In this document: positions 1 to 64,000 of the stretch, one piece after another
How positions within the stretch are numbered: the first letter of the stretch is position 1
How the letters are laid out: every line of letters starts with the position of its first letter
NCBI RefSeq assembly: GCF_057098645.1
Contig: NZ_CM169472.1
Length of the DNA stretch: 64,000 nucleotides
Reading direction: 5' to 3' (one strand)
Notes under the pieces: model-generated
The model's database searches: none
What the model saw: only the letters and a program-made list of their open reading frames with translations
What the model was told of the DNA's origin: nothing
Translations under genes and position numbers: made by a program

Positions 1-883
1 CGTTGGAGGTGGTCATGTCGATGCCTTCAGCATTACCCAGGGCTTCAGTCAGGGTCATGCCGCTAAAGTCCATTTTCAGGGTGCTCTGTTTCTTCACTTC
101 ACCCATCACAAATACTTTCAGATCATCATTACGCGGCACGTAGAGAATATCGCCGGGATAAAGCAGTCGGTTCTGATTGAGGTCGCCGTTTTGCATCAGC
201 GCCTGCAAAGAAATGCGTTCTTCACGACCATTGTGTGTTAGCACCACGTTGCGCCAGTCAGCGGTGTCGGTCAGGCCACCTGCGGCGTTGATGGCGTCGA
301 GAATAGTCAGTGGTACGTTGGTGATCGCCTGTTGACCGGATTTATTCACCTGACCTGAGATATAGGCCTTTTGTGAGCGGAAGGCGGCGATATTAACGTC
401 CACCTGCGGGTCAGCGATGTACGTCGCTAAGCGCCCGGTAATATCACTGCGGATTTCAGCGAGCGTTTTCCCGACTACGTGAACCTTGCCGATATACGGG
501 TAGAACATGGTGCCGTCAGGCTGTACCCAGTTGCCGGTGTCACTGGAGCTGCGGTACTGACCGGCTGGCGTGGTGAGTTCCGGGTGATCCCAGACGGTGA
601 CATTAAGAACGTCCCCCGGCCCGACGCGATACTGGTAATTCGCGATCTCGCTTTCCAGCGTCATATTGGGGCGCGCTACGTTGGGTCGTGGACGTAATTG
701 GTCAATCAGGCGCGGGGTCAACGGATAAACATTCACCATTTTGTCGAGATCGAAATCAGCGTCCTGCTGTTTGATGACGTCTTTGCCCATCGTCGACATA
801 TTGCTGCCCGGAAGTACTGTGCAACCGCTTATCAAGGTTACTGACACCAATAATGGCATCAATTTCATTTTGGATTTCATCAT
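1..883 (-). CDS. wza: Outer-membrane polysaccharide export lipoprotein Wza, N-terminal part (gene runs off the window start)
   Basis: Minus-strand translation from ATG at 881-883 gives [17 protein letters not shown](I)SGCT... with a lipobox Cys, matching Wza; the reading frame continues to position 1. Confidence 0.85.
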
Positions 884-1061
884 TGTTTATTTATCACTTT
901 GGCAGAGTAATTATCCTGTGCACTATTAATAGCAATGTCGCCATGCACATTTACCTTGCAGTTAATTGAATACAAATTTAACTGGCATCAGTCCTAAAAA
1001 AATTGATTTCATCCGCAGGCTATTGACAGAATAATTCAGACTGGTCTTTCAGGCATCCAGA

Positions 1062-1073
1062 CACGCTACCGCC
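1062..1073 (-). promoter_or_regulatory. ops element (GGCGGTAGCGTG) in the wza leader, RfaH recruitment site within a JUMPstart region
   Basis: Minus-strand sequence reads GGCGGTAGCGTG about 180 nt upstream of the wza start; matches the ops consensus GGCGGTAGnnTG. Confidence 0.6.
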
Positions 1074-1541
1074 CCTGGCTTTTTAGCTACCAATACACTG
1101 ATTTAGCTTAATTTTTCAAACCCTCTCTGCATACAATCGTTGATGAGAAAGGGTTATTGCGGAAATTAACTTCCGAATATAAGGTGACATTATGGTAATT
1201 GAATATTGGCTCTCCAATAATGCAGGAGGAAGTGTTACAGCTAACGGAATAGCAGGCAAGGTAACAATTCGGCAATTGGCTATTTTTAAGAATTATATTA
1301 AGTGTCATTCAATATGGTTTTTAGGAGTTTCTTTAGGTTGACAATATTTAATATTGCGTCTCCACATGCGATATTTCTTAAATAATGTTTTATTATTACC
1401 ACTTTTAATTCAGGGATAATGTGAGGTTATTACCCTCAAATAATATGAGATAAATAGTGCTGCAACATTGCATTTTTGCCCCGATTTATCCATGATCGAA
1501 TTGTGACATTTGTCATACAACGAATAGGTTTTGTACTTACT

Positions 1542-3125
1542 ATGGAATGGATTGCCGATCCGTCTATCTGGGCCGGGTTAATCACGCTGATTGTGATCGA
1601 ACTGGTCCTCGGCATTGATAACCTGGTCTTTATTGCCATCCTCGCCGAAAAACTACCGCCGAAGCAGCGCGACCGCGCACGGGTTACCGGGCTGCTGCTG
1701 GCGATGTTAATGCGCCTGTTACTGCTGGCGTCAATCTCCTGGCTGGTCACCCTGACTCAACCGCTGTTCAGCTTCCGCTCGTTTACCTTTAGCGCCCGCG
1801 ACTTAATCATGCTGTTTGGTGGTTTCTTCCTGTTGTTCAAAGCCACGATGGAGCTGAACGAACGGCTGGAAGGGAAAGACAGCAATAATCCCACACAACG
1901 CAAAGGTGCGAAGTTCTGGGGCGTGGTGACGCAAATTGTGGTACTGGACGCCATTTTCTCACTCGACTCAGTGATTACCGCCGTCGGGATGGTCGACCAT
2001 TTACTGGTCATGATGGCCGCCGTGGTTATCGCTATCAGCCTGATGTTGATGGCCAGCAAGCCGTTAACGCAATTTGTTAACAGTCACCCGACGATCGTTA
2101 TTCTCTGCTTAAGCTTCCTGTTGATGATTGGCTTTAGCCTGGTGGCAGAAGGTTTCGGCTTCGTCATTCCGAAAGGCTACCTGTACGCTGCCATTGGTTT
2201 CTCGGTGATGATCGAGGCGCTCAATCAGTTGGCTATCTTTAACCGGCGACGTTTTCTTTCCGCTAACCAGACGCTGCGCCAGCGGACTACCGAAGCGGTA
2301 ATGCGCCTGCTTAGCGGGCAAAAAGAAGATGCGGAACTGGACGCCGAAACCGCGTCCATGCTGGTGGATCATGGTAACCAGCAGATCTTTAATCCGCAGG
2401 AACGGCGGATGATTGAGCGGGTACTAAATCTTAACCAGCGTACCGTCAGCAGCATTATGACGTCGCGCCACGATATTGAGCATATCGATCTCAACGCGCC
2501 GGAAGACGAGATCCGCCAGTTGCTGGAGCGAAATCAGCATACGCGGCTGGTGGTTACCGACGGTGATGACGCAGAAGATTTGCTCGGTGTTGTTCACGTT
2601 ATCGACCTGCTACAACAGTCTCTGCGCGGCGAACCGCTCAACCTGCGGGTGTTGATTCGCCAGCCGCTGGTGTTCCCGGAAACCTTGCCGTTGTTACCTG
2701 CCCTGGAGCAGTTCCGTAATGCCCGCACGCACTTTGCTTTTGTGGTGGATGAGTTTGGCTCGGTGGAAGGGATTGTGACATTAAGTGACGTCACTGAAAC
2801 CATTGCCGGTAACTTACCGAACGAAGTGGAAGAGATCGACGCCCGCCATGATATTCAGAAGAATGCGGACGGTTCCTGGACGGCGAATGGTCATATGCCG
2901 CTGGAGGATCTGGTGCAATATGTGCCGCTGCCGCTGGATGAAAAACGTGAATATCACACCATTGCCGGGCTGTTGATGGAGTATTTGCAGCGTATTCCAA
3001 AACCTGGCGAAGAAGTTCAGGTGGGGGATTATTTGCTTAAAACGTTGCAGGTAGAAAGCCATCGCGTGCAGAAGGTGCAGATTATACCGCTGCGTAAGGA
3101 TGGCGAGATGGAGTACGAGGTGTGA
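1542..3125 (+). CDS. yegH: Inner-membrane TerC-family protein with C-terminal CBS pair and CorC/HlyC transporter-associated domain
   Basis: ORF 1476..3125; likely true start at MEWIADPS (1542). N-terminal multi-TM region with the GIDNLVF TerC-type motif, then CBS-like and CorC-like C-terminus. Confidence 0.85.
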
Positions 3126-3360
3126 TGGTATCGGTCATTTTACCCGATGCTGCGTAACGCCTTATAACTTCAGCAATGAAGCGTTGTCTGTGGTACATGG
3201 ACATCACAGCGGGGGTGTGGGCCCGGGTTGCCAGGGTGGTGGCGATTGAGCCACCCTGGCACGTTCACCGGCTTGAGCGTTCCATAGTAACGAGGAACAT
3301 CAAGTGAACGGAACAGCCTTCGATCTTACATATTCAGAATATAATGATGCCGCCACGAAC

Positions 3361-3400
3361 GCCTGATGCGACGCTTTACGCGTCTTATCAGGCCTACAGG
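3361..3400. repeat. REP (repetitive extragenic palindromic) element
   Basis: gcctgatgcgacgctttacgcgtcttatcaggcctac, the canonical E. coli REP palindrome, in the yegH-asmA intergenic region. Confidence 0.6.
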
Positions 3401-3417
3401 ACTGGTCACCTAGTAAC

Positions 3418-5271
3418 CTACATCTTCTCAAGCAACTTCTTCACATCTTTGCCATTACGGGAATCTTTATTCCGCTCGGCCCAGTCATTCAGGCGACGTT
3501 TCGCTTCGTCCTGTAGATGTTTGCGCAGTAACTGATCCACTTGCAGGCTGTAATTGAGTTGCTGCCAGTTGCCATAAACCCGCAGCGGTACTGGCGTTTC
3601 TTTCAGGAAATCAATCAGTTTGCTTTCCCCGTTCCAGCCACCCACGACCCGAATATCAAACTGGGTGTCGCAGGTTTGATCTGCCAGATTCAACATGCCT
3701 TCCCCTGTCAGCGCCAGCACAGGCGATTGACCTTGCATGTCGTTTAACGTCACGACGCCATCCTTCAACGTCAAATCGGTGGTAAAGCGGTCAAGCCGCG
3801 TCACGTTATCAAAGTTTTCAGCGGCCTTCACATCACCGCCATTACGCTCTACCGCTTGCTGAATCATCTGCTGGAAGTTCATCCCTTCCATGCGCGTGTC
3901 GGTCATTTCGACATGTGCCTGTCCTTGCCAGTTGTGGCGGAATGCGTCGGCATCTATGTCAGCACCGGAGAAATCACCAGCCAGTGACATTTTTCCGGTC
4001 AACGAAATCGGATAGTTAAACGCCTTCAGAATGGTACCAATCTCAACGTTTTCCAGCCGTGGCTGGAAGTTTATCCGCGGATTTATTGATGTCGCGTCCA
4101 GCGTGCCCGGCAGTGAAACCTGTCCACCGTTAAGCTTGCCCTGCAGTTGAGTAATTTCCAGCAAACCCGACTTGTTGGTCATTTGCGTGGCAACATCTGT
4201 AAAATTCATTCCGCGCCAGCGCACGTTACTGACCTGCAACAAAATATCAGCCGTAAAGCCTTGCAGTCCCTGATAGGCCGGTTCATCAATACGCGAAGAA
4301 ATAACCGGGCGCGGCAACGTTGATTGGCTCTGCCCCTGCTGCGCGGCACCGTTTTCACCATTCGCTGTTTCATTAAGCGGGATGAGGTTGTCAAGATTCA
4401 GTTGCGGGAATTGCAGCCTCAGCTGCCATTCCGGTTTCTCTGTCAGCGTAACCTGTGCTTGCCCGCTCAGCGTACTGTCATTGGCGGTCAAGCTGATTTG
4501 GTTAAATGAAAGGCGTTTATGTGACTCCTGCCACTGGGCCTGGAAACTCCCCTGCCCCTGAATACCTTGTTTTGGTAAATCGGCACCCTGCAACTGCCAG
4601 TTAATTTGTTCAATAGCCGCCGTTAAATCATGCGGATAATCAGAAGCATCTACCGTACCGTTAAGGGATATCGTGAGATCGCGCTGATCGCGATTAACCC
4701 GCCCGGAAAACTCAAATGAGCCACGATGTTGGGGATCTTGTTCCATTTGCAGGCGGATATTGCGGATTGTCACCTGCTCGTCATCTTCATGCTGGAACAC
4801 CAGAACGCTGTCCGCCACCTTAAGACTGGATATATCAAACGACCATCCGCGATCGTCTGACAGATCCGGCAAGGTATTGTCGCGCGGTGCAACCGGAGCG
4901 TCTTCACTGCGCACCGCTTCCGTCTGCGGCGTCAGTTGGATCACTGCCCCTTTTAGCATCACCTGCTTAACGCTCAGTTGATGACTCAGTAGTGGTAAAA
5001 GCGCCACGTCCAGACGCATGTTGTCGGCGCGAACCAGTGGCTGGCTTGCGCCCTGGGCGGTGAGAGACATTCGCCCGGAGAGGATACTAAGCTGCGGCCA
5101 GACGTGCCAACGCAGTGGCCCGTCGAGCTGCAATTGATAACCGCTACGTGCAGCAACTTGCTTGACCATATAGTCGCGGAAATCATTCGGATTCACCAGC
5201 AACACTAACGCAGATAACCCGGCCACCAGCACGACCAGGAGTATCATCAGCGTCGTCAGAAATCGTCTCAT
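3418..5271 (-). CDS. asmA: AsmA, outer-membrane assembly protein (AsmA family)
   Basis: 617-aa ORF with N-terminal signal anchor (MRRFLTTLMILLVVLVAGLSALVLL), Gln-rich middle region, overall AsmA-like. Confidence 0.9.
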   Translation of the reverse strand: MRRFLTTLMILLVVLVAGLSALVLLVNPNDFRDYMVKQVAARSGYQLQLDGPLRWHVWPQLSILSGRMSLTAQGASQPLVRADNMRLDVALLPLLSHQLSVKQVMLKGAVIQLTPQTEAVRSEDAPVAPRDNTLPDLSDDRGWSFDISSLKVADSVLVFQHEDDEQVTIRNIRLQMEQDPQHRGSFEFSGRVNRDQRDLTISLNGTVDASDYPHDLTAAIEQINWQLQGADLPKQGIQGQGSFQAQWQESHKRLSFNQISLTANDSTLSGQAQVTLTEKPEWQLRLQFPQLNLDNLIPLNETANGENGAAQQGQSQSTLPRPVISSRIDEPAYQGLQGFTADILLQVSNVRWRGMNFTDVATQMTNKSGLLEITQLQGKLNGGQVSLPGTLDATSINPRINFQPRLENVEIGTILKAFNYPISLTGKMSLAGDFSGADIDADAFRHNWQGQAHVEMTDTRMEGMNFQQMIQQAVERNGGDVKAAENFDNVTRLDRFTTDLTLKDGVVTLNDMQGQSPVLALTGEGMLNLADQTCDTQFDIRVVGGWNGESKLIDFLKETPVPLRVYGNWQQLNYSLQVDQLLRKHLQDEAKRRLNDWAERNKDSRNGKDVKKLLEKM

Positions 5272-5292
5272 GGTATCCTCAATGGGCCTGAA

Positions 5293-5874
5293 TTAGTCTT
5301 TATCGATTCGGCTGGCTACCGCGCCCTGCTGGTTGCGATATTTCGCATCTTCACGGCGGTTGTAAGGTCGCGCCGCCGGGCCGGAAAGCGGCTCAAAGCT
5401 CAGCGCACCAATTAACATGCCCGGACGCAGCGCCAGCGGCAGCTTACCGGAGTTGTAGAACTCCAGCACAATGCAACCAGACCAGCCCGGATCGATGCGG
5501 TGCGCGGTGACGTGCACCATCAGCCCCAGACGCGCCAGTGAGGAACGCCCGTCCAGCCAGCCCACCAGATCGGCTGGCAGCGTCACCGACTCCAGCGTCA
5601 CCGCCAGCGCCAGCTCTCCTGGGTGAAGATAGAACGCCTCGCCCTCGTCGAGAACGATCTCATCGCTCATCACGCGGTCAAGCGCGGCGCTCACTTCATC
5701 TTTGGGACCGCTCAGATCGATAAACGCTGCCGTGTGACCACGGAAGGTACGAAATTTATTGCCCAGGCGTACATCCACCGTCGCGCCGTTAATACGCTCC
5801 ACTGGCGGACGTGGGTTGATCGACAAACGGCCTTCATCAAGCCAGGCTTCAATATCTCGGTCACACAGACGCAT
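5293..5874 (-). CDS. dcd: dCTP deaminase
   Basis: 193-aa [15 protein letters not shown]..., dUTPase-fold dCTP deaminase. Confidence 0.9.
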
Positions 5875-5965
5875 GGCATTTTCTCCTTTCGCGCATCACT
5901 CCCTTAACGCCAATTACGTCAAGGGCATACCAGGTTATCACTGAACGGTACACAATTTATCAAGC

Positions 5966-6607
5966 TTATTCAAAGAACTGACTTATTTTCGCTTTCAATA
6001 TATCGATCGCGATGCGGTTTTTCCCGCCGCGCGGCACGATAATGTCCGCATATTGTTTAGAAGGCTCAATGAATTGCAGGAACATCGGGCGCACGGTTTT
6101 TTGATATTGCGCCATCACTGAATCCATTGAACGCCCACGCTCGTTAACGTCACGCTTGATGCGGCGCATCAGGCAGATATCCAGCGGGGTATCAACGAAA
6201 ATGGAGAAGTTAAGTTCGTCACGCAAACGCGCATCCGTCAGCAACAAAATGCCTTCGAGAATGATGACCTTCTTCGGCTCAACCGTCACCGTTTCTTTCA
6301 TACGCGTATGTTCAACATAGCTGTAAACCGGCAGGTCAATTGCCGAGCCGCGTTTCAACGCTTGTAAATGCTCAAGCAGCAGACTGTGATCCATCGCGCT
6401 GGGATGGTCGTAGTTGGTCTTAACGCGTTCTTCCATCGACAGATGGCTTTGATCTTTGTAATAGCAGTCTTCGGGAATTACGCCGATGTGTTCATCACCG
6501 ACTTGCTCACGCAATTCACGATAAAGGGTACTGGCAATAAGACTCTTGCCGGAAGCCGATGCGCCAGCGATACCGATAATGACGCACTGATGAGACTGAT
6601 CAGTCAT
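5966..6607 (-). CDS. udk: Uridine/cytidine kinase
   Basis: ORF 5966..6670; probable start at MTDQSHQC (6607) giving 213 aa; P-loop [11 protein letters not shown]. Confidence 0.9.
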
Positions 6608-6924
6608 ATATTTAGCGACCTGATTAACCTGGATGTTAGGAAGGGGGCGACGAAGCGCCAAACGCGGCAATTATAGGGATTTCATCCGTCTGATACCAGT
6701 CGAATAGCGTTGCCGCGCGCTCAGAGTTAATTGTTGACAAAGAATTCCCGGGGGCAAATTACGTTGATCAGTTTTATGTAAGGTAAAAAATGTTATACGC
6801 AGTTGCGCAAATTATCCGCCTTTACGTCACTTTATGAGCAATTCGCATATAAAATGTAAAACTTTTGTACTAGCATAAACACAGAAACGAATACTGGCGA
6901 CCAGGTCTTGCGGATAAAGCGGTA

Positions 6925-9900
6925 ATGAGCAAACAATCACAGCATGTATTAATTGCCCTGCCCCACCCGCTGCTTCACCTGGTCAGTTTAGGTTTAGTCT
7001 CGTTTATCTTTACCCTTTTCTCGCTTGAGCTTTCGCAGTTTGGCACCCAACTCGCCCCACTGTGGTTCCCGACGTCCATCATGATGGTGGCGTTTTATCG
7101 CCATGCCGGGCGCATGTGGCCGGGAATTGCGCTGAGCTGTTCGCTGGGAAATATCGCCGCATCCATCCTGCTTTTTTCCACCAGCTCGCTGAACATGACC
7201 TGGACGACCATCAATATTGTTGAAGCCGTGGTCGGGGCAGTGCTGCTACGTAAATTGCTGCCGTGGTATAACCCCTTGCAAAATCTGGCTGACTGGCTGC
7301 GTCTGGCACTCGGCAGCGCCATTGTTCCGCCTCTGTTGGGGGGTGTTCTGGTTGTCCTGCTGACGCCCGGAGACGATCCTCTCAGGGCATTTTTGATATG
7401 GGTACTGTCAGAATCCATCGGCGCTCTGGCACTGGTGCCGCTGGGATTGTTATTTAAACCACACTATCTGCTGCGCCATCGCAACCCACGGTTGCTTTTT
7501 GAGTCGCTGCTCACGTTAGCCATCACACTGACGTTAAGCTGGCTTTCGATGCTGTATCTGCCGTGGCCTTTTACTTTCATTATTGTGCTGTTGATGTGGA
7601 GCGCCGTGCGTCTGCCACGAATGGAAGCCTTTTTGATCTTCCTTACCACGGTGATGATGGTGTCGCTGATGATGGCCGCGGATCCCTCCCTGCTTGCTAC
7701 GCCGCGTACGTACCTGATGAGCCATATGCCGTGGCTACCGTTTTTGCTGATCCTGCTGCCCGCCAACATCATGACCATGGTGATGTATGCCTTTCGTGCG
7801 GAACGCAAACACATTTCCGAAAGCGAAACCCACTTTCGGAACGCGATGGAATATTCCGCTATCGGTATGGCGTTAGTGGGCACCGAGGGACAATGGCTGC
7901 AAACCAACAAAGCGCTCTGCCAGTTTCTCGGGTACAGTCAGGAAGAGCTGCGCGGACTCACCTTTCAGCAACTGACCTGGCCGGAGGATCTCAATAAAGA
8001 TCTCCAACAGGTTGAAAAGCTGATAAGCGGTGAAATAAACACCTATTCAATGGAAAAACGCTACTACAACCGCAATGGCGATGTTGTCTGGGCGTTGCTT
8101 GCCGTCTCACTGGTGCGCCACACGGATGGCACGCCGCTCTATTTTATCGCTCAGATTGAAGACATTAACGAGCTAAAACGCACCGAACAGGTCAATCAGC
8201 AACTGATGGAGCGCATCACGCTGGCTAACGAAGCGGGCGGGATTGGCATCTGGGAGTGGGAGTTGAAGCCGAATATTTTTAGCTGGGATAAGCGGATGTT
8301 CGAGCTGTATGAAATTCCTCCGCATATCAAACCGAACTGGCAGGTGTGGTACGAGTGTGTATTGCCGGAAGATCGCCAACACGCCGAAAAAGTGATTCGT
8401 GATTCGTTGCAATCACGCTCGCCCTTTAAGCTGGAATTTCGCATTGCCGTGAAAGATGGCATCCGCCATATCCGCGCCCTCGCCAACCGGGTACTGAATA
8501 AAGAAGGCGAAGTCGAACGCCTGCTCGGCATTAATATGGATATGACTGAGGTTAAACAGCTTAACGAGGCATTGTTTCAGGAAAAAGAGCGCCTGCACAT
8601 TACGCTTGATTCCATCGGTGAAGCCGTGGTCTGTATTGATATGGCGATGAAAATTACCTTTATGAATCCAGTGGCGGAGAAGATGAGCGGCTGGACGCAG
8701 GAAGAAGCGTTAGGTGTTCCGCTCCTGACGGTGTTGCATATTACTTTTGGCGACAACGGACCATTAATGGAGAACATTTACAGTGCCGACACCTCACGTT
8801 CCGCGATCGAGCAAGATGTGGTGTTGCACTGTCGGAGCGGCGGCAGTTACGACGTGCATTACTGTATTACGCCGTTAAGTACTCTGGACGGCAGCAATAT
8901 TGGTTCGGTTCTGGTGATTCAGGACGTTACCGAATCACGCAAAATGCTGCGCCAGCTGAGCTACAGCGCCTCCCATGATGCACTGACGCATCTCGCCAAC
9001 CGCGCCAGTTTTGAGAAACAACTGCGTATCCTGCTGCAAACGGTAAACAGTACACATCAGCGACATGCCCTGGTGTTTATCGATCTTGATCGCTTTAAAG
9101 CGGTGAATGACAGCGCCGGGCATGCGGCGGGTGACGCTTTGCTGCGCGAACTGGCGTCGTTAATGCTGAGTATGCTGCGTTCCAGCGACGTGCTGGCGCG
9201 ACTCGGTGGGGATGAATTTGGTCTGCTGCTACCAGACTGTAATGTTGAAAGCGCGCGTTTTATCGCTACACGCATTATCAGTGCCGTGAATGACTATCAC
9301 TTTATATGGGAAGGCCGTGTGCATCGGGTAGGTGCCAGTGCCGGGATTACCTTGATTGATGACAACAATCATCAGGCGGCAGAAGTGATGTCGCAGGCTG
9401 ATATCGCCTGTTATGCCTCCAAAAATGGTGGCCGGGGCCGGGTGACGGTTTACGAACCGCAGCAAGCTGCCGCACATAGCGAACGGGCGGCGATGTCGCT
9501 TGATGAACAGTGGCGGATGATTAAAGAGAATCAGTTGATGATGCTCGCCCACGGTGTCGCTTCGCCACGGATCCCGGAAGCGCGTAATTTGTGGCTGATT
9601 TCACTTAAGCTCTGGAGTTGCGAAGGCGAGATTATTGATGAACAAACATTTCGTCGTAGCTTCAGCGATCCGGCGCTTAGCCATGCTCTTGACCGCCGGG
9701 TATTCCACGAATTTTTCCAGCAGGCCGCAAAAGCGGTTGCCAGTAAAGGCATAAGCATCTCCCTCCCCCTTTCCGTTGCCGGTTTGAGTAGCGCCACGCT
9801 GGTGAATGATCTGCTTGAGCAGCTGGAAAATAGCCCTCTACCACCACGGTTATTACATCTGATTATTCCGGCTGAAGCGATTTTAGATCACGCAGAAAGC

Positions 9901-10242
9901 GTGCAAAAACTGCGGCTGGCGGGATGTCGGATAGTGCTCAGCCAGGTGGGCCGCGATCTGCAAATCTTCAACTCGCTGAAAGCGAATATGGCAGATTACC
10001 TGCTACTTGATGGTGAGTTATGCGCCAACGTGCAGGGTAATTTGATGGATGAGATGCTGATTACGATTATTCAGGGGCACGCTCAGCGACTCGGGATGAA
10101 AACCATCGCCGGGCCAGTCGTTTTACCCTTAGTGATGGATACGCTTTCTGGCATCGGCGTCGATCTGATTTATGGTGAGGTGATTGCCGATGCCCAACCG
10201 CTGGATTTGCTGGTGAATAGCAGTTATTTCGCGATTAACTGA
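6925..10242 (+). CDS. dgcE: Diguanylate cyclase DgcE: MASE1 membrane domain, PAS domains, GGDEF domain, C-terminal degenerate EAL-like region
   Basis: 1105-aa ORF; N-terminal multi-TM region; GGDEF motif present (RLGGDEFGLLL); long C-terminal extension. Confidence 0.9.
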   Translation: MSKQSQHVLIALPHPLLHLVSLGLVSFIFTLFSLELSQFGTQLAPLWFPTSIMMVAFYRHAGRMWPGIALSCSLGNIAASILLFSTSSLNMTWTTINIVEAVVGAVLLRKLLPWYNPLQNLADWLRLALGSAIVPPLLGGVLVVLLTPGDDPLRAFLIWVLSESIGALALVPLGLLFKPHYLLRHRNPRLLFESLLTLAITLTLSWLSMLYLPWPFTFIIVLLMWSAVRLPRMEAFLIFLTTVMMVSLMMAADPSLLATPRTYLMSHMPWLPFLLILLPANIMTMVMYAFRAERKHISESETHFRNAMEYSAIGMALVGTEGQWLQTNKALCQFLGYSQEELRGLTFQQLTWPEDLNKDLQQVEKLISGEINTYSMEKRYYNRNGDVVWALLAVSLVRHTDGTPLYFIAQIEDINELKRTEQVNQQLMERITLANEAGGIGIWEWELKPNIFSWDKRMFELYEIPPHIKPNWQVWYECVLPEDRQHAEKVIRDSLQSRSPFKLEFRIAVKDGIRHIRALANRVLNKEGEVERLLGINMDMTEVKQLNEALFQEKERLHITLDSIGEAVVCIDMAMKITFMNPVAEKMSGWTQEEALGVPLLTVLHITFGDNGPLMENIYSADTSRSAIEQDVVLHCRSGGSYDVHYCITPLSTLDGSNIGSVLVIQDVTESRKMLRQLSYSASHDALTHLANRASFEKQLRILLQTVNSTHQRHALVFIDLDRFKAVNDSAGHAAGDALLRELASLMLSMLRSSDVLARLGGDEFGLLLPDCNVESARFIATRIISAVNDYHFIWEGRVHRVGASAGITLIDDNNHQAAEVMSQADIACYASKNGGRGRVTVYEPQQAAAHSERAAMSLDEQWRMIKENQLMMLAHGVASPRIPEARNLWLISLKLWSCEGEIIDEQTFRRSFSDPALSHALDRRVFHEFFQQAAKAVASKGISISLPLSVAGLSSATLVNDLLEQLENSPLPPRLLHLIIPAEAILDHAESVQKLRLAGCRIVLSQVGRDLQIFNSLKANMADYLLLDGELCANVQGNLMDEMLITIIQGHAQRLGMKTIAGPVVLPLVMDTLSGIGVDLIYGEVIADAQPLDLLVNSSYFAIN

Positions 10243-10259
10243 GGGAGCGTTTGCCCATT

Positions 10260-10300
10260 GCCTGATGCGACGCTAACGCGTCTTATCAGGCCTACAAATC
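10260..10300. repeat. REP element
   Basis: cctgatgcgacgctaacgcgtcttatcaggcctac between dgcE and alkA. Confidence 0.6.
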
Positions 10301-10342
10301 GCTCATTCCGCAAGGCGCTCGCACCGCTTCCGGCGACCAACG

Positions 10343-11191
10343 TCATGCTTCGTCTGGCTGCCAGCCTTCCGTATACCAGATATGCAACAGCGCATAAGAA
10401 CGCCAGGGCTTCCAGCGCTCGGCATAACGGCGGATTTGCGCCGGTGTCATTCCCGGAAATCGCTGTTTAATCAGATAATCATCCGGCAGGAAAACATCTT
10501 TCGCCTGCCAGCCACGCAAAGCAAAATAATTCGCCGTCCAGCTCCCGATACCCGGAAAAGTTTGCAGCGTTTTCATCGCCTGCTCCACATCGCCCGGTAT
10601 TGTCATTGGTAAGGTGCCCTCCAGCGCCGCATTTGCCAGATGAATCAGCGCCTCTGCCCGTTTCAACGGCATACCTAACGCTTTTAATGCCTGCGGGTCT
10701 GCTGCTGCCAGCCGCTGAGGCGTGGGGAAGCAGATATACTCCGGAAAATCATCCAGCCGTTCGCCATAAAGCTGTGCCACTCTGGCGGTCAATTTTGCCG
10801 CCATCGCCACGCTCACCAGTTGGCCTAAAATCGCCCGCACGCCCTGCTCAAAAGCATCAACACTGCCGGGTAAACGCAATCCGGGCCGCGCCGCGCCTAA
10901 CTTGCCCAACGCACCGTTAACAATCTGCGGGTTACATTGCAGATCAAGCAGGCGGCTCATTTTCGCCAGACACTCAGCGGCAACGGGTTCTAAACCTACA
11001 CTTAAATTTATGTGCAGAGTATGGCGGGCTATATCCGGAACAGCAGTCACCACGCCGCGATATTCGCCCACCGCCAGACTACGGGCATAATAACTGTCCG
11101 CGACCGTTTCCACACCGCTCACCGCACGGGCGGCGAGAAATCCCAACATCCACGACCAGTCATACGGCGGCTGCCAGTTCAGGGTATACAT
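10343..11191 (-). CDS. alkA: 3-methyladenine DNA glycosylase II
   Basis: 282-aa ORF MYTLNWQPPYDWSWMLGFL..., HhH-GPD glycosylase. Confidence 0.9.
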   Translation of the reverse strand: MYTLNWQPPYDWSWMLGFLAARAVSGVETVADSYYARSLAVGEYRGVVTAVPDIARHTLHINLSVGLEPVAAECLAKMSRLLDLQCNPQIVNGALGKLGAARPGLRLPGSVDAFEQGVRAILGQLVSVAMAAKLTARVAQLYGERLDDFPEYICFPTPQRLAAADPQALKALGMPLKRAEALIHLANAALEGTLPMTIPGDVEQAMKTLQTFPGIGSWTANYFALRGWQAKDVFLPDDYLIKQRFPGMTPAQIRRYAERWKPWRSYALLHIWYTEGWQPDEA

Positions 11192-11324
11192 CGCATCTCC
11201 TTATTCATCCGCTTTCAGCATAAACGTTATTCAGACGCTACGCTTTGCTTTCATATTCCGGTTGTCGCGACGGCAACATTTCGCTAAAGTCACGCCCCTT
11301 CTTCACCGGCATGGGGATTAATTC

Positions 11325-12677
11325 GTGTTTATTGGTTTTGATTACGGTACAGCAAACTGTTCAGTGGCGGTCATGCGTGACGGTAAACCGCAATTACTGA
11401 AAATGGAAAACGACAGCACGCTGCTGCCTTCAATGCTTTGCGCGCCAACGCGTGAAGCAGTAAGTGAATGGCTGTACCGCCATCATGATGTTCCGGCAGA
11501 CGACGATGAAACGCAGGCGCTGTTATGTCGGGCGATTCGTTATAACCGCGAAGAAGATATCGATGTTACGGCGAAAAGCGTGCAGTTCGGTCTTTCCTCA
11601 CTGGCACAGTACATTGATGATCCAGAAGAAGTGTGGTTTGTGAAATCACCAAAATCGTTCCTCGGTGCCAGCGGCTTAAAACCGCAGCAGGTAGCGCTGT
11701 TTGAGGATCTGGTCTGCGCAATGATGTTGCACATTCGCCAGCAGGCGCAGGCGCAGCTGCCAGAAGCGATTACTCAGGCGGTGATTGGTCGCCCGATCAA
11801 CTTCCAGGGGCTGGGCGGCGATGAAGCAAACGCCCAGGCGCAAGGGATTCTGGAACGCGCGGCGAAGCGTGCCGGATTCAGGGACGTGGTATTCCAGTAC
11901 GAGCCGGTCGCGGCTGGGCTGGATTACGAAGCCACCTTGCAGGAAGAAAAACGGGTGCTGGTGGTGGATATCGGCGGTGGTACGACTGACTGTTCATTGC
12001 TGCTGATGGGACCGCAGTGGCGTTCGCGTCTCGATCGTGAAGCCAGCCTGCTGGGTCACAGTGGTTGTCGTATTGGCGGTAACGATCTGGATATCGCCCT
12101 GGCGTTTAAAAACCTGATGCCACTGCTGGGTATGGGTGGCGAAACCGAAAAAGGCATCGCCCTGCCGATCCTGCCGTGGTGGAATGCGGTTGCCATCAAC
12201 GACGTACCTGCGCAGAGTGATTTCTACAGTAGTGCCAACGGTCGTCTGCTTAACGATCTGGTACGCGATGCCCGCGAACCGGAAAAAGTGGCCCTGTTAC
12301 AGAAAGTCTGGCGTCAGCGTTTAAGCTATCGCCTGGTGCGTAGCGCAGAAGAGTGCAAAATTGCTCTTTCAAGCGTAGCGGAAACCCGCGCCTCACTGCC
12401 GTTTATCAGCAATGAACTGGCTACGCTGATTAGCCAGCGAGGGCTGGAAAGCGCCCTCAGCCAGCCACTGACGCGGATTCTGGAACAGGTGCAACTGGCC
12501 CTGGATAACGCCCAGGAAAAACCGGACGTTATCTACCTGACCGGCGGTAGCGCCCGTTCTCCGCTGATTAAAAAAGCGCTGGCAGAACAGTTGCCGGGCA
12601 TTCCGATTGCAGGCGGCGATGACTTTGGCTCCGTCACCGCCGGGCTGGCACGCTGGGCGGAAGTGGTGTTTCGTTAA
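11325..12677 (+). CDS. yegD: Hsp70/actin-fold ATPase-like protein of unknown function
   Basis: 450-aa ORF with Hsp70 phosphate-1-like FIGFDYGTANCSVAV and phosphate-2-like VVVDIGGGTTDCSLL motifs; no obvious substrate-binding domain. Confidence 0.85.
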   Translation: MFIGFDYGTANCSVAVMRDGKPQLLKMENDSTLLPSMLCAPTREAVSEWLYRHHDVPADDDETQALLCRAIRYNREEDIDVTAKSVQFGLSSLAQYIDDPEEVWFVKSPKSFLGASGLKPQQVALFEDLVCAMMLHIRQQAQAQLPEAITQAVIGRPINFQGLGGDEANAQAQGILERAAKRAGFRDVVFQYEPVAAGLDYEATLQEEKRVLVVDIGGGTTDCSLLLMGPQWRSRLDREASLLGHSGCRIGGNDLDIALAFKNLMPLLGMGGETEKGIALPILPWWNAVAINDVPAQSDFYSSANGRLLNDLVRDAREPEKVALLQKVWRQRLSYRLVRSAEECKIALSSVAETRASLPFISNELATLISQRGLESALSQPLTRILEQVQLALDNAQEKPDVIYLTGGSARSPLIKKALAEQLPGIPIAGGDDFGSVTAGLARWAEVVFR

Positions 12678-12689
12678 TTGAAAAATGGC

Positions 12690-14639
12690 TCAGCAGCGGC
12701 TTAAATCTGCCTGCGCCTGAGCCAGTTTTTCTGCTGCCTGACGTAACGGTTCCATCAACGGCATGGTCCGTGCTGGAGCATGAAGGCGGAATCGCTGCAA
12801 CTCTGTCGCGCCGACTGTCAACGCCGATTCCAGCCGATGTCGTTTGGCGGTCATTTTCGCCATTACCGCTTGTCTGTCTGCTGGCGTTATCGCTTCATTC
12901 GGCCTGAACACAAAACGGCGTTCACAGCTCGCTTTCCAGTCGATAACCGCCTGGGTCAGATGGTCGCCAAACCCTTTCACTTGCTTAACGCCACGACGGG
13001 TAACATCTGCGGCTGTTTCAATACCAAAAGACCGTAACGCCGCTTTACGCGCAGGGCCAACGCCGGGAATAGAGGCAACATCAATAAAAAATCCCTCCAG
13101 AAACTTCTGCTTCTGCCGTTCCCTTGCAGTGTCATGAAGTGCTGCCAGAGCGCGTTTCTCTTCTTCCGGTAACCCGAGAATTTCGTCCTTCATTTTTTCG
13201 AGCATCGTCCGTTTGGCGATAAAACCTTCCAGGCCGCCTACCTGCTGGATCTGGCGGACTAAATGGTCATAGTCCATTTTCGCACGATTAAATGCCTCAC
13301 GGCGTTGCTGAACTTCTGCTTTGTACGCTTTGCTTGTCAGACTGCCAATAATCCAGATAGCCGCCAGCACAGGAACCAAAATAATATAACGCGGTTCTGC
13401 CTGAAGGCCGCAAAGCAGCAGCGATAATGCTGACAGTGCGATCTCAAGCAGAATGATGTATTCGCGCCGTAACAGGCCTAAAGGAAGCGGCCTGCCAGTC
13501 GGTTGGAAATGATCGGGTAATGGCAGTTGCAATGCTGGCGGTGCTACTGACGCCATCACCATCGCCCAGACTTTCGCCAGCACAAAATTCCCGCCGGTGG
13601 TAATGACCTCTTCGCCGAGATCAATAAAATAGATAACGCCTTGATTATCCAGCGTACACCACGGGCAGTCGGTCAAATGAGCGGGATAAACATGCATTGC
13701 CGAAACGGTACATTTCTTTAACTGTTGGCGTAGAGAATCCAGTGCTGCTACCCACGCTTTAGCCGTCGGACGCCCGGTTGCTACACCACTTTCCGTAAAC
13801 GCCTGCTGAAACATGGCTTCAACATCGCCCGGTAACATCGACAGCGGAATCGATCGTGGCGGCGGTTTTAAACCACGTCGCTGATTATCTGACGCGTAGG
13901 CATAACGGAAATGGGCAATATCCGTCTCCAGCGCATTACCCGCATCAGAGATAAGCGGCACACCAGAATAAGGATGCCGCCCACCAAACAAGACGTGAAA
14001 AATAAGCAACGCAAGGCCAAAATTATCGTGATTCGCGGTACGTTCAAAACCGACAAATGATGGCAAGGTTTGTAGCTCTGGCGGCGTAAAATGCGACACG
14101 CCGACTTCGCATAAATGCAGTGTGCCATTGGCGTTAATCTGAAAGGAGTCACTATCGATCAACACCACTTTGCTGTCGCGACCTACCATAAAGCTGTTCT
14201 GGTTTACGTCCCCCACGACGTGCCCGTGCTCGTGAACCGTAGCAAAAGATGAAGCAATATTGCGCGCAACATAGAGTAGAAAATCCCACGCACAATGAGG
14301 GTAACTCTGGCGACGATGTGCCGGGCTATAGATCATATGAATCGGTTCTTTACCAGAAACTTTTGGCATCATAAAACCGATAACTTTTCCGCCTCGCCCA
14401 CCGTGAAGCGTTGCCTGCGGCCAGGCGACATAATTCAACAACTGCGCGTCAGCTGTCGCAGCCATAAAGGCAAGTTTGTCCTGTTTTAAGGCGGGTGGCG
14501 GCGTGTGATAAATCTTGGCGACGCTATCGGCAAACTCCTCGATATCATAAACCGCACCTTCACCGCCTTTGCCCAGTTCACGGCCTGGCGTAACGCACTC
14601 ACCAGTAGCAGTATATAAAGTGGGTTTCATGGTAACCAC
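12690..14639 (-). CDS. yegI: Atypical membrane Ser/Thr protein kinase-like protein (N-terminal kinase-like domain, central TM segments, C-terminal helix-hairpin-helix-like region)
   Basis: 649-aa ORF; glycine-rich loop GKGGEGAVYD, lysine in VAKIY, catalytic-loop-like HVVGDVNQN, DFG-like IDSDSF, hydrophobic TM stretch (YIILLEIALSALSLLLCGL...VPVLAAIWIIGSL). Confidence 0.8.
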   Translation of the reverse strand: MVTMKPTLYTATGECVTPGRELGKGGEGAVYDIEEFADSVAKIYHTPPPALKQDKLAFMAATADAQLLNYVAWPQATLHGGRGGKVIGFMMPKVSGKEPIHMIYSPAHRRQSYPHCAWDFLLYVARNIASSFATVHEHGHVVGDVNQNSFMVGRDSKVVLIDSDSFQINANGTLHLCEVGVSHFTPPELQTLPSFVGFERTANHDNFGLALLIFHVLFGGRHPYSGVPLISDAGNALETDIAHFRYAYASDNQRRGLKPPPRSIPLSMLPGDVEAMFQQAFTESGVATGRPTAKAWVAALDSLRQQLKKCTVSAMHVYPAHLTDCPWCTLDNQGVIYFIDLGEEVITTGGNFVLAKVWAMVMASVAPPALQLPLPDHFQPTGRPLPLGLLRREYIILLEIALSALSLLLCGLQAEPRYIILVPVLAAIWIIGSLTSKAYKAEVQQRREAFNRAKMDYDHLVRQIQQVGGLEGFIAKRTMLEKMKDEILGLPEEEKRALAALHDTARERQKQKFLEGFFIDVASIPGVGPARKAALRSFGIETAADVTRRGVKQVKGFGDHLTQAVIDWKASCERRFVFRPNEAITPADRQAVMAKMTAKRHRLESALTVGATELQRFRLHAPARTMPLMEPLRQAAEKLAQAQADLSRC

Positions 14640-15388
14640 AGCGCCAGTGCCAACGTTTTATCATCATCGGTACGCTCGTTTACCGCCGGGCTCGACAAAA
14701 ACTGCTTTAACAATTCAGGTAATAAATCGAGTTGTTCCTGCGTTGCTGCCGCCAGTCCATTGAAAAACGGGGTAAAGAAAGGCACATGCGGAGAATTATC
14801 CAGCATATTTAACGCCAGTCGCTGAATACCATCCGTAAATGCTGCAACTTTATGCGCACGCTCAGTGCTGGTGAAAGTTTCCAGTCTGGAAACAGCATCT
14901 TCATCGCTAATGAAATGCGTCATATTGGCATATTCACCCACCATCGGCGTGAGCAGCAGTTCCAGACCACGACCAAAATCCACCACTACACCGCCGTCGC
15001 CAATTTGCATAATCAATGTGCCGTTAGCCGATGAAATCAATCCCAGAAACGTGCAGGCAAAATCGCGAACTGCTAATGCTTTGGCTTCTGCCTCGGCAAA
15101 AAGTCGTTGACGAATGGTCAGTACCATATTTGTGGCGAGGACATCATTAAGCCCCAATTCACCGTCCTGTACTTTTTGCACCATAAACGCCATCGCTTCA
15201 TTGACGGCGAGCTTCGCGCCTTCTCCTCCCTGCGAAACGCTACCTGCGCCATCAGCAAGGAACATCACCAGTAATGGCTGCTGGTCATTTAGCCAGGCAA
15301 CCTGCATCTGGCAGGCATCCTGACAAGGTAAATCAGCGCTAATGTGCGACGTTCCAACAGCGGATGCATAAACCAGACGCCAGCTCAC
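14627..15388 (-). CDS. pphC: PP2C-family Ser/Thr protein phosphatase
   Basis: 253-aa ORF with PP2C-type acidic metal-binding motifs ([12 protein letters not shown]); start overlaps yegL stop (ATGA) and its 3' end overlaps the yegI start by 13 nt. Confidence 0.8.
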
Positions 15389-16044
15389 ACTGACGTCCAG
15401 CCTTTTGGCGCTTCCAGCACAACTTCCGTTCCCGGCGTGGAGCGGGAAACCGAACGCAGTGAACTGGATAACCAGCTAAACAGTTCGCGGAATTGTAATC
15501 CCTGCAGAGACAAAGGCTGACGGACGCTGATTTGGGCCAGCGTCTTCATATCCGCCCCCTGAACACCGATGGAAAAGAAGGCAAACTTCTTATCTTCTTC
15601 CCCCTGAAACACTTTGTTGGCGGCAGCCTGCCACTCATCGGTTGGAGCGCCATCGGTGATCAGGAAAATCCACGGGCGATAATACGAAATACCATTTGCA
15701 CGATACTCACGTTTCCGCTCCTCTACCATATCCAGGGCTTTGGTAATGGCGGCACCCATTGGTGTATCGCCCTGGGCAAACAGAATGGGCGGGAAAAAAT
15801 TAGCGGCGCTGGTAAAGGGTTGTTCCACATGCACCGGGCCGAACGTCACAATACCAAGTTCCACTCTTTTTAAGGCCAGCGGGTCGGCAAGCAGCTCATC
15901 GCGAAAGGTAACCAATCCGGCGTTAAGTTCATTAATGGGTCTACCGTTCATCGAACCAGAAACATCCAGCAGCAAAATGCAGGGGCAACGTGGTTCCGGG
16001 TTACTGGCAAAATCGCTGGTGGCAAACGTGATTTGTTCGCTCAT
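15385..16044 (-). CDS. yegL: von Willebrand factor A (vWA) domain protein, TerY-like
   Basis: 219-aa ORF with MIDAS motif DVSGSM (DxSxS) and downstream TDG, the vWA signature. Confidence 0.8.
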
Positions 16045-16227
16045 AAGAAATCCTTTCTTAGAGAATTATTGAGGTCCGGTATCATACCGATTGCAATAAT
16101 GAAATAAGAGCAAACGAAGAAACTTTCAGAATTAGGCCCGGCGGCGCAGAAAATTTTGCTATTCGCCTCGCAAGAACGGAGAGCCGTCGATTGACACTAA
16201 GGGCGGAGTGACATAATTACAGGAGTG

Positions 16228-16375
16228 AGGGTTAGGGAGAAGTTTCCCCCTCCCCCTGGTGTTCTTAGTAAGCCTGGAAGCTAATCACTAAGAGTATCAC
16301 CAGTATGATGACGTGCTTCATCATAACCCTTTCCTTATTTAAAAGCCCTCTTCTCCGGGAGAGGGTTCCCCGTTT
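16228..16375 (+). ncRNA. sibA: Sib antitoxin sRNA, copy 1 (boundaries approximate)
   Basis: Starts just downstream of TTGACA...TAATTA; fully antisense to ibs ORF 1; ends at hairpin ccctcttctccgggagaggg plus T-run. Confidence 0.55.
16265..16324 (-). CDS. ibsA: Ibs-type hydrophobic toxin peptide, copy 1 (MMKHVIILVILLVISFQAY)
   Basis: 19-codon ORF with tandem ATG start and strongly hydrophobic sequence typical of Ibs toxins. Confidence 0.6.
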   Translation of the reverse strand: MMKHVIILVILLVISFQAY

Positions 16376-16556
16376 TAGCGTCCCGCTGAAATCGTCGGCT
16401 TACCTCCTTTCGCCCTGAATGCAGTCTATCGCTGACTTGCGGATAAAATAGTTTCAAGTGTGATTATTGCGTAACGACTCGCAAAGAATATTTGCTGGCA
16501 GGATCGCAGACTGCAAAGCCTGCAGATTGACAATCTTATCGTGAAGGCATACTTTC

Positions 16557-16703
16557 AGGAGTGAGGGTAGAGCGGGGTTTCCCCCGCCCTGGTAGTCTTA
16601 GTAAGCGGGGAAGCTTATGACTAAGAGCACCACGATGATGAGTAGCTTCATCATGACCCTTTCCTTATTTAAGGCCCCTTCCTCGGGAGGGGCTTTCCCG
16701 TTT
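16557..16703 (+). ncRNA. sibB: Sib antitoxin sRNA, copy 2 (boundaries approximate)
   Basis: Promoter TTGACA-N17-TACTTT; antisense to ibs ORF 2; terminator hairpin plus T-run. Confidence 0.55.
16598..16654 (-). CDS. ibsB: Ibs-type toxin peptide, copy 2 (MMKLLIIVVLLVISFPAY)
   Basis: 18-codon hydrophobic ORF antisense to Sib copy 2. Confidence 0.6.
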   Translation of the reverse strand: MMKLLIIVVLLVISFPAY

Positions 16704-16884
16704 CAGCGTCCCGCTGAAATCTTCGGCTTACCTCCTTTCGCCCTGTATGCAGTCTATCGCTGACTTGCGGATAAAATAGTTTCAAGTGTGATTATTGCGT
16801 AACGACTCGCAAAGAATATTTGCTGGCAGGATCGCAGACTGCAAAGCCTGCAGATTGACAATCTTATCGTGAAGGCATACTTTC

Positions 16885-17031
16885 AGGAGTGAGGGTAGAG
16901 CGGGGTTTCCCCCGCCCTGGTAGTCTTAGTATGCTGGGTAGCTAATCACTAAGAGCACCACGATGATGAGTATCTTCATCATGACCCTTTCCTTATTTAT
17001 GGCCCCTTCCTCGGGAGGGGCTTTCCCGTTT
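16885..17031 (+). ncRNA. Sib antitoxin sRNA, copy 3 (boundaries approximate)
   Basis: Third repeat of the promoter/sRNA/terminator block. Confidence 0.5.
16926..16982 (-). CDS. Ibs-type toxin peptide, copy 3 (MMKILIIVVLLVISYPAY)
   Basis: 18-codon hydrophobic ORF in the third repeat; two residue differences from copy 2. Confidence 0.55.
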   Translation of the reverse strand: MMKILIIVVLLVISYPAY

Positions 17032-17189
17032 CAGCGTCCCGCTGAAATCGTCGGCTTACCTCCTTTCGCCATGCAAGCAGTCTATCGCTAACGCGTAGAT
17101 AAAATAGTTTCCTGTGTTATTACTGGATGCGTGCTCGCAAATGTGCCCGCCATTCAGACGATTCCCGATAGTGTTTCATAATTCCTCCA

Positions 17190-17207
17190 TTTTTCTCCCT
17201 TATTGGC
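17190..17207 (+). promoter_or_regulatory. BaeR response-regulator binding box upstream of mdtA
   Basis: TTTTTCTCCCTTATTGGC, about 55 nt upstream of the mdtA start; closely matches the published BaeR box as I recall it (TTTTTCTCCATDATTGGC). Confidence 0.5.
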
Positions 17208-17260
17208 TGGCTACACTAGTATCATTCCGCGAAACGTTTCAGGAAGAGAAACTCTTAACG

Positions 17261-18508
17261 ATGAAAGGCAGTTATAAATCCCGTTGGGTAATCGTAATCG
17301 TGGTGGTTATCGCCGCCATCGCCGCATTCTGGTTCTGGCAAGGCCGCAATGACTCCCAGAGTGCAGCCCCAGGGGCGACGAAACAAGCGCAGCAATCGCC
17401 AGCGGGTGGTCGCCGTGGTATGCGTTCCGGCCCATTAGCCCCGGTTCAGGCGGCGACCGCCGTAGAACAGGCAGTTCCGCGTTACCTCACCGGGCTTGGC
17501 ACCATTACCGCTGCTAACACCGTTACGGTGCGCAGCCGCGTAGATGGTCAGTTGATGGCGTTACATTTCCAGGAAGGCCAGCAGGTCAAAGCAGGCGATT
17601 TACTGGCAGAAATTGACCCCAGCCAGTTCAAAGTTGCATTAGCACAAGCCCAGGGCCAACTGGCAAAAGATAAAGCCACGCTTGCCAACGCCCGCCGTGA
17701 CCTGGCGCGTTATCAACAACTGGTAAAAACCAATCTCGTATCTCGTCAGGAACTGGATGCCCAACAAGCGCTGGTCAGTGAAACCGAAGGCACCATTAAG
17801 GCTGATGAAGCAAGCGTCGCCAGCGCACAGCTGCAACTCGACTGGAGCCGCATCACCGCACCAGTCGATGGTCGCGTTGGTCTCAAGCAGGTTGATGTTG
17901 GTAACCAAATCTCCAGTGGTGATACCACCGGAATTGTGGTGATCACCCAGACGCATCCTATCGATTTGCTCTTTACCCTGCCGGAAAGCGATATCGCTAC
18001 CGTTGTGCAGGCGCAAAAAGCCGGAAAACCGCTGGTGGTAGAAGCCTGGGATCGCACCAACTCGAAGAAATTAAGTGAAGGCACGCTGTTAAGTCTCGAT
18101 AACCAAATCGATGCCACTACCGGTACGATTAAAGTGAAAGCACGCTTTAATAATCAGGATGATGCGCTGTTTCCCAATCAGTTTGTTAACGCGCGCATGT
18201 TAGTCGACACCGAACAAAACGCCGTAGTGATCCCAACAGCCGCCCTGCAAATGGGCAATGAAGGCCATTTTGTCTGGGTGCTGAATAGCGAAAACAAGGT
18301 CAGCAAACATCTGGTGACGCCGGGCATTCAGGACAGTCAGAAAGTGGTGATCCGCGCAGGTATTTCTGCGGGCGATCGCGTGGTGACAGACGGCATTGAT
18401 CGCCTGACCGAAGGGGCGAAAGTGGAAGTGGTGGAAGCCCAGAGCGCCACCACTCCGGAAGAGAAAGCCACCAGCCGCGAATACGCGAAAAAAGGAGCAC
18501 GCTCCTGA
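17261..18508 (+). CDS. mdtA: Multidrug efflux membrane fusion (periplasmic adaptor) protein MdtA
   Basis: ORF 17114..18508; likely start at [15 protein letters not shown] (17261), 415 aa; RND adaptor (HlyD-like) architecture. Confidence 0.9.
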
Positions 18509-21500
18509 TGCAGGTGTTACCCCCGAGCAGCACAGGCGGCCCGTCGCGCCTGTTTATTATGCGTCCTGTGGCCACCACGCTGCTGATGGTGGCGATCTTA
18601 CTCGCCGGGATTATCGGTTATCGCGCCCTGCCCGTTTCGGCGCTGCCGGAAGTGGACTATCCGACCATTCAGGTGGTCACGCTCTACCCAGGTGCGAGCC
18701 CGGATGTCATGACCTCTGCCGTTACCGCGCCGCTCGAACGCCAGTTCGGGCAGATGTCTGGTCTGAAACAGATGTCGTCGCAAAGTTCCGGCGGTGCGTC
18801 AGTTATCACTTTGCAGTTCCAGCTAACATTACCGCTGGATGTCGCCGAGCAGGAAGTACAGGCCGCGATTAACGCTGCGACCAACTTGTTGCCGAGCGAT
18901 CTGCCTAACCCGCCGGTTTACAGCAAAGTGAACCCGGCAGATCCGCCGATCATGACGCTCGCCGTCACCTCAACAGCCATGCCGATGACGCAAGTGGAAG
19001 ATATGGTGGAAACCCGCGTCGCGCAGAAAATCTCGCAGATTTCCGGCGTCGGCCTGGTGTCGCTTTCCGGCGGCCAGCGTCCGGCTGTTCGCGTCAAACT
19101 TAACGCTCAGGCGATTGCCGCCCTCGGCCTGACCAGCGAAACCGTGCGCACCGCCATTACCGGCGCTAACGTTAACTCGGCAAAAGGTAGCCTCGACGGC
19201 CCTTCCCGCGCGGTTACGCTTTCCGCGAACGACCAGATGCAATCCGCCGAAGAGTATCGCCAGTTGATTATCGCCTACCAGAACGGCGCGCCGATTCGTC
19301 TGGGCGATGTCGCAACTGTAGAGCAAGGTGCAGAAAACAGCTGGCTCGGCGCATGGGCGAACAAAGAACAGGCCATTGTGATGAATGTTCAGCGCCAGCC
19401 CGGTGCTAACATTATCTCCACCGCCGACAGCATCCGGCAGATGCTGCCACAGCTCACCGAGAGTTTGCCGAAATCGGTGAAGGTGACGGTACTTTCTGAC
19501 CGTACCACCAATATCCGCGCATCTGTCGATGATACTCAGTTTGAATTGATGATGGCTATCGCGCTGGTAGTCATGATTATCTACCTGTTTTTGCGCAATA
19601 TTCCGGCGACCATCATTCCCGGTGTTGCCGTGCCGCTGTCGTTAATCGGCACTTTTGCGGTTATGGTGTTTCTCGATTTTTCAATCAATAACCTGACACT
19701 GATGGCGTTAACTATCGCCACCGGATTCGTGGTCGATGACGCCATCGTGGTGATCGAAAACATTTCCCGCTATATCGAAAAAGGCGAAAAACCGTTGGCG
19801 GCGGCGCTCAAGGGCGCAGGTGAAATCGGCTTTACCATTATCTCGCTGACCTTCTCACTGATTGCGGTGTTGATCCCACTGCTGTTTATGGGCGATATCG
19901 TCGGGCGACTGTTCCGCGAATTTGCTATTACCCTGGCGGTAGCGATTTTGATCTCAGCGGTGGTGTCGCTGACCCTGACACCGATGATGTGCGCGCGGAT
20001 GCTCAGCCAGGAGTCGTTGCGTAAACAGAACCGCTTCTCCCGTGCCTCGGAAAAAATGTTCGACAGGATAATCGCCGCCTATGGTCGTGGACTGGCGAAA
20101 GTGCTGAATCATCCGTGGCTGACCTTAAGCGTGGCACTCAGCACGCTGCTGCTTAGCGTGCTGCTGTGGGTGTTCATTCCGAAAGGTTTCTTCCCGGTAC
20201 AGGACAATGGCATTATTCAGGGCACTTTGCAGGCACCGCAATCCAGCTCCTTTGCCAATATGGCCCAGCGACAACGCCAGGTCGCGGACGTGATTTTGCA
20301 GGATCCGGCAGTGCAAAGCCTGACCTCATTTGTTGGCGTTGATGGCACTAACCCGTCGCTGAACAGTGCACGTTTACAAATCAACCTCAAACCGTTGGAT
20401 GAACGTGATGATCGGGTGCAAAAAGTCATCGCCCGTCTGCAAACGGCGGTAGATAAAGTGCCGGGCGTCGATCTCTTCCTGCAACCAACGCAGGATCTGA
20501 CTATTGATACTCAGGTCAGCCGCACCCAGTACCAGTTTACCTTGCAGGCCACGTCACTGGATGCGCTCAGTACCTGGGTGCCACAGTTGATGGAAAAACT
20601 CCAGCAACTGCCACAGCTTTCTGATGTCTCCAGCGACTGGCAGGACAAAGGGCTGGTGGCGTATGTCAATGTTGATCGCGACAGCGCCAGCCGTCTGGGG
20701 ATCAGCATGGCGGATGTCGATAACGCCCTGTACAACGCGTTTGGTCAGCGGCTGATTTCCACTATTTATACTCAGGCCAACCAGTATCGCGTGGTGCTGG
20801 AGCACAACACCGAAAATACCCCAGGCCTCGCGGCGCTGGATACCATTCGCCTGACCAGCAGCGACGGCGGCGTGGTGCCGCTAAGCTCAATTGCCAAAAT
20901 TGAGCAGCGTTTTGCGCCGCTCTCCATCAACCATCTGGATCAGTTCCCGGTAACGACCATCTCCTTTAACGTGCCGGATAACTATTCGCTGGGCGATGCG
21001 GTGCAGGCGATTATGGACACCGAAAAGACGCTGAATCTGCCGGTGGATATCACCACGCAGTTCCAGGGCAGCACCCTCGCCTTCCAGTCGGCGCTGGGCA
21101 GCACTGTCTGGCTGATTGTCGCGGCGGTGGTGGCGATGTATATCGTGCTCGGCATTCTGTACGAGAGCTTTATTCACCCGATCACCATTCTCTCGACGCT
21201 ACCCACCGCAGGGGTTGGCGCACTGCTGGCGTTGCTGATTGCTGGTAGCGAACTGGATGTGATTGCGATTATCGGCATTATTTTGCTGATCGGTATCGTG
21301 AAGAAGAACGCCATCATGATGATCGACTTCGCGCTGGCTGCCGAGCGCGAGCAAGGCATGTCGCCGCGCGAGGCAATCTACCAGGCTTGTCTGTTGCGTT
21401 TTCGTCCGATCCTGATGACCACCCTGGCGGCTCTGCTTGGCGCGCTGCCGCTGATGTTGAGTACCGGGGTCGGCGCGGAACTGCGTCGTCCGTTAGGTAT

Positions 21501-21630
21501 CGGCATGGTCGGCGGCCTGATTGTCAGCCAGGTGCTGACGCTGTTCACCACGCCGGTGATTTATCTGCTGTTCGACCGCCTGGCATTGTGGACCAAAAGC
21601 CGCTTTGCCCGTCATGAAGAGGAGGCGTAA
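18508..21630 (+). CDS. mdtB: RND multidrug efflux transporter MdtB
   Basis: 1040-aa ORF, 12-TM RND permease with large periplasmic loops; start overlaps mdtA stop. Confidence 0.9.
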
Positions 21631-24600
21631 GTGAAGTTTTTTGCCCTCTTCATTTACCGTCCGGTGGCGACGATTTTACTGTCGGTTGCCATTACCCTGT
21701 GCGGCATACTGGGCTTCCGTATGCTGCCGGTCGCCCCGCTGCCGCAGGTCGATTTTCCGGTGATTATGGTCAGCGCCTCGCTGCCCGGTGCGTCACCAGA
21801 AACAATGGCGTCTTCCGTTGCCACGCCGCTGGAGCGCTCACTTGGGCGCATTGCCGGAGTCAGTGAAATGACCTCCAGCAGTTCGCTCGGCAGCACGCGT
21901 ATTATTTTGCAGTTTGATTTTGACCGGGATATCAACGGCGCAGCGCGTGATGTGCAGGCGGCGATCAACGCTGCACAAAGTTTGCTGCCCAGTGGGATGC
22001 CCAGCCGCCCGACCTATCGCAAAGCGAACCCGTCGGATGCGCCAATTATGATCCTCACGCTGACGTCCGATACTTATTCGCAGGGTGAACTGTACGATTT
22101 CGCCTCGACGCAGCTGGCTCCGACGATTTCGCAAATCGACGGTGTTGGTGATGTCGATGTCGGAGGCAGCTCACTGCCCGCCGTACGCGTCGGGCTGAAT
22201 CCGCAGGCGCTGTTTAATCAGGGCGTGTCGCTGGACGACGTACGCACCGCCGTCAGCAATGCCAACGTGCGTAAACCGCAGGGCGCGCTGGAAGATGGCA
22301 CTCACCGCTGGCAGATCCAGACCAATGATGAGCTAAAAACCGCCGCTGAATATCAGCCGTTGATTATTCATTACAACAACGGCGGCGCGGTTCGTCTGGG
22401 CGATGTGGCGACGGTGACCGACTCAGTGCAGGATGTGCGCAACGCCGGGATGACCAACGCCAAACCGGCTATTTTACTGATGATCCGCAAACTGCCGGAA
22501 GCCAATATTATCCAGACGGTTGACAGCATCCGGGCAAAATTACCGGAGTTGCAGGAAACCATTCCGGCGGCGATTGATCTGCAAATTGCCCAGGATCGCT
22601 CCCCCACCATTCGCGCCTCGCTGGAAGAAGTCGAGCAAACGCTGATTATCTCGGTGGCGCTGGTGATTCTGGTGGTGTTTTTATTCCTGCGCTCGGGTCG
22701 CGCCACTATTATTCCCGCCGTTTCGGTGCCGGTTTCGCTGATTGGTACGTTTGCGGCGATGTACCTGTGCGGATTCAGTCTCAATAACCTTTCGTTAATG
22801 GCGCTCACCATCGCTACTGGTTTCGTGGTGGATGACGCCATCGTGGTGCTGGAAAACATTGCACGTCATCTGGAAGCGGGAATGAAACCGTTGCAAGCCG
22901 CACTGCAAGGTACTCGCGAAGTCGGTTTTACGGTGCTGTCGATGAGTCTGTCACTGGTGGCGGTGTTCCTGCCGCTGCTGTTGATGGGCGGATTGCCGGG
23001 CCGACTGTTACGCGAGTTTGCCGTGACGCTTTCTGTCGCCATTGGTATTTCGTTGCTGGTTTCTCTGACATTAACGCCAATGATGTGTGGCTGGATGCTG
23101 AAAGCCAGCAAGCCGCGCGAGCAAAAGCGACTGCGTGGTTTTGGTCGCATGTTGGTAGCCCTGCAACAAGGCTACGGCAAGTCACTGAAATGGGTGCTCA
23201 ATCATACCCGTCTGGTGGGCGTGGTGCTGCTTGGCACCATTGCGCTGAATATCTGGCTGTATATCTCGATCCCGAAAACCTTCTTCCCGGAGCAGGACAC
23301 TGGCGTGTTGATGGGCGGGATTCAGGCGGATCAGAGTATTTCGTTTCAGGCGATGCGCGGTAAGTTGCAGGATTTCATGAAAATTATCCGTGACGATCCG
23401 GCAGTGGATAATGTCACCGGCTTTACAGGCGGTTCGCGAGTGAACAGCGGGATGATGTTTATCACCCTCAAGCCACGCGACGAACGCAGCGAAACGGCGC
23501 AGCAAATTATCGACCGTCTGCGCGTAAAACTGGCGAAAGAACCGGGGGCGAATCTGTTCCTGATGGCGGTACAGGATATTCGCGTTGGTGGGCGTCAGTC
23601 GAACGCCAGCTACCAGTACACGTTGTTATCCGACGACCTGGCGGCACTGCGCGAATGGGAGCCGAAAATCCGCAAAAAACTGGCGACGTTGCCGGAACTG
23701 GCGGACGTGAACTCCGATCAGCAGGATAACGGCGCGGAGATGAATCTGGTTTACGACCGTGACACCATGGCACGGCTGGGAATCGACGTACAAGCCGCCA
23801 ACAGTCTGTTAAATAACGCCTTCGGTCAGCGGCAAATCTCGACCATTTACCAGCCGATGAACCAGTATAAAGTGGTGATGGAAGTGGATCCGCGCTATAC
23901 CCAGGACATCAGTGCGCTGGAAAAAATGTTCGTTATCAATAACGAAGGCAAAGCGATCCCGCTGTCGTATTTCGCTAAATGGCAACCGGCGAATGCCCCA
24001 CTATCGGTGAATCATCAGGGATTATCGGCGGCCTCGACCATTTCGTTCAACCTGCCGACCGGAAAATCGCTCTCGGACGCCAGTGCGGCGATCGATCGCG
24101 CAATGACCCAGCTTGGTGTGCCTTCGACGGTGCGCGGCAGTTTTGCCGGAACAGCGCAGGTGTTCCAGGAGACGATGAACTCACAGGTGATCCTGATTAT
24201 CGCCGCCATCGCCACGGTGTATATCGTGCTGGGTATCCTTTACGAGAGTTATGTGCACCCGCTGACGATTCTCTCCACCCTGCCCTCGGCGGGTGTTGGA
24301 GCGCTGCTGGCGCTGGAGCTGTTCAATGCCCCGTTCAGCCTAATCGCCCTGATAGGGATCATGCTATTAATCGGCATCGTGAAGAAAAACGCCATTATGA
24401 TGGTCGATTTTGCGCTTGAAGCCCAACGGCACGGTAACCTGACGCCGCAGGAAGCTATTTTCCAGGCCTGTCTGCTGCGTTTTCGCCCGATTATGATGAC
24501 TACCCTGGCGGCGCTGTTTGGCGCGCTGCCGCTGGTGTTGTCGGGCGGCGACGGCTCGGAGCTGCGGCAACCCCTGGGGATCACCATTGTCGGCGGACTG

Positions 24601-24708
24601 GTAATGAGCCAGCTCCTTACGCTGTATACCACGCCGGTGGTGTATCTCTTTTTCGACCGTCTGCGGCTGCGTTTTTCGCGTAAACCTAAACAAACGGTAA
24701 CCGAGTAA
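21631..24708 (+). CDS. mdtC: RND multidrug efflux transporter MdtC
   Basis: 1025-aa ORF paralogous to MdtB, immediately downstream. Confidence 0.9.
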
Positions 24709-26124
24709 ATGACAGATCTTCCCGACAGCACCCGTTGGCAATTGTGGATTGTGGCTTTCGGCTTCTTTATGCAGTCGCTGGACACCACCATCGTAAACAC
24801 CGCCCTTCCCTCAATGGCGCAAAGCCTCGGGGAAAGTCCGTTGCATATGCACATGGTCATTGTCTCTTATGTGCTGACCGTGGCGGTGATGCTGCCCGCC
24901 AGCGGCTGGCTGGCGGACAAAGTCGGCGTGCGCAATATTTTCTTTACCGCCATCGTGCTGTTTACTCTCGGTTCACTGTTTTGCGCGCTTTCCGGCACGC
25001 TGAACGAACTGTTGCTGGCACGCGCGTTACAGGGCGTTGGCGGCGCGATGATGGTGCCGGTCGGCAGATTGACGGTGATGAAAATCGTACCGCGCGAGCA
25101 ATATATGGCGGCGATGACCTTTGTCACGTTACCCGGTCAGGTCGGTCCGCTGCTCGGTCCGGCGCTCGGCGGTCTGCTGGTGGAGTACGCATCGTGGCAC
25201 TGGATCTTTTTGATCAACATTCCGGTGGGGATTATCGGTGCGATCGCCACATTGCTGTTAATGCCAAACTACACCATGCAGACGCGGCGCTTTGATCTCT
25301 CCGGATTTTTATTGCTGGCGGTTGGCATGGCGGTATTAACCCTGGCGCTGGACGGCAGTAAAGGTACAGGTTTATCGCCGCTGACGATTGCAGGCCTGGT
25401 CGCAGTTGGCGTGGTGGCACTGGTGCTTTATCTGCTGCACGCCAGAAATAACAACCGTGCCCTGTTCAGTCTGAAACTGTTCCGTACTCGTACCTTTTCG
25501 CTGGGCCTGGCGGGGAGCTTTGCCGGACGTATTGGCAGTGGCATGTTGCCCTTTATGACACCGGTTTTCCTGCAAATTGGCCTCGGTTTCTCGCCGTTTC
25601 ATGCCGGACTGATGATGATCCCGATGGTGCTTGGCAGCATGGGAATGAAGCGAATTGTGGTACAGGTGGTGAATCGCTTTGGTTATCGTCGGGTACTGGT
25701 AGCGACCACGCTGGGTCTGTCGCTGGTCACCCTGTTGTTTATGACTACCGCCCTGCTGGGCTGGTACTACGTTTTGCCGTTCGTCCTGTTTTTACAAGGG
25801 ATGGTCAACTCGACGCGTTTCTCCTCCATGAACACCCTGACGCTGAAAGATCTCCCGGACAATCTGGCGAGCAGCGGCAACAGCCTGCTGTCGATGATTA
25901 TGCAATTGTCGATGAGTATCGGCGTCACTATCGCCGGGCTGTTGCTGGGACTTTTTGGTTCACAGCATGTCAGCGTCGACAGCGGCACCACACAAACCGT
26001 CTTTATGTACACCTGGCTTAGCATGGCGTTGATCATCGCCCTTCCGGCGTTCATCTTTGCCAGAGTGCCGAACGATACGCATCAAAATGTAGCTATTTCG
26101 CGGCGAAAAAGGAGCGCGCAATGA
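24709..26124 (+). CDS. mdtD: MFS transporter MdtD
   Basis: 471-aa ORF, 14-TM MFS-like hydrophobic profile. Confidence 0.85.
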
Positions 26125-27524
26125 AGTTCTGGCGACCCGGTATTACCGGCAAACTGTTTCTGGCGATTTTCGCCACCTGCATTGTCTTGCTGATCAGTAT
26201 GCACTGGGCGGTGCGTATCAGTTTTGAGCGTGGCTTTATTGATTACATCAAGCATGGTAATGAACAGCGATTACAACTGTTAAGTGATGCGCTTGGCGAG
26301 CAGTATGCGCAGCATGGCAACTGGCGCTTCCTGCGCAACAATGATCGCTTTGTCTTTCAGATCCTGCGTTCATTTGAACACGATAATTCGGAAGATAAAC
26401 CCGGCCCGGGTATGCCACCGCACGGCTGGCGTACCCAGTTCTGGGTGGTTGATCAAAACAACAAAGTGCTGGTTGGTCCGCGAGCGCCGATTCCACCTGA
26501 CGGTACACGGCGACCCATTCTGGTCAACGGTGCGGAAGTTGGCGCGGTGATCGCCTCCCCCGTTGAGCGGTTAACGCGCAATACTGATATCAATTTCGAT
26601 AAACAACAGCGGCAAACCAGCTGGTTGATTGTCGCCCTGGCAACGTTACTCGCGGCACTTGCCACTTTTCTGCTGGCGCGCGGTTTACTGGCACCGGTAA
26701 AACGACTTGTCGATGGCACGCACAAACTGGCGGCGGGCGATTTCACTACCCGCGTAACGCCCACCAGTGAAGATGAACTGGGCAAACTGGCGCAAGACTT
26801 CAACCAGCTTGCCAGCACACTGGAGAAAAACCAGCAAATGCGGCGCGATTTTATGGCCGATATTTCTCACGAACTGCGTACGCCATTAGCGGTGCTGCGC
26901 GGTGAACTGGAAGCCATTCAGGATGGCGTGCGTAAATTCACGCCGGAGACGGTGGCGTCTTTACAGGCGGAGGTCGGTACACTGACCAAACTGGTTGACG
27001 ATCTCCATCAGTTGTCGATGTCTGATGAAGGCGCTCTCGCCTATCAAAAAGCACCGGTAGATTTGATCCCACTGCTGGAAGTGGCGGGCGGCGCATTTCG
27101 CGAACGATTCGCCAGTCGTGGCCTGAAACTGCAATTTTCCCTGCCAGACAGTATTACCGTATTTGGCGATCGCGACCGTTTAATGCAGTTATTCAATAAC
27201 TTACTGGAAAACAGCCTGCGCTACACTGACAGCGGCGGCAGCCTGCAAATCTCTGCCGGGCAGCGCGACAAAACGGTGCGCCTGACCTTTGCCGACAGTG
27301 CGCCAGGTGTCAGTGACGATCAGCTACAAAAATTGTTTGAACGTTTTTATCGCACCGAAGGTTCCCGCAACCGTGCCAGCGGCGGTTCCGGGCTGGGGCT
27401 GGCGATTTGCCTGAACATTGTTGAAGCACATAATGGTCGCATTATTGCTGCCCATTCGCCTTTTGGCGGGGTAAGCATTACAGTAGAGTTACCGCTGGAA
27501 CGGGATTTACAGAGAGAAGTATGA
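26121..27524 (+). CDS. baeS: Envelope-stress sensor histidine kinase BaeS
   Basis: 467-aa ORF; two TM segments, HAMP, H-box ISHELRTPL, ATPase G-boxes (GGSGLGLAI). Confidence 0.9.
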
Positions 27525-28243
27525 CCGAGTTACCAATCGACGAAAACACACCGCGTATTTTGATCGTGGAAGATGAACCGAAGCTGGGGCAGTTGCTCAT
27601 TGATTATCTGCGTGCTGCGAGCTATGCGCCGACGCTTATCAGCCACGGCGATCAGGTACTGCCGTATGTGCGCCAGACACCACCGGATCTGATCCTGTTA
27701 GATCTGATGCTCCCTGGCACCGATGGCCTGACGCTGTGCCGGGAAATTCGTCGTTTTTCTGACATTCCGATCGTGATGGTGACGGCAAAAATCGAAGAGA
27801 TCGATCGCCTGCTGGGGCTGGAGATTGGCGCAGATGATTATATCTGTAAGCCGTACAGCCCACGGGAAGTGGTAGCGCGCGTCAAAACCATTTTGCGCCG
27901 TTGCAAACCGCAGCGCGAGTTGCAGCAACAGGATGCTGAAAGCCCGTTGATTATCGACGAAGGTCGTTTTCAGGCTTCATGGCGCGGTAAAATGCTTGAC
28001 CTGACGCCTGCGGAATTTCGTCTGCTGAAAACGCTCTCTCACGAACCAGGAAAAGTGTTCTCCCGCGAGCAATTGCTCAATCATCTTTATGACGACTACC
28101 GCGTAGTAACCGACCGCACCATCGACAGCCACATTAAAAACCTGCGCCGCAAGCTGGAATCTCTCGACGCCGAACAGTCATTTATCCGCGCCGTTTATGG
28201 CGTCGGTTACCGCTGGGAAGCCGACGCCTGCCGCATCGTTTAG
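27521..28243 (+). CDS. baeR: OmpR-family response regulator BaeR
   Basis: 240-aa ORF; receiver domain ([12 protein letters not shown]) plus winged-helix output domain. Confidence 0.9.
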
Positions 28244-28433
28244 TTTTAGCGACATTATTTTGTTAGCCGGAGATGGCGTTCAGACCAGATCCGGCAACAT
28301 TATCCCACGCATGGTCAGCAAACTGACATTATCTCTCCGCCCTGGCAGGCATCAGAAAATCGCTCATACTTTAATCGGTAAACAGCACCTTTAGATGCTG
28401 TTTTCGATACACAATTTCAATCAAGGAGTCATT

Positions 28434-28766
28434 ATGGCTGGTTGGTTTGAACTCAGTAAGAGCAGTGATAATCAGTTCCGGTTTGTGCTAAAAGCGGGCA
28501 ATGGTGAGACTATCCTCACCAGCGAGCTTTATACCTCAAAAGCCTCTGCGGAAAAGGGCATCGCGTCGGTGCGTAGCAACAGCCCGCAAGAAGAACGCTA
28601 TGAGAAAAAAACGGCAAGTAACGGCAAATTCTATTTCAATCTGAAAGCCGCTAATCATCAAATTATCGGCTCCAGCCAGATGTACGCCACCGCGCAATCT
28701 CGTGAAACCGGAATTGCCTCCGTTAAAGCCAATGGCACAAGCCAGACGGTGAAAGACAATACGTAA
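28434..28766 (+). CDS. yegP: Small protein of unknown function with two tandem DUF1508-type repeats
   Basis: ORF 28395..28766; likely start MAGWFELSK (28434), 110 aa; internal duplication (FRFVLKAGNGETILTSELYTSKASAEKGIASVRSN / FYFNLKAANHQIIGSSQMYATAQSRETGIASVKAN). Confidence 0.75.
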   Translation: MAGWFELSKSSDNQFRFVLKAGNGETILTSELYTSKASAEKGIASVRSNSPQEERYEKKTASNGKFYFNLKAANHQIIGSSQMYATAQSRETGIASVKANGTSQTVKDNT

Positions 28767-28912
28767 TTACGATGCCGGGCGTGGGTTGTTGGCGTCCGGC
28801 GCTTTACCAGATCCCCCCACAGCGCTACAATGCCCGCCCTTAAAGTGGAGGCACTCCCCTAACCGCTTCATCAGGTGAAGCGGATCTGACCTGTCATCAG
28901 AACGAGAGAATT

Positions 28913-30274
28913 ATGTTTAAACCGGAACTCCTTTCCCCGGCGGGAACGCTGAAAAATATGCGTTACGCTTTCGCTTATGGCGCAGATGCTGTTTATGCGG
29001 GCCAGCCGCGTTACTCCCTGCGTGTGCGCAACAACGAATTCAACCACGAAAATCTTCAGCTCGGCATCAATGAAGCCCACGCGCTGGGGAAAAAGTTTTA
29101 TGTCGTGGTCAACATTGCACCGCACAACGCCAAGCTGAAAACCTTTATCCGTGACCTGAAACCGGTGGTGGAAATGGGGCCGGATGCGCTGATTATGTCC
29201 GATCCAGGGCTGATTATGCTGGTGCGTGAGCACTTCCCTGAAATGCCGATCCACCTCTCGGTGCAGGCTAACGCCGTAAACTGGGCGACGGTGAAATTCT
29301 GGCAGCAAATGGGCCTGACCCGCGTGATCCTCTCTCGCGAGCTGTCGCTGGAAGAGATTGAAGAGATCCGCAATCAGGTGCCGGATATGGAGATCGAGAT
29401 CTTCGTTCACGGCGCACTGTGCATGGCCTACTCCGGTCGCTGCCTGCTCTCTGGCTATATCAACAAGCGCGATCCGAACCAGGGTACCTGCACCAACGCC
29501 TGCCGCTGGGAGTACAACGTCCAGGAAGGGAAAGAAGATGACGTTGGCAACATCGTACACAAGTACGAGCCGATTCCGGTGCAAAATGTTGAGCCGACGC
29601 TGGGTATCGGCGCGCCAACCGACAAAGTGTTTATGATCGAAGAAGCCCAGCGTCCGGGCGAGTATATGACCGCGTTTGAAGATGAGCACGGCACTTACAT
29701 CATGAACTCGAAAGATCTGCGCGCCATCGCCCATGTAGAACGCCTGACCAAAATGGGCGTGCATTCGCTGAAAATCGAAGGCCGTACTAAATCTTTCTAC
29801 TATTGCGCACGCACCGCACAGGTTTACCGTAAAGCTATCGATGACGCCGCTGCGGGCAAACCGTTCGATACCAGCCTGCTGGAAACTCTGGAAGGTCTGG
29901 CGCATCGTGGCTATACCGAAGGTTTCCTGCGTCGTCATACTCACGACGATTATCAGAACTACGAATACGGTTATTCAGTTTCTGACCGCCAGCAGTTTGT
30001 TGGTGAGTTTACCGGTGAGCGCAAGGGGGACCTCGCGGCGGTAGCGGTGAAAAATAAATTCTCCGTTGGCGACAGCCTTGAGCTGATGACGCCGCAAGGC
30101 AACATTAACTTTACCCTTGAGCACATGGAAAACGCCAAAGGTGAAGCGATGCCGGTCGCACCAGGCGATGGTTATACTGTGTGGCTCCCGGTCCCGCAGG
30201 ATCTTGAGCTCAATTACGCTCTGCTGATGCGTAATTTCTCCGGGGAAACCACGCGTAACCCACACGGTAAGTGA
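28913..30274 (+). CDS. trhP: U32-family peptidase-like enzyme (tRNA hydroxylation TrhP/YegQ)
   Basis: 453-aa ORF MFKPELLSPAGTLKNMRYAFAYGADAVYAGQPRY..., U32 family with conserved Cys cluster. Confidence 0.85.
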   Translation: MFKPELLSPAGTLKNMRYAFAYGADAVYAGQPRYSLRVRNNEFNHENLQLGINEAHALGKKFYVVVNIAPHNAKLKTFIRDLKPVVEMGPDALIMSDPGLIMLVREHFPEMPIHLSVQANAVNWATVKFWQQMGLTRVILSRELSLEEIEEIRNQVPDMEIEIFVHGALCMAYSGRCLLSGYINKRDPNQGTCTNACRWEYNVQEGKEDDVGNIVHKYEPIPVQNVEPTLGIGAPTDKVFMIEEAQRPGEYMTAFEDEHGTYIMNSKDLRAIAHVERLTKMGVHSLKIEGRTKSFYYCARTAQVYRKAIDDAAAGKPFDTSLLETLEGLAHRGYTEGFLRRHTHDDYQNYEYGYSVSDRQQFVGEFTGERKGDLAAVAVKNKFSVGDSLELMTPQGNINFTLEHMENAKGEAMPVAPGDGYTVWLPVPQDLELNYALLMRNFSGETTRNPHGK

Positions 30275-30358
30275 TTAATTTCGATTATTTTTCCCGGATG
30301 GAAAATTCTTAGAAACCGATCACATACAGCTGCATTTATTAAGGTTATCATCCGTTTC

Positions 30359-30445
30359 GCTGAAAAACATAACCCATAAAATGCTAGCTGTACCAGGAAC
30401 CACCTCCTTAGCCTGTGTAATCTCCCTTACACGGGCTTATTTTTT
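30359..30445 (+). ncRNA. cyaR: CyaR (RyeE) Hfq-dependent sRNA
   Basis: gctgaaaaacataacccataaaatgctagctgtaccaggaaccacctccttagcctgtgtaatctcccttacacgggcttattttttt: CCUCCU anti-SD seed, then terminator hairpin gcctgtgtaa/ttacacgggc plus U-tract; CRP half-site-like TCACA upstream. Confidence 0.75.
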
Positions 30446-30604
30446 TATGCATAAGCCCTATCTCTGGTAACCGTCTTCCATTGACCACATCGATAGAATC
30501 CTCCTTCATAGCACGATGCCTTTCACTTATCGGCATCGTGCTCCCACAGGTTCCGGCTACGCACAGCCAGAACGCGCATATTTGACGCTTACCAAAAAAT
30601 ATTC

Positions 30605-30922
30605 TCACTCTCCACATTTGAATGTCAGACGAGCGACACCATGTAATCCTACACCTTCTGTCTTCAGCTCAACTATTTGCATTTTTTTGCCCTGAGTAAC
30701 ACAGAAATGAGTTGCATCATTTTTTACTATATTTTCTGCACCAGATATTCTACCCCTGGCTAAAGAAGCTTCGGCTTCGGTGTAGTATTGGTTATCGAGT
30801 TTACGCTGAATATTACTTTTATATGCAAGACCAAATTTACCGATACTTGTCTCATCATTATGCACAGCACAACCAGACATAATAAAAATACTAATTAATG
30901 ATATAGCAGCTATCTTTTTCAT
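30605..30922 (-). CDS. yegR: Small lipoprotein of unknown function
   Basis: ORF 30605..30982; likely start MKKIAAISLISIFIMSGC (30922), 105 aa; signal peptide plus lipobox Cys; AT-rich codon usage. Confidence 0.7.
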   Translation of the reverse strand: MKKIAAISLISIFIMSGCAVHNDETSIGKFGLAYKSNIQRKLDNQYYTEAEASLARGRISGAENIVKNDATHFCVTQGKKMQIVELKTEGVGLHGVARLTFKCGE

Positions 30923-31327
30923 CTCACCTTCCCCCATTAAATACCAACGACACTCTCTAGTGTTTAAATATAATAATGGCATGATTATTATAATTGAATA
31001 GGATTATAATAAATGTTCTGTACAACATTTCCTACATAAGTAGGAATTACGGACATTGAGGCCCTTCAGGGTAACTCCATGGGGGCTTTAATATATTATA
31101 TTGAAGATGCCACTGTTTAGTTGAATATTAGGTATATGCTCTTTTTTGAAATTTATCGGTGGCAGCCGTTAGTATTCGCTGTCCCCATTGCAAGCTCCTG
31201 GTGGTAACCACTGAATCCTCCATACTTGAACTGACTTTTTATCCTCCGACTTTCATCCTGTTCTGACTCCACCTTTTGTTTTCTGCTCTACACTATCTAC
31301 AGACCAATCATAAAGGCACATACGATC

Positions 31328-32227
31328 ATGGCAGAATTTCCCGCCAGCTTACTGATTCTTAATGGCAAAAGTACTGACAATTTACCCTTGCGCGAAGCAA
31401 TTATGCTGTTGCGTGAGGAAGGAATGACGATCCATGTGCGGGTCACCTGGGAGAAAGGCGATGCCGCACGATATGTAGAGGAGGCCCGGAAGTTGGGCGT
31501 CGCAACGGTGATTGCTGGTGGTGGCGATGGCACCATTAATGAAGTTTCTACGGCGTTGATTCAGTGTGAGGGGGATGACATACCCGCGCTGGGAATTTTG
31601 CTATTAGGAACCGCCAATGATTTTGCCACCAGTGTAGGGATTCCTGAGGCACTGGATAAGGCGCTGAAACTGGCAATTGCCGGTGACGCCATTGCGATAG
31701 ATATGGCGCAGGTCAACAAACAAACCTGTTTTATTAATATGGCGACAGGCGGATTTGGGACGCGTATTACCACAGAAACGCCGGAAAAATTAAAAGCCGC
31801 GCTGGGTAGCGTCTCTTACATCATTCATGGCTTAATGCGTATGGATACTCTGCAACCGGACCGTTGTGAAATCCGCGGTGAAAACTTTCACTGGCAAGGT
31901 GACGCCCTGGTCATTGGTATTGGTAACGGGCGTCAGGCCGGTGGCGGTCAGCAATTGTGTCCGAACGCGTTAATTAACGATGGCTTGCTGCAACTGCGCA
32001 TTTTTACCGGCGATGAAATACTTCCGGCTCTCGTATCAACCTTAAAATCTGACGAAGATAACCCGAATATTATCGAAGGCGCTTCGTCGTGGTTTGATAT
32101 TCAGGCACCACACGACATCACCTTTAATCTTGATGGCGAACCGTTGAGTGGGCAAAATTTTCATATTGAAATACTTCCGGCAGCGTTGCGTTGTCGATTA
32201 CCACCAGATTGTCCACTGTTGCGTTAA
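31328..32227 (+). CDS. yegS: Lipid kinase YegS (DAGK_cat family)
   Basis: 299-aa ORF with diacylglycerol-kinase catalytic-domain motif ([13 protein letters not shown]). Confidence 0.85.
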
Positions 32228-32264
32228 TCAAACTATTCTCTCTTGAACCAGGGAGAATCCGTAA

Positions 32265-32301
32265 TGCCGGATGCGGTGTAAACACCTTATCCGGCATACA
32301 G
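32265..32301. repeat. REP element
   Basis: gccggatgcggtgtaaacaccttatccggcatac between yegS and gatR. Confidence 0.6.
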
Positions 32302-32308
32302 AACAATA

Positions 32309-33088
32309 CTACACCGTAATTAATTTTACCCGCGTCTTCTGCAATGCCAGTTTATCCACCTCTGACACAGCATCATCGGTAATAATAATGTCAATTTTTT
32401 CGATTGGTAGTACCTGATTAAAACCGCGACGGTTAAATTTCGATGAATCGAGAACGGCAATCACTTTATTAGCGGCTGTGACCATCGCACCGCTAATAGA
32501 ATAACCTTCATTAAAGGTCGTAATACCATTAACCGCATCAATACCATCAGCACCGACAAACATTAAATCGGCATTAATATCCTGTAATGAACGCTCGGCA
32601 ATGGAACCATGCATCGAGCGCGTTTTATGGCGGACCGTGCCACCACAGACGACCAGAGTAATGTCTTTATTTTCGGAAAGGGCAAACGCTGCCGGGAGAC
32701 TGTTGGTAATCACCGTGATATTTTTGGCGGTCATTAATCCTTCGGCGATAAGCATTGTCGTACTTCCGCTGTCGAGAATAACGGTCATCCCTTCGTGGAT
32801 CATTTTGACTGCCGCCTGCGCTATTCTGTTTTTTGGCGCGCTGGCGAGCTGAAATCGCTCTTTAAACCCGACTTCCTGGGTCTCGGTTTCACTATTACCA
32901 GACATTATTTTCGCCGCACCGCCATGAAAGCGCGTAACCACGCCTTTTTGTTCGAGAAAGCGCAAATCGGCACGGATTGTCGCTTCCGAGGCAGCAAATA
33001 CTCCCGCCAGATCCTGAACAAGCACGGTTCCCTGTTCATTCACTAATTGGATGATCTTATTCCTTCGCTCGAATGAATTCATCGTCAT
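32309..33088 (-). CDS. gatR: DeoR-family galactitol operon repressor GatR, apparently intact
   Basis: 259-aa uninterrupted ORF with N-terminal HTH and C-terminal DeoR sugar-binding domain. Confidence 0.85.
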   Translation of the reverse strand: MTMNSFERRNKIIQLVNEQGTVLVQDLAGVFAASEATIRADLRFLEQKGVVTRFHGGAAKIMSGNSETETQEVGFKERFQLASAPKNRIAQAAVKMIHEGMTVILDSGSTTMLIAEGLMTAKNITVITNSLPAAFALSENKDITLVVCGGTVRHKTRSMHGSIAERSLQDINADLMFVGADGIDAVNGITTFNEGYSISGAMVTAANKVIAVLDSSKFNRRGFNQVLPIEKIDIIITDDAVSEVDKLALQKTRVKLITV

Positions 33089-33187
33089 TTACCCATATTC
33101 AATTGTGGCTAGTGTAAACGAAGGGGGACCATTGGTGAATGATCTGTTTTGCACAATACCGGGCCAGCATCACGCTGGCCCGCGGTT

Positions 33188-45521: not shown

Positions 45522-46340
45522 TTAAGGCGTTTCTTTAATCCCATCAACGAATGCCTGCAACTCCTCCACCGTGCCATTAAATACATTAAAATCCACCGGA
45601 CCATTGATGCCATCTACCTGTCCACGGTCGGAATGCTGCCAGAAGCGCCAGGCCATTCCGTCATTGTCCGGACGACGTTGATAGTAGTGAGCCACCCACC
45701 ACGGATATTCATTGAAATAGCCCGCCAGATTGGTGTGATAAAAAACGGCTCCTGAGTAAATAATCGGCTTTTTCCCCGTACTTTTTTCGACCATTTTTAG
45801 CCACTGACTTACCCGCTTGCGTAATTCTTTTGCCGATAATTTTCCCCGTTCTTCTACGTCCAGCACGGCAGGGAAATCGCCTTGTGAGAAATCCACCGTT
45901 TGCAGAAATAATCTCGCCTGAACTGAAGCGGATACCGACGGGGAGAAATAATGATACGCCCCACGCAGCAGGCCATTTTCGCGGCTTAGTTGCCAGTTAC
46001 GCGAAAAATAGGGGTCCACCAGCTTTTCGCCTTCCGTCGCCTTAATAAAAGCAAACTGTAAGCGGATACCGTTGTCGCGCATTTTTGCCACCCGCTGCCA
46101 GTCGATCCGCTCCTGCCAGCGCGAAACATCTATTCCGTGAATGGTGTAACTGGCAGGAATGCGAATAGCGAAAGATTTAACCGGGCGATAACCGTAGAAG
46201 TGGATGTAGTCTGTAATCTGAACTGCTGTCGAATAGAAAAAATTCACCGTCTGACGCGGATAAATTGCAACGATGGAAATTAGCCCAAGAGCGCATAATA
46301 GAGAGGTGAGTTTTTTTCGACTGGTAATTCTTAGCTGCAT
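45522..46340 (-). CDS. yegX: Glycoside hydrolase family 25 (lysozyme/muramidase-like) protein with N-terminal membrane anchor
   Basis: ORF 45522..46349 (start uncertain); hydrophobic N-terminus LTSLLCALGLISIVAIY followed by GH25-like domain (IHGIDVSRWQ...). Confidence 0.75.
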   Translation of the reverse strand: MQLRITSRKKLTSLLCALGLISIVAIYPRQTVNFFYSTAVQITDYIHFYGYRPVKSFAIRIPASYTIHGIDVSRWQERIDWQRVAKMRDNGIRLQFAFIKATEGEKLVDPYFSRNWQLSRENGLLRGAYHYFSPSVSASVQARLFLQTVDFSQGDFPAVLDVEERGKLSAKELRKRVSQWLKMVEKSTGKKPIIYSGAVFYHTNLAGYFNEYPWWVAHYYQRRPDNDGMAWRFWQHSDRGQVDGINGPVDFNVFNGTVEELQAFVDGIKETP

Positions 46341-46404
46341 TGGTTTCATCCCTGAATGTCAGTGCCAAAGGCTGACAATAACCAAAGCAGCTATAGTACG
46401 GTGC

Positions 46405-47205
46405 TCACCACCAGGCGTGGAAGTGGTGAACCGGACCAATACCGTGACCAACTTCCAGCGTGTCGGCCTGGGCTAACGCCGATGAAAGCCAGCTTTTTGC
46501 CTCCTGTACGGTGTCAGCCCAGTTTGTATGGCGCGGGCGTAGTGCAGCCAACGCCGCAGAGAGTGTACAACCAGTGCCGTGGGTGTTTTTGGTCATAATG
46601 CGCGGTGCGGTAAACCGTTGTTCACCCTCGCGGGTAAACAGCCAGTCCGGGCTTTGCTCATCATCCAGATGACCACCTTTCATTAGCACTGCGCCACAGC
46701 CCATCGCCAACAGCGATCGCCCTTGTTCCAGCATTTCCTGTTCGGTGCGCGCGTGTGGCGCGTCGAGCAAGGCGGCAGCTTCGGGCAAGTTTGGCGTTAT
46801 TAATGAAACCTGTGGCAATAATCGACTGCGCAGCGTAGCAACCGCCGAAGGTGAAAGCAGCGGGTCGCCGCTTTTTGCCAGCATAACGGTGTCGAGTACC
46901 ACGTTTTGGATCTGATAACGTTGCAACCGTTCTGCCACCGCTTCAACAATATCGGTTTCCGCCAGCATACCGATTTTAGTGGTATCGATTCGCACATCGC
47001 TGAACACCGAATCGAGCTGGGCGGCGACAAAATCAGGCTCAATGCGATACACCGACTGTACGCCACGGGTATTTTGCGCCACCAGTGCAGTAATAACTGA
47101 GCAACCATAAGCGCCAAGTGCCGAGAAGGTTTTAAGATCGGCCTGAATCCCCGCACCACCACTCGGATCAGTACCGGCAATCGTCAGAGCGTTAATTCGT
47201 TTCAT
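46405..47205 (-). CDS. thiD: Hydroxymethylpyrimidine/phosphomethylpyrimidine kinase
   Basis: 266-aa [30 protein letters not shown]... Confidence 0.9.
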
Positions 47206-47990
47206 GCCTGCACCTCCTGCGTCAATTGCCAGAGCGCATCAAGGAAATGTGGAACAAAACTGCCTGGCCCCTCGCTTCTGGCGACTGCGCGTTCTCCGGC
47301 TTGTTTCATCCAGTGACAGGCAGATGCGACATTTTCCAGCGTATCGCCTGGTAACGCACAGCAGGCAGCGACAACCGCCGATAATGCACAGCCAGTTCCT
47401 ACCACTTTGGTCATTAACGGATCACCACCGTGAATACCAATGATACGATGTCCATCGGTAACATAATCCATCTCGCCAGTGACCACGACGATTGCGCCAG
47501 TTTCCCGTGCCAGTGTTTGTGCAGCGGGTATCGCGTTAGCTGCGGCGTCAGTGGTATCCACTCCCCGTCCGCCATTAGCAATGCCAGCTAATGCCATGAT
47601 TTCCGAAGCATTACCACGTATCGCTGCCGGTTTAAAAGATAAAAGTTCATGACAAAAATGGCGGCGATAATCGAGCGCACCCACCGCTACTGGATCAAGC
47701 GTCCAGGGTGTTTGAGCGCTTTTTGCTTGCTCAACGGCAGCACGCATCGCCTGAGCGCGTGGCTGCGTCAGTGTGCCAACGTTAATCAACAAGGCACTGG
47801 CGATAGCCGCAAACTGACTGGCCTCTTCGGTTTCGATAACCATCGCTGGCGATGCACCGAGCGCCTGCAAGGTATTGGCGGTAAAGGTTTGCACCACATC
47901 ATTGGTCATGCAGTGCACAAGAGGGGAATGTTGGTGAAAAAGGTGTAACGCGTGCGCAGATTGCGCTGAACCCAGCAGGTCGACTTGCAT
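47202..47990 (-). CDS. thiM: Hydroxyethylthiazole kinase
   Basis: 262-aa ORF; start overlaps thiD. Confidence 0.9.
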
Positions 47991-47994
47991 AGTT

Positions 47995-48118
47995 TGCTCC
48001 TGCCATAACGTGAAGAAGCAATGACCTGGTGGTCCGTGACTTCCCTACGCTGGCATTATCCAGATCAGGTGATACGGGTATTTCTCAGCCTTCACGCAGA
48101 AGGGCACCCCGAGTCGTT
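47995..48118 (-). promoter_or_regulatory. TPP (THI-box) riboswitch in the thiM 5' leader
   Basis: Minus-strand leader reads ...ggggtgcccttctgcgtgaaggctgagaaatacccgtatcacctgatctggataatgccagcgtagggaa..., the conserved THI-element core (CUGAGA, ACCUGAUCUGGAUAAUGCCAGCG). Confidence 0.8.
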
Positions 48119-48212
48119 TGGTTGCGATGATAAATCGCAGAGGAGGATGGTAATGTCCAGCGCACGCGTTGTAAACGAGGAAAAACGGCAGTTTTACAAT
48201 CGCGTTAATAAA

Positions 48213-48485
48213 TTATTTGATATATGAATCCAGCACCTTCAGAACGACATCCAGATCTTCTTCACGTTTTAGCTCATCCCCCTGGTGAACGATGTGTTCC
48301 GTCAGATGACCTTTAATCACTTCCCGCATCAGACCGTTTACCGCGCCACGGATAGCAGCAATCTGTTGTAAAACTGCAGCGCATTCGTGCGGCTCGTCGA
48401 GCATTTTCTTGAGCGCCACGACCTGGCCCTGAATCTTACTGGCACGCGCTTTCAGTTTCTGTTTATCACGGATTGTATGAGACAT
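48213..48485 (-). CDS. rcnR: Ni/Co-responsive repressor RcnR (CsoR/RcnR family)
   Basis: 90-aa all-helical [24 protein letters not shown]... Confidence 0.9.
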
Positions 48486-48533
48486 GGCAACACCTGGTTA
48501 ACAAGAATATGAAAAATCATAGCACTATTAATC

Positions 48534-48568
48534 TACTGGGGGGTAGTATCAGGTACTGGGGGGGAGTA
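48534..48568. promoter_or_regulatory. Two tandem RcnR operators of TACT-G6/7-N-AGTA type in the rcnR-rcnA divergent promoter region
   Basis: tactggggggtagta (48534-48548) and tactgggggggagta (48554-48568). Confidence 0.7.
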
Positions 48569-48605
48569 GAATCAGATTGCCGAATTAATACTAAGAATTA
48601 TTATC

Positions 48606-49430
48606 ATGACCGAATGTACAACTCTTCTTCAGCAAGGAAACGCCTGGTTCTTCATCCCCAGCGCCATCTTACTTGGTGCGCTTCATGGCCTGGAACCAGG
48701 GCACTCAAAAACGATGATGGCGGCGTTTATCATCGCCATCAAAGGCACCATTAAACAAGCGGTGATGCTCGGACTGGCAGCAACTATTTCGCATACCGCA
48801 GTGGTCTGGTTAATTGCCTTTGGCGGGATGGTGATCAGTAAGCGCTTTACTGCTCAATCAGCAGAACCGTGGCTCCAGCTGATTTCCGCAGTGATCATTA
48901 TTAGCACCGCGTTCTGGATGTTCTGGCGTACCTGGCGCGGCGAACGCAACTGGCTGGAGAATATGCACGGGCATGATTATGAGCATCATCATCACGATCA
49001 CGAAGATCACCACGACCATGGACATCATCACCATCACGAACATGGCGAGTATCAGGATGCCCATGCACGAGCCCATGCCAATGATATTAAACGACGCTTT
49101 GATGGTAGAGAGGTCACCAACTGGCAAATTTTGTTATTTGGCTTAACAGGTGGTCTTATCCCCTGTCCGGCAGCAATTACCGTGCTGTTGATTTGCATTC
49201 AGTTGAAAGCCCTGACACTGGGCGCAACACTGGTCGTCAGTTTCAGCATTGGCCTGGCGTTAACGCTGGTCACCGTAGGCGTTGGCGCAGCAATCAGCGT
49301 TCAGCAGGTCGCAAAACGCTGGAGCGGATTTAACACTCTCGCTAAACGCGCCCCCTATTTTTCCAGTCTGTTGATTGGCTTAGTTGGTGTGTATATGGGC
49401 GTACATGGCTTCATGGGCATAATGCGATAA
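48606..49430 (+). CDS. rcnA: Ni/Co efflux membrane protein RcnA with histidine-rich cytoplasmic loop
   Basis: 274-aa ORF with loop HGHDYEHHHHDHEDHHDHGHHHHHEHGEYQDAHARAHA between TM segments. Confidence 0.9.
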   Translation: MTECTTLLQQGNAWFFIPSAILLGALHGLEPGHSKTMMAAFIIAIKGTIKQAVMLGLAATISHTAVVWLIAFGGMVISKRFTAQSAEPWLQLISAVIIISTAFWMFWRTWRGERNWLENMHGHDYEHHHHDHEDHHDHGHHHHHEHGEYQDAHARAHANDIKRRFDGREVTNWQILLFGLTGGLIPCPAAITVLLICIQLKALTLGATLVVSFSIGLALTLVTVGVGAAISVQQVAKRWSGFNTLAKRAPYFSSLLIGLVGVYMGVHGFMGIMR

Positions 49431-49648
49431 CTCAATCCTTTAGGCTTGCATGTTATCTTCAGCCCAGGATGATTCTTAAATCAGCTATTTCCGCTGACTC
49501 TCTGCTCGCTAAGGATGCTTTTAGGGCATCCTTTCATTTACACTTTTTACGAAATCATGGGATCACTAACAAAATATCGCTTGTCAGTTATATTGTATGG
49601 CAGGAAAGATATGCGACTGATATTACAGATCCCCAAAGTGGAGAGTTT

Positions 49649-49987
49649 ATGACCATTAAAAATAAGATGTTGCTGGGTGTGCTTTTGCTGGTTACCAGTG
49701 CCGCCTGGGCCGCACCAGCCACCGCGGGTTCGACCAATACCTCAGGAATTTCTAAGTATGAGTTAAGTAGTTTCATTGCTGACTTTAAGCATTTCAAACC
49801 AGGTGATACCGTCCCAGAGATGTACCGCACCGATGAGTACAACATTAAGCAGTGGCAGTTACGTAACCTGCCCGCGCCTGATGCCGGGACGCACTGGACC
49901 TATATGGGTGGCGCGTACGTGTTGATCAGCGACACCGACGGTAAAATCATTAAAGCCTACGACGGTGAGATTTTTTATCATCGCTAA
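49649..49987 (+). CDS. rcnB: Periplasmic Ni/Co homeostasis protein RcnB
   Basis: ORF 49469..49987; likely start MTIKNKMLLGVLLLVTSAAWA (signal peptide) at 49649, 112 aa. Confidence 0.8.
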   Translation: MTIKNKMLLGVLLLVTSAAWAAPATAGSTNTSGISKYELSSFIADFKHFKPGDTVPEMYRTDEYNIKQWQLRNLPAPDAGTHWTYMGGAYVLISDTDGKIIKAYDGEIFYHR

Positions 49988-50012
49988 AAAAATCCCCCTC
50001 ATCATGAGGGGG
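49984..50012. terminator. Hairpin terminator between convergent rcnB and yehA (clear U-tract on the minus strand)
   Basis: aaaaaaa-tccccctcatcatgaggggga: 10-bp GC-rich stem flanked by an A-run (T-run on the minus strand). Confidence 0.6.
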
Positions 50013-50068
50013 AAATGCAGACACCTTGTTATTTTTTATTATTAGCCACTTGCTCGTCTTGCTTGTTA

Positions 50069-51103
50069 TTAGTCGTATTTCACGTTGATTAATGCGGTTG
50101 CCTCCAGTGCGCCAGATTTAACTTTGTTTGTATCGTAGACGTAGTAACTGGCTGTTATCGGAATTGAAACCGTTGTATCTGTAAGTTTTGACTTTGCCGC
50201 AATTTCTTTTAAATTTGTGTATCCTTTGCTGTTATCAGTGATATTTAAAAGTGTGACTGGCGAACCATTACTTTCAAGAATAAATCCTACGCCATTATCT
50301 TCCGCACCTTTCAGTATTGTGTTGCTGTTGGTTAACAAGTCAGAACTTGATAAATACACCTGCATTTTCCGTGATGTTTGATTTTGTTGACCTAATAAAT
50401 TTTTACAACGCAGAATAATATCCCCTTTTTTACTATTTATTGTTGCTTTGTTACCTGTGGCTGGTAATTGTGAAACGGGAATACCCTCTAAAGTAATTAA
50501 TAAATCGTCCGGTTTGCAGGTTGTGGTTATCGGGTTGTATGACAAGGTCAGATTAAAGGAATAGACACCTGCATTTTGTGCCAATGCATTTCTATAGCTA
50601 TTTACACATGCATCCCATGACTTGCCACCTAATAAACACAGTAGAAATTGTACTGCGGCACTCCCGCGTGTCGATGATGAAGCACTGGATAATGTCGCAA
50701 CACCATTAATCATCACTGAACCGCCGCCCCCCGCAGAAACATTCACTTTTGCATTACTGGCCGCAGGTGTCACCGTTACCGAATAACCATTGGTGAAACT
50801 GGTCTGATTATTTGACAACGTGATGTTATTTTTATTGGTCCATTCAAAATGTAAATTTAATTTAATGGTATCGTTATAAAGTCCAACAATAATATCCGAC
50901 GGGCTCATAGGGGTGATAGTATTTGTACTCACGCATGACGAATCATTAAAATTATGCTCATATGTCGCCATTTGTGTTTGAGTAAGTGCAAAATCCCCCT
51001 GAACAACCAAGTTGTGCTGAACAGATAACTCACTATAACATGCCGCATAGCTCACAGGCATAACCATCATCATTAATATAAATAGCATTATGCGAATTTC
51101 CAT
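50069..51103 (-). CDS. yehA: Fimbrial adhesin-like tip protein (chaperone-usher pilus)
   Basis: 344-aa ORF with signal peptide and Ser/Thr/Asn-rich beta-strand composition typical of fimbrial subunits. Confidence 0.75.
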   Translation of the reverse strand: MEIRIMLFILMMMVMPVSYAACYSELSVQHNLVVQGDFALTQTQMATYEHNFNDSSCVSTNTITPMSPSDIIVGLYNDTIKLNLHFEWTNKNNITLSNNQTSFTNGYSVTVTPAASNAKVNVSAGGGGSVMINGVATLSSASSSTRGSAAVQFLLCLLGGKSWDACVNSYRNALAQNAGVYSFNLTLSYNPITTTCKPDDLLITLEGIPVSQLPATGNKATINSKKGDIILRCKNLLGQQNQTSRKMQVYLSSSDLLTNSNTILKGAEDNGVGFILESNGSPVTLLNITDNSKGYTNLKEIAAKSKLTDTTVSIPITASYYVYDTNKVKSGALEATALINVKYD

Positions 51104-51118
51104 AGAACCACCTGACTA

Positions 51119-53599
51119 TTACTGGCAAATATAATTTCTACTTTCATCAATCTCTTTACCGAAGGTGATTGTGCATGAAAGTCCTTGTTGCTTATCAATT
51201 GCTACATTAACCGATGGCGGTACTTCATTGGTGCGAATAAATAACTGGCTTCCCTGACCGACAACGCCAATATTATGACCATGGATATCATTGACTTCAT
51301 AACCAAACATTAATGGTTGCCCATCCGCTCTTAACGCTTTTATAAACCAGGGCTTGCGCTGATCGGTATCAAAATTAACCAGTACAACCGCGCCGCGATA
51401 AGGGGCGGCAATTTTCCGGTTGCCACGTAATTCTGCTTCGCTATCGCTTTGCGACACATCCAGCATCAGGTGATTTTCCCGATAAGGTGTCATTCCGTCG
51501 TATACCACCACTCCATTACGGTTTGTTGTGCGATATTTTTGCCCATTGACATAAGCATCTTTAATTCCTGGGGCATTCATCACAGCAAACGTTTCGGAAA
51601 GACGGTTCGCCAGATTAACGCCACCCGACCAGGCGACAATGCCCCCAGAAACACTGGCTCCAGCCTGTCGATAAGTACTCGACTGACTATAACTGCCATT
51701 CACTGTCGCAACCGGCGCGTTCCAGGTCAAATTCGCCCCAGCTGTCGTTTCATTTCCCTGATGCTGATAACTCAGGTTGACCCCATAGTTAAACTGATCC
51801 CGGCTTCCAACGGTTCCTGATAATCCCGTATTATTTGAGGCAAACCCCTGATCATCAAACGTCGTTGAGTTAGACATATATATTTGCCGACGAGGCGTCG
51901 TAACGTCATCACCCCAATCAAAGGGAATCGATATAAAAATATTAAATCGTTTCTCTTCATGATGATTCTCGTCATAAGCCTGGCTTGCCGCGAGGGTATA
52001 GCTTATCCGCCGCCAGTTATTGGAATAACTCAACTGATAATCCTTACTGCTGCCGCTACGTCCCCAGTAATCTCGCCATAACGTACTTAAGGACACAGAA
52101 CCCCAGCCTTCTGGCAATGACTGGCTCATATTGGCAGAAAAGCTATTTTTACGGCCAAAATCGTTCTGGTAATAATCGGCAATGTCATAGACATCGTTTT
52201 CATCACGGCGATAATTATCTTTATTGTTTGCCCAAACGTGATCATTAAATGTCCGGTAATCACGCGATGAATAACGCCAGGCCGCAAGACCAAAACGCGT
52301 CGACGTTTGGCTCACAAATTTGTTGTAGGCAATTTGATAACTTTGCCCGTCAAACACATCGCCGTTGTCTTGTTTACTATGCGACTTAGTGGCATCGACG
52401 GAAATGGCACCAATGCGTGTATTCCAGCCAGTCCCCAAAGTAAACGCGTAATAATTATTCGCGACCATCGAGCCGCCATACAGCGTCAATAAATTATTAA
52501 AACCATACTGATAACCCACCTGGACAAATTCACTTTGTTTGCTCGCCCCTTCAATATGGCTACGACCCGCCGCAAAATCATATTTCGACACGCCGGGTTG
52601 CAGCATATTTGGCACCGCTGCATAAGGCACCAGATAGGTGGTTACCGAACCGTCCGCCTCTTTCACGCTGACATCAAGATCTGCTCCACCACCGGCCAAC
52701 TGCAAATCTGTAATCGCGAACGGGCCAGGAGGAACCTCTTTCTGATAAACGACAAAACCATTCTGTTCAATAGTTACCAGCGCGTTACTCTGAGCAATCC
52801 CCTGCACCCGTGGCGTAAAATTTTGTTTCGAGTTAGGCAACATCTGCATATCACGAAACAACCGCACACCTCTGAAGCGAACAGAATCAAAAATATCGCT
52901 TGATGTGTACATATCACCCACGCGAAGCGTGCCGAGAAGTTGGGCAAATCCACGTTCCAGATACAGGGTATTGCTTTTCCACACCCCTGGATTGTTATTT
53001 GTTTTACTGAAACTGGCATCAGAATGCAGTTGCCACCCCAGTAAATTTAACCCGCTGTTAAAACGTACATATGTACTCTTGTTATTACCCGACGCTTTAT
53101 AGTCGCTGTAATACTGACTCAGATAATAAGAGGTATAAAACGCATTAATACCCCGCTCCCAGTTTTCCGGTGGAACATAGCCACTTTCCAGTTCTTCCAC
53201 CCAGGCCTGCGGGACACTGAAATCGAGACGAAAAACCCCGATATCCCAGGTATAGCTCCCACCCTGAACAAGTTGCTCAAATGTTAAACATTGCTTACCG
53301 CTGGCGAAGTTATCGCTATTAATGCCTAACCGCTTGATAACTTCTCTTGATAAACATGTTTCTTGCGGGTTGTCTTTAACAATAATCTCATATTTCCCGC
53401 GCCATTGCTTATTGACATAAATATCGATGTCATACTGCCCCGGTAAGGGTTGATTATCATCAAGACGAATATTTGCAACCTGCTGGTCTTTCATTCCACC
53501 TATCATAAAATGGGTATCAAAGGTTTCTTCAGCTGCATAAGCTTCAATGCCGAGCAATAACGCTACGATTGCTGATGCAAGTGGGGTCATTCTCAACAT
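51119..53599 (-). CDS. yehB: Fimbrial outer-membrane usher
   Basis: ORF 51119..53614; likely start MLRMTPLASAIVALLLGIEAYA (53599); about 826 aa, usher-like. Confidence 0.85.
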   Translation of the reverse strand: MLRMTPLASAIVALLLGIEAYAAEETFDTHFMIGGMKDQQVANIRLDDNQPLPGQYDIDIYVNKQWRGKYEIIVKDNPQETCLSREVIKRLGINSDNFASGKQCLTFEQLVQGGSYTWDIGVFRLDFSVPQAWVEELESGYVPPENWERGINAFYTSYYLSQYYSDYKASGNNKSTYVRFNSGLNLLGWQLHSDASFSKTNNNPGVWKSNTLYLERGFAQLLGTLRVGDMYTSSDIFDSVRFRGVRLFRDMQMLPNSKQNFTPRVQGIAQSNALVTIEQNGFVVYQKEVPPGPFAITDLQLAGGGADLDVSVKEADGSVTTYLVPYAAVPNMLQPGVSKYDFAAGRSHIEGASKQSEFVQVGYQYGFNNLLTLYGGSMVANNYYAFTLGTGWNTRIGAISVDATKSHSKQDNGDVFDGQSYQIAYNKFVSQTSTRFGLAAWRYSSRDYRTFNDHVWANNKDNYRRDENDVYDIADYYQNDFGRKNSFSANMSQSLPEGWGSVSLSTLWRDYWGRSGSSKDYQLSYSNNWRRISYTLAASQAYDENHHEEKRFNIFISIPFDWGDDVTTPRRQIYMSNSTTFDDQGFASNNTGLSGTVGSRDQFNYGVNLSYQHQGNETTAGANLTWNAPVATVNGSYSQSSTYRQAGASVSGGIVAWSGGVNLANRLSETFAVMNAPGIKDAYVNGQKYRTTNRNGVVVYDGMTPYRENHLMLDVSQSDSEAELRGNRKIAAPYRGAVVLVNFDTDQRKPWFIKALRADGQPLMFGYEVNDIHGHNIGVVGQGSQLFIRTNEVPPSVNVAIDKQQGLSCTITFGKEIDESRNYICQ

Positions 53600-53614
53600 A
53601 GGCAGCTCCTGCAA

Positions 53615-54334
53615 TTAAATTTTGTCACTAATATAGTTGCCATGGTCATCGATAATGGTCAGATGCCAGTTATTTGCATTATTACTTTTGACATTAACAC
53701 TCTGACTTTCTAAGGGGGCAATCATAATAGTTTCATAATTGACTTTGACATTATTAGCTTTGACATCCGAAATCGTCACCCAATTAGCTGAGTCATTTTT
53801 TATCACCAAACCATTGCCACTGCGATTTACCAGCAATTTTTTAAATGTCGCTTTATTTACCGGAGCAATACCCGCTGGCCGGTAAAACAACTTAATTCTG
53901 TTTTGCATCGCAAACTTCAGTGCATTCTTACCTTCTTGCTCTGGACTATTTGGTGGAATATCCAGAACATTCAGATAAAAAATGCTTTCTTTATTAGTGG
54001 GCAGTTTATTCGGCATAATTTTGATTTTTACTTGCTGCCCGGAATTTGCCCCTATTTTTGCCACTGGTGGCGTTAACATGAAAGGAACCTGAATTTTTTC
54101 TGGTGGTAATGACGTATCGCCATCATCAATCCACGCCTGCAGCAGCGAAGAACGGTTTCCCTGGTTCATCAACTGCACCATCACTTCTTTATTTTCTGCC
54201 GGGTAAATAATGCGCGTCCCGTAGATAACAATTCCGGCATGTGCAGGAAGGACCATAGAAAAAATGAGTAAAGATAATAATCCTTTCATTTTAATGCCTC
54301 TTAAATTAAAAGGCCGCCATGGGATAGCGGCCAT
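53615..54334 (-). CDS. yehC: Periplasmic fimbrial chaperone (PapD-like)
   Basis: 239-aa ORF (start may be the internal MKGLLSLLIF); PapD-like fold features. Confidence 0.8.
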   Translation of the reverse strand: MAAIPWRPFNLRGIKMKGLLSLLIFSMVLPAHAGIVIYGTRIIYPAENKEVMVQLMNQGNRSSLLQAWIDDGDTSLPPEKIQVPFMLTPPVAKIGANSGQQVKIKIMPNKLPTNKESIFYLNVLDIPPNSPEQEGKNALKFAMQNRIKLFYRPAGIAPVNKATFKKLLVNRSGNGLVIKNDSANWVTISDVKANNVKVNYETIMIAPLESQSVNVKSNNANNWHLTIIDDHGNYISDKI

Positions 54335-54368
54335 GTTTATTACCTGGAGAAACTTACAATTTTATTTA

Positions 54369-54911
54369 TTAATCCTGCGCCACACGCATAACCAGAGAAG
54401 ATAACACATAACCTGATTGCACTGAGTTATCTGTCAGTTTCAGGTATTTTGCTTTAAACGGAATAGCATATTGACCTTCCGCTGTTTTATAACTCTCAAT
54501 GTTAAAAGGTGCAGAAACATCCAGGACATCGCTGTTATCACCTAAATAGAGATAGTAACCCACGGTATCGTTGCTACTGGCTATCGCCTTATCGTTACCG
54601 GTTATTTTATCGTTGGTAATCAACGAGAGTTTTACACCAGCAACTTCTTTCGGGCAGCTAATTTTTAACATGCTGCTGGTTACACCGACTGCATCATCAT
54701 AGGTAGAATATTTAGCTTTACCTTCAAAGACACTGGTTGGTACAGTCGGCATATTAATACTTACTGAATCACCACCCGCTTCGAATTTACACGGAGATTC
54801 TGCAATATTCCCCTTAATAGTTAATGTTCCGGTATCAACGTCTGCAGCAAATACTCCAGCGCTCATAAAAAAAGAAGAAAAGACAGCGGCAGCAATAATT
54901 GAACGTTTCAT
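54369..54911 (-). CDS. yehD: Major fimbrial subunit
   Basis: 180-aa ORF with signal peptide MKRSIIAAAVFSSFFMSAGVFA and fimbrillin-like C-terminus. Confidence 0.8.
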   Translation of the reverse strand: MKRSIIAAAVFSSFFMSAGVFAADVDTGTLTIKGNIAESPCKFEAGGDSVSINMPTVPTSVFEGKAKYSTYDDAVGVTSSMLKISCPKEVAGVKLSLITNDKITGNDKAIASSNDTVGYYLYLGDNSDVLDVSAPFNIESYKTAEGQYAIPFKAKYLKLTDNSVQSGYVLSSLVMRVAQD

Positions 54912-55130
54912 AATATGTTCCTTAATAAAATTTATTTTTGGTTGTTAAGAGTCTGTATCTCTTGGAAACAAATTTCTCACATCAAAAAAGTTGCCGCAAT
55001 GTAAACACATTGTTTTATTGATTTAAAACAAATTAACCATTGCAATATAAATACAAAAAATATTTAAGAGTATTAACTGTTTATCGCATCTATCAATTAA
55101 TGTAGATTTATGTAAATGGTATTGTTGATA

Positions 55131-55174
55131 TCAATAAAAAAGCCAAAATCATTTATATAAATGATTTCGGCTTT
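55131..55174 (-). terminator. Candidate rho-independent terminator downstream of yehE
   Basis: Minus strand: aaagccgaaatcatttatataaatgattttggcttt hairpin followed by TTTTTTATT. Confidence 0.5.
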
Positions 55175-55203
55175 CTAAATGCAATTAAAATCAGGTTGCC
55201 AAA

Positions 55204-55485
55204 TTAATCGTAGCGATTTAACACGATTCGACGTTTGCTATCGCTACCTGCAACAACCACTTCTGTCGTTACACCTTTGACGGGCGAAGAAAACAGATGA
55301 CGGGTGTCAACATTATACGTTAACTGACCACAATGCTGTTGAGGTTGACCATTAACCATAGCCATACTGCATGTTGGGGGACTGATCCTGCCATTAATCG
55401 CTAATGTGGCAGTCTCTGAAGAGAATGCGGGAGAAGCCAATCCATAGGCAAGAAAAATAATTCCTGACAGCCAATACTTATTCAT
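55204..55485 (-). CDS. yehE: Small secreted protein of unknown function
   Basis: 93-aa ORF with signal peptide MNKYWLSGIIFLAYGLASPAFS. Confidence 0.7.
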   Translation of the reverse strand: MNKYWLSGIIFLAYGLASPAFSSETATLAINGRISPPTCSMAMVNGQPQQHCGQLTYNVDTRHLFSSPVKGVTTEVVVAGSDSKRRIVLNRYD

Positions 55486-55747
55486 TGAACGTTATCCCTG
55501 TAGTAAAGGTTATGCCTAGATAGAATGAGTGCATAACAAACTATAGCTGTACATCCACTACACAGCCACGAAGGATGATAATGAAGCATTGCCTGTATGA
55601 TCAATCGACTTTGTAGAGTTTCGGACGAAGGTCCGCAGAATATTCGCAGTATTAAATAAGTGTTCATTAATGCGGCAAAAACTAATACACCGCATCAATG
55701 TAACATCTCTGCGGTGTATGAAGAATAACCAGAATGGTTAATAGGCG

Positions 55748-56857
55748 TTAGACCGCGCGGAAGGAAATCTCGCCTGGAATGACTTCACCCTGCCAGTAGA
55801 GCTGAGCTGCAACGCGGTCAGCCAGCTGGCGGTAGATAGCGGTAAATTCGCTCTCCGGACGGCTGATAACCGTTGGCGTACCTTTATCGAGATCCTCACG
55901 TAAGGAGATGTGTAACGGCATCTGCCCCAGCAGCTGTGTATGGTATTTTTCAGCCAGTTTCTCTGCACCACCGGTACCGAAAATCGGTTCATGGTGACCA
56001 CAGTTACTGCAAATATGCACACTCATGTTCTCGACAATACCGAGCACCGGAACCTCGACTTTCTCGAACATCACAATGCCTTTTTTCGCATCGATCAGCG
56101 CGATGTCCTGCGGGGTGGTGACCACGACTGCACCGGTTACTGGAATGTTTTGCGCCAGCGTCAATTGAATGTCACCGGTGCCTGGCGGCATATCAAGCAC
56201 CAGATAGTCGAGATCCGGCCACAAGGTTTCCTGCAACATCTGCATTAACGCCTTGCTCGCCATCGGTCCACGCCACACCATCGCATTGTCGTCAGTGACC
56301 AGATAACCAATTGAATTGGTTGCCAGGCCATGAGACATAATCGGTGCCATATGGGTACCGTCCGGCGAAGTTGGACGCTGATTTTCTGCGCCCAACATTG
56401 TTGGGATTGATGGGCCGTAGATATCGGCGTCCAGAATGCCGACTTTCGCCCCTTCTGCCGCCAGCGCCAGTGCCAGGTTTACCGCCGTGGACGATTTACC
56501 CACGCCGCCTTTACCGGAACTCACCGCGATAATGTTCTTCACACCGTTAATTCCCGGCTGATTCTTCACGCGTTTCAGAGTGGCTATGTTATGCGACAGT
56601 TTCCAGTCGATAGCTTTCGCCCCGGTGATGCGCAGCAGTTCGGCGCTACATTGCTCTTTTAACTCTTCGAACGCGCTATGCCAGACAAACGGCATAACCA
56701 GTTCCACATGCAACGTGTCGTCCATCCAGGCGACATGGTGCAACGCTTTCAGCGTGGTGAGGTTATGCTTCAGGGTTGGGTGCTGAAAATTGGCCAGTGT
56801 CCCGGCGACCATTGCGCGCAAGGCTTCTGGTGATTTGGCCTGGGATTGTTCGTTCAT
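55748..56857 (-). CDS. apbC: Fe-S cluster carrier ATPase ApbC/Mrp
   Basis: ORF 55748..56887; likely start MNEQSQAKSPEAL (56857), 369 aa; deviant Walker A SSGKGGVGKSS and CxxC (CSNCGH). Confidence 0.9.
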   Translation of the reverse strand: MNEQSQAKSPEALRAMVAGTLANFQHPTLKHNLTTLKALHHVAWMDDTLHVELVMPFVWHSAFEELKEQCSAELLRITGAKAIDWKLSHNIATLKRVKNQPGINGVKNIIAVSSGKGGVGKSSTAVNLALALAAEGAKVGILDADIYGPSIPTMLGAENQRPTSPDGTHMAPIMSHGLATNSIGYLVTDDNAMVWRGPMASKALMQMLQETLWPDLDYLVLDMPPGTGDIQLTLAQNIPVTGAVVVTTPQDIALIDAKKGIVMFEKVEVPVLGIVENMSVHICSNCGHHEPIFGTGGAEKLAEKYHTQLLGQMPLHISLREDLDKGTPTVISRPESEFTAIYRQLADRVAAQLYWQGEVIPGEISFRAV

Positions 56858-56988
56858 CCCGACTCCTTTTTTGTATAGATAAACCATCAGCTGATAGTTT
56901 ACCTGAAGAATATAGAGAAGTACTTACTTAACATTTTCCCATTTGGTACTATCTAACCCCTTTTCACTATTAAGAAGTAATGCCTACT

Positions 56989-59022
56989 ATGACTCAAGTC
57001 GCGAAGAAAATTCTGGTGACGTGCGCACTGCCGTACGCTAACGGCTCAATCCACCTCGGCCATATGCTGGAGCACATCCAGGCTGATGTCTGGGTCCGTT
57101 ACCAGCGAATGCGCGGCCACGAGGTCAACTTCATCTGCGCCGACGATGCCCACGGTACACCGATCATGCTGAAAGCTCAGCAGCTTGGTATCACCCCGGA
57201 GCAGATGATTGGCGAAATGAGTCAGGAGCATCAGACTGATTTCGCAGGCTTTAACATCAGCTATGACAACTATCACTCGACGCACAGCGAAGAGAACCGC
57301 CAGTTGTCAGAACTTATCTACTCTCGCCTGAAAGAAAACGGTTTTATTAAAAACCGCACCATCTCTCAGCTGTACGATCCGGAAAAAGGCATGTTCCTGC
57401 CGGACCGTTTTGTGAAAGGCACCTGCCCGAAATGTAAATCCCCGGATCAATACGGCGATAACTGCGAAGTCTGCGGCGCGACCTACAGCCCGACTGAACT
57501 GATCGAGCCGAAATCGGTGGTTTCTGGCGCTACGCCGGTAATGCGTGATTCTGAACACTTCTTCTTTGATCTGCCCTCTTTCAGCGAAATGTTGCAGGCA
57601 TGGACCCGCAGCGGTGCGTTGCAGGAGCAGGTGGCAAATAAAATGCAGGAGTGGTTTGAATCTGGCCTGCAACAGTGGGATATCTCCCGCGACGCCCCTT
57701 ACTTCGGTTTTGAAATTCCGAACGCGCCGGGCAAATATTTCTACGTCTGGCTGGACGCACCGATTGGCTACATGGGTTCTTTCAAGAATCTGTGCGACAA
57801 GCGCGGCGACAGCGTAAGCTTCGATGAATACTGGAAGAAAGACTCCACCGCCGAGCTGTACCACTTCATCGGTAAAGATATTGTTTACTTCCACAGCCTG
57901 TTCTGGCCTGCCATGCTGGAAGGCAGCAACTTCCGCAAGCCGTCCAACCTGTTTGTTCATGGCTATGTGACGGTGAACGGCGCAAAGATGTCCAAGTCTC
58001 GCGGCACCTTTATTAAAGCCAGCACCTGGCTGAATCATTTTGACGCAGACAGCCTGCGTTACTACTACACTGCGAAACTCTCTTCGCGCATTGATGATAT
58101 CGATCTCAACCTGGAAGATTTCGTTCAGCGTGTGAATGCCGATATCGTTAACAAAGTGGTTAACCTGGCCTCCCGTAATGCGGGCTTTATCAACAAGCGT
58201 TTTGACGGCGTGCTGGCAAGCGAACTGGCTGACCCGCAGTTGTACAAAACCTTCACTGATGCCGCTGAAGTGATTGGTGAAGCGTGGGAAAGCCGTGAAT
58301 TTGGTAAAGCCGTGCGCGAAATCATGGCGCTGGCTGATCTGGCTAACCGCTATGTCGATGAACAGGCTCCGTGGGTGGTGGCGAAACAGGAAGGCCGCGA
58401 TGCCGACCTGCAGGCAATTTGCTCAATGGGCATCAACCTGTTCCGCGTACTGATGACTTACCTGAAGCCGGTACTGCCGAAACTGACCGAGCGTGCAGAA
58501 GCATTCCTCAATACGGAACTGACCTGGGATGGTATCCAGCAACCGCTGCTGGGCCACAAAGTGAATCCGTTCAAGGCGCTGTATAACCGCATCGATATGA
58601 GGCAGGTTGAAGCACTGGTGGAAGCCTCTAAAGAAGAAGTAAAAGCCGCTGCCGCGCCGGTAACTGGCCCGCTGGCAGATGATCCGATTCAGGAAACCAT
58701 CACCTTTGACGACTTCGCTAAAGTTGACCTGCGCGTGGCGCTGATTGAAAACGCAGAGTTTGTTGGAGGTTCTGACAAACTGCTGCGCCTGACGCTGGAT
58801 CTCGGCGGTGAAAAACGCAATGTCTTCTCCGGTATTCGTTCTGCTTACCCGGATCCGCAGGCACTGATTGGTCGTCACACCATTATGGTGGCTAACCTGG
58901 CACCACGTAAAATGCGCTTCGGTATCTCTGAAGGCATGGTGATGGCTGCCGGTCCTGGCGGGAAAGATATTTTCCTGCTAAGCCCGGATGCCGGTGCTAA
59001 ACCGGGTCATCAGGTGAAATAA
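56989..59022 (+). CDS. metG: Methionyl-tRNA synthetase
   Basis: ORF 56980..59022; likely start [11 protein letters not shown] (56989), 677 aa; HIGH-type motif (SIHLGHM), Zn knuckle CPKC...CEVC, KMSKS motif. Confidence 0.95.
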
Positions 59023-59031
59023 TCCCCCTTC

Positions 59032-59063
59032 AAGGCGCTGCATCGACAGCGCCTTTTCTTTAT
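59032..59063 (+). terminator. Rho-independent terminator of metG
   Basis: aaggcgctgcatcgacagcgcctt hairpin followed by ttctttat. Confidence 0.7.
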
Positions 59064-59162
59064 AAATTCCTAAAGTTGTTTTCTTGCGATTTTGTCTCTC
59101 TCTAACCCGCATAAATACTGGTAGCATCTGCATTCAACTGGATAAAATTACAGGGATGCAGA

Positions 59163-62100
59163 ATGAGACACTTTATCTATCAGGACGAAAAATCACATAA
59201 ATTCAGGGCAGTTGAGCAACAGGGAAACGAGTTGCATATCAGTTGGGGAAAAGTTGGCACCAAAGGGCAAAGCCAGATAAAAAGTTTTTCAGATGCTGCG
59301 GCAGCGGCAAAAGCGGAGCTTAAGCTGATTGCGGAGAAGGTGAAGAAGGGGTATGTGGAGCAAGCGAAGGATAATTCTTTGCAACCTTCCCAAACGGTAA
59401 CGGGCTCTCTCAAGGTAGCGGACTTATCCACCATTATTCAGGAACAACCCTCTTTCGTAGCAGAAACCCGTGCGCCTGACAAAAATACAGATGCTGTTTT
59501 ACCGTGGCTGGCGAAAGATATTGCTGTCGTTTTTCCGCCCGAAGTTGTACACACCACGTTAAGTCATCGCCGCTTTCCCGGAGTTCCTGTTCAGCAAGCA
59601 GACAAATTGCCCCAATTACGTCGCTTAGCCTGTAGTGTGTCGCAACGGGATAATAAAACAGCCACATTTGACTTCAGCGCCTGTTCTTTAGAATGGCAAA
59701 ACACCGTCGCCCAGGCGATCAGTCAGATCGACGGCCTGAAAACAACACAGTTACCATCACCAGTAATGGCTGTACTCACGGCACTTGAAATGAAATGCAC
59801 AAGATATAAAGTGCGTGAGGATGTTATGGATCAGATCGTCCAGGAAGGCGGTCTGGAATATGCTACTGATGTAATAATACACCTTCAACAGATTGATATT
59901 GAATGGGATTATGCGAATAATGTCATTATTATTCTGCCGTCTGGCATTGCACCTAGCTACTTGGAGCAATATTCCAGATTTGAATGACGCCTACGTAAAC
60001 ATTTATCACTGACGGAAGAGTCTCTCTGGCAAAAATGTGCACAAAAACTTATTGCCGCAATTTCACATATTCCAGAATGGCGGCAACCATTAATTGCTTT
60101 GTTATTACCCGAAAAACCAGAAATTGCACATGAAATTGCCCAGCGTCTACTGGGGCAAAAAAAATTACCCTCGCTTGAGTGGTTAAAAATAGTGGCGACT
60201 GATGAGCACATTCTTGCCTCATTAGAAAAATATCACGAACCATATGCCATTTTTGATGATTACTATTGTGGTGCGATATGGTCAGCCACCGTATTACAGG
60301 AGCAAGGTGTTGCAGCCCTGCCCCGATTTGCTCCCTATGCCGCAAGTGACTACTGCGCCGATGTGTTGCGTCATATCAATCATCCGTTCGCATTGACACT
60401 GCTTATACGTGTAGCCGGGCAAACTAAACGCTGTCACGATCGGATGACGAAAGCCATTGCTGCGTTCCCACATGCAGCAATGGCGGCACTGACGGAACTT
60501 CTTGGGCAAAAAGAAGAGAACAGTTGGCGCATTATGCTAATGACAATGCTTATCTCACAACCAGCACTGGCAGAACAGGTCATTCCCTGGCTCTCGACAC
60601 CCGCAGTTGCCGTACTGAAATCATGCCAGCAACAACTGACACAGCCCTCAAACCATGCCAGCGCCGATCTACTGCCAGCCGTAGTAGTCTCCCCTCCCTG
60701 GCTTTCGAAAAAGAAAAAATCGCCGATTCCGGTGCTGGATTTAGCGCCATTAGGCATTGAGCCAATCTGTTATCTGACAGAAGAAATCAGTAATCAACTT
60801 TTGGCGAAATATATCTGGTATTCAAAACACATCACGGTTAGCCATGAAGAAAGTACTACCAACCTGTTGGCAAGGATGGGTTTTCAACGACGGATCGCTG
60901 GTACATATATTAAAGCTCCCGAAGCGGTAGTTGAGGCATGGCTAAATGAAGATTATTCAACCTTACTAAGTGAATTTAAGGTGTTTCATTCACCTACCGG
61001 GCATTATTGGCAGTTGGGGATTTTGACAACATTGCCGCTGGAGAAAGCAGTAAAAGCATGGAATGCCCTTACCCTATCTCCACATACCGATACCGAATAC
61101 TCCATGTTACATTTTGGACTCAAAGGGTTACCTGGGTTAGTAAACTCACTTGCACGCTATCCACAAGAAGCCTTGCCCATCACGAATTACTTCGCAGCGA
61201 GTGAGCTGGCTCCTGCCGTCGCCCGTGCCTTCAACAAACTGAAAACGCTACGCGAAAACGCCCGTAGCTGGCTGTTGAAATACCCGGAACATGCCCTTAC
61301 CGGCCTGCTGCCTGCGGCGCTCGGCAAAGCCGGTGAAGCACAGGATAACGCCCGCGCTGCCTTGCGTATGCTTACCGAAAACGGTCATCAGCCATTACTG
61401 CAAGAAATCGCCCGACGTTATAACCAGCCGGAAGTAACCGATGCGGTGAACGCTCTGCTTGCGCTCGATCCCTTAGATAATCACCCGACAAAAATCCCCA
61501 CTCTTCCGGCCTTTTATCAGCCATCGCTCTGGACGCGCCCGGTATTAAAAGCAAATGCCCAATCACTGCCAGATAGCGCCCTCCTCCACCTCGGTGAAAT
61601 GCTCCGCTTCCCTCAGGAAGAGGCTCTGTATCCGGGATTATTGCAGGTGAAAGACGTCTGTTCCGCCGACTCACTGGCGGGATTTGCCTGGGATCTGTTT
61701 ACCGCCTGGCAGACCGCTGGCGCGCCGTCGAAAGAGAGTTGGGCGTTCACTGCGTTAGGCGTTCTCGGTAACGATGACACCGCCCGCAAACTGACGCCAT
61801 TAATACGCGCCTGGCCTGGTGAATCCCAGCATAAACGCGCCACCGTTGGGTTGGATATTCTCGCTGCTATCGGTAGTGATATCGCCCTTATGCAGCTTAA
61901 CGGCATCGCCCAGAAACTGAAATTCAAAGCATTACAGGAGCGGGCAAAAGAAAAAATTGCCGACATTGCCGAGAGCCGCGAACTCACGGTGGCGGAGCTT
62001 GAAGATCGGTTAGCACCGGATCTCGGTCTGGATGATAACGGTTCGCTGCTGCTGGATTTTGGCCCACGGCAGTTCACCGTCAGCTTTGATGAAACCTTAA

Positions 62101-62957
62101 AACCGTTTGTGCGTGATGTTTCCGGCAGCCGCCTGAAAGACCTGCCCAAACCGAACAAAAGCGATGATGAAACGCGGGCGAACGATGCGGTTAACCGCTA
62201 CAAATTGCTGAAAAAAGATGCGCGTACCATCGCCGCCCAGCAGGTAGCAAGGCTGGAATCCGCCATGTGCCTGCGCCGCCGCTGGTCGCTGGAAAACTTC
62301 CAGCTCTTCCTGGTTGAGCATCCGCTGGTTCGTCACTTAACCCGCCGTCTGATTTGGGGCGTTTATAGCGCCGAAAACCAGCTACTGGCTTGCTTTCGCG
62401 TAGCAGAAGATAACAGCTCCAGCACCGCTGACGATGATCTTTTCACCCTGCCGGAAGGCGATATCTCTATCGGCACTCCTCACGTTCTGGAAATATCACC
62501 AACGGATGCTGCCGCCTTTGGTCAGCTTTTTGCCGACTACGAACTGCTACCACCGTTCCGCCAGCTCGACCGTAACAGCTACGCCCTGACAGAAGCCGAG
62601 CGCAATGCCAGTGAACTGACCCGCTGGGCAGGCAGAAAATGCCCGAGTGGTCGGGTCATGGGGCTGGCGAATAAAGGCTGGATAAAGGGCGAACCACAGG
62701 ATGGAGGCTGGATCGGATGGATGATCAAACCTTTGGGTCGCTGGTCGTTAATCATGGAAATCGATGAAGGCTTTGCGGTAGGCATGTCGCCAGCCGAACT
62801 CAGCGCTGAGCAGCTCTTAAGCAAGCTGTGGCTATGGGAAGGCAAAGCAGAAAGATATGGCTGGGGGAGTAATTCAACACAGGAAGCGCAGTTCTCCGTA
62901 ATCGATGCCATCACCGCCAGCGAGCTAATTAACGATATTGAAGCCCTGTTTGAATAA
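59163..62957 (+). pseudogene. molR: Large WGR-domain / DUF4132-type protein gene (molR) interrupted by a single in-frame TGA at 59985-59987
   Basis: ORFs 59163..59987 and 60099..62957 are in the same frame; translation through the stop reads ...YSRFE*RLRKHLSLTEE..., matching ...EFDLRLRKHLSLAEE... in the downstream paralog. N-terminus has a WGR-like motif (ISWGKVGTKGQ). Confidence 0.7.
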
Positions 62958-62966
62958 GGAAAGAGC

Positions 62967-64000
62967 ATGGACAAGGAATTACCGTGGCTGGCGGATAACG
63001 CCCAACTGGAACTGAAATATAAAAAAGGCAAAACGCCGCTCAGTCATCGTCGCTGGCCGGGCGAACCAGTGTCCGTTATCACTGGAAGTCTCATCCAGAC
63101 ATTGGGTGATGAATTGCTACAAAAAGCTGAGAAGAAAAAAAACATTGTCTGGCGTTATGAGAATTTTTCACTGGAGTGGCAGTCCGCCATCACGCAGGCC
63201 ATCAACTTGATCGGCGAACACAAACCCTCAATCCCGGCCCGGACAATGGCGGCGCTAGCCTGTATCGCGCAAAATGACAGCCAACAGTTGCTCGACGAAA
63301 TCGTCCAACAAGAGGGGCTGGAATATGCGACTGAGGTGGTGATTGCACGCCAGTTTATTGCGCGGTGTTATGAGAGTGATCCTCTGGTAGTGACATTGCA
63401 GTATCAGGACGAGGATTATGGCTATGGTTATCGCTCAGAAACCTATAACGAATTCGATCTCCGACTGCGTAAGCATCTCTCTCTGGCAGAGGAAAGCTGC
63501 TGGCAGCGTTGCGCCGACAAACTCATTGCCGCACTACCAGGAATAACCAAAGTTCGCCGCCCTTTTATTGCGCTGATCCTCCCGGAAAAACCAGAAATAG
63601 CCAATGAGTTGGTAGGCCTTGAATGCCCGCGAACTCATTTTCATTCTAAGGAGTGGTTAAAAGTTGTTGCTAATGACCCCACAGCGGTGAGAAAACTCGA
63701 ACACTACTGGAGCCAGGATATATTTAGCGATCGAGAAGCCAGCTACATGTCGCATGAAAACCACTTCGGCTACGCGGCCTGCGCCGCCCTTTTGCGCGAA
63801 CAAGGACTGGCAGCCATTCCGCGCCTCGCGATGTATGCCCATAAAGAAGATTGCGGCAGTCTGCTGGTACAAATTAACCATCCGCAAGTCATCCGCACCT
63901 TGCTACTGGTGGCTGATAAAAACAAACCCAGCCTGCAACGTGTAGCTAAATACCATAAAAACTTCCCCCATGCGACGCTCGCCGCACTGGCAGAACTGCT
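62967..64000 (+). CDS. yehI: WGR/DUF4132-family protein, paralog of molR, N-terminal part (runs off the window end)
   Basis: ATG at 62967 with open frame to the window end; the N-terminal 340 residues show block-wise similarity to the upstream protein (GLEYAT, RLRKHLSL, PEKPEIA, HATLAALAEL). Confidence 0.75.
   Translation, partial: MDKELPWLADNAQLELKYKKGKTPLSHRRWPGEPVSVITGSLIQTLGDELLQKAEKKKNIVWRYENFSLEWQSAITQAINLIGEHKPSIPARTMAALACIAQNDSQQLLDEIVQQEGLEYATEVVIARQFIARCYESDPLVVTLQYQDEDYGYGYRSETYNEFDLRLRKHLSLAEESCWQRCADKLIAALPGITKVRRPFIALILPEKPEIANELVGLECPRTHFHSKEWLKVVANDPTAVRKLEHYWSQDIFSDREASYMSHENHFGYAACAALLREQGLAAIPRLAMYAHKEDCGSLLVQINHPQVIRTLLLVADKNKPSLQRVAKYHKNFPHATLAALAEL

What the first reader, a model, noticed from the sequence alone, without database searches (positions are those of the whole stretch)
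1062..1073. ops (operon polarity suppressor) element in the wza leader
GGCGGTAGCGTG on the minus strand upstream of wza implies RfaH-dependent antitermination of the downstream capsule (colanic acid-type) operon, whose first gene is cut by the window edge. The AT-rich 900-1500 region presumably carries the Rcs-dependent promoter.
Basis: partly seen in the sequence, partly recalled or inferred. Interest (0 to 1): 0.25.

Follow-up and report, generated by a model that had tools for sequence, protein, structure and literature searches.

The report
Known RfaH loading site before wza
The 12-base motif is real: it is the well-known JUMPstart/ops signal in the untranslated leader of the E. coli colanic-acid (wza-wcaM) operon, where the anti-termination factor RfaH boards RNA polymerase, so this is correct but ordinary textbook biology.

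Summary
GGCGGTAGCGTG lies on the minus strand at 1073..1062, 190 nt upstream of the wza ATG (883). It is the only match to the ops consensus in 64 kb (0.09 expected). It forms the 3' end of a full 39-nt JUMPstart element (1100..1062; Rfam RF01707, 57.3 bits against a cut-off of 35).

The window is E. coli chromosome, closest to O145 strains: wza, then yegH, asmA and onward.

Among wza loci from 80 species of Enterobacteriaceae, 72 carry an exact ops on the coding strand, mostly 188-191 nt before the ATG. Four more carry one substitution. The fixed positions match the known consensus.

A conserved promoter-like block lies upstream of ops in 69 of 77 sequences: TTGCCT, 17 nt, TGnAACA(A/C)T, at window 1259..1231. 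RcsAB-box-like sites lie further upstream in a region of 31-41% GC.

Published work already covers this element. JUMPstart at cps is credited to Stout 1996 and Hobbs & Reeves 1994. Hustmyer et al. 2022 list the identical ops, 190 nt before wza, with RfaH ChIP signal in CFT073 Δhns ΔstpA.

The transcription start is inferred, not mapped.

The parts
1062..1073 (-). ops element GGCGGTAGCGTG. This is the RfaH recruitment and pause site, read in the non-template DNA strand.
   Evidence: It is the only consensus match in the window. Positions 1-9 and T11 are invariant or nearly so across 77 enterobacterial wza leaders, position 10 varies, and G12 becomes A in 3. The identical site in CFT073 gives RfaH ChIP signal.
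1062..1100 (-). The complete 39-nt JUMPstart element. Its 5' half contains a potential 5-bp hairpin (1093-1089 pairing with 1079-1075); its 3' end is ops.
   Evidence: Rfam RF01707 scores 57.3 bits against a gathering score of 35, covering model positions 1-38 of 38. The 5' half (CAGTG..TTGGTA.CT..AAGCCA) is as conserved as ops. The hairpin pairs show only one-sided changes.
1231..1259 (-). Inferred core promoter of the operon: -35 TTGCCT (1259-1254), a 17-nt spacer ending in TGT (an extended -10 TGn), and -10 AACACT (1236-1231). The predicted start is near 1224, about 150 nt upstream of ops, giving a leader of about 340 nt.
   Evidence: TTGCC[TA]-N17-AACA[AC]T, preceded by GCTG, is present with fixed spacing in 69 of 77 leaders, always 65-180 nt upstream of ops. 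This rests on inference from conservation; there is no transcript mapping.
1367..1380 (-). Candidate RcsAB box, TAAGAAATATCGCA.
   Evidence: It has one mismatch to the RcsB box TN(G/A)GAN4TC(T/C)NA of PMC7913699. By my own reading it matches all six upper-case positions of TaAGaatatTCctA. It is moderately conserved, and L028 has GAGGATATTCCTA in the same place. The assignment is inferred.
1283..1343 (-). Two very strongly conserved upstream blocks: TGTCAAC..AAGAAACTCCTAAAA (1343-1318) and TAATATAATTCTTAAAAAT (1302-1283). They are probably activator sites; the second contains the RcsB-box-like TAAGAATTATATTA on the + strand at 1287-1300.
   Evidence: The conservation profile and alignment of 77 leaders support this, as does the box scan. 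The function is not assigned.
884..1061 (-). Leader between ops and the wza start codon. It contains conserved sequence blocks (about 1034-1018, 1001-972 and 935-884) and has no Shine-Dalgarno sequence.
   Evidence: Conservation is shown. RNAalifold finds no covariation-supported structure (-9.7 kcal/mol). wza has the weakest anti-SD pairing of 27 genes tested (-1.6 kcal/mol).
1..883 (-). The 5' part (294 codons) of wza, first gene of the colanic-acid operon, cut by the window edge.
   Evidence: ORF and annotation transfer from genomes that are 100% identical over this region.

Best explanation
This is the JUMPstart/ops element of the colanic-acid (wza-wcaM) operon leader of E. coli.

Transcription starts at an Rcs-activated promoter in the AT-rich, H-NS-bound region upstream. 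The start is inferred to be near 1224. About 150 nt later RNA polymerase transcribes ops and pauses there. The exposed non-template strand GGCGGTAGCGTG is recognised by RfaH, which replaces NusG on the elongation complex.

RfaH then suppresses pausing, Rho-dependent termination and H-NS/StpA roadblocks across the 20-gene, roughly 23-kb operon. It probably also couples the ribosome to the mRNA, because wza has no Shine-Dalgarno sequence.

What is shown here: the sequence, strand, position, family membership and deep conservation. What comes from the literature: RfaH occupancy at the identical site in CFT073. What is inferred: the exact start site, the RcsAB box assignment and the ribosome-recruitment step.
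For: The motif is exact and unique in the window. The full JUMPstart matches Rfam above its gathering score. It is in the sense strand, 190 nt before the wza ATG.

Of 80 wza loci from different species, 72 have an exact ops and 4 more have one substitution, mostly 188-191 nt from the ATG (range 185-204 where the ATG was located). The per-position conservation mirrors the GGCGGTAGnnTG consensus.

The same 39-nt architecture sits upstream of the O-antigen clusters of K-12 and O145. A conserved promoter-like block lies upstream of ops in 69 of 77 sequences.

A 22.8-kb, 20-gene operon follows. A strong REP-like hairpin lies in the wzc-wcaA gap (-66 kcal/mol, z = -5). wza has the weakest SD of 27 genes.

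Literature: RfaH ChIP signal at the identical wza ops in CFT073 Δhns ΔstpA (PMC9765446); JUMPstart-RfaH control of the wca operon (PMC9976346); RfaH stated to be required downstream of wzc (PMC3673037).
Against: No transcript 5'-end data were available to me, so the placement of the start site upstream of ops rests on conservation and on the published ChIP result.

The only hit of the generic sigma-70 scan (1216..1189) is not conserved, so that scan neither supports nor contradicts the promoter inferred from conservation.

The intrinsic-terminator scan of the operon is not above chance (24 found against 21.9 expected). Hence the polarity that RfaH relieves is probably Rho- or H-NS-mediated rather than due to classical terminators.

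In wild-type CFT073 in rich medium the locus is silent and shows no RfaH signal. In K-12, RfaH was reported at only two operons. RfaH dependence in this particular strain is untested.
Confidence: 0.9

Rival explanations
1. The element acts mainly as RNA. In this view the JUMPstart transcript folds into a hairpin that is bound by a factor or stabilises the pause, and the DNA-level ops/RfaH mechanism is secondary.
For: Rfam models JUMPstart as a cis-regulatory RNA with a 5-bp stem, and the window fits it. The 5' half, which ops itself does not include, is as conserved as ops. The base of the stem (1075) lies 12 nt upstream of ops T11 (1063).
Against: The stem is weak, with two G-U pairs out of five. 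The 71-nt region does not fold better than shuffles (z = -0.85). Across 77 leaders only one-sided changes occur and there is no compensatory pair. Published ChIP shows RfaH at this site.
Confidence: 0.07
2. The site is a conserved but functionally idle ops copy, so colanic-acid expression depends only on RcsAB-driven initiation and not on RfaH.
For: The operon is silent in standard conditions. RfaH ChIP in K-12 is reported at only two operons. Of 42 ops-like sites in CFT073, 34 do not bind RfaH.
Against: Those 34 silent sites are all inside coding regions, whereas all 8 leader sites, including wza, bind RfaH. The near-invariance of the motif, and its fixed distance from wza across many genera, argues for selection.
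Confidence: 0.03
3. The 12-mer is a chance occurrence.
For: 8 of 100 shuffles of the window contain at least one match to the 12-mer consensus.
Against: The full 39-nt JUMPstart matches at E about 1e-11. The motif is conserved at the same place in 76 of the 79 loci that have upstream DNA.
Confidence: 0

Closest known systems
JUMPstart/ops element of the E. coli K-12 and CFT073 colanic-acid (cps/wca) leader (credited to Stout 1996 and Hobbs & Reeves 1994; Hustmyer et al. 2022)
   Same: It is the same locus. The K-12 sequence around the element is identical over the roughly 60 nt compared. The 12-mer and the -190 distance to wza are identical to CFT073.
   Different: Nothing of substance differs. 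The strain background here is O145-like, and the intergenic region is 100% identical to O145 and other strains.
JUMPstart/ops upstream of O-antigen (rfb) clusters, between galF and the first O-antigen gene
   Same: It has the same 39-nt architecture and the same ops 12-mer: K-12 CAGTGCTCTGGTAGCTGTAAAGCCAGGGGCGGTAGCGTG against window CAGTGTATTGGTAGCTAAAAAGCCAGGGGCGGTAGCGTG. The O145 copy was also found.
   Different: The distance to the first gene differs: about 75-90 nt for rfb against 190 nt here. Hustmyer et al. found the CFT073 O-antigen (wzx) locus transcribed and RfaH-bound in wild type, whereas wza was silent. The loop of the 5' hairpin is 1 nt longer here.
Other ops sites: hlyCABD, kps region 3, rfaQ (waa), F tra
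   Same: They share the GGCGGTAGnnTG core in a non-template leader and RfaH recruitment.
   Different: In the CFT073 list, hly and kps carry variant positions 10-12 (GGCGGTAGCATG, GGCGGTAGCATA) and lie at different distances from the first gene.

Membership tests
ops / JUMPstart (RfaH-dependent operon leader) | 12-nt ops consensus GGCGGTAGnnTG | tested here: met
   There is an exact match at 1073..1062 and it is unique in the window.
ops / JUMPstart (RfaH-dependent operon leader) | Full 39-nt JUMPstart sequence and structure (Rfam RF01707) above the curated threshold | tested here: met
   57.3 bits against a gathering score of 35, covering all model positions, E 7.6e-12.
ops / JUMPstart (RfaH-dependent operon leader) | The motif lies in the non-template (sense) strand relative to the downstream operon | tested here: met
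   The motif and wza are both on the minus strand.
ops / JUMPstart (RfaH-dependent operon leader) | Located in the transcribed, untranslated leader, that is, downstream of the transcription start and upstream of the first gene | tested here: inconclusive
   It is upstream of the first gene by 190 nt. A conserved promoter-like block sits 157 nt upstream of ops in the window and 65-180 nt upstream in 69 of 77 leaders. No 5'-end data were available. Indirect support comes from the published sigma-70 peak upstream of wza and the RfaH signal at this ops in CFT073.
ops / JUMPstart (RfaH-dependent operon leader) | Precedes a long operon for a surface or secreted structure | tested here: met
   wza-wcaM comprises 20 genes over 22.8 kb in O145 RM9872, whose wza-yegH region is 100% identical to the window. 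Only the first 883 nt lie in the window.
ops / JUMPstart (RfaH-dependent operon leader) | RfaH binds the elongation complex at the site and distal gene expression depends on rfaH | not testable with these tools
   Literature only: RfaH ChIP signal at the identical site in CFT073 Δhns ΔstpA, absent in ΔrfaH. The title of Navasa et al. 2014 (reference list) points to RfaH control of colanic acid in K92, but the text is not held.
Rcs-activated cps promoter (RcsAB box) | A 14-bp RcsAB box, TaAGaatatTCctA or TN(G/A)GAN4TC(T/C)NA, upstream of the core promoter | tested here: inconclusive
   Two candidates have one mismatch to the RcsB box, at 1367-1380 and 1287-1300; a third looser match (four mismatches to the 14-mer consensus) is at 1322-1335. 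All lie in conserved blocks. Which of them is the footprinted site could not be checked, because Wehland & Bernhard 2000 is not held.

The most novel reading that the evidence does not exclude
The parts of this leader that RfaH recognition does not obviously need may carry a second, undescribed regulatory function. These are the invariant 5' half of JUMPstart, whose hairpin base lies 12 nt upstream of ops T11, and the strongly conserved blocks between ops and the Shine-Dalgarno-less wza start. Those blocks include the invariant TAGGA..TGATGCCAGTTA and CACAGGATAATTACTCTGCCAAAGTGATAAATAA. Possible roles are a pause-tuning or anti-backtracking hairpin, or a protein or sRNA site that controls translation initiation of wza.
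Probability: 0.15. Interest if true: 0.35.

Novelty: already known. Interest (0 to 1): 0.07.

Why it matters
The result matters little beyond correct annotation. The element explains how a 23-kb operon that is silenced by H-NS and activated by Rcs is transcribed to its end once switched on. It is not annotated in any of the RefSeq E. coli records that were listed, so flagging it is useful for annotation. The biology, however, has been described since the 1990s, and RfaH occupancy at this exact site was shown in 2022.

Tried and rejected
- **Generic promoter scan.** The sigma-70 scan gave one minus-strand hit, TGGAGA-16-CATAAT at 1216..1189. I rejected it as the operon promoter because those bases are poorly conserved across genera, whereas the block at 1259..1231 is nearly invariant.
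- **RNA structure in the leader.** RNAalifold on 41 leaders gave -9.7 kcal/mol with a covariation term of -0.19, and only the small JUMPstart-region stems plus one 4-bp stem. A single-sequence fold of the JUMPstart region was no better than shuffles.
- **Other RNA families.** An Rfam E-value search of 1-3000 found nothing besides JUMPstart.
- **Terminators.** The intrinsic-terminator scan of the operon was not above chance.
- **ops DNA fold.** The ops DNA 12-mer fold gave a trivial energy of -0.9 kcal/mol and is not informative.
- **Primary papers.** Stout 1996, Wehland & Bernhard 2000 and Navasa 2014 are not held.
- **Mapped start sites.** The Cappable-seq TSS table is truncated to about its first eighth in the stored copy, which should fall short of this locus. 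Hustmyer Data set S2 gives NA for the wza TSS. Text searches for a mapped wza start or for the RcsAB box position found nothing usable.

Full report
**Observation.** Read as reverse complement, the window shows ...CAGTGTATTGGTAGCTAAAAAGCCAGGGGCGGTAGCGTGtctgg..., with GGCGGTAGCGTG occupying 1073..1062 on the minus strand. It is the only match to GGCGGTAGNNTG on either strand of the 64-kb window. Shuffles give 0.09 matches on average, and 8 of 100 shuffles give at least one. The 12-mer alone is therefore only mildly improbable. It is, however, the 3' end of a complete 39-nt JUMPstart element at 1100..1062, which matches Rfam RF01707 end to end at 57.3 bits (gathering score 35, E 7.6e-12).

**Context.** The window is E. 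coli chromosome. The wza-yegH intergenic region is 100% identical to several strains, including O145, and the first 25 kb is 99.9% identical to O145 strains. Annotation transfer gives four features:
- wza on the minus strand, with its ATG at 883, running off the window at base 1
- a 658-nt intergenic region at 884-1541
- yegH on the plus strand, starting at 1542
- asmA on the minus strand at 3418-5271

ops is therefore in the sense (non-template) strand, 190 nt upstream of wza. GC content is 31-41% over roughly 800-1500, against 50-59% in the flanking genes. In O145 RM9872 the genes that follow are wza-wzb-wzc-wcaA...wcaM, 20 genes over 22.8 kb. Then come galF and the O145 O-antigen cluster, which has its own JUMPstart/ops. 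K-12 shows the same pair of elements, and its wza JUMPstart is identical to the window's.

**Conservation.** I fetched 80 wza loci, one per species, from GTDB genomes. They include Escherichia, Citrobacter, Salmonella, Enterobacter, Lelliottia, Kosakonia, Phytobacter, Franconibacter, Trabulsiella, Atlantibacter, Buttiauxella and others.
- 72 loci have an exact GGCGGTAGNNTG on the coding strand.
- 4 more have one substitution: G12 to A in three, G2 to A in one.
- One locus has no upstream DNA, and two have an unrelated upstream region.
- The distance from ops G1 to the ATG is 188-191 nt in most loci, with a range of 185-204.

Column by column, ops positions 1-9 and 11 are invariant or nearly so, position 10 varies (G, A or C) and position 12 is occasionally A. 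This is the pattern expected from the published consensus. The 5' half of JUMPstart (CAGTG..TTGGTA.CT..AAGCCA) is just as conserved. Its 5-bp stem shows only one-sided changes, U-G to U-A.

**Promoter side.** The alignment of 77 upstream regions shows four conserved blocks, all upstream of ops:
- 1380-1367, TAAGAAATATCGCA. It has one mismatch to the RcsB box TN(G/A)GAN4TC(T/C)NA quoted in PMC7913699.
- 1343-1318, TGTCAAC..AAGAAACTCCTAAAA.
- 1302-1283, TAATATAATTCTTAAAAAT. It contains a second box-like 14-mer.
- 1264-1230, CCTTGCCTG-N9-TAGCTGTAACACT.

The last block reads as a -35 TTGCCT, a 17-nt spacer ending in TGn, and a -10 AACACT (AACAAT in most genera). This exact arrangement is present in 69 of 77 sequences, always 65-180 nt upstream of ops. 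I infer a start near 1224, about 150 nt before ops, and a leader of about 340 nt. This is inference from conservation. The generic promoter scan instead picked 1216..1189, which is not conserved. No mapped 5' end could be retrieved.

**Downstream of ops.** The leader has strongly conserved sequence blocks but no covariation-supported RNA structure. wza has the weakest anti-Shine-Dalgarno pairing of 27 genes tested in the window, -1.6 kcal/mol against a range of -2.2 to -12 for the others. From established knowledge, RfaH-controlled genes often lack an SD and rely on RfaH-S10 contacts for ribosome recruitment (Burmann et al. 2012, recalled and not checked here). A simple intrinsic-terminator scan of the operon is at chance level, 24 found against 21.9 expected. 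The wzc-wcaA gap carries a very stable REP-like hairpin (-66 kcal/mol, z = -5). This fits the statement in PMC3673037 that RfaH is required for transcription downstream of wzc.

**Literature.**
- PMC9976346 states that wca transcription uses a JUMPstart-RfaH antitermination mechanism and cites Stout 1996 and Hobbs & Reeves 1994.
- Hustmyer et al. 2022 (PMC9765446) mapped RfaH by ChIP-seq in CFT073. wza-wcaM is one of eight ops-bearing leaders that bind RfaH, and the signal is seen in Δhns ΔstpA. In wild type the promoter is silenced by H-NS and RNAP signal is below background. A sigma-70 peak appears upstream of wza in the double mutant.
- Their Data set S2 lists GGCGGTAGCGTG, on the non-template strand, in the UTR, -190 from wza, with RfaH signal marked Y. 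That is the same sequence and the same distance as in this window.
- The same paper notes that in K-12 RfaH was found at only two operons. This is consistent with cps being off under laboratory conditions.

**Mechanism.** I commit to the following sequence of events, at about 0.9 confidence.
1. RcsAB-activated initiation in the AT-rich, H-NS-bound region.
2. Transcription of JUMPstart.
3. A pause at ops.
4. RfaH binding to the exposed non-template ops DNA and exclusion of NusG.
5. Processive elongation, resistant to Rho and H-NS, through 23 kb, plus probable help with translation of the SD-less wza.

Of these, the sequence, strand, position and conservation are shown here. RfaH occupancy comes from the literature. 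The start site, the box assignment and the translation step are inferred.

**Rivals.**
- A mainly RNA-level role for the JUMPstart hairpin is not excluded for the 5' half. The fold energy and covariation do not support it.
- An idle ops is unlikely, given the near-invariance of the motif and the ChIP data.
- Chance is excluded.

**Novelty.** The finding is already known. The only added value is annotation, since the RefSeq records listed carry no feature over the element, together with the comparative picture of the promoter and leader.

Noticed in passing
window 16191-16997: There are three tandem Sib antitoxin RNAs on the + strand (16191-16339, 16527-16669, 16855-16997; Rfam RF00113, 141-145 bits). 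Each lies opposite a small Ibs toxin ORF annotated in the closest genome. From memory, K-12 has two copies (sibA, sibB) at this locus.
   Followed up: partly
window about 36546-37876: A roughly 1331-nt insertion, offset by 1336 nt, is present relative to O145 RM8988-C1 and lies inside gatZ. It encodes two overlapping minus-strand ORFs (136 aa and 301 aa) with about 33-nt terminal inverted repeats (36554-36586 and 37835-37867). From memory it looks like IS2 with a 5-bp target duplication. In the reference genome the neighbouring gatD is already a pseudogene, so the galactitol operon appears to be decaying.
   Followed up: partly
window 1192-1341 (+): RefSeq (PGAP) annotates a 49-aa 'hypothetical protein' (WP_162829205.1) inside the wza promoter region, on the opposite strand. 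It overlaps the conserved promoter and activator blocks and is probably a spurious call. K-12 has no such annotation.
   Followed up: partly
window 884-1061 (-): The leader between ops and wza contains nearly invariant blocks across genera: TTATTCTGTCAATAGCC, TTTTTAGGA.TGATGCCAGTTA, and about 50 nt just before the ATG. No RNA structure is supported, and there is no Shine-Dalgarno sequence. Their function is unknown.
   Followed up: partly
window 30357-30442 (+); 48025-48121 (-); 40100-40170 (-): Three ordinary Rfam hits: the CyaR sRNA between yegQ and yegR, the TPP riboswitch upstream of thiM, and a naRNA4 (REP-derived) hit between gatY and fbaB.
   Followed up: no
L085 30907-31083 (O145 RM9872, outside the window): The wzc-wcaA intergenic gap is 177 nt, against 92 nt in K-12. 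It folds into a very stable REP-like hairpin (-66 kcal/mol, z = -5) and is a plausible polarity barrier inside the operon.
   Followed up: partly
L074, L075 (Enterobacteriaceae UBA7338; Escherichia sp. ESNIH1): These two wza loci have no JUMPstart/ops within 1.5 kb upstream, and their upstream sequence is unrelated to the others.
   Followed up: no
L073 (CACSKA010000001.1): An assembly labelled 'Chryseobacterium sp. 18061' carries an enterobacterial wza (87% amino-acid identity) with a typical JUMPstart leader on an 800-kb contig. The record is probably mislabelled or contaminated.
   Followed up: no

Follow-up and report, generated by a model that had tools for sequence, protein, structure and literature searches.

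Proteins of the TerC family are described as having seven transmembrane segments (PMC10550928), and YegH is one of three E. coli members considered here, together with Alx and YoaE. Alx is a Mn2+ exporter in which D-to-N or E-to-Q substitutions at E86, D92, D216 and D222 abolish export (PMC10197570), and in Bacillus subtilis MeeF and MeeY load metal onto exported enzymes as these are secreted (PMC10550928); all three share with YegH the Pfam TerC domain. YoaE (E. coli b1816; MgpA in Salmonella) is a paralogue of YegH with the same architecture of a TerC domain, a CBS pair and a CorC_HlyC domain, and MgpA together with CorC protects Salmonella from excess Mg2+ (PMC12421838). CorC, CorB, the CNNM proteins and PaeA have a cytosolic module of a CBS pair and CorC_HlyC that matches YegH by sequence and fold, but the membrane domain of CNNM, CorB and PaeA is of the CNNM/DUF21 type (PF01595) and that of YegH is of the TerC type (PF03741). 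YegH is among the six CorC-domain proteins listed for Salmonella.

TerC proteins are also encoded in classical ter loci, where the first-pass annotation of the DNA described here noted that they are associated with TerY-P modules. The IncHI2 plasmid pUR-EC3.2 illustrates this well, with terZABCDEF and a terW-terY1-terX-terY2-terY3-PP2C-kinase group about 12 kb from terC. In our sequence yegH lies near the genes yegI, pphC and yegL, and a functional link between the two loci had been put forward as speculation. We do not favour such a link. We are fairly confident that YegH works on its own as a TerC-type transporter of divalent cations, one whose gate responds to nucleotide or Mg2+ and which has no functional tie to the triad, and that the two loci are neighbours through a recent insertion of the triad in Escherichia and not through shared function.

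The window (the whole 64,000 bp stretch analysed, from contig NZ_CM169472.1) carries yegH near its left end (Table 1). The gene and the kind of protein it encodes are already known: it is annotated and belongs to the E. coli core, and 5419 of the 5426 complete genomes of the species have it at full length. Positions 1000-3500 are 100% identical in DNA sequence to the E. coli O145:H28 chromosome, and the predicted product (527 aa, followed by a stop codon) is identical to the RefSeq 'TerC family protein' WP_001296218 of E. coli O145 RM9872. Sequence comparison supports the ATG at 1542 as the start codon, because conservation begins at ATGGAATGG, which together with the downstream codons is kept in 14 other Enterobacterales loci, and because a frame extended to an upstream TTG is unconserved. 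The longer TTG-initiated open reading frame, beginning at 1476, was considered and rejected as a gene; its upstream portion has a non-coding pattern in the 15 Enterobacterales sequences compared.

Table 1. Features of the yegH region and of the comparator triad (window coordinates)
Feature	Coordinates	Strand	Basis
Conserved block ATTGCAWTTT-N8/9-TTATCCATGATC, probable yegH core promoter	1465-1497	+	Conservation
PhoB site, Pho-box-like repeats; GTGACATTTGTCATACAA at 1503-1520	1491-1520	.	Sequence identical to published sites
yegH, TerC-CBS-CorC inner-membrane protein	1542-3125	+	ORF; RefSeq annotation at 100% identity
TerC transmembrane domain, aa 14-203	1581-2150	+	Pfam PF03741
CBS pair (Bateman module), approximately aa 300-425	2439-2816	+	Pfam, PDB matches, Foldseek
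CorC_HlyC 'transporter-associated' domain, aa 440-516	2859-3089	+	Pfam PF03471
yegI-pphC-yegL cassette (comparator only, outside the yegH unit)	12690-16044	-	Annotation
yegI, kinase	12690-14630	-	Annotation
pphC, PP2C phosphatase	14627-15388	-	Annotation; Pfam PP2C_2
yegL, vWA	15385-16044	-	Annotation; Pfam VWA

Pfam places TerC, CBS pair and CorC_HlyC domains in that order on the single YegH polypeptide, with the GIDNLVF motif at residues 24-30, which is the architecture that the first-pass annotation had read from the sequence. The TerC match is strong (E = 2.4e-49; 167.9 bits against a cut-off of 27.8) and covers profile positions 1-177 of 178, the CBS domains are matched in two stretches (E = 1e-14), and the CorC_HlyC domain has E = 4.6e-22; there is no Pfam match to PF01595 in YegH. 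A PDB sequence search gives matches including 4hg0 (E = 9.9e-28), 7cfh and 7m1t, with matches to CorC and CBS domains spanning residues 268-431 and matches of the CorC_HlyC domain to 2o3g, 2oai and 4hg0. An AF2 model of moderate confidence (mean pLDDT 74.5) has seven transmembrane helices (residues 7-35, 40-69, 85-109, 125-150, 154-181, 183-204 and 211-242) followed by a helical linker, the CBS pair and a beta-rich CorC domain, and this topology would place the CBS-CorC module on the cytoplasmic side. In the model YegH thus has the seven-helix core of a TerC protein, with conserved intramembrane acidic residues at a putative metal site. Foldseek matches the cytosolic part to CorC (4hg0), TpCorC (7cfh and 7cfi, an ATP complex), MtCorB (7m1t, with Mg2+-ATP) and the Bateman modules of CNNM2-4, and the TM-scores against isolated CBS-pair structures of CorC, CorB and CNNM are 0.75-0.90 when normalised to the target. 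By sequence and fold, the CBS pair and CorC_HlyC domain of YegH are of the Mg-ATP-binding type, and we regard nucleotide binding as a putative property of the protein. The TerC membrane domain has no solved match in the PDB sequence and Foldseek searches, and the top matches listed by Foldseek are all CBS modules.

The membrane domain can be compared with those of Alx and YoaE. An alignment of 33 full-length YegH family members, with identities down to 29%, identifies E20, D26 and N27 in the first transmembrane helix and D136 and D142 in the fourth as invariant. YoaE/MgpA (518 aa), the nearest relative of YegH that has been characterised, is 50% identical to it over 520 aligned residues and 74% identical over the TerC domain, and has the invariant acidic residues in common with YegH. 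Alx is more different, with 21% identity, two extra N-terminal helices (nine predicted in all) and no CBS-CorC module, but its E-x5-D and D-x5-D acidic pairs are conserved in YegH, where E20, D26, D136 and D142 align with Alx E86, D92, D216 and D222. Of the five acidic residues that Alx needs to export Mn2+, YegH therefore keeps four and has V133 in place of E213.

These comparisons suggest how YegH could act. Mn2+, Mg2+ or another divalent cation would cross the TerC domain by way of E20 and D26 in the first helix and D136 and D142 in the fourth, and the CBS pair would bind an adenine nucleotide or Mg2+-ATP and gate transport, as it does in CorC, CorB and CNNM. Transport would be outward, as we infer from Alx, MeeF and MeeY, and the paralogue MgpA. 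By analogy, YegH is probably an exporter and Mn2+ or Mg2+ is its most likely substrate. The earlier suggestion of a ligand-gated cation transporter is supported by the Pfam and NCBIfam matches, the Alx-type acidic residues and the fold match to CorC, CorB and CNNM. Defining the cation and gating ligand of YegH would close a real though modest gap in what is known of metal homeostasis in enterobacteria.

Genetic data are available for Salmonella, in which a ΔyegH mutant, alone or combined with ΔcorC, has no phenotype under the stress of Mg2+ starvation or excess; in excess Mg2+, ΔmgpA is synthetic with ΔcorC and ΔyegH is not (PMC12421838). Because ΔyegH lacks a Mg2+ phenotype, Mg2+ export is only a candidate activity of YegH, which could be redundant or have a different substrate. 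We are highly doubtful that YegH is an importer, or that its CBS-CorC module, like that of PaeA, controls the passage of polyamines or other non-metal cations. PaeA is the top NCBIfam match to the C-terminal half of YegH (E = 8.4e-47, far below the cut-off) and the same regulatory module is found fused to differing transporter domains with differing substrates (PMC12421838), but the PaeA match is limited to the common CBS-CorC region (residues 249-513), the membrane domain is of the TerC and not the CNNM/DUF21 type, and the conserved intramembrane Asp/Glu pairs match those that Alx needs to export Mn2+. The NCBIfam models for PaeA, GldE and CorC all match within residues 157-520 and all score far below their equivalog cut-offs (159.9 bits against 500 for PaeA and 106.4 against 379 for CorC), scores that set YegH outside these three families.

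A different role for a TerC-type transporter is that of a metalation factor, supplying enzymes of the periplasm or envelope with Mn2+ or a different cation in the manner of MeeF and MeeY; in YegH such a function might serve the neighbouring envelope pathways, namely colanic acid and capsule export (wza-wzb-wzc) and AsmA. The metalation of exported enzymes by TerC proteins during secretion in B. subtilis gives this proposal a precedent, yegH adjoins wza and asmA even where its homologue is only 72% identical, and the lack of a bulk Mg phenotype in ΔyegH would fit a low-flux role. A 2026 study also identified YegH as the inner-membrane factor that the class II microcin MccAB1 needs to kill both A. 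baumannii and E. coli (PMC13188072), a part for which the periplasm-facing surface of YegH is exposed enough. Nonetheless we consider a metalation role unlikely, if worth keeping in mind. The synteny with wza and asmA is confined to the Enterobacterales, and more distant YegH homologues have unrelated neighbours (cytochrome c biogenesis genes and gidA, copper resistance genes, or a Na/Ca exchanger); moreover, MeeF and MeeY lack a CBS-CorC module, and we found no envelope phenotype of ΔyegH in the publications consulted. The reading that YegH is a nucleotide- or Mg2+-gated TerC transporter supplying divalent metal to envelope or periplasmic processes, and not one for cytoplasmic detoxification, is one that we rate as decidedly improbable. 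If true, it would explain the fixed place of yegH between a polysaccharide-export locus and asmA in the Enterobacterales, as well as the missing bulk metal phenotypes and the exposure of YegH to MccAB1.

Returning to the stand-alone transporter that we prefer, the question is whether the nearby triad has any part in its function, and we compared the layout of the two loci with respect to strand and transcription units. The gene order is wza (-), yegH (+), asmA (-), dcd (-), udk (-), dgcE (+), alkA (-), yegD (+) and yegI-pphC-yegL (-). The six unrelated genes and the spacing of about 10 kb given in the first-pass annotation agree with this map; the intervening genes are in several orientations, and the yegH stop codon is separated by 9.6 kb from the nearer end of yegI and by 12.3 kb from yegL. 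yegH and the triad are on opposite strands. The triad genes overlap and are co-oriented, which is the TerY-P layout of vWA, PP2C and Ser/Thr kinase genes, and the kinase activity of YegI has been published (bioRxiv 10.1101/819920). We also note that yegH and its neighbour wza point away from each other, and yegH and asmA towards each other, in E. coli and also at the locus of the 72%-identical homologue.

It could be imagined that yegH and yegI-pphC-yegL constitute a dispersed ter-like stress system, in which the vWA/kinase/phosphatase switch senses metal and regulates the transporter, a scheme that has been proposed for classical ter loci. Both Pfam families do co-occur in classical ter islands such as that of pUR-EC3.2, YegL is TerY-like (about 29% identity to plasmid TerY proteins, with 2332 plasmid records matched), and both loci are core in E. 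coli, yegIKL being present in 5402 of the 5426 complete genomes. However, since yegH and yegIKL are both core genes, their co-presence within E. coli is uninformative. Classical ter-operon TerC, like YegH, matches PF03741 strongly, and the motifs E-x2-L-x2-DN and D-x2-F-x2-D are common to both, but the plasmid protein is 346 aa long with extra N-terminal helices and an inserted loop, lacks a CBS-CorC module, and is encoded in an operon with terZABDE near TerY genes; yegH has no Ter neighbours, and the gene context of a classical ter locus is replaced by wza and the asmA-to-yegD genes listed above. BLASTP finds no significant similarity between the YegH TerC domain and TerC of pUR-EC3.2 (E = 0.021), and the two are 23% identical when aligned. 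A tblastn search with the YegH TerC domain matches 265 plasmid records, and among the matches listed there are proteins of the YegH/YoaE/YgdQ type and no ter-operon terC. The YegH TerC domain thus belongs to a different subfamily from ter-operon TerC. Similarly, YegL has a VWA domain only whereas plasmid TerY3 has VWA and TerY_C domains by Pfam, PphC and YegI are weakly related to the plasmid PP2C and kinase (23-25% identity in partial alignments), and the C-terminus of YegI is a helix-hairpin-helix, which is not a classical kinase architecture. Given the non-significant BLASTP result, the missing TerY_C and the weak similarity of PphC and YegI, the resemblance of the yegH locus to a ter locus is at the level of Pfam families only.

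The conservation of gene order across species bears directly on the same proposal. We took yegD as anchor, since its place between yegH and the triad brings both within ±10 kb, and mapped eleven local proteins by tblastn onto 80 species loci. The block yegH-asmA-dcd-udk-(dgcE)-alkA-yegD-mdtA is conserved across the Enterobacteriaceae, including Citrobacter, Salmonella, Klebsiella, Raoultella, Kosakonia, Kluyvera, Enterobacter, Leclercia, Buttiauxella and others, in which YegH is 81-92% identical. The triad is present at three of the 80 loci, all of them Escherichia, and absent from the other 77, most of which have yegH in the conserved block. E. albertii is one of those lacking the triad; its YegH is 98% identical and mdtA begins about 620 bp after yegD. 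A direct yegD-mdtA junction, with a gap of roughly 0.2-1 kb, is also seen in Citrobacter, Salmonella and most other genera. Because of these direct junctions and the presence of the triad at only three loci, we interpret the triad as a lineage-specific insertion into an older block, and with the adjacent ibs/sib repeats it makes up an insertion of roughly 4.6 kb in the E. coli lineage and its closest clades.

The two loci also differ in how their proteins diverge. YegH identity declines smoothly with phylogeny, from 98% in E. albertii to 90-92% in Citrobacter and Salmonella, 84-86% in Klebsiella, about 82% in Buttiauxella and 72% in a distant homologue, and the asmA-dcd-udk flank is retained throughout this range; the Enterobacteriaceae have inherited yegH vertically, as a monocistronic gene of their core. 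In contrast, YegI is 90-98% identical within Escherichia and then drops abruptly to 63% in Klebsiella spallanzanii and K. aerogenes, with relatives of about 58-60% identity in the Betaproteobacteria Piscinibacter and Chromobacterium. The three genomes examined outside Escherichia (Klebsiella, Piscinibacter and Chromobacterium) have the same compact vWA-PP2C-kinase cassette order in varied surroundings: GmrSD, type I restriction-modification genes and SymE in K. spallanzanii; NYN, SLFN-like helicase, McrA-like, BrxR and JetB genes in Piscinibacter; and AbiH, KAP NTPase and Tn7-like transposition genes in Chromobacterium. There is no TerC-family gene within ±10 kb of any of these three cassettes, and in K. 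spallanzanii the triad and yegH are on different contigs. Conversely, no vWA, PP2C or kinase genes are found near distant YegH homologues of 72%, about 47%, about 45% and about 43% identity. yegI-pphC-yegL is a mobile, horizontally acquired three-gene cassette that in the Escherichia lineage lies between yegD and mdtA. PADLOC gives no match for PphC or YegL and only marginal kinase matches for YegI; since its models give no call of yegIKL as a catalogued defence system, the idea that the triad belongs to a defence island draws solely on the neighbourhoods of its relatives.

In the yegD-anchored loci and the three cassettes examined, the triad thus has no conserved association with TerC, and a dispersed ter-like system seems to us exceedingly improbable; direct control of YegH by a YegI/PphC phospho-switch in E. 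coli is likewise very unlikely. The first-pass annotation had named a lack of co-occurrence together with a lack of shared regulation as what would count against a link, and a lack of co-occurrence is what the yegD-anchored loci display at the locus level across species. With a triad restricted to Escherichia at those loci, relatives of the triad without TerC, and TerC domains that differ in subfamily, the speculated connection between yegH and yegIKL loses its footing. The presence of TerC and TerY-like Pfam families within 10 kb is no sign of a ter-like system here, and the practical value of this result is mostly negative, in that it removes a tempting but false case of guilt by association, false because the TerC domain comes from another subfamily and the triad arrived recently as a mobile insertion.

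The region upstream of yegH contains a conserved block (positions 1465-1497; Table 1) that is present in most of 15 aligned Enterobacterales sequences and is kept in Klebsiella and Raoultella despite an otherwise different upstream context, and this is probably the yegH core promoter. A generic promoter and terminator scan of positions 850-3450 gave nothing above shuffle expectation and did not call the block. The mgpA gene has an overlapping leader ORF, yoaL, but no equivalent conserved leader ORF is seen upstream of yegH in the 15 Enterobacterales sequences. The comparison of the upstream sequences brings out the repeats at 1491-1520 as well. Overlapping the right end of the block, they form a PhoB site centred 30.5 bp upstream of the yegH ATG, which has been mapped by ChIP-chip, EMSA and a reporter (PMC3465305), and a wza/yegH PhoB site has also been found by ChIP-seq (PMC10294691). 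An inverted repeat at 1503-1518 was considered as a CRP-like site and rejected, as the literature maps the PhoB site there. yegH RNA is essentially equal in the two conditions tabulated (2,257 and 2,498; PMC10294691), and published work reports PhoB binding upstream of yegH to be transcriptionally inert. The yybP-ykoY Mn riboswitch that controls alx, and also mntP, is absent from yegH, and an Rfam scan of the upstream region finds no family at threshold for yegH itself; in the 660 bp between wza and yegH Rfam reports a single element, the JUMPstart that belongs to the divergent wza transcript on the other strand.

The yegI-pphC-yegL triad (kinase, PP2C phosphatase and vWA protein) is part of an insertion between yegD and mdtA. 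Loci L002–L004, all Escherichia, carry the triad, and the E. albertii locus L005 lacks it. The inserted segment is roughly 4.6 kb and consists of the triad together with ibs/sib repeats; it occurs only in E. coli and the closest Escherichia clades. The SIB RNAs directly adjoin the triad insertion and lie opposite ibs toxin genes, with four Ibs-family toxin ORFs in the RefSeq record of this interval. Homologous cassettes (58–63% identity) are present in Klebsiella, Piscinibacter and Chromobacterium (L084, L086 and L087), where they are surrounded by restriction, Abi, BrxR and Tn7-like genes, and this setting suggests that the triad is a mobile, possibly defence-related module. PADLOC does not recognise yegI-pphC-yegL.

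Features of the yegH and triad regions (window coordinates)
Feature	Position	Strand	Basis or remark
JUMPstart element in the wza (colanic acid) operon 5' leader	1062-1100	-	Rfam RF01707, 57.3 bits
49-aa 'hypothetical protein'	1193-1342	+	RefSeq annotation
7-mer repeats, inverted and direct (CATGATC, TGTGACA, TGTCATA)	1491-1520		11-bp register
Triad and downstream ibs/sib toxin-antitoxin repeats	12690-17260		Inserted between yegD and mdtA
Three tandem SIB antitoxin RNAs	16191-16997	+	RF00113, 141-145 bits

The 7-mer repeats directly upstream of the yegH ATG match published PhoB ChIP sites. They are kept in Escherichia, Citrobacter, Salmonella, Lelliottia and Buttiauxella, and among the genera compared are not conserved in Klebsiella, Raoultella and Yokenella. 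Further upstream, the 49-aa ORF overlaps a stretch conserved at the nucleotide level, from about 1221 to 1347, which is present wherever the divergent neighbour is wza. This stretch probably represents the promoter region of cps/wza and includes a sequence resembling an RcsAB box; the ORF is therefore likely not a real gene.

In an Oxalobacter-like genome (locus L092, 8933-13180) a Na_Ca_ex (CaCA) transporter gene is followed by two tandem TerC-CBS-CorC paralogs, a gene order that is a weak hint that the family works in cation homeostasis. Two PLSDB records labelled as E. coli plasmids, NZ_OL790696.1 (H31, 4.8 Mb) and NZ_CP146689.1 (H56, 66.8 kb), contain yegH or yegL-pphC sequence 100% identical to the chromosomal genes; they appear to be chromosomes, or pieces of one, under a wrong label.

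What the first reader, a model, noticed from the sequence alone, without database searches (positions are those of the whole stretch)
6925..10242. DgcE: 1105-aa multi-sensor diguanylate cyclase with a long C-terminal extension beyond the GGDEF domain
A MASE1 membrane domain, a multi-PAS region and an intact GGDEF motif are followed by about 300 further residues that look like a degenerate EAL domain. The protein is a top-level c-di-GMP input, and the role of its C-terminal region is not obvious from sequence.
Basis: partly seen in the sequence, partly recalled or inferred. Interest (0 to 1): 0.2.

Follow-up and report, generated by a model that had tools for sequence, protein, structure and literature searches.

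The report
E. coli DgcE, dead EAL domain
This is the well-studied E. coli master diguanylate cyclase DgcE (YegE); its C-terminal extension is a folded but catalytically dead EAL domain, already shown experimentally to inhibit the enzyme, so the finding is correct but ordinary.

Summary
The ORF at 6925..10242 (+) is real, 1105 aa, and is dgcE. It is 100% identical in DNA to E. coli O145:H28 genomes and differs from K-12 DgcE at two residues (T508A, S647C). It scores 2069 bits on the DgcE equivalog model and lies in the K-12 udk–dgcE–alkA context. Domains are MASE1, three PAS, a GGDEF domain with intact GGDEF motif and RxxD I-site, then 263 (not ~300) further residues. Those residues are a genuine EAL fold (Pfam 76 bits; AlphaFold pLDDT 92; only EAL domains as top PDB matches). 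The degenerate state is shared by nine full-length representatives from other Enterobacterales genera. The role of this domain is published: Pfiffer et al. 2019 showed that deleting it raises DgcE output and that it dimerises and counteracts DgcE oligomers. New here, from only seven alleles: constraint within the domain is uneven. Residues 843–1017 are relaxed (dN/dS 0.28), while 1018–1105, including the canonical EAL dimerisation helix, are as constrained as the rest of the protein (0.035). Verdict: already known, low interest.

The parts
6608..6924 (.). udk-dgcE divergent intergenic region (dgcE promoter and 5'UTR lie here)
   Evidence: K-12 annotation transferred with an offset of 1342 nt. 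A simple sigma-70 consensus scan finds no promoter here, which fits the RpoS dependence and stationary-phase induction reported for dgcE (PMC5635695).
6925..10242 (+). dgcE (yegE) coding sequence, 1105 aa plus stop
   Evidence: ORF. NF007298 equivalog scores 2069 bits against a cut-off of 1135. 100% nt identity to O145:H28 genomes annotated dgcE. 1103/1105 aa identical to K-12 DgcE.
6979..7806 (+). MASE1 membrane domain (aa 19-294)
   Evidence: Pfam PF05231, E 8.6e-36. Hydrophobic peaks run from aa ~8 to ~289.
7831..8166 (+). PAS1 (aa 303-414)
   Evidence: Pfam PAS, PAS_3 and PAS_9.
8278..8535 (+). PAS2 (aa 452-537); carries T508A relative to K-12
   Evidence: Pfam PAS_3, 44 bits, on the isolated segment; substitution.
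8587..8940 (+). PAS3 (aa 555-672); carries S647C relative to K-12
   Evidence: Pfam PAS_4 at 561-672 and PAS_8 at 555-605; substitution.
8968..9438 (+). GGDEF domain (aa 682-838)
   Evidence: Pfam PF00990, 155.7 bits. 150 bits to the RbdA/PA0861 GGDEF domain, with DxLT, DLDxFKxxND, GHxxGD and GGDEF aligned.
9178..9189 (+). I-site RxxD (RSSD, aa 752-755), five residues upstream of GGDEF
   Evidence: Motif positions.
9205..9219 (+). GGDEF active-site motif (aa 761-765)
   Evidence: D763A/E764A abolishes function in the identical K-12 domain (PMC6510439).
9514..10218 (+). Degenerate EAL domain (EALdeg, aa ~864-1098)
   Evidence: Pfam EAL, 76 bits, partial. AlphaFold model pLDDT 91.9. Foldseek top hits are all EAL domains, TM about 0.7-0.8. 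0/12 catalytic or binding positions conserved.
10039..10089 (+). Helix aa 1039-1055 (NLMDEMLITIIQGHAQR), positional equivalent of the canonical EAL dimerisation helix; conserved across the DgcE clade
   Evidence: Model helix 198-213. Clade conservation. In Bd1971 the long dimerisation helix lies ~34 aa after the Asp pair (PMC6717892). dN/dS 0.035 for aa 1018-1105.
10258..10300 (.). Palindromic REP-like sequence in the convergent dgcE-alkA spacer
   Evidence: Sequence read (GCCTGATGCGACGC...GCGTCTTATCAGGC). Calling it a REP element rests on my own knowledge and was not tested. No intrinsic-terminator-like site was found here.

Best explanation
The ORF is dgcE (yegE), the major diguanylate cyclase of E. 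coli, here as the intact allele found in O145:H28 genomes. Shown here: an N-terminal MASE1 membrane domain and three PAS domains precede a GGDEF domain with an intact active-site motif and I-site. The last ~240 residues keep the EAL barrel fold but have lost every catalytic and c-di-GMP-contacting residue scored, so they should neither hydrolyse nor, in the canonical way, bind c-di-GMP. Taken from published K-12 experiments on an identical C-terminal domain: the EALdeg domain is auto-inhibitory. Deleting it raises CsgD and matrix output, raises DgcE protein level and lets higher-order DgcE oligomers form, and the isolated domain dimerises. Inferred here: inhibition probably works through self-association of the EALdeg domains via the retained canonical EAL dimerisation helix (aa ~1040-1055). 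That would hold the adjacent GGDEF domains in an arrangement that disfavours the productive GGDEF pairing promoted by PAS3 dimerisation and by RdcA/RdcB acting on MASE1. Confidence is about 0.99 for identity and degeneracy and about 0.55 for this inhibitory mechanism.
For: Identity: NF007298 equivalog 2069 bits; 100% nt identity to dgcE of O145:H28 genomes; 2 aa differences from K-12 DgcE, both in PAS domains; udk-dgcE-alkA-yegD synteny. Cyclase competence: GGDEF at 761-765, RSSD I-site, and an end-to-end match to solved GGDEF domains; the GGAAF mutant is null in K-12. EAL fold retained. EAL chemistry lost: DgcE reads L891 S893 K895 P948 I980 A983 S1006 Q1007 L1027 G1063 V1066 Y1083 where PdeL, PdeK and most of the more distant EAL domains in the set read E L R N E E D D K E E Q. 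H876/G877 replace the QP motif, S914 replaces the AE glutamate, and loop 6 is SQVGRDLQIF instead of DDFGTGYSS. Functional retention: the same degenerate state is seen in nine full-length MASE1-PAS-GGDEF-EAL representatives from Erwinia, Mixta, Duffyella, Hafnia, Ewingella, Shimwellia, Yersinia, Sodalis and Edwardsiella. dN/dS for the domain is 0.18, well below 1. Inhibitory role and dimerisation: PMC6510439. Interface inference: the strongest clade-specific conservation and strongest constraint (dN/dS 0.035) fall in aa 1018-1105, which contains the positional equivalent of the canonical EAL dimerisation helix.
Against: No experiment on this allele exists. The mechanistic step (dimerisation through helix 1040-1055 sterically blocking GGDEF pairing) is inference; Pfiffer et al. 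themselves call it a hypothesis. The helix equivalence rests on sequence position and a monomer model, not on a dimer structure. The short compound helix, the other half of the canonical interface, is degenerate in DgcE (GRDLQIF), so the dimer geometry may differ from that of active EALs. The dN/dS values come from only 7 alleles, pairwise comparisons are not independent, and recombination was ignored.
Confidence: 0.85

Rival explanations
1. The EALdeg domain is a c-di-GMP receptor of the FimX or LapD type that gives DgcE product feedback.
For: By sequence and by fold, the closest solved structures include the degenerate receptor EAL domains of FimX and LapD.
Against: In the alignment FimX keeps FQPV and EVLLR where DgcE has AHGV and LISLK. 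Every c-di-GMP-contacting position scored is replaced. Pfiffer et al. state that the domain is degenerate at binding as well as catalytic positions. Product feedback is already provided by the intact RxxD I-site.
Confidence: 0.04
2. The C-terminal domain is a decaying, functionless remnant of a once bifunctional GGDEF-EAL protein.
For: It is the fastest-evolving part of DgcE. 25 of the 38 amino-acid-variable positions among 7 alleles lie in the last 263 residues, and dN/dS is 0.18 against 0.02-0.045 elsewhere (Fisher p about 1e-6). Relatives with the same architecture and an intact EAL exist (P0035 from Microbulbifer, P0040, P0049).
Against: dN/dS is still far below 1. A confidently predicted fold is retained. 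The domain is kept full-length in all nine representatives from other Enterobacterales genera, with clade-specific conserved motifs such as invariant G1063-P1064, NLMDEM...HAQR and a SYFAIN/K tail. Its deletion has a clear gain-of-function phenotype.
Confidence: 0.04
3. The EALdeg domain is mainly a docking surface for other proteins of the local c-di-GMP module (PdeR, DgcM or other PDEs), and inhibition reflects partner binding rather than self-association. This is not exclusive of the best explanation.
For: DgcE is an interaction hub that contacts PdeR and several PDEs in two-hybrid screens (PMC5635695). Other fully degenerate E. coli EAL proteins are discussed in the same paper as non-enzymatic components (RflP, BluF, CsrD). 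The constrained C-terminal third could equally be a heterologous interface.
Against: The text read here did not map those interactions to the EALdeg domain. The isolated domain does self-interact. dgcE mutations have no phenotypic effect in a pdeR mutant, which places DgcE upstream of PdeR but does not show where on DgcE the contact lies.
Confidence: 0.15
4. The EAL domain retains weak phosphodiesterase activity, making DgcE bifunctional.
For: The overall EAL fold is preserved.
Against: Every metal-binding and catalytic position scored is replaced: E141, N200, E232, D262, D263, K283 and E319 in PdeL numbering read L, P, I, S, Q, L and G in DgcE.
Confidence: 0.01

Closest known systems
E. coli K-12 DgcE (YegE, b2067)
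   Same: Same gene. 1103/1105 residues are identical, the GGDEF and EALdeg domains are identical, and the flanking genes (udk, alkA, yegD) are the same.
   Different: T508A (PAS2) and S647C (PAS3). The nucleotide sequence is about 99.4% identical to a K-12-derived laboratory strain (NEB10-beta).
Catalytically active EAL phosphodiesterases (E. coli PdeL/YahA, PdeH, PdeK; P. aeruginosa RbdA/PA0861, RocR; T. denitrificans TBD1265)
   Same: Same barrel fold (TM about 0.7-0.8), same strand and helix order, and conserved structural glycines and hydrophobic core.
   Different: All 12 catalytic or substrate-binding positions scored, and loop 6, are substituted in DgcE. The Pfam EAL score is 76 bits against 190-219 bits for canonical relatives.
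Degenerate c-di-GMP-receptor EAL domains (FimX, LapD)
   Same: Among the closest solved structures by sequence and by fold. These are also non-catalytic EAL domains that follow a GGDEF domain.
   Different: In the alignment FimX keeps the QP and EVLxR motifs, which DgcE has lost. DgcE keeps an active GGDEF domain. That FimX and LapD have degenerate GGDEF domains rests on my own knowledge.
Fully degenerate, non-binding EAL proteins of E. coli (RflP/YdiV, BluF/YcgF, CsrD)
   Same: An EAL fold re-used for protein-protein regulation rather than c-di-GMP chemistry. The classification of these proteins as degenerate comes from PMC5635695.
   Different: Those proteins act on separate targets; that these are FlhDC, BluR and RNase E rests on my own knowledge. 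DgcE's EALdeg acts in cis on its own cyclase. No direct comparison was run here.
MASE1-PAS-GGDEF-EAL proteins with an intact EAL (P0035 from Microbulbifer aggregans; also P0040 and P0049, whose source organisms were not looked up)
   Same: Same domain order, and 29%, 29% and 27% identity in the EAL region.
   Different: Catalytic positions are essentially canonical (ELRNEEDDKE-x-Q, with only the E322-equivalent varying in P0049), and the Pfam EAL score is 214-219 bits.

Membership tests
DgcE (NCBIfam NF007298 equivalog) | Full-length HMM score above the curated cut-off (1135 bits) | tested here: met
   2069.4 bits, profile positions 1-1111 matched by residues 1-1105.
DgcE (NCBIfam NF007298 equivalog) | Orthologous position and near-identity to the characterised K-12 protein | tested here: met
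   1103/1105 aa identical. udk-dgcE-alkA-yegD context is collinear with K-12 at 98.7% nt identity.
Active GGDEF diguanylate cyclase | Intact GG(D/E)EF motif and nucleotide/Mg2+-binding residues | tested here: met
   GGDEF at 761-765. DLDRFKAVND and GHAAGD align with solved GGDEF domains.
Active GGDEF diguanylate cyclase | RxxD inhibitory site five residues upstream of GGDEF | tested here: met
   RSSD at 752-755.
Active GGDEF diguanylate cyclase | c-di-GMP synthesis | not testable with these tools
   Published for K-12, whose GGDEF domain is identical: the GGAAF mutant is null, and deleting dgcE in a pdeH background lowers c-di-GMP by about 75%.
EAL domain (Pfam PF00563), fold membership | HMM score above the gathering threshold and an EAL barrel fold | tested here: met
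   76.2 bits against 31.3, profile positions 39-234. Model pLDDT 91.9. All top PDB matches are EAL domains.
Catalytically active EAL phosphodiesterase | Glu of the EAL/EVL motif (PdeL E141) and the following Arg (R145) | tested here: not met
   L891 and K895; the motif reads LISLK.
Catalytically active EAL phosphodiesterase | Metal-binding Asn (N200), ExxE (E232, E235) and Asp pair (D262, D263) | tested here: not met
   P948; I980 and A983; S1006 and Q1007.
Catalytically active EAL phosphodiesterase | Catalytic Lys (K283), Glu of EGVE (E319) and Gln (Q339) | tested here: not met
   L1027, G1063 and Y1083. G1063-P1064 is invariant in all 12 DgcE-clade sequences.
Catalytically active EAL phosphodiesterase | Loop 6 / compound-helix motif DFG(T/A)GYSS | tested here: not met
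   The aligned stretch, starting at the Asp pair, is SQVGRDLQIF.
c-di-GMP-binding degenerate EAL receptor (FimX/LapD type) | Retention of substrate-contacting residues (QP motif, E and R of ExLxR, AE glutamate) | tested here: not met
   H876/G877, L891/K895 and S914. In the same alignment FimX keeps FQPV and EVLLR. Actual binding was not testable.
MASE1 membrane sensor domain | PF05231 match above threshold, with multiple hydrophobic segments | tested here: met
   124 bits against 29.8, aa 19-294. Hydropathy peaks span aa ~8 to ~289.

The most novel reading that the evidence does not exclude
Within a domain usually described simply as degenerate, selection is sharply split. The former active-site two-thirds (aa 843-1017) drift quickly, while the last ~90 residues (K-strand, dimerisation helix, invariant Gly-Pro strand, SYFAIN/K tail) are conserved across the Enterobacterales representatives examined and are as constrained as the catalytic GGDEF domain. 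The most novel reading not excluded is that this C-terminal third is a dedicated regulatory interface, and that its partner, whether itself, the GGDEF domain, or another protein such as PdeR, sets DgcE output.
Probability: 0.3. Interest if true: 0.3.

Novelty: already known. Interest (0 to 1): 0.08.

Why it matters
It matters little beyond correct annotation. DgcE is the top-level c-di-GMP input for curli and cellulose matrix production in E. coli. Its architecture, its dead EAL domain and the inhibitory role of that domain are all published. The window shows that this O145:H28-type genome carries an intact allele, whereas an O157:H7 genome and others carry frameshifted or truncated copies. 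That could bear on biofilm capacity in these pathogens. The uneven constraint inside the EALdeg domain gives a modest, testable pointer to which residues to mutate to dissect auto-inhibition.

Tried and rejected
1. A first MAFFT alignment of DgcE 843-1105 with only PdeH, PdeL and PdeK misplaced the N-terminal EAL-motif region by opening a large gap. I replaced it with a 104-sequence alignment and a curated 26-sequence alignment, cross-checked against the phmmer FimX alignment.

2. In the 104-sequence alignment the first three PdeH columns are misaligned (LAE where the ELL motif is expected). I ignored PdeH for those columns.

3. I first recalled the helix after the K-strand as the 'compound helix'. 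Reading PMC3989770 and PMC6717892 showed that the compound helix is the short one directly after the Asp pair, and that the long helix about 34 aa downstream is the dimerisation helix. The inference was corrected accordingly.

4. Consensus promoter and terminator scans found no sigma-70 promoter upstream of dgcE and no terminator after it. This is uninformative for an RpoS-dependent gene.

5. An Rfam gathering-threshold scan found nothing within or next to dgcE.

6. Antisense ORFs inside dgcE (up to 148 aa) were treated as mechanical, because nothing supports them.

7. I did not scan genome contigs or metagenome contigs. Protein-level relatives and E. coli alleles were enough, and the cost was not justified for a known gene.
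Full report
**Observation**

The window contains an ATG-to-stop ORF of 1105 codons at exactly 6925..10242 on the + strand. It sits between a divergently transcribed udk and a convergent alkA, followed by yegD and yegI. This is the K-12 gene order, and the region is collinear with K-12 at 98.7% nucleotide identity.

The 3.7-kb stretch is 100% identical to dgcE of E. coli O145:H28 genomes. The gene is found at >=80% coverage in 5400 of 5426 complete E. coli genomes, where it is annotated dgcE. The protein differs from K-12 MG1655 DgcE at only two residues, T508A and S647C, both in PAS domains. The GGDEF and C-terminal domains are identical to K-12. It scores 2069 bits on the NCBIfam DgcE equivalog NF007298, whose cut-off is 1135.

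**Anatomy**

- Pfam gives MASE1 at 19-294, PAS folds at 303-414, 452-537 and 555-672, GGDEF at 682-838 (156 bits), and a partial EAL match at 898-1088 covering profile positions 39-234 of 236 (76 bits against a gathering score of 31.3).
- GGDEF is at 761-765, and an RxxD I-site (RSSD) lies five residues upstream at 752-755.
- The GGDEF domain aligns end-to-end with solved GGDEF domains, best with that of RbdA/PA0861 (150 bits), and the DLDxFKxxND, GHxxGD and GGDEF motifs are conserved.
- 263 residues follow the GGDEF domain, not about 300.

**Is the C-terminus a degenerate EAL?**

Three independent lines agree that it is.

Fold. An AlphaFold2 model of residues 843-1105, built on a 26-sequence alignment, is confident (mean pLDDT 91.9, pTM 0.88) and shows the alternating strand and helix pattern. 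All 50 listed Foldseek matches in the PDB are EAL domains (FimX, RbdA, LapD, RocR, TBD1265, MorA, PA3825, Bd1971), with query-normalised TM-scores of 0.69-0.82. The whole extension from about residue 864 to 1098 is therefore one EAL domain, including the first ~35 residues that the Pfam profile did not align.

Chemistry. I aligned the domain with E. coli K-12's own EAL enzymes PdeL, PdeH and PdeK and with 100 relatives from a 1.84-billion-protein search. The 12 catalytic or substrate-contacting positions, in PdeL numbering, are E141, L143, R145, N200, E232, E235, D262, D263, K283, E319, E322 and Q339. The assignment of these positions as catalytic rests on my own knowledge of the RocR, TBD1265 and YahA literature. 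Asp302/303 and Lys323 of BlrP1, and Asp306/307 of Bd1971, are confirmed.

- At these positions DgcE reads L891, S893, K895, P948, I980, A983, S1006, Q1007, L1027, G1063, V1066 and Y1083, which is 0 of 12.
- PdeL, PdeK and most of the more distant EAL domains in the set read ELRNEEDDKEEQ or differ only at the E322 position.
- The QP motif is H876-G877, the AE glutamate is S914, and the stretch aligned to the DDFGTGYSS motif is SQVGRDLQIF.
- The independent phmmer alignment to FimX places DgcE LISLK under EVLLR and AHGV under FQPV.

Canonical c-di-GMP binding is also not expected.

Evolution. The degenerate state is not a recent accident.

- All nine closest full-length representatives (24-43% identical in this domain) have the same MASE1-PAS-GGDEF-EAL architecture and are degenerate at most or all of these positions.
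- They come from Erwinia, Mixta, Duffyella, Hafnia/Obesumbacterium, Ewingella, Shimwellia, Yersinia, Sodalis and Edwardsiella, which represent several families of Enterobacterales.
- The next-most-similar proteins with the same architecture include one from Microbulbifer (P0035). They have a canonical EAL and Pfam EAL scores of 214-219 bits.
- The DgcE clade has its own conserved features: an invariant Gly-Pro replacing the catalytic Glu and its neighbour (G1063-P1064, 12/12), a conserved helix NLMDEMxV(S/T)IIHGxAQR (1039-1055), and a C-terminal SYFAIN/K tail.

**Selective constraint**

Seven intact E. coli alleles were compared: the window, K-12 and five others 96.4-98.6% identical to the window.

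| Region | dN/dS | Polymorphic codons that change the amino acid |
|---|---|---|
| MASE1 (1-298) | 0.045 | 4 of 27 |
| PAS (299-675) | 0.019 | 4 of 69 |
| GGDEF (676-842) | 0.033 | 5 of 35 |
| 843-1105 (whole extension) | 0.178 | 25 of 60 |
| 843-1017 | 0.28 | 23 of 45 |
| 1018-1105 | 0.035 | 2 of 15 |
| 1-842 | 0.028 | 13 of 131 |

- 25 of the 38 amino-acid-variable positions lie in the last 263 residues.
- Comparing amino-acid-changing with silent polymorphic codons, 843-1105 against 1-842 gives Fisher p about 1e-6.
- The sample is small, the pairs are not independent, and recombination was ignored, so this is indicative only.

**What is known**

Pfiffer et al. 2019 (PMC6510439) dissected K-12 DgcE genetically.

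- GGDEF to GGAAF is null. Deleting MASE1 or the PAS region is null.
- Deleting the EALdeg domain increases matrix, CsgD and csgB::lacZ expression, raises DgcE protein level, and lets complexes larger than dimers appear.
- The isolated EALdeg domain self-interacts in a two-hybrid assay.
- The authors propose that EALdeg dimerisation sterically interferes with productive oligomerisation. That oligomerisation is promoted by PAS3 dimerisation and by the GTPase system RdcA/RdcB acting on MASE1.

Sarenko et al. 2017 (PMC5635695) place DgcE as an interaction hub acting upstream of PdeR-DgcM-MlrA. A 2026 study (PMC13031359) adds an inverse dependence of DgcE activity on membrane potential.

**Mechanistic inference added here**

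In canonical EAL dimers the interface consists of two elements: a short compound helix directly after the Asp pair, and a long dimerisation helix about 34 residues downstream (Bd1971 residues 315-321 and 340-357 relative to D306/D307; PMC6717892; also PMC3989770). In DgcE the Asp pair corresponds to S1006/Q1007. The long helix therefore corresponds to about 1040-1055, which is the model helix 198-213. This is also the clade-conserved, strongly constrained NLMDEM...HAQR helix.

This fits the published self-interaction of EALdeg. It suggests that the retained function of the domain resides in this interface, while the former active-site half mainly serves as scaffold. This step is inference and has not been shown.

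**Rivals**

- A FimX/LapD-like c-di-GMP receptor role is unlikely, because the binding residues are gone.
- A functionless remnant is contradicted by retention across the Enterobacterales representatives, by dN/dS below 1, and by the deletion phenotype.
- Residual phosphodiesterase activity is excluded on sequence grounds as far as sequence can exclude it.
- A heterologous docking role (PdeR or others) remains possible and is not exclusive of the best explanation.

**Verdict**

The object is already known and its C-terminal domain has a published role. Interest is low. The only modest additions are the spread of the degenerate state across Enterobacterales genera and the uneven constraint inside the domain.

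Noticed in passing
window 14585-14636 (between the ORFs at 12690-14639 and 14627-15388, both -): About 785 bp of K-12 sequence containing yegJ, which lies between yegI and pphC, has no counterpart in the window. Here the yegI-like and pphC-like ORFs overlap directly, forming a tight yegI-pphC-yegL (kinase, phosphatase, vWA) operon.
   Followed up: partly
window 16191-16339, 16527-16669, 16855-16997 (+): There are three tandem SIB RNA copies (141-145 bits each) where K-12 MG1655 has two (sibA, sibB, with the ibsA and ibsB toxin genes antisense). This points to an extra Sib/Ibs type I toxin-antitoxin copy in this strain.
   Followed up: partly
L008 (E. coli O157:H7 Z1830 dgcE) and L007 (strain H2 dgcE): dgcE is annotated as a pseudogene in the O157:H7 Z1830 genome (a 1-nt insertion at alignment column 458, first stop at codon 178) and in strain H2 (stop at codon 124). 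A published 1456delC frameshift abolishes curli in soil isolates (PMC6029578). The window's allele is intact. An O157 'dgcE_2' pangenome marker of 2808 nt (PMC12472240) may be the ORF downstream of this frameshift.
   Followed up: partly
window 10258-10300: A palindromic sequence (GCCTGATGCGACGC...GCGTCTTATCAGGC) lies in the 100-nt convergent spacer between dgcE and alkA. It looks like a REP element on the basis of my own knowledge. No intrinsic-terminator-like site is found there.
   Followed up: no
window 10225-10239 (DgcE aa 1101-1105) and relatives P0006-P0020: The extreme C-terminus (S/G)YFAI(N/K) is conserved in 10 of 12 DgcE-clade sequences and is absent from canonical EAL proteins. It is low-confidence in the model. 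A C-terminal Flag tag did not alter K-12 phenotypes.
   Followed up: no
window 30357-30442 (+), 48025-48121 (-), 40100-40170 (-), 1062-1100 (-): Other Rfam matches at gathering score are the CyaR sRNA, a TPP riboswitch, naRNA4, and a JUMPstart element. The JUMPstart element lies at about the position of the wza upstream region in K-12.
   Followed up: no
window 5966-6670 (-): The mechanical ORF for udk starts at a TTG at 6670 (234 aa). The K-12 annotation maps the udk start to window 6607 (213 aa). The real dgcE-udk intergenic region is therefore 6608-6924, not 6671-6924.
   Followed up: yes

Follow-up and report, generated by a model that had tools for sequence, protein, structure and literature searches.

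The yegL-pphC-yegI operon of Escherichia coli as a TerY-P-type triad with a putative role in defence

The yegL-pphC-yegI genes, a known and named operon of Escherichia coli whose enzymes have already been partly characterised, constitute a TerY-P-type triad, homology of all three products to the triad of a Ter cluster being confirmed by sequence comparison. The operon was analysed in a stretch of DNA of 64,000 nucleotides (contig NZ_CM169472.1 of RefSeq assembly GCF_057098645.1; hereafter the window), for which a first-pass annotation had proposed a TerY-P-type assembly of a vWA protein, a PP2C phosphatase and an atypical kinase with no assigned physiological role. The proposal is borne out by the homology of the three proteins and by the gene order, and the statement on physiological role holds for the E. 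coli locus but overlooked the published biochemistry of the kinase and the phosphatase (10.1101/303594, 10.1101/819920). E. coli has few pairs of Ser/Thr kinase and phosphatase, of which YegI and PphC form one, with two biochemical papers so far, and yegL, ignored in the enzymology, becomes an obligatory third partner once the operon is placed in the TerY-P family. The cassette is accompanied in other bacteria by Avs, Gabija, RM and Mrr genes, an association that leads to a concrete hypothesis of defence against phages or foreign DNA.

The operon comprises three overlapping genes on the minus strand, as originally annotated and as seen from the open reading frame calls and the sequence: yegL (15385-16044; 219 aa, ATG start), encoding a TerY-type von Willebrand A protein, pphC, also called yegK (14627-15388; 253 aa, GTG start), encoding a PP2C-type Ser/Thr phosphatase, and yegI (12690-14630; 646 aa, ATG start), encoding a membrane Ser/Thr kinase. 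The yegL stop and the pphC start share the tetranucleotide GTGA (15385-15388), and not ATGA as previously stated, in an arrangement indicative of translational coupling; a 4-nt overlap is also the commonest form of the vWA/PP2C junction among 75 loci. The pphC stop overlaps the yegI start as ATGA (14627-14630), as described in 10.1101/819920. The 13-nt overlap earlier given for this junction applies only to an alternative GTG start at 14639 (12690-14639; 649 aa), whereas the overlap with the ATG at 14630 is 4 nt. The ATG is the better supported start, since it is the RefSeq start in UTI89, is the one used in published work (10.1101/819920) and fits the N-termini of all 19 aligned YegI homologs, which begin M-x-x-T-L-Y/F-T. 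None of the three reading frames is interrupted in the window, UTI89 or K-12. A scan of the locus for promoters and terminators returned sites no more numerous than in shuffled sequence, and an AT-rich, H-NS-type signature was rejected on account of the ordinary G+C content of the operon (0.48-0.53).

The terY3 - PP2C - kinase triad in the ter cluster of an IncHI2 tellurite-resistance plasmid (L089, NZ_CP098184) served as the reference for comparison. A protein homolog search with YegL listed only E. coli variants, and plasmids were searched by tblastn in its place; compared directly, YegL was found to be related to TerY1 (31% identity, E=6e-27) and to TerY3 (E=1e-21). PphC aligns with the Ter PP2C over its full length (24% identity, E=2e-6, BLASTP), and the YegI family profile aligns with the Ter kinase over 317 columns that include the zinc ribbon (hhalign probability 98.9%, E=1.5e-17). 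The two triads have an identical order, vWA to PP2C to kinase, and have in common a zinc ribbon after the kinase domain and a C-terminal tail of the form W-x-S-x-S...S-x-S on the vWA protein. However, the ter triad is part of a large cluster (terW/X/Y1/Y2, TerD-family, ATP-grasp and PRTase genes) whereas the E. coli genes stand alone, and its proteins are built differently: TerY3 (346 aa) has an extra TerY-C domain, the Ter PP2C (545 aa) has an N-terminal extension of ~270 aa and the Ter kinase (499 aa) is devoid of the membrane hairpin and the coiled-coil/HhH domain of YegI.

Profile searches of the individual proteins, proposed earlier as a check on the three folds, gave matches to VWA, PP2C_2 and HHH_5 but not to Pkinase, the kinase fold being supported instead by a family profile and an AlphaFold model. 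YegL matches Pfam VWA (1.6e-9) and VWA_2 (5.5e-7), and its MIDAS motif, described as complete in the first-pass annotation, consists of D27-x-S29-x-S31, T94 and D131, each conserved in at least 95% of the 76 family members. The C-terminal tail is Ser-rich and conserved in the same number of sequences (W191, S193, S195, S200 and S202). PphC matches PP2C_2 (4.4e-48), and the expected metal-binding acidic motifs are represented by D46/G47, D131/G132, D186/G187 and D242/D243, all of them conserved.

The kinase domain of YegI (residues ~1-300; 13731-14630, minus strand) is supported by family invariants and by profile and Foldseek matches. It carries the motifs GKGGEG (residues 20-25), K39, the catalytic-loop D141 and D159-S-D161-S162-F163, so that the glycine loop, the lysine, the catalytic loop and the DSDSF replacing DFG are all present as first read. 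K39 and D141 are invariant in the family and are essential for kinase activity (10.1101/819920), and the catalytic loop reads GDVNQNS (VGDxxQxS) in place of HRDxxxxN. No match of Pfam Pkinase to YegI was obtained even at E<=10; the family profile matches 525 PDB kinase sequences at E<=1 (best 7.5e-6), and the AlphaFold2 model (pLDDT 93) has PknB, PknA and BRAF as its top Foldseek matches (probability 1.00, target TM ~0.7). YegI is thus predicted, from profile and model, to adopt a bilobal Hanks-type kinase fold that lacks the canonical HRD...N and DFG motifs.

The kinase domain is followed on the same strand by a zinc-ribbon-like element (residues ~303-330; 13641-13724), whose putative ligands C307, H313, C322 and C325 are invariant in 72 diverse homologs and are matched in the alignment by the C...CPYC ribbon of the Ter-plasmid kinase, the ribbon being CHCC in YegI and CCCC in the latter. 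The transmembrane region noted earlier corresponds to a membrane hairpin (residues ~387-436; 13323-13472, minus strand) of two hydrophobic helices, placed in the model at 389-409 and from 418 onward and poorly conserved in sequence among homologs; PhoA-LacZ fusions show that YegI crosses the inner membrane twice, with both ends cytoplasmic (10.1101/819920). The C-terminal cytoplasmic domain (residues ~440-646; 12693-13313, minus strand) is a helical coiled-coil scaffold containing two helix-hairpin-helix motifs (residues ~515-571; 12918-13088, minus strand). The HhH-like segment of the first-pass annotation is thereby substantiated: HHH_5 matches the whole protein with an i-E of 0.0025 and the isolated C-terminus with 4.5e-4, 20 of 30 family members match it at E<=0.1, and G525, G536 and G553-F-G555 are conserved in G-h-G hairpins. 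Judged from these motifs, the domain may bind DNA. Strong DNA-damage ('DNA-damage-up') phenotypes result from overproduction of either YegL or YegI (10.1101/354589) and fit an interaction with DNA.

YegI has been shown to be an active, Mn-preferring Hanks-type kinase that requires the DSD motif (10.1101/819920; Rajagopalan & Dworkin) and autophosphorylates serines in and around the DSD loop, with second-order kinetics that suggest dimers. PphC has in turn been shown to be an active PP2C, dependent on Mn, that acts on YegI (10.1101/303594; Rajagopalan & Dworkin), stripping the phosphates from the autophosphorylated kinase, and catalytically dead PphC has been shown to be a further YegI substrate. 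The pair resembles PknB-PstP, PrkC-PrpC and Stk1-Stp1, in which a kinase of the same fold undergoes activation-loop autophosphorylation and is dephosphorylated by a cognate PP2C encoded alongside. YegI differs from the PknB-type kinases in having no extracellular sensor (PASTA) domain and in its VGDxxQxS and DSD motifs, being too divergent for Pfam Pkinase, and the E. coli system differs from such pairs in its obligatory vWA partner and in a cytoplasmic, putatively DNA-binding domain.

The cassette is widely distributed. Gene order was checked in 83 loci, and the order vWA to PP2C to kinase-HhH is strict in all the 75 testable ones, the other 8 being cut by contig ends or broken; recurrence on this scale in many phyla indicates that the arrangement is not due to chance. 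Co-occurrence of the three genes extends far beyond Escherichia, to Proteobacteria, Acidobacteria, Firmicutes, Actinobacteria, Cyanobacteria, Planctomycetes and Methanoregula archaea, in at least 541 species, and to 74 non-E. coli plasmids including pQBR103. The family comprises 9648 clusters (50% identity) at E<=1e-3 and 3235 at E<=1e-30. A phage origin, suggested by perfect PHROG matches, was rejected, as the phage collection gave only one distant, partial match.

Clustering of neighbours around the cassette loci revealed no fourth conserved gene. The recurrent neighbours NtrB/NtrC, ABC ATPase, HrpA and TetR were set aside as common paralog families or as confined to one clade. The Hsp70-like gene yegD, convergent with the operon at a distance of 12 nt in the window, was rejected as a general component, since it neighbours the cassette at just 2 of 84 loci; its adjacency, like that of alkA, which lies two genes away in E. 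coli, is Escherichia-specific. Recognised defence genes lie within a few kb in 10 of the 21 sampled non-Escherichia loci, a raw count without a matched background, for which the PADLOC test covered two pre-chosen neighbours each in 15 of the 21; the other 11 contexts have no recognised defence gene. The defence neighbours include SLFN helicase, ScoMcrA, BrxR and JetB in one set of sampled loci, GmrSD, type I RM and SymE elsewhere, and further type I RM plus Mrr; Avs2, type I REase, C5-MTase and Mrr-like; and GajA/GajB and Mrr-like genes, and the cassette was also found inside a Tn7-like element with AbiH and a KAP NTPase. The cassette is thus mobile and often located in defence islands.

Several known systems share this organisation. 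Stand-alone TerY-P systems, which likewise consist of three genes for vWA, PP2C and Ser/Thr kinase proteins in defence islands, have been shown to protect against phages (Gao 2020, cited in PMC11090510), and a Pseudomonas aeruginosa variant acts on Autographiviridae while the cells survive (10.1101/2022.08.12.503731). The description of TerY-P as a computational proposal is, to this extent, outdated; anti-phage defence is demonstrated for these relatives, whereas for the E. coli operon it is inferred. The stand-alone kinase has, like YegI, a putative nucleic-acid-binding C-terminal module, for which PMC11090510 reports an OB-fold fusion; YegI has instead the zinc ribbon, the two-pass anchor and (HhH)2, and no OB-like strands were seen in its C-terminus in the AlphaFold model, which shows hairpin, coiled coil and HhH. 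The TerY-P models of PADLOC-DB v2 gave only E=0.0095 (13.5 bits) for YegL with 'TerY' and no match for PphC, and YegI matched generic kinase models only (PD-T4-6, MkoA). This is weak evidence, the models being narrow, because the canonical Ter-plasmid TerY, PP2C and kinase, used as a control, fail the same models; PADLOC was accordingly dropped as a membership test, its result denoting merely a position outside the narrow Gao-type clade. The TerY-P modules of type II/III-A CoCoNuT (McrBC-related) systems also combine vWA, PP2C and a kinase with a C-terminal zinc ribbon, but they belong to larger McrBC/HEPN operons and have neither membrane anchor nor HhH domain; neighbour clustering found no CnuB/C/H/E-like genes accompanying the yegI-type cassette.

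Of 5426 complete E. coli genomes, 5416 (99.8%) contain the operon, at a single fixed position in the chromosome, and the dN/dS values of 0.04-0.14 for yegL, pphC and yegI are similar to those of neighbouring genes and show no sign of diversifying selection. It is thus a core, fixed component under purifying selection. Defence systems are usually variably present among strains, and such near-universality at a fixed site is therefore atypical for defence.

We tentatively regard yegL-pphC-yegI as a self-contained phospho-switch of the TerY-P type that probably protects the cell from phages or foreign DNA, a reading to which we assign slightly less than an even chance. Horizontal transfer would have brought the operon into the Escherichia lineage at its base, and it would since have become fixed there. 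PphC would hold the resting system in a dephosphorylated state until the HhH domain, anchored at the membrane, captures foreign DNA that has reached the inner membrane through conjugation or the entry of a phage genome, whereupon YegI would dimerise and autophosphorylate; a change in divalent metal read by the MIDAS of YegL may contribute to this activation. The substrates of active YegI would be YegL, probably modified in the conserved Ser-rich tail at its C-terminus, and/or proteins of host or phage, and their phosphorylation would block infection, probably without cell death, as reported for the Pseudomonas TerY-P. This reading draws on the Ter-triad homology, the strict cassette order and the lack of a fourth conserved gene, the wide spread including plasmids together with the defence genes near 10 of the 21 sampled loci, the published anti-phage activity of TerY-P relatives (10.1101/2022.08.12.503731, PMC11090510), the published enzymology of the E. 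coli proteins and their membrane topology, the DNA-damage phenotypes of overproduced YegL and YegI, and the purifying selection. It is weakened by the near-universal presence in E. coli, the ordinary G+C and lack of diversifying selection, the reportedly barely detectable expression of the operon under laboratory conditions, the 11 contexts devoid of recognised defence genes and, to a small degree, the PADLOC result. A literature search found no experiment tying the E. coli operon to phage resistance.

The conservation of the operon in E. coli would also suit housekeeping stress signalling, in which the MIDAS of YegL senses divalent-metal, tellurite-type or envelope stress and the kinase and phosphatase relay the signal to chromosomal targets. 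The full conservation of the MIDAS, the Mn-dependence of both YegI and PphC and the roughly half of sampled contexts that are not defence-like are in keeping with such a role, as are the closest characterised genomic relatives, which lie in tellurite-resistance clusters and whose triad, the TerY-P triad of Anantharaman, Iyer & Aravind 2012, was first proposed as a metal-sensing switch (as cited in PMC11090510). We nevertheless hold it to be rather unlikely, as the cassette has no conserved partner or target gene beside it, its patchy, horizontally driven spread on plasmids and in a Tn7-like element is untypical of housekeeping, the frequent defence neighbours are left unexplained and no phenotype or inducing condition has been reported for the operon.

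The HhH motifs, conserved across the YegI family, could alternatively anchor the kinase on membrane-proximal chromosomal DNA that is damaged or being replicated, and phosphorylation would regulate repair or replication factors. The overproduction phenotypes, the proximity of alkA and the location of the pQBR103 cassette near Y-family polymerase, RNase HII and HU genes speak for a module of this kind; but a membrane kinase can cause such phenotypes indirectly when overexpressed, the repair-gene neighbourhood is not conserved and the alkA and yegD adjacency is peculiar to Escherichia, and we consider this explanation improbable. Least probable in our estimation is that the operon no longer has a function in E. 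coli and persists there as a silenced relic in decay. The very low or undetectable expression, the breaking of the pphC-yegI coupling by a yegJ insert in a part of the genomes and the many truncated YegI clusters in the protein collection, some of them probably cut by contig ends, would be expected of a relic; however, low dN/dS in all three genes, intact reading frames, presence in nearly all complete genomes and the published catalytic activity of the purified proteins stand against it.

Returning to defence, a joint reading of these data, which is rather doubtful when taken as a whole, though somewhat less so than stress signalling, is that the yegI-type cassette constitutes a subtype of TerY-P immunity in its own right, and a very widespread one, in which the (HhH)2 of the membrane kinase would detect entering foreign DNA, dimerisation would switch the kinase on, YegL would act as the phosphorylated effector or adaptor and PphC would provide the reset, the E. 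coli module being species-wide, core and normally silent. If true, E. coli would possess a near-universal chromosomal immune module with a membrane-bound, DNA-binding kinase as its sensor, one that would have been overlooked because the K-12 operon is split by yegJ. The TerY-P placement points to testable residues in the Ser-rich tail of YegL, the CHCC ribbon and the HhH motifs. The choice of strain matters for such work: the 725-bp yegJ insert splits the pphC/yegI junction in 1934 of the 5426 complete E. coli genomes (35%), K-12 among them, and the compact operon is carried by the other 65%.

The minus-strand genes yegL (15385-16044, 219 aa), pphC (formerly yegK; 14627-15388, 253 aa, GTG start) and yegI (12690-14630, 646 aa from the ATG at 14630) were examined as a possible TerY-P-type triad, the vWA/PP2C/kinase set of the Ter clusters. 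The coordinates and motifs assigned to them in the first-pass annotation agree with the open reading frames and the sequence. The overlap of the yegL stop with the pphC start, described there as ATGA, is GTGA (15388-15385), and the 13-nt overlap of pphC with yegI applies only to a GTG at 14639, the ATG at 14630 giving a 4-nt ATGA overlap. The ATG at 14630 is the start used in RefSeq and in published work (10.1101/819920) and fits the N-termini of all the aligned homologues.

The three proteins were compared with those of the ter cluster on the IncHI2 tellurite-resistance plasmid NZ_CP098184, in which terW, terY1, terX, terY2 and terY3 (TerY-C) are followed by genes for a PP2C (545 aa) and a kinase (499 aa). 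YegL matches TerY1 (31% identity, E=6e-27) and TerY3 (E=1e-21), PphC aligns over its whole length with the C-terminal half of the Ter PP2C (24% identity, E=2e-6), and the YegI family profile aligns with the Ter kinase in hhalign over 317 columns including the zinc ribbon (probability 98.9%, E=1.5e-17). As the gene order is also identical, yegL-pphC-yegI is a member of the TerY-P triad family by every testable feature; the interpretation offered earlier is essentially right and the finding is real. The PADLOC TerY-P models recognised none of the E. coli YegL, PphC and YegI proteins and none of the Ter-plasmid proteins either, and are therefore narrow. The triads differ at the kinase C-terminus, which carries a membrane hairpin, a coiled coil and (HhH)2 in the yegI type, an OB fold in the stand-alone anti-phage systems of the Gao type and a bare zinc ribbon in the CoCoNuT-linked systems (PMC11090510). 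On another IncHI2 plasmid, NZ_CP042898, an ISApl1-mcr-1-pap2 unit (12414-16351 of locus L088) directly follows terY3, at the site occupied by the PP2C and kinase genes in the related NZ_CP098184; it seems that the transposon for colistin resistance took the place of part of the Ter triad or shifted it elsewhere.

The proposed PP2C and vWA folds are supported by Pfam (PP2C_2, 4.4e-48 for PphC; VWA, 1.6e-9 for YegL). YegI has no kinase match in Pfam, where only a weak HHH_5 match was obtained, and its kinase region gives weak matches in NCBIfam and PADLOC. The kinase assignment nevertheless holds, because a profile of 72 diverse YegI homologues matched 525 PDB kinase sequences at E<=1 (best 7.5e-6), the AlphaFold2 model (mean pLDDT 93) is matched best in Foldseek by PknB, PknA and BRAF (probability 1.00), and K39, D141, D159, D161 and S162 are invariant throughout the family. 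C-terminal of the kinase domain lie the invariant residues C307, H313, C322 and C325, which we read as a putative CHCC zinc ribbon, followed by two poorly conserved hydrophobic helices and a long helical region with two helix-hairpin-helix motifs. The isolated C-terminus matches HHH_5 with an i-E of 4.5e-4, and 20 of 30 family members match at E<=0.1. Eight relatives of YegI (P0123, P0143, P0165, P0176, P0216, P0221, P0226 and P0259) keep the kinase and zinc-ribbon module (residues ~1-385) and carry different, longer C-termini (up to 1158 aa), some with weak SMC/LmuB-like coiled-coil matches in PADLOC; the module therefore seems to be joined to any of several C-terminal domains. In YegL, the MIDAS residues D27, S29, S31, T94 and D131 and, likewise, W191, S193, S195, S200 and S202 of a Ser-rich C-terminal tail show conservation of at least 95%. 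In integrin-type vWA domains, the state of the MIDAS is coupled to the C-terminal helix.

Part of the enzymology has been published. As a Mn-dependent PP2C, PphC is active and has D46 as an essential residue, it dephosphorylates autophosphorylated YegI, and its dead mutant D46N is phosphorylated by YegI (10.1101/303594). YegI is an active kinase preferring Mn, with K39 and D141 essential and activity abolished on changing DSD to DFG or DSG; it autophosphorylates at S153, S160 and S162 with second-order kinetics and crosses the inner membrane twice, its two termini lying in the cytoplasm (10.1101/819920). The observation itself is thus no novelty, since the locus already bears a name and an annotation and has been characterised in part, and the TerY-P concept has appeared in print. 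The present analysis contributes the Ter-triad homology, the obligatory three-gene unit, the zinc ribbon, the HhH conservation, the mobility and the defence neighbours. It provides a tested link between the E. coli enzymology and the TerY-P literature, defines the yegI-type architecture with its breadth and defence-island company, and offers a testable hypothesis on the physiological role of a kinase system that nearly all E. coli carry.

Relatives of YegI form 9648 clusters (50% identity) at E<=1e-3 and 3235 at E<=1e-30. The three genes also co-occur well outside the lineage: with one genome scanned for each species, the cassette was found in at least 541 species of Proteobacteria, Acidobacteria, Firmicutes, Actinobacteria, Cyanobacteria, Planctomycetes and Desulfobacterota and, among archaea, of Methanoregula/Methanomicrobiales, and the order vWA, PP2C, kinase on one strand is kept in 75 of 83 loci, the remaining 8 being broken or cut by contig ends. 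The commonest vWA/PP2C junction in the examined loci is a 4-nt overlap. A search of the cassette neighbours for a conserved fourth gene found none; recurrent neighbours were rejected as parts of the system, being paralog noise or confined to one clade, and yegD adjoins the cassette in 2 of 84 loci, both from Escherichia. Among the best 80 loci, YegI identity is 91-94% in other Escherichia, 62% in Klebsiella spallanzanii and 60% in Burkholderiales, with none from Salmonella, Citrobacter or Enterobacter, a pattern that points to putative horizontal transfer into Escherichia at its base. Outside E. coli, 74 plasmids carry the cassette, among them Pseudomonas pQBR103 and plasmids of Agrobacterium and Rhizobium, and in Chromobacterium it adjoins Tn7-like TniQ/TniB genes. 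The PHROG families phrog_37888, phrog_37072 and phrog_28389 match YegI, PphC and YegL end to end with very high scores, and a phage genome collection gave a single, distant and partial match; these PHROGs probably stem from host DNA within a prophage record.

Defence genes were found within 10 kb in four of six loci with precomputed Pfam annotation: SLFN-type helicase, MazG-like, ScoMcrA, SNase, BrxR and JetB in Piscinibacter, AbiH and a KAP NTPase in Chromobacterium, GmrSD, type I RM, SymE and BrnA in Klebsiella, and type I RM with Mrr on a metagenomic contig; the other two had none within that distance. For 15 loci picked beforehand for taxonomic spread, about two neighbours each were compared with PADLOC. 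Clear matches were Avs2 (2449 bits), a type I REase, a C5-methyltransferase, two Mrr-like nucleases, and GajA with GajB (715 and 736 bits); three loci were ambiguous (a helicase with weak PbeA/Cas3 matches, PDC-M58A and mad2), and in six the tested neighbours gave no match. Overall, about 10 of the 21 loci have a recognised defence gene nearby, which seems well above the expectation for random genes and is suggestive only, since it is a count made without a matched background and not a statistic.

A defence role for yegL-pphC-yegI is the favoured reading, at somewhat below even chances. At rest the system would be held off by PphC; the trigger would be DNA located at the inner membrane, possibly together with a metal signal through the YegL MIDAS, upon which the tethered HhH/coiled-coil domain would gather YegI molecules. 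YegI would autophosphorylate and then phosphorylate the Ser-rich tail of YegL, and possibly further proteins, and infection would be blocked. In Pseudomonas, TerY-P relatives give protection from Autographiviridae, and most cells survive (10.1101/2022.08.12.503731).

Of 5426 complete E. coli genomes, 5416 carry the operon, in single copy and on the chromosome, and such species-wide fixation, unusual among defence systems, is what most favours a housekeeping role. The rival reading of a switch responding to metal or envelope stress is rather unlikely, at about one half the weight of a coin toss. YegL and YegI are each strong 'DNA-damage-up' proteins on overproduction (10.1101/354589), and a role in DNA-damage signalling is given a small probability. 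Expression is reported to be barely detectable (10.1101/819920; 2026 paper), and a silent relic is the least probable of these explanations: dN/dS against K-12 and UTI89 is 0.10-0.12 for yegI, 0.13-0.14 for pphC and 0.04-0.07 for yegL, similar to neighbouring genes, and the three genes are therefore maintained by selection, with no decay. The G+C of the operon is ordinary (0.48-0.53).

Two polymorphisms mark the locus within E. coli. An insert carrying yegJ (725 bp, opposite orientation; 10948-11672 in locus L092), described as K-strain-specific (10.1101/819920; 2026 paper), separates pphC from yegI in 1934 of the 5426 genomes; the junction in the window (14627-14630) has the compact, translationally coupled form without it. 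Overexpression of yegJ is reported to induce yegD (2026 paper). The pphC gene of the window is a minority allele, ~8% different from the common one: among 5414 records, 339 are at least 99% identical to it and 4924 fall in the 90-95% band. Its dS against K-12 and UTI89 is 0.28 (flanking genes, 0.03-0.17), a value suggestive of either an imported segment or an allelic dimorphism of long standing, and the published strain difference in PphC activity (10.1101/303594) may be related to such variation. RefSeq labels this allele only 'PP2C family', not 'PphC'.

Downstream, the Hsp70/actin-like gene yegD (11325-12677, plus strand; NCBIfam PRK11678, 807 bits) is convergent with yegI, with 12 nt between the stop codons. 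Upstream of yegL, ~1 kb holds three Sib/Ibs modules, beyond which lies mdtABC. Three full-length SIB_RNA (RF00113) matches on the plus strand (16191-16339, 16527-16669 and 16855-16997; 141-145 bits) represent tandem type I toxin-antitoxin modules in this yegL-mdtA gap, a site at which the annotation of K-12 and UTI89 has only two Ibs toxins.

What the first reader, a model, noticed from the sequence alone, without database searches (positions are those of the whole stretch)
16225..17090. Three tandem Sib/Ibs type I toxin-antitoxin units in the yegL-mdtA intergenic region
A block of about 328 bp is repeated three times. Each copy carries a plus-strand promoter-sRNA-terminator unit and a fully antisense 18-19 codon hydrophobic ORF with a double ATG: MMKHVIILVILLVISFQAY, MMKLLIIVVLLVISFPAY and MMKILIIVVLLVISYPAY. 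From memory, K-12 has two copies (sibA/ibsA, sibB/ibsB) at this locus, so this strain appears to have an extra or diverged copy. The peptide C-termini differ between copies (FQAY, FPAY, YPAY), which may reflect cognate sRNA specificity.
Basis: partly seen in the sequence, partly recalled or inferred. Interest (0 to 1): 0.5.

Follow-up and report, generated by a model that had tools for sequence, protein, structure and literature searches.

The report
Three Sib/Ibs toxin-antitoxin repeats
The yegL-mdtA gap of this E. coli genome holds three tandem copies of the well-known Sib antisense RNA / Ibs toxic-peptide module instead of the two in K-12, an ordinary and already annotated copy-number variant found in roughly four of ten complete E. 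coli genomes.

Summary
Three full-length Rfam SIB_RNA matches (141-145 bits against a 56-bit threshold) lie on the + strand. The period is 328 bp.

K-12 has two units. It equals this window minus one 328-bp repeat, with the crossover in a 26-nt identical stretch.

The third unit is not unusual:
- A systematic sample of 59 loci from 5,426 complete E. coli genomes gave about 42% with three units, 41% with two, 12% with four and 2% with one.
- RefSeq already annotates the third peptide (WP_012767742.1, also present in O157:H7).

Units 2 and 3 differ at only 8 of 204 positions. Five of these fall in the 23-nt TRD1, the specificity loop defined experimentally for SibC, and four of the five are synonymous. 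TRD2 is identical in the two units, so cross-repression is possible.

Other strains carry the same unit alleles in other orders and numbers, which fits unequal recombination. One private T-to-A change sits in the sibA -10 hexamer.

Verdict: a real, already known system of low interest.

The parts
16191..16226 (+). Sib-1 (sibA) promoter. The -35 box TTGACA is at 16191-16196. After a 17-nt spacer the -10 hexamer at 16214-16219 reads TAATTA here but TAATTT in K-12. Transcription starts at G16227.
   Evidence: Sequence. The MG1655 sibA 5' end maps to 16227. +1G for sibA and sibB is stated in PMC12956327. The A at 16219 matches none of 4,822 genomes.
16227..16371 (+). Sib-1 antitoxin RNA, the SibA orthologue, about 145 nt. 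TRD1 lies at 16271-16293, the P6 hairpin at 16305-16324, the single-stranded TRD2 at 16324-16343 and the terminator hairpin at 16346-16365.
   Evidence: Rfam hit of 144.9 bits. It differs from MG1655 sibA by 3 mismatches and 1 indel. Fold energy -54.2 kcal/mol, z-score -4.45. Coordinates.
16265..16324 (-). ibs-1 = ibsA, 19 codons plus stop, MMKHVIILVILLVISFQAY.
   Evidence: Translation. The peptide is identical to K-12 IbsA, WP_010723109.1.
16527..16562 (+). Sib-2 promoter: TTGACA at 16527-16532, 17-nt spacer, TACTTT, transcription start at G16563.
   Evidence: 100% identical to the K-12 sibB promoter.
16563..16698 (+). Sib-2 antitoxin RNA (SibB-type), 136 nt. TRD1 lies at 16604-16626, P6 at 16635-16654, TRD2 at 16654-16671 and the terminator at 16674-16693.
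   Evidence: Rfam hit of 142.0 bits. The MG1655 sibB ends map to 16563 and 16698. Fold energy -62.5 kcal/mol, z-score -4.41.
16598..16654 (-). ibs-2 = ibsB, 18 codons plus stop, MMKLLIIVVLLVISFPAY.
   Evidence: Translation. The peptide is identical to K-12 IbsB, WP_001386899.1.
16855..16890 (+). Sib-3 promoter, identical in sequence to the Sib-2 promoter.
16891..17026 (+). Sib-3 antitoxin RNA, 136 nt, the unit K-12 lacks. TRD1 lies at 16932-16954 and differs from Sib-2 at 5 positions. P6 lies at 16963-16982, with 1 difference in its loop. TRD2 at 16982-16999 is identical to Sib-2. The terminator is at 17002-17021.
   Evidence: Rfam hit of 140.8 bits. Fold energy -58.1 kcal/mol, z-score -3.81, same architecture as the other two. 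Differences are listed. The stretch 16790-17000 is matched at 99% or better in 256 records, with every listed top hit at 100%.
16926..16982 (-). ibs-3, 18 codons plus stop, MMKILIIVVLLVISYPAY.
   Evidence: Translation. The peptide is identical to RefSeq WP_012767742.1, annotated in O157:H7, strain 042, 2009C-3133 and MS 196-1.
16372..16526 (.). Spacer 1. It contains the presumed ibs-1 leader start and promoter on the minus strand. A -10-like GACGAT is the reverse complement of 16391-16396.
   Evidence: Repeat family D2. The hexamer sits at the position equivalent to the ibsC -10 TACGAT. I located that ibsC hexamer myself from the statement that ibsC mRNA has an 18-nt 5' overhang beyond SibC (PMC2943612) and the K-12 sibC sequence. 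This is inference: the consensus promoter scan found nothing here.
16699..16854 (.). Spacer 2, differing from spacer 1 at two positions. It contains the presumed ibs-2 promoter on the minus strand; a -10-like GAAGAT is the reverse complement of 16719-16724.
   Evidence: Inference as for spacer 1.
17027..17141 (.). Partial third spacer, with the presumed ibs-3 promoter on the minus strand. A -10-like GACGAT is the reverse complement of 17047-17052, and a -35-like TTGCAT lies 18 nt upstream of it. Repeat homology ends at about 17141 and the sequence continues into the mdtA upstream region.
   Evidence: Third copy of family D2, 81% identity. The stretch 16974-17149 is 100% identical to the region upstream of K-12 ibsB.

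Best explanation
The region is a tandem array of three Sib/Ibs type I toxin-antitoxin modules in the yegL-mdtA intergenic region of an E. coli chromosome. Unit 1 is sibA/ibsA, unit 2 is sibB/ibsB, and unit 3 is a third allele that K-12 lacks but many other strains carry.

Each unit is expected to work as shown for the K-12 modules. A weak minus-strand promoter makes an ibs mRNA encoding an 18-19 residue hydrophobic membrane toxin. A strong, constitutive plus-strand promoter makes a Sib RNA of about 140 nt. Sib is complementary to the ibs ribosome-binding site and the whole ORF. It binds first through loop TRD1 (antisense to the 3' end of the ORF) or through the single-stranded TRD2 (antisense to the translation-initiation region), and this leads to repression and degradation of the mRNA.

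Copy number at this locus changes by unequal homologous recombination between the 328-bp repeats. Units stay distinct mainly through substitutions in TRD1 and in the P6 loop.

Shown here: sequence identity, family membership, predicted fold, the population distribution of copy number, and where the differences between units lie. Inferred by homology: expression, toxicity, and which Sib represses which ibs.
For: - Family membership. Three Rfam RF00113 hits score 141-145 bits, each full length.
- Peptides. The three antisense ORFs encode K-12 IbsA, K-12 IbsB and RefSeq WP_012767742.1.
- Boundaries. The MG1655 sibA and sibB annotations map onto 16227-16371 and 16563-16698.
- Fold. All three RNAs are predicted to fold alike: a P1 closing stem, a hairpin presenting TRD1, the P6 hairpin, a single-stranded TRD2 and a terminator, with z-scores of -3.8 to -4.5.
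- Promoters. The Sib-2 and Sib-3 promoters equal the K-12 sibB promoter, and the region upstream of ibs-3 (16974-17149) is 100% identical to that of K-12 ibsB.
- Relation to K-12. K-12 equals the window minus 16646-16973. The crossover is confined to the identical stretch 16646-16671.
- Copy number. Verified arrays have one unit, two, three and four. A systematic sample of 59 loci gave 25 with three units, 24 with two, 7 with four, 1 with one and 2 unclear.
- Shuffling. The same unit alleles occur in different orders in different strains.
- Where units differ. Five of the 8 differences between units 2 and 3 in the transcribed module lie in the 23-nt TRD1, and 4 of those 5 are synonymous. Across 17 distinct non-A units, 11 of about 18 variable columns within the Sib RNA lie in TRD1 (7) or the P6 loop (4).
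- Mechanism. It is taken from Han et al. 2010, PMC2943612. T1TAdb, PMC8594479, states that Sib overlaps and spans the entire ibs ORF and is fully overlapped by the ibs mRNA.
Against: - No expression or toxicity data exist for this strain.
- The consensus promoter scan found neither the Sib nor the ibs promoters. The likely Sib -10 hexamers match the consensus at only 2-3 of 6 positions, below the scan's threshold of 4, and the alternative CATAAT/CATACT reading needs a 15-nt spacer, outside its 16-18 range. The ibs promoters are weak. The ibs promoters are therefore placed only by positional analogy with ibsC.
- The sibA -10 hexamer reads TAATTA instead of TAATTT (a private change), so Sib-1 may be under-expressed.
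- TRD2 is identical in Sib-2 and Sib-3. In SibC either TRD alone is enough for repression, so units 2 and 3 may not be orthogonal pairs.
Confidence: 0.93

Rival explanations
1. The third unit is a recent, functionally redundant or decaying duplicate of sibB/ibsB rather than a maintained, distinct module.
For: Units 2 and 3 share identical Sib promoters and an identical TRD2, and differ at only 8 of 204 positions in the module.
Against: The ORF, start codons, Shine-Dalgarno sequence, terminator and promoter are all intact. The stretch 16790-17000 is matched at 99% or better in 256 records from diverse strains, with every listed top hit at 100%. Its peptide is shared with O157:H7, strain 042 and others. 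The differences cluster in TRD1 and are mostly synonymous, which is not the pattern of neutral decay.
Confidence: 0.05
2. The three-unit array is an assembly artefact, produced by mis-resolving a two-unit repeat.
For: Tandem 328-bp repeats at 95% identity can be mis-assembled from short reads.
Against: The three units differ at diagnostic sites, so they are not copies of one read pile. Three-unit arrays occur in about 42% of a sample of complete, mostly long-read-finished genomes. Each unit allele in the window occurs elsewhere.
Confidence: 0.02

Closest known systems
E. coli K-12 sibA/ibsA and sibB/ibsB (Sib/Ibs type I toxin-antitoxin family, Rfam RF00113; formerly QUAD repeats / RyeC, RyeD)
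   Same: The locus is the same (yegL-mdtA). The IbsA and IbsB peptides are identical. Sib-1 differs from MG1655 sibA by 3 mismatches and 1 indel. Sib-2 matches sibB up to the ibs start codon. The promoter geometry, predicted fold, fully antisense ORF and terminator are the same.
   Different: The window has one more 328-bp unit. K-12 sibB corresponds to a hybrid of the window's unit 2 (5' part) and unit 3 (3' part plus the region upstream of ibs). The window's sibA -10 hexamer carries a private T-to-A change.
Three-unit yegL-mdtA arrays of E. coli O157:H7 and many other strains, as annotated by RefSeq/PGAP. Fozo et al. 2010 count seven Ibs genes in O157:H7 Sakai.
   Same: Both have three units, and the last peptide, MMKILIIVVLLVISYPAY (WP_012767742.1), is the same. 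The higher Ibs count in O157:H7 is published in PMC2887945.
   Different: The middle unit of O157:H7 encodes MMKWIIIVVLLVISFPAY rather than IbsB, and its last unit has a different Sib promoter spacer sequence. The window's combination of alleles has no match better than 99.3% over the 1.9-kb locus query in 5,426 genomes.
SibC/ibsC of K-12, the module for which recognition was dissected (Han et al. 2010)
   Same: The architecture is the same. TRD1 and TRD2 can be aligned position for position, anchored on G49CU51 and C107-C113.
   Different: The locus differs (fau-serA). SibC starts with +1A, whereas the units here start with +1G, so they are not expected to be NAD-capped (PMC12956327). The TRD sequences also differ.

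Membership tests
Sib/Ibs type I toxin-antitoxin (Rfam RF00113 SIB_RNA) | The RNA matches the SIB_RNA covariance model above its gathering score. | tested here: met
   Scores of 144.9, 142.0 and 140.8 bits against a threshold of 56, each covering model positions 1-147.
Sib/Ibs type I toxin-antitoxin (Rfam RF00113 SIB_RNA) | An 18-19 codon hydrophobic ORF lies entirely within, and antisense to, the Sib RNA. | tested here: met
   The ORFs at 16324..16265, 16654..16598 and 16982..16926 lie inside Sib 16227-16371, 16563-16698 and 16891-17026. Their peptides are identical to RefSeq Ibs proteins.
Sib/Ibs type I toxin-antitoxin (Rfam RF00113 SIB_RNA) | The Sib fold has a P1 closing stem, a hairpin loop carrying TRD1, the P6 hairpin, a single-stranded TRD2 and an intrinsic terminator. 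| tested here: met
   All three units have the same predicted architecture, with z-scores of -3.8 to -4.5, and they align to the structure line of the covariance model. This is prediction only, not probing.
Sib/Ibs type I toxin-antitoxin (Rfam RF00113 SIB_RNA) | A functional constitutive Sib promoter. | tested here: inconclusive
   Units 2 and 3 are 100% identical to the K-12 sibB promoter. Unit 1 has a private T-to-A change at the last base of the likely -10 hexamer. The consensus scan reports none of the three, since the likely -10 hexamers match only 2-3 of 6 positions, below its threshold.
Sib/Ibs type I toxin-antitoxin (Rfam RF00113 SIB_RNA) | A functional ibs promoter and mRNA that extends beyond the Sib 3' end. 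| tested here: inconclusive
   There is no consensus hit. The region upstream of ibs-3 is 100% identical to that of K-12 ibsB. GACGAT or GAAGAT hexamers sit at the position equivalent to the ibsC -10, which is my inference.
Sib/Ibs type I toxin-antitoxin (Rfam RF00113 SIB_RNA) | The Ibs peptide is toxic when over-produced, and the toxicity is relieved by the cognate Sib. | not testable with these tools
   Known for the K-12 modules (Fozo et al. 2008, as summarised in PMC2943612). Not tested for the third allele.
Sib/Ibs type I toxin-antitoxin (Rfam RF00113 SIB_RNA) | Chromosomal position at one of the three conserved E. coli sib loci. | tested here: met
   The array lies between yegL and mdtA, as sibA and sibB do in MG1655.

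The most novel reading that the evidence does not exclude
The yegL-mdtA array may behave as a recombining cassette array. Unequal crossover shuffles a small pool of unit alleles into arrays of one to four units. Selection acts at the RNA level, through mostly synonymous changes in the TRD1 loop and the P6 loop, to keep neighbouring modules distinguishable. The shared TRD2 would leave a back-up layer of cross-repression. In this strain, a unique recombinant (A, then B, then the unit that follows A in strain 042) also carries a private change in the sibA -10 hexamer. The SibA antitoxin might therefore be weakened while ibsA is held silent by its paralogues. I found no paper describing the population structure of this array in such detail, but the library does not hold Fozo et al. 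2008.
Probability: 0.2. Interest if true: 0.3.

Novelty: already known. Interest (0 to 1): 0.12.

Why it matters
It matters little beyond annotation. It shows that K-12 is not representative at this locus and that Sib/Ibs copy number is polymorphic, from one to four units. Anyone studying Sib/Ibs cross-talk, or designing probes and knockouts in non-K-12 strains, needs to know about the third and fourth alleles. It also matters that neighbouring units differ almost only in TRD1 and share TRD2. The TRD1-focused, mostly synonymous divergence is a neat natural confirmation of the specificity determinants mapped by mutagenesis in SibC.

Tried and rejected
- Consensus promoter and terminator scan of 15900-17400. 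It found no Sib or ibs promoter, and its only terminator call was the Sib-1 terminator hairpin read on the wrong strand. The scan is too strict for these promoters, so I relied on identity to K-12 instead.
- Fozo et al. 2008 (PMC2597788), the primary description. It is not held in the library, so its findings are cited only through Han et al. 2010 and Fozo et al. 2010.
- Exact census of copy number in all 5,426 genomes. The search tool joins repeated pieces, so two-unit genomes also cover 100% of the query, and coverage cannot separate the classes. I used systematic 'spread' samples and the length of the matched span instead.
- Hits with 75-76% coverage. I first took them for rearranged loci, but the two I inspected are four-unit arrays.
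- Placing the ibs promoter by eye. A TTGAAA box in spacers 1 and 2 has no -10 partner at a workable spacing and is absent upstream of ibs-3 and K-12 ibsB, so I dropped it.
- The 38-40 codon minus-strand ORFs in the spacers (16335..16457 and 16669..16785). They are not conserved after unit 3 and overlap the ibs leader, so I did not treat them as genes.
- Protein-family tools. They could not be used because the peptides are shorter than the 20-residue minimum.

Full report
**Observation**

The sequence between yegL (15385-16044, minus strand) and mdtA (ATG at 17262) contains a direct repeat. Neighbouring copies are 95% identical over 300 nt. The start-to-start spacing is 328 bp between copies 2 and 3, and 328-336 bp between copies 1 and 2, depending on the segment compared.

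Rfam's SIB_RNA model (RF00113) matches three times on the + strand, at 16191-16339, 16527-16669 and 16855-16997. The scores are 144.9, 142.0 and 140.8 bits against a gathering score of 56, and each match covers the whole model. No other Sib copy lies in the 64-kb window.

On the minus strand, inside each Sib, there is an ORF starting ATGATG:
- 16324..16265, MMKHVIILVILLVISFQAY
- 16654..16598, MMKLLIIVVLLVISFPAY
- 16982..16926, MMKILIIVVLLVISYPAY

**Anatomy**

The MG1655 annotation gives sibA as 144 nt and sibB as 136 nt, both starting GAGGGT. Mapped onto the window, this gives Sib-1 at 16227-16371, Sib-2 at 16563-16698 and Sib-3 at 16891-17026.

Each unit has TTGACA 36 nt upstream of the start site, then a 17-nt spacer and a weak -10 hexamer (TAATTA, TACTTT, TACTTT). 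The start base is G, as reported for sibA and sibB (PMC12956327).

I anchored Han et al.'s SibC numbering on two markers, G49CU51 and C107-C113, in the K-12 sibC sequence. The target recognition domains then map as follows:
- TRD1: 16271-16293, 16604-16626 and 16932-16954. This is antisense to the last seven codons of ibs and part of the preceding one.
- TRD2: 16324-16343, 16654-16671 and 16982-16999. This is antisense to the ibs Shine-Dalgarno sequence and start region.

All three RNAs are predicted to fold the same way. A closing stem P1 encloses a 5' hairpin, a hairpin that presents TRD1, and the ATGATGA/TCATCAT hairpin P6. A single-stranded TRD2 and a GC-rich terminator follow. The z-scores are -3.8 to -4.5.

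**Relation to K-12**

K-12 has two units here. A global alignment shows that K-12 equals the window with 16646-16973 (328 bp) removed.

Within unit 2, the window is identical to K-12 sibB from the promoter to 16645. From 16974 to 17149 it is identical to the 3' part of K-12 sibB and the region upstream of ibsB. K-12 sibB/ibsB therefore corresponds to a hybrid of the window's units 2 and 3. The crossover is confined to the 26-nt stretch between the two nearest diagnostic differences, at 16645 and 16672.

**How unusual three units are**

Three units are not unusual. Of 5,426 complete E. coli genomes, 5,419 match the locus.

I classified a systematic sample of 60 records, taken at even steps down the ranking, by the length of the matched span and the annotated Ibs genes:

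| Units at the locus | Records |
|---|---|
| Three | 25 |
| Two | 24 |
| Four | 7 |
| One | 1 |
| Unclear | 2 |
| No match at this locus | 1 |

A 40-record sample gave the same picture.

I inspected examples of every class:
- One unit: Z1323PEC0014.
- Two units: K-12, O145:H28 RM13514 and 2009C-3133.
- Three units: STE15, O157:H7 and strain 042.
- Four units: MIN12 and MS 196-1.

RefSeq annotates all of them as 'type I toxin-antitoxin system Ibs family toxin'. The window's third peptide is WP_012767742.1. Fozo et al. 2010 already reported seven Ibs genes in O157:H7 Sakai, against five in K-12, and inferred repeated duplications in the family (PMC2887945).

**Array dynamics**

The same unit alleles occur in different orders and numbers in different strains:

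| Strain | Order of units (peptide type) |
|---|---|
| K-12 | A, LL-FPAY |
| This window | A, LL-FPAY, IL-YPAY |
| O157:H7 | A, WI-FPAY, IL-YPAY |
| MS 196-1 | A, LL-FPAY, WI-FPAY, IL-YPAY |
| 042 | A, IL-YPAY, LL-WPAY |
| 2009C-3133 | A, IL-YPAY |
| Z1323PEC0014 | LL-WPAY only |

In the window, unit 3 and the 3' end of the spacer before it (16790-17000) are 100% identical to the unit that directly follows sibA in strains 042 and 2009C-3133. The window therefore looks like a recombinant between a K-12-like array and a 2009C-3133-like array.

No genome in the collection matches the 1.9-kb locus query better than 99.3%. The flanking mdtB-mdtC genes are 100% identical to O145:H28 strains, yet RM13514, the one whose locus was inspected, carries only two units with a different second allele. 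The array therefore turns over faster than its flanks. This fits unequal homologous recombination and gene conversion among 328-bp repeats.

**Specificity**

Han et al. 2010 showed three things for SibC (PMC2943612). It recognises ibsC through two independent domains, TRD1 and TRD2. These lie in the most variable parts of the Sib family. Swapping them re-targets SibC to ibsD.

In the window, units 2 and 3 differ at 8 of 204 positions across the module, counted from the Sib -35 box to just beyond the presumed ibs -10. Five of the 8 lie in the 23-nt TRD1. One lies in the P6 loop, in codon 4 (Leu to Ile). One lies just 3' of TRD2. One lies in the presumed ibs -10.

Of the five TRD1 changes, four are synonymous (Ala, Pro, Ile, Val) and one changes Phe to Tyr. 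Across 17 distinct non-A units from ten genomes, 7 variable columns fall in TRD1 and 4 in the P6 loop, out of about 18 within the 136-nt RNA.

The C-terminal codons coincide with the specificity loop, but the signal lies in the RNA, not in the peptide.

TRD2 is identical in Sib-2 and Sib-3. Either TRD alone is enough for repression in SibC. I therefore infer that Sib-2 and Sib-3 may cross-repress, as has been reported for ibsA with non-cognate Sibs.

**Are all units functional?**

All three ORFs, their Shine-Dalgarno sequences, the terminators and the predicted folds are intact. The Sib-2 and Sib-3 promoters equal the K-12 sibB promoter. The region upstream of ibs-3 equals that of K-12 ibsB.

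The ibs promoters could not be found by consensus scanning. The ibsC mRNA starts 18 nt beyond the SibC 3' end. By analogy, GACGAT (units 1 and 3) or GAAGAT (unit 2) sits at the position equivalent to the ibsC -10 TACGAT. This is inference only.

There is one oddity. The base at 16219, the last base of the likely sibA -10 hexamer, is A here. It is T in K-12 and in all ten other loci I read. None of 4,822 genomes matches the 90-nt segment 16151-16240 exactly; the best hits all have a single mismatch. This may weaken SibA transcription. SibA-deficient K-12 cells are viable, so such a change could be tolerated.

**Verdict**

This is a real and correctly identified Sib/Ibs array. The third unit is extra only in comparison with K-12. 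It is a common, already annotated polymorphism of a well-studied family. Interest is low.

The most novel reading that remains open is that the locus is a recombining cassette array under RNA-level diversifying selection at its kissing loops, with this strain carrying a unique arrangement and a possibly weakened sibA promoter. That would be a modest refinement of known biology.

Noticed in passing
window 16219 (sibA promoter, 16191-16226): There is a private T-to-A change at the last base of the likely -10 hexamer of sibA: TAATTA here, TAATTT in K-12 and in 10 other loci. None of 4,822 complete E. coli genomes matches 16151-16240 exactly. It could reduce SibA antitoxin transcription.
   Followed up: partly
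window 20000-23000 versus 16027-17262; L007: mdtB-mdtC are 100% identical to O145:H28 strains. RM13514, the one whose yegL-mdtA locus was inspected, has only two Sib/Ibs units, with a hybrid second allele (MMKILIIVVLLVISFPAY). The array therefore evolves much faster than its flanks.
   Followed up: partly
minus strand of window 16401-16408, 16729-16736 and 17057-17064: A perfect Shine-Dalgarno-like AAGGAGGT is conserved in every spacer. It lies upstream of the presumed ibs transcription start, within the promoter spacer. No start codon follows at a usable distance. Its role is unknown.
   Followed up: no
window 30357-30442 (+): CyaR (RyeE) small RNA, Rfam RF00112, 100.7 bits.
   Followed up: no
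window 48025-48121 (-): TPP riboswitch, RF00059, 71.2 bits, presumably the leader of thiMD.
   Followed up: no
window 1062-1100 (-) and 40100-40170 (-): A JUMPstart element (RF01707, 57.3 bits), probably upstream of the colanic-acid wza operon, and a naRNA4 / REP-derived element (RF02564, 64.5 bits).
   Followed up: no
L005 (NZ_CP148268.1), locus 821-1150: The single-unit strain Z1323PEC0014 has the sibA-type promoter fused to a non-A body (MMKLLIIVVLLVISWPAY). This is a collapse of the whole array by recombination between the first and last units.
   Followed up: partly

Follow-up and report, generated by a model that had tools for sequence, protein, structure and literature searches.

The mdtABCD-baeSR promoter in the window, a stretch of 64,000 nucleotides, carries the known BaeR operator of this operon, which is most likely, with a probability that we put at about 60%, an array of three direct-repeat half-sites (HS1, HS2 and HS3) bound by phosphorylated BaeR. 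The BaeR site upstream of mdtA is already known, being the site of Escherichia coli K-12 itself. What the published 18-mer covers is probably the promoter-proximal and lineage-restricted end of a longer operator, the constrained core of which is located 5-16 nt further upstream. This deeply conserved part just upstream of the marked box is the sole addition to the known site, and represents a modest refinement of it. Coordinates of the features discussed are collected in Table 1.

Table 1. Features of the mdtA promoter, the operon downstream of it and the adjacent Sib RNAs (positions in the window)
Feature	Position	Strand	Evidence
Sib RNA (Rfam RF00113)	16191-16339	+	141-145 bits
Sib RNA (Rfam RF00113)	16527-16669	+	141-145 bits
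Sib RNA (Rfam RF00113)	16855-16997	+	141-145 bits
Proposed BaeR half-site 1 (HS1), TTTCATAATTC	17174-17184	+	10.1 bits, rank 20 of 127,980
BaeR ChIP-exo peak_5, K-12 2153931-2153967	17176-17212		S/N 10.96; PMC7657598 Data Set S2, mapped
Proposed BaeR half-site 2 (HS2), CTCCATTTTTC, the most deeply conserved	17185-17195	+	10.3 bits, rank 17
BaeR box of the published type (Nishino register), TTTTTCTCCCTTATTGGC	17190-17207	+	17/18 to consensus; same as K-12 site
Proposed BaeR half-site 3 (HS3), CTCCCTTATTG, core of the 18-mer, lineage-restricted	17195-17205	+	7.7 bits, rank 120
Candidate -10, TACACT (TAAACT in most genera)	17212-17217	+	Conserved
Alternative candidate -10, TAGTAT	17217-17222	+	Conserved
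BaeR ChIP-exo peak_6, K-12 2153972-2153998	17217-17243		S/N 14.99; over the candidate -10 and the probable start
mdtA, RND periplasmic adaptor	17261-18508	+	NF008589, 722 bits (cut-off 391); same as K-12 annotation
mdtB, RND permease	18508-21630	+	NF007798, 2242 bits (cut-off 1584)
mdtC, RND permease	21631-24708	+	NF007905, 2210 bits (cut-off 1774)
mdtD (iceT), MFS transporter	24709-26124	+	NF007799, 969 bits (cut-off 426)
baeS, sensor histidine kinase	26121-27524	+	NF007837, 930 bits (cut-off 603)
baeR, OmpR/PhoB-family response regulator	27521-28243	+	NF007982, 450 bits (cut-off 380)

The BaeR box upstream of mdtA

The box, read directly from the window, has its first base 71 nt and its last base 54 nt before the mdtA initiation codon, an ATG at position 17261; the mechanically derived mdtA ORF begins at a GTG codon at 17114, which differs from the annotated start. 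The published BaeR consensus (Nishino et al. 2005), in the form in which it is quoted in PMC3799227 and PMC3915751, is TTTTTCTCCATDATTGGC, and the box agrees with it at 17 of 18 positions, the lone mismatch being C for A at position 10. In the 64-kb window the box is the sole match to the consensus at three or fewer mismatches (0.06 in shuffled sequence), with the next-best site having four. Because circularity was to be avoided, the mdtA site was excluded from the scoring matrix, which was trained on the K-12 spy and acrD sites only; this leave-one-out matrix gives the box 21.4 bits, the highest score among about 128,000 window positions, as against 14.3 for the runner-up. Thus, the BaeR box that the earlier note had described upstream of mdtA is exact in sequence and coordinates and is, base for base, the K-12 mdtA site; its agreement with the consensus, as stated there, is borne out, and in the matrix scan named there as the refuting check the box comes out on top. 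The runner-up, ATTTTATCCATAATCAGC at 36455-36472 on the plus strand, has four mismatches to the consensus, sits between minus-strand ORFs at 35950-36402 and 36557-37462, and is probably noise.

The three K-12 boxes are TTTTTCTCCCTTATTGGC for mdtA, TTTTTCTCCACGATTGGC for acrD and TTTTTCTCCATAATTGGC for spy. At positions 10-12 they read CTT, ACG and ATA, which yields the published A-T-D exactly; since the trio reproduces this part of the consensus, the window carries one of the founding consensus sites. All three boxes have TTTTTCTCC-NNN-ATTGGC in common, amounting to 15 of 18 positions, and their agreement in ATTGGC argues that the 3' part does matter, at least in E. coli. In full-text searches, the complete mdtA 18-mer and parts of it gave hits in unrelated eukaryotic papers only, and a BaeR box sequence for mdtA is absent from the papers on Erwinia mdtABC and Photorhabdus mdtA.

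The operon and its neighborhood

The box precedes the six genes mdtABCD-baeSR, as stated in the earlier note, which had listed an RND pump, an MFS pump and a two-component system; all six products pass their NCBIfam cut-offs, in the expected order and on one strand. The junctions overlap or abut throughout, as had also been noted: mdtA and mdtB overlap by 1 nt, mdtB/mdtC and mdtC/mdtD abut (0 nt), and mdtD/baeS and baeS/baeR overlap by 4 nt each, all of these offsets being identical to those of the K-12 annotation. The arrangement of the junctions, together with the joint BaeR dependence of mdtA through baeS in K-12, is suggestive of co-transcription from the mdtA promoter. BaeR matches PDB entry 4b09 (BaeR) over its full length (E = 3.5e-159), the next-best NCBIfam models being CreB and PhoB, and the cognate regulator pair BaeS and BaeR is therefore encoded in the same genome, both above their NCBIfam cut-offs. 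Downstream of baeR, a weak terminator-like hairpin can be identified at 28314-28337 on the plus strand, with a 5-bp stem GTCAGCAAACTGAC followed by ATTATCTCTC; the 3' end of the operon has no sharp sequence boundary.

On the other side, between yegL and mdtA, are three tandem copies of a Sib antitoxin RNA/Ibs toxin (type I) locus, with the small Ibs ORFs on the minus strand, for instance at about 16931-16987. K-12 has two copies here (sibA/ibsA and sibB/ibsB) as opposed to the three in the window, and the copy number is variable among E. coli genomes.

Binding and expression data

The window can be placed on the K-12 MG1655 chromosome by a gap-free alignment that is 98% identical (window position = K-12 position minus 2136755), so that the box corresponds to K-12 2153945-2153962. 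In K-12, BaeR ChIP-exo yields two peaks at mdtA, with the highest signal-to-noise among the BaeR peaks (PMC7657598 Data Set S2). The first, peak_5, contains the K-12 copy of the box, whereas the second, peak_6, lies downstream and may represent a cross-linked complex of RNA polymerase and BaeR.

In K-12 with 5% ethanol, deletion of baeR changes expression relative to wild type by log2 fold changes of -4.0 for mdtA, -3.8 for mdtB, -3.6 for mdtC, -3.35 for mdtD/iceT and -4.6 for baeS, corresponding to a 10- to 25-fold reduction of these five genes; in unstimulated K-12 the deletion is without effect on the mdtA-baeS genes (PMC7657598). Because expression drops in the baeR deletion, the BaeSR operon is positively autoregulated in K-12. 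An mdtA-lacZ fusion in Salmonella responds to copper, zinc, iron, indole and tungstate with BaeR-dependent induction (PMC3160322). BaeSR autoregulation, as proposed in the earlier note, is thus likely to apply to the window, by analogy with the occupancy of an identical box under peak_5 and the BaeR-dependent expression of the operon in K-12; both occupancy and BaeR-dependent expression at the window site would carry over from the identical K-12 sequence.

Conservation of the promoter

Of 5,426 complete E. coli genomes, 5,419 have a match to the 701-nt region surrounding the site; the closest match is 99.4% identical, and only 11 records reach at least 99% identity over this length. The window comes from an E. 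coli-type genome. Among the 5,417 E. coli records that match a 60-mer covering 17176-17235, 5,266 do so at 100% identity, so that some 97% of complete E. coli genomes carry the BaeR operator in unaltered form. Two substitutions were seen within Escherichia, both affecting the GG of ATTGGC: ATTAGC in E. albertii and ATTGAC in E. coli E69.

A wider comparison used the mdtA loci of 80 Enterobacteriaceae species, a set from which Salmonella is absent and 78 members of which entered the half-site scoring. All species loci with enough sequence to judge the gene order keep mdtABCD-baeSR. With 86-98% identity of BaeR across the 80 species, its DNA specificity should be common to them. The whole 18-mer is intact in Escherichia only and is partial in Citrobacter (TTTTTCTCCCTTGTTCGC); only its first five T's are left in Enterobacter, Klebsiella, Raoultella, Kluyvera, Lelliottia, Atlantibacter, Cedecea and others. 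Positions 1-5 are accordingly the sole deeply conserved part of the 18-mer in the 80 species, the other 13 of 18 being poorly conserved outside Escherichia and Citrobacter. The 18-mer therefore lacks the conservation to be expected wherever BaeR and its promoter are kept, and this poor conservation lowers confidence in the boundaries of the 18-mer, rather than in BaeR regulation as such.

The per-column profile locates the constraint elsewhere. From 17170 to 17194 (AGTGTTTCATAATTCCTCCATTTTT), nearly every column is at least 90% identical, and the block TTTCATAATTCCTCCATTTTT at 17174-17194 is near-invariant, with the -10 region downstream of it. Identity is only 10-80% per column at 17196-17207, and returns to at least 90% in nearly every column at 17210-17226 (GCTA[A/C]ACTAGTATCATT) and in part of the 5' leader. 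An alignment of 16 genera gives the same pattern. Judged from this distribution of conserved columns, the functional operator is probably some 16 nt longer on the upstream side than the 18-mer.

Further upstream of the half-sites, the block CATTCAGACGATTCC at 17150-17166, which includes a TTCAGA hexamer, has 70-90% identity across species. In the 5' leader, a conserved element at 17236-17252 reads GTTTCAGGA[A/T]GAGA. In E. coli this segment contains an inverted repeat, GTTTC...GAAAC, surrounding an AGGA Shine-Dalgarno-like sequence; the repeat may form a small hairpin affecting translation, and is not fully kept in other genera.

Three proposed tandem half-sites

Three direct CTNCA-like cores can be identified in the promoter, namely TTTCA at 17174, CTCCA at 17185 and CTCCC at 17195, spaced by 11 and 10 bp. 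Tandem direct repeats, in the sense of at least two like half-sites 10-11 bp apart, are thus present at the mdtA promoter. OmpR/PhoB-family regulators normally need two tandem half-sites, and since BaeR belongs to this family, the layout of the three cores is as expected.

The half-sites were scored with an 11-nt matrix built from seven published BaeR sites, none of them from mdtA: the two TCTNCANAA repeats of spy, the cores of the spy and acrD 18-mers, Salmonella sodA BBS-1 and BBS-2 (EMSA with mutations), and Erwinia acrD. The registers of these sites were set by eye around the CTNCA core, and several of them are predictions rather than footprints. With this matrix, no other triple in the window scores as high as HS1, HS2 and HS3 together (28.2 bits); the independent locus that ranks next has 16.2. 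The three half-sites differ in how widely they are kept. HS2 scores at least 7 bits in all 78 species and is nearly invariant in the 16-genus alignment, and HS1 reaches 4 bits or more in 75 of 78; HS3 does so in only five and is negative in 64, its intact form being confined to Escherichia, with a partial one in Citrobacter. In these terms, the 18-mer consists of the T-tail of HS2 joined to HS3.

When a matrix derived solely from 17173-17194 is run on the spy and acrD loci, its top matches are the known boxes, with the CTCCA core of both in register with HS2, not with HS3. In addition, the pattern CTCCA-N22-TACA(C/G)T, which was defined post hoc after inspection of the data, occurs once in the window, starting from HS2 (expected 0.03), and once each at the spy and acrD boxes. 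HS1 (TTTCATAATTC) resembles TCTTCATAA of spy and CTTCATGATTC of Salmonella sodA BBS-1, the latter being a BaeR site verified by EMSA with mutations.

A stronger version of the argument, which we put forward only tentatively and regard as rather doubtful, is that the 18-mer is mis-registered at mdtA. HS1 (TTTCATAATTC) and HS2 (CTCCATTTTTC), together covering 17174-17195, would then drive activation across Enterobacteriaceae, and CTCCCTTATTGGC would be an addition of the Escherichia lineage that is either dispensable or serves to tune affinity.

Promoter elements and proposed mechanism

The sequence CTA[A/C]ACTAGTATCATT, at 17211-17226, is nearly invariant across the 80 species and contains both candidate -10 hexamers. 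A scan with the sigma-70 consensus gave no full promoter at the expected place and no recognizable -35; absence of a -35 would be expected of an activator-dependent promoter. A literature search, with the founding BaeR papers outside its scope, yielded no usable mapped mdtA transcription start, footprint or half-site model, and the -10/-35 geometry at mdtA proposed here is accordingly a prediction from sequence. A -10 hexamer alone would not require a conserved element of the length seen at 17211-17226, within which the palindrome ACTAGT is found; a second regulator could bind there, or the start site could be under constraint.

The three-half-site architecture and the -10 assignment suggest the following mechanism of activation by recruitment. 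Envelope stress (indole, copper or zinc, ethanol, tungstate) would activate the kinase BaeS, and phosphorylated BaeR, a winged-helix regulator of the OmpR/PhoB family acting as dimers or oligomers, would bind the direct-repeat half-sites in a head-to-tail arrangement. The most proximal half-site would be positioned over the place of the missing -35, just upstream of the -10, where BaeR may recruit RNA polymerase to make a transcript running through mdtABCD into baeSR. With baeS and baeR at the end of this transcript, such an arrangement would provide a positive feedback loop in addition to induction of the pump.

Alternative explanations

The canonical view is that the 18-mer at 17190-17207 is the complete and sufficient BaeR operator, with the upstream block representing the site of another factor or an UP-like element. 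The 15 of 18 positions common to the K-12 mdtA, acrD and spy boxes speak for this view, as do the very high leave-one-out matrix score and the fact that peak_5 spans the entire 18-mer and HS1 in part only. At the spy locus of K-12, the BaeR ChIP-exo peaks are at 1825677-1825711 and 1825823-1825843, and the 18-mer box, at 1825764-1825781, is in neither of them, being flanked by both; since the spy peaks miss the 18-mer box, ChIP-exo peak positions are an imprecise guide to the motif. Against the canonical view, BaeR is 86-98% identical in the 80 species, but conservation outside Escherichia and Citrobacter is poor at 13 of the 18 positions, and HS3 is negative in 64 of 78. The 18-mer contains one CTNCA core as opposed to the two half-sites that are normal for the family, whereas the upstream block is like sites that have experimental support, namely the TCTTCATAA repeat of spy under peak_2 and sodA BBS-1. 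On balance, a complete and sufficient 18-mer is possible but unlikely. As for another factor binding the conserved block, CpxR was considered and rejected: its GTAAA-N5-GTAAA motif was not seen by eye in 17150-17230, and CpxR has no ChIP-exo peak listed at mdtA (PMC7657598 Data Set S2).

The upstream block might instead be kept as a basal sigma-70 promoter, with a -35 TTCAGA at 17153-17158 and a -10 CATAAT at 17177-17182, in which case BaeR action would be confined to the 18-mer or to a place downstream of that start. The consensus scan indeed finds TTCAGA-18-CATAAT with 9 of 12 matches, and both hexamers fall in conserved columns, but one such match is at chance level (the mean in shuffles is 0.9), and the conservation extends well past the -10 hexamer through the invariant TTCCTCCATTTTT. 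Such a promoter would start at about 17189, leaving the BaeR box downstream of +1 in the position of a repressor, whereas BaeR activates; peak_6 and the second invariant block also indicate a -10 at about 17212-17222. A basal promoter is for these reasons very improbable. A coincidental resemblance of the box to the consensus, without any role in regulation, has in its favor only the fact that short motifs may occur at random, and is effectively refuted: about 3e-4 sites with at most one mismatch are expected in 128 kb and one was found, in the expected promoter, where it is identical in more than 5,200 E. coli genomes and occupied by BaeR in vivo in its K-12 copy. The array HS1-HS2-HS3 is accordingly the preferred reading of the operator.

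Implications for prediction of BaeR sites

At mdtA, the 18-mer consensus is largely specific to Escherichia, and the part of the promoter that evolution has kept is located just upstream. The 18-mer consensus has been used to predict BaeR sites elsewhere, for instance at Salmonella sodA and Erwinia acrD. If HS1 and HS2 do form the core of the operator, a CTNCAT-N5 direct-repeat model would be better than the 18-mer consensus; if this is confirmed, predictions of the BaeR regulon in Klebsiella, Enterobacter, Salmonella and Erwinia would move to a model of tandem CTNCAT half-sites.

Comparison with known BaeR sites and related operators

The closest known site is that of mdtA (yegM) in K-12, with all 18 bases of the box the same, an equal distance of 71 nt between the first of them and the ATG, and the same six-gene operon downstream. 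The flanks are 98% identical over 236 nt with no gaps, the differences being substitutions at 17157, 17173 and 17176 upstream of the box, and a change at a synonymous position of mdtA codon 4. Both TTTTTCTCC-NNN-ATTGGC and CTCCA-N22-TACA(C/G)T are common to mdtA and the K-12 boxes of spy and acrD. In the published register, however, the distance of the mdtA box from its TACACT is 10 bp shorter than at spy and acrD; in terms of spacing, the counterpart of the spy and acrD cores is the upstream mdtA half-site at 17185, and not the half-site inside the 18-mer.

Yamamoto and colleagues reportedly described, in 2008, a BaeR core TCTNCANAA that forms a direct repeat on spy. The upstream ChIP-exo peak at spy lies on TCTTCATAATCTCTGCAAAATC, that is, on the direct repeat TCTTCATAA-TC-TCTGCAAAA, which matches this core; in the extract of the K-12 spy locus, the direct repeat is at positions 824-848 and the 18-mer box at 765-782. 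A CTNCA element has been noted as well (PMC3799227). Relative to the core and the CTNCA element, mdtA has three tandem CTNCA-like cores with 11- and 10-bp spacing, none of its half-sites being a perfect match to TCTNCANAA, and each agreeing at 4-5 of the seven specified positions. HS1 (TTTCATAAT) is a close match to TCTTCATAA of spy and to CTTCATGAT of Salmonella sodA BBS-1.

Among the operators of related regulators, the pho box bound by PhoB and other direct-repeat operators of the OmpR/PhoB family provide a parallel. They consist of tandem repeats of about 11 bp, each with a conserved core and an A/T-rich spacer, adjoining or overlying a missing -35, and act through recruitment of RNA polymerase. 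The mdtA operator is alike in its tandem repeats of about 11 bp with a core and an A/T-rich spacer, and differs in the half-site, which is CTGTCAT for PhoB and CTNCAT for BaeR, and in the number of half-sites, two in the pho box as compared to the three proposed at mdtA. Contact with region 4 of sigma-70 would, for BaeR, be a prediction.

Follow-up and report, generated by a model that had tools for sequence, protein, structure and literature searches.

The window analysed here is a 64,000-nt stretch of contig NZ_CM169472.1 (NCBI RefSeq assembly GCF_057098645.1), read on one strand from 5′ to 3′. The list of open reading frames (ORFs) places the stop of yegQ, also named trhP, at 30274 and the start of yegS at 31328. 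The interval between them (30275–31327) holds the small RNA gene cyaR, the gene yegR and several short non-coding features (Table 1), and E. coli strain 203740 is 100% identical across a 1201-bp stretch containing it. The G+C content of the interval is 39.0%, compared with 50.9% for the window, 54.3% for yegQ and 49.4% for yegS; yegR itself has 36.5%, and the gap between yegR and yegS 38.0%. An earlier inspection of the letters alone (hereafter the sequence-only reading) had described an interval AT-rich relative to its flanks, carrying an AT-rich lipoprotein gene. Both descriptions hold, the lipoprotein-type signal being judged by eye.

Table 1. Features of the yegQ–yegS interval and its two flanking genes, in window coordinates.
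Feature	Position	Strand	Basis
yegQ (trhP), left flank gene	28913–30274	+	453-aa ORF; RefSeq name in matching genomes
cyaR (ryeE) small RNA gene, including intrinsic terminator and T-run	30357–30445	+	Rfam RF00112; terminator scan
Probable empty phage P2 attB, 27-bp core overlapping the cyaR terminator	30419–30445		27/27 to P2 attP
P2-type P arm relic (Int arm-binding footprint)	30459–30493		Alignment to PR-X and P2 P arm
Perfect palindrome, 11-bp arms and 11-nt loop	30510–30542		Inverted-repeat scan
Second predicted hairpin, between palindrome and yegR	30546–30577	−	Minimum free energy and consensus folds
yegR, 105-aa protein, putative lipoprotein-type signal	30605–30922	−	ORF; RefSeq 'protein YegR'
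Divergent yegR–yegS intergenic region, AT-rich (38% G+C)	30923–31327		Composition, promoter and repeat scans
yegS (lipid kinase), right flank gene	31328–32227	+	299-aa ORF; RefSeq name

The mechanical ORF of yegR extends to 30982, and the RefSeq coding sequence comprises 318 nt. The N-terminus of the protein, MKKIAAISLISIFIMSGC, was compared by eye with the PROSITE lipobox pattern; we take it to fit a lipoprotein signal and YegR to be a putative lipoprotein. A local Pfam scan of YegR gave no match, and precomputed hits name the family PF27694. Homologues come almost exclusively from E. coli and Shigella. The relatives at 46–50% identity sit in unrelated contexts, one of them among IS elements in an Enterobacter genome. 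Given this distribution and the AT-rich composition, yegR and the DNA surrounding it look like a horizontally acquired, Escherichia-restricted gene. The divergent region between yegR and yegS carries promoter-like sites on both strands as well as several AT-only inverted repeats.

Two further loci of the window may be recorded here. Downstream of yegS, a DeoR-family gene (gatR, 32309–33088) forms an intact ORF of 259 aa; in K-12 this gene is, we assume, interrupted by an IS element. At 16191–16997, three tandem copies of SIB RNA (Sib antitoxin) score 141–145 bits, where K-12 presumably has two copies, sibA and sibB, at the matching locus.

The CyaR match is full-length (30357–30442, + strand) and scores 100.7 bits against a gathering score of 47. 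A terminator-like stem at 30410–30437 is followed by a T-run, and in K-12 the CyaR 3′ end listed in the Term-seq sheets of Adams et al. (2021; PMC7815308) lies at 2167199, the end of that T-run. The last 27 bp of this terminator region are identical at 27 of 27 positions to nucleotides 24356–24382 of phage P2 (AF063097), which are annotated as attP and Int core site. The core occurs only once in the window. Its identity to the P2 attP core marks the interval as a probable empty P2 attachment site, and lysogens of other genomes bear this out. In the lysogenic strain IH5, P2-type cox, C and int genes are followed by the core and then by sequence corresponding to the window from 30418 onward. In four more sampled genomes an integrase gene ends just before the core. 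P2-like prophages in other genomes sit exactly at the core, with int at one junction and ogr at the other. A scan of IMG/VR proviruses by the exact palindrome pattern described below returned 78 loci, of which 74 could be oriented; in 71 of these 74, the palindrome is on the far side of a core lacking cyaR in front of it, which is the int-side junction. On one 48-kb provirus contig, IMGVR_UViG_2565956724_000008 (loci L071 and L072), the exact palindrome is found twice, which suggests tandem prophages or a duplicated flank at the site.

Taken together, these comparisons indicate that the interval is very probably (we estimate a probability of about 0.85) the common unoccupied state of the E. 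coli cyaR–yegR–yegS locus, in which the terminator of cyaR doubles as the attB site of P2-group phages. The suggestion of the sequence-only reading that an integration site might lie here is thereby sustained, although at the 27-bp core rather than at the palindrome. P2 integrase would recombine within the 27-bp core, so that a lysogen would carry the core on both sides and retain the cyaR terminator, in the order cyaR–core–[P arm, ogr, D ... int]–core–flank. A P2 site at the cyaR terminator is already known biology, and ryeE, which is cyaR, has been recognised as a phage target (PMC3603311). This part of the analysis confirms a textbook arrangement, the terminator of a small RNA gene serving as a phage attachment site, and matters little beyond that.

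The state of the site was surveyed in 5426 complete E. coli genomes with a 131-bp probe running from cyaR across the core into the flank. An uninterrupted junction, that is an empty site, was present in 4206 of the 5426 (~78%), and the K-12-type junction between a truncated gene D and a partial core (D′/partial core) in 358; subtraction leaves about 860 matching genomes with a split junction. Six split junctions were examined: a P2-type integrase gene adjoins in five, and the sixth, in strain ETEC4088, is a decayed prophage. The compact form that the sequence-only reading had singled out is therefore the norm in E. coli and K-12 the exception. It follows as a caution that the K-12 reference is atypical at the cyaR–yegR locus in carrying a decayed prophage. 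In ETEC4088 (NZ_CP122629.1), a truncated P2-like prophage with a baseplate V gene and a virion morphogenesis pseudogene adjoins the sequence at window position 30554; the deletion has taken the core, the arm relic and the palindrome and left yegR intact.

In MG1655 (NC_000913.3), the 'cryptic prophage PR-X' is annotated at 2167183–2167811 (629 bp) between cyaR and yegR, with ogrK and the pseudogene yegZ, in agreement with the sequence-only reading. PR-X has been described as a short prophage segment found in K-12 strains only (PMC5811629). Alignment of forms with and without the remnant placed the attachment site at the cyaR terminator, away from the palindrome. In the K-12-type strain 4A, window segments 30200–30445 and 30428–31400 are both present with 611 bp between them; this insert is made up of the P arm, ogrK and the 3′ portion of gene D, and the core is duplicated over 18 bp. 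K-12 thus differs from the window by a 629-bp insertion (611 bp plus the 18-bp partial core repeat) and retains all host DNA. The junction, at which ...GAGAACTCTGC meets TACACGGGCTTATTTTTTT, suggests that PR-X is the product of an internal deletion in a prophage, with one end in gene D and the other in the second copy of the core. Searches by blastn and tblastn found no ogrK or gene D sequence anywhere in the window. The distance from the core to the yegR stop is only 159 bp, and cyaR is indeed followed directly by yegR. In the supplementary file 2 of Adams et al. (PMC7815308), an 'orphan' Rho-dependent termination region (Rho score 3.19, p = 1.2e-6) is listed on the + strand of MG1655 at 2167873, corresponding approximately to window position 30489. 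As far as this file goes, the entry points to + strand transcripts that cross PR-X in K-12 and are antisense to ogrK and yegZ.

The sequence-only reading had also stated that no prophage remnant is present. This is correct for genes, and incorrect for the flank, where a 35-bp stretch derives from a P2-type arm. This stretch (Table 1) aligns with the P arm of PR-X and P2 at 83% identity over 36 aligned positions; the local alignment score of 38 compares with 13.7 ± 2.2 for shuffled sequences and was reached in 0 of 5000 shuffles. The matched P2 segment is annotated as the Int P-arm site, an arm-binding footprint. One TGTGGTC repeat is intact on the − strand, the other is degenerate, and the IHF segment is deleted. 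By sequence comparison, the stretch is a real and old prophage scar, a decayed P2-type integrase arm site embedded in what passes for host flank. Since the flank itself contains a decayed P2-type arm, it would represent a second scar, separate from that of K-12; in K-12, the newer scar PR-X adjoins the older arm relic. We found no earlier description of an arm relic in the distal flank in the literature searched.

A divergent Escherichia (L022; NZ_JAATUR010000014.1, 2819–3212) carries cyaR and the core followed by a spacer of 394 bp, compared with 159 bp in the window. What survives of a P2-type P arm in its flank is the IHF part (score 43, reached by 0 of 5000 shuffles), and a different sequence stands in place of the palindrome. 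As the window and L022 keep different parts of the P arm, prophages have apparently decayed at this site more than once. Intact lysogens, PR-X and the arm relic together show the erosion of prophages at one locus down to tens of bases. If the conserved arm relic beside the core still acted, new lysogens would have an int-side junction similar to a complete attP, which would influence how P2 integrates at, or excises from, its preferred site.

Between the arm relic and yegR lies the perfect inverted repeat AGCACGATGCC-N11-GGCATCGTGCT, with arms at 30510–30520 and 30532–30542, exactly as the sequence-only reading had given it. It is situated 64 bp from the attachment core and, on the − strand, 62 nt downstream of the yegR stop. 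The sequence that follows it reads CCCACAGG on the + strand and ATGAAGGAGG on the − strand, with no U-tract on either. The terminator scan returned the cyaR terminator only and did not report the palindrome. The window contains three perfect 11-bp stems with loops of 3–20 nt, where composition-preserving shuffles average 0.27, which signifies that the palindrome is non-random, yet not unique. A second palindrome with the same 11/11/11 geometry, TGCCAGGGTGG-N11-CCACCCTGGCA, is found at 3229–3261, likewise perfect and lacking a U-tract; it occupies the gap between two convergent ORFs, one of 549 aa that ends at 3125 (+ strand) and one of 617 aa that ends at 3418 (− strand). The third perfect 11-bp stem (60453–60484) is inside a 952-aa ORF.

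The sequence-only reading had called for a search for the palindrome elsewhere in the genome. In 5417 of the 5426 genomes, the 159-bp spacer around it is single-copy (median 1, maximum 2 places), the window contains no further copy of the palindrome at up to 2 mismatches, and no Rfam family matched it. The empty, K-12-remnant and lysogen forms of the site all carry the palindrome unaltered. A search of phage collections matched the 27-bp core only, apart from records that include host flank, and a phage origin of the palindrome is not supported; four P2-group phages that have the core carry a P2-type terminator instead, as do P2 and PR-X. Membership in a yegR cassette was rejected: the palindrome is absent downstream of the yegR relatives in other contexts (loci L024 and L006), and the relative at L006 has a canonical terminator. 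Just past the yegR stop, a 169-bp, single-copy, AT-rich block is present between window positions 30600 and 30601 in 948 of the 5426 genomes (positions 701–869 of locus L003), among them that of the type strain ATCC 11775. It puts extra distance between yegR and the palindrome, and the window does not have it. A longer version of the block in L022 makes a deletion the probable origin of the short form.

The palindrome is a single-copy host-flank sequence specific to the E. coli lineage. It is dispensable or not linked to yegR, being absent near the relatives of yegR and in L022, deleted in ETEC4088 and separated from yegR in 948 genomes. We found no earlier characterisation of it in the literature searched.

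Asking what the palindrome might do, for which the sequence-only reading had offered a protein-binding site or an RNA stability element, we folded it as RNA and followed its variation. Taken by itself on the − strand, it has a folding energy of −24.1 kcal/mol (z −5.5). For the 165-nt stretch that follows yegR, the energy is −64.1 kcal/mol (z −5.3) on the − strand and −44.3 kcal/mol (z −4.8) on the + strand, so that z is similar for the two. In the second predicted hairpin (30546–30577), a U-G pair on the − strand corresponds to a C·A mismatch on the + strand. In an unbiased sample of ten E. coli variants, the stems showed no excess of conservation, 3 of 22 stem positions being variable compared with 22 of 133 other spacer positions (Fisher p = 1). 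None of the sampled E. coli variants differs in the 9 bp at the centre of either arm, and the loop is variable at 3 of its 11 positions. None of 44 predicted pairs showed a compensatory change among 20 distinct E. coli variants, whose low diversity gives this comparison little power. Three of the four variant stem cells still form G-U pairs on the − strand, a number that is not significant.

We tentatively favour a reading in which the palindrome forms a stable RNA hairpin where the convergent transcription units of yegR (− strand) and cyaR (+ strand) meet. Such a hairpin might block 3′ exonucleases, or aid the termination of transcripts continuing beyond yegR (or beyond cyaR or, in lysogens, int), and could stop transcripts that would otherwise extend antisense into the neighbouring gene. 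The folding energies, which rest on structure prediction, are consistent with this, as are the variants that preserve G-U pairing and the U-G pair on the − strand of the neighbouring hairpin. The palindrome at 3229–3261 lies in a convergent gap as well and would fit a class of convergent-gap hairpins. In K-12, the Rho-dependent region, which is coarsely mapped, peaks in the listed data about 20 nt before the palindrome on the + strand (PMC7815308). Against the hairpin stand the similar z of the two strands, the lack of compensatory pairs and stems that vary as much as the spacer around them. Between positions 2167199 and 2171800 of MG1655, the two Term-seq sheets of Adams et al. (2021; PMC7815308) contain no 3′ end, and the 169-bp block intervenes between yegR and the palindrome in the 948 genomes noted above. 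The absence of the palindrome near yegR relatives and in L022, and its loss from ETEC4088 with yegR kept, also speak against the hairpin. A conventional intrinsic terminator was rejected: the stem, with 11 bp and seven G-C pairs, suits one, but the loop of 11 nt exceeds the usual 3–8 nt and the U-tract is missing. The palindrome would matter only if it controlled the stability of the yegR or cyaR transcript.

Nearly as likely, though still doubtful, is that the palindrome has no present function and was inherited as neutral sequence with the end of an older P2-like prophage, at the position that the ogr/F-operon terminator takes in P2. The arm relic ends at 30493 and the palindrome begins 16 nt later; in P2, a terminator hairpin lies 6 nt after the arm sites, and that hairpin is the bidirectional terminator of ogr and the F operon, just beyond the arm. 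Stems with neither excess conservation nor covariation speak for such an origin. It also accords with L022, which has no palindrome and a flank with a different portion of the P arm, with the deletion in ETEC4088 that left yegR in place, and with the lack of a reported 3′ end at the palindrome in the Term-seq sheets cited. Nothing similar, however, occurs in the sequenced P2-group phages that have the core, all of which possess the P2-type terminator, and all IMG/VR copies with classifiable flanks lie beyond the int-side core and not on the ogr side. The stem is moreover perfect in most sampled lineages, which would be unexpected after long neutrality, although E. coli diversity is too low for this to serve as a test.

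The hairpin reading could be extended to the whole 150-bp spacer between the core and yegR. It is improbable, to our minds, that this spacer is a functional structured RNA of the − strand, or that the arm relic influences P2 integration or excision. If the spacer were such an RNA, the palindrome, the second hairpin and a closing stem would form a stability element of the yegR 3′-UTR or a small RNA derived from it. Two small ORFs on the − strand past the palindrome, one of 10 codons behind an AAGGAGG Shine-Dalgarno motif and one of 34 codons running antisense through the att core, were set aside because the motif and the peptide change between lineages and the longer ORF would be broken in lysogens.

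We consider it similarly unlikely that the palindrome is a DNA operator, with two 11-bp half-sites on the same helix face to which a dimeric protein regulating yegR, cyaR or phage recombination would bind. Its perfect dyad symmetry and the invariant centres of the arms around a variable loop would suit such a site. It lies, however, downstream of both convergent genes, with no promoter nearby; an 11-bp spacer between 11-bp half-sites is unusual among known operators; neither the window, searched at up to 2 mismatches, nor E. coli genomes hold a second copy; and the stems vary as much as the neighbouring DNA.

There is very little to recommend the palindrome itself as the scar of integrase attachment or excision, an origin that the sequence-only reading had offered and that is suggested by its proximity to the att core at a locus with repeated prophage traffic. 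All junctions examined, be they of the K-12 remnant, lysogens or proviruses, fall at the 27-bp core; the palindrome does not differ between empty, remnant and lysogen forms and is thus not an excision scar. Its 11-nt spacer is also longer than the 6–8-bp core overlap regions of tyrosine recombinases. Least probable of all is a REP/BIME element, another dispersed repeat or the end of a small mobile element: a GC-rich intergenic hairpin 3′ of a gene, in a spacer bracketed by imperfect inverted repeats (30456–30470 and 30586–30601), would look the part, but the spacer is single-copy and so not REP, no other copy was found in the window and no match in Rfam, and the left bracketing repeat belongs to the P-arm relic. 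Compared by eye, the palindrome is also unlike the REP consensus. Whatever probability these explanations leave falls to a palindrome that arose by chance and has no function. The hairpin at the convergence of yegR and cyaR, tentative as it is, remains the reading that we favour.

Compared with known systems, the palindrome resembles REP/BIME elements in being an intergenic palindrome 3′ of a gene and differs from them in being single-copy and of unrelated sequence. With intrinsic terminators and the 3′ stabilising stem-loops of convergent gene pairs, it shares a stable, GC-containing hairpin between convergent units; unlike them, it has no U-tract, a loop of 11 nt and no mapped 3′ end in the data cited. 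The K-12 remnant PR-X occupies the same locus and the same core, and the host sequence of the window, including the palindrome and yegR, is present in K-12 too; the window differs in having neither ogrK nor the gene D fragment between cyaR and yegR. The closest counterpart is the preferred attachment site of P2. This site of E. coli C was reportedly named locI by Barreiro and Haggard-Ljungquist in 1992, who are also said to have described the K-12 remnant, and we take it to be the site at the 3′ end of cyaR/ryeE. The two share the 27-bp core, the overlap with the terminator and the adjoining int gene in lysogens. Nothing essential differs between them, and the copy in the window is simply empty.
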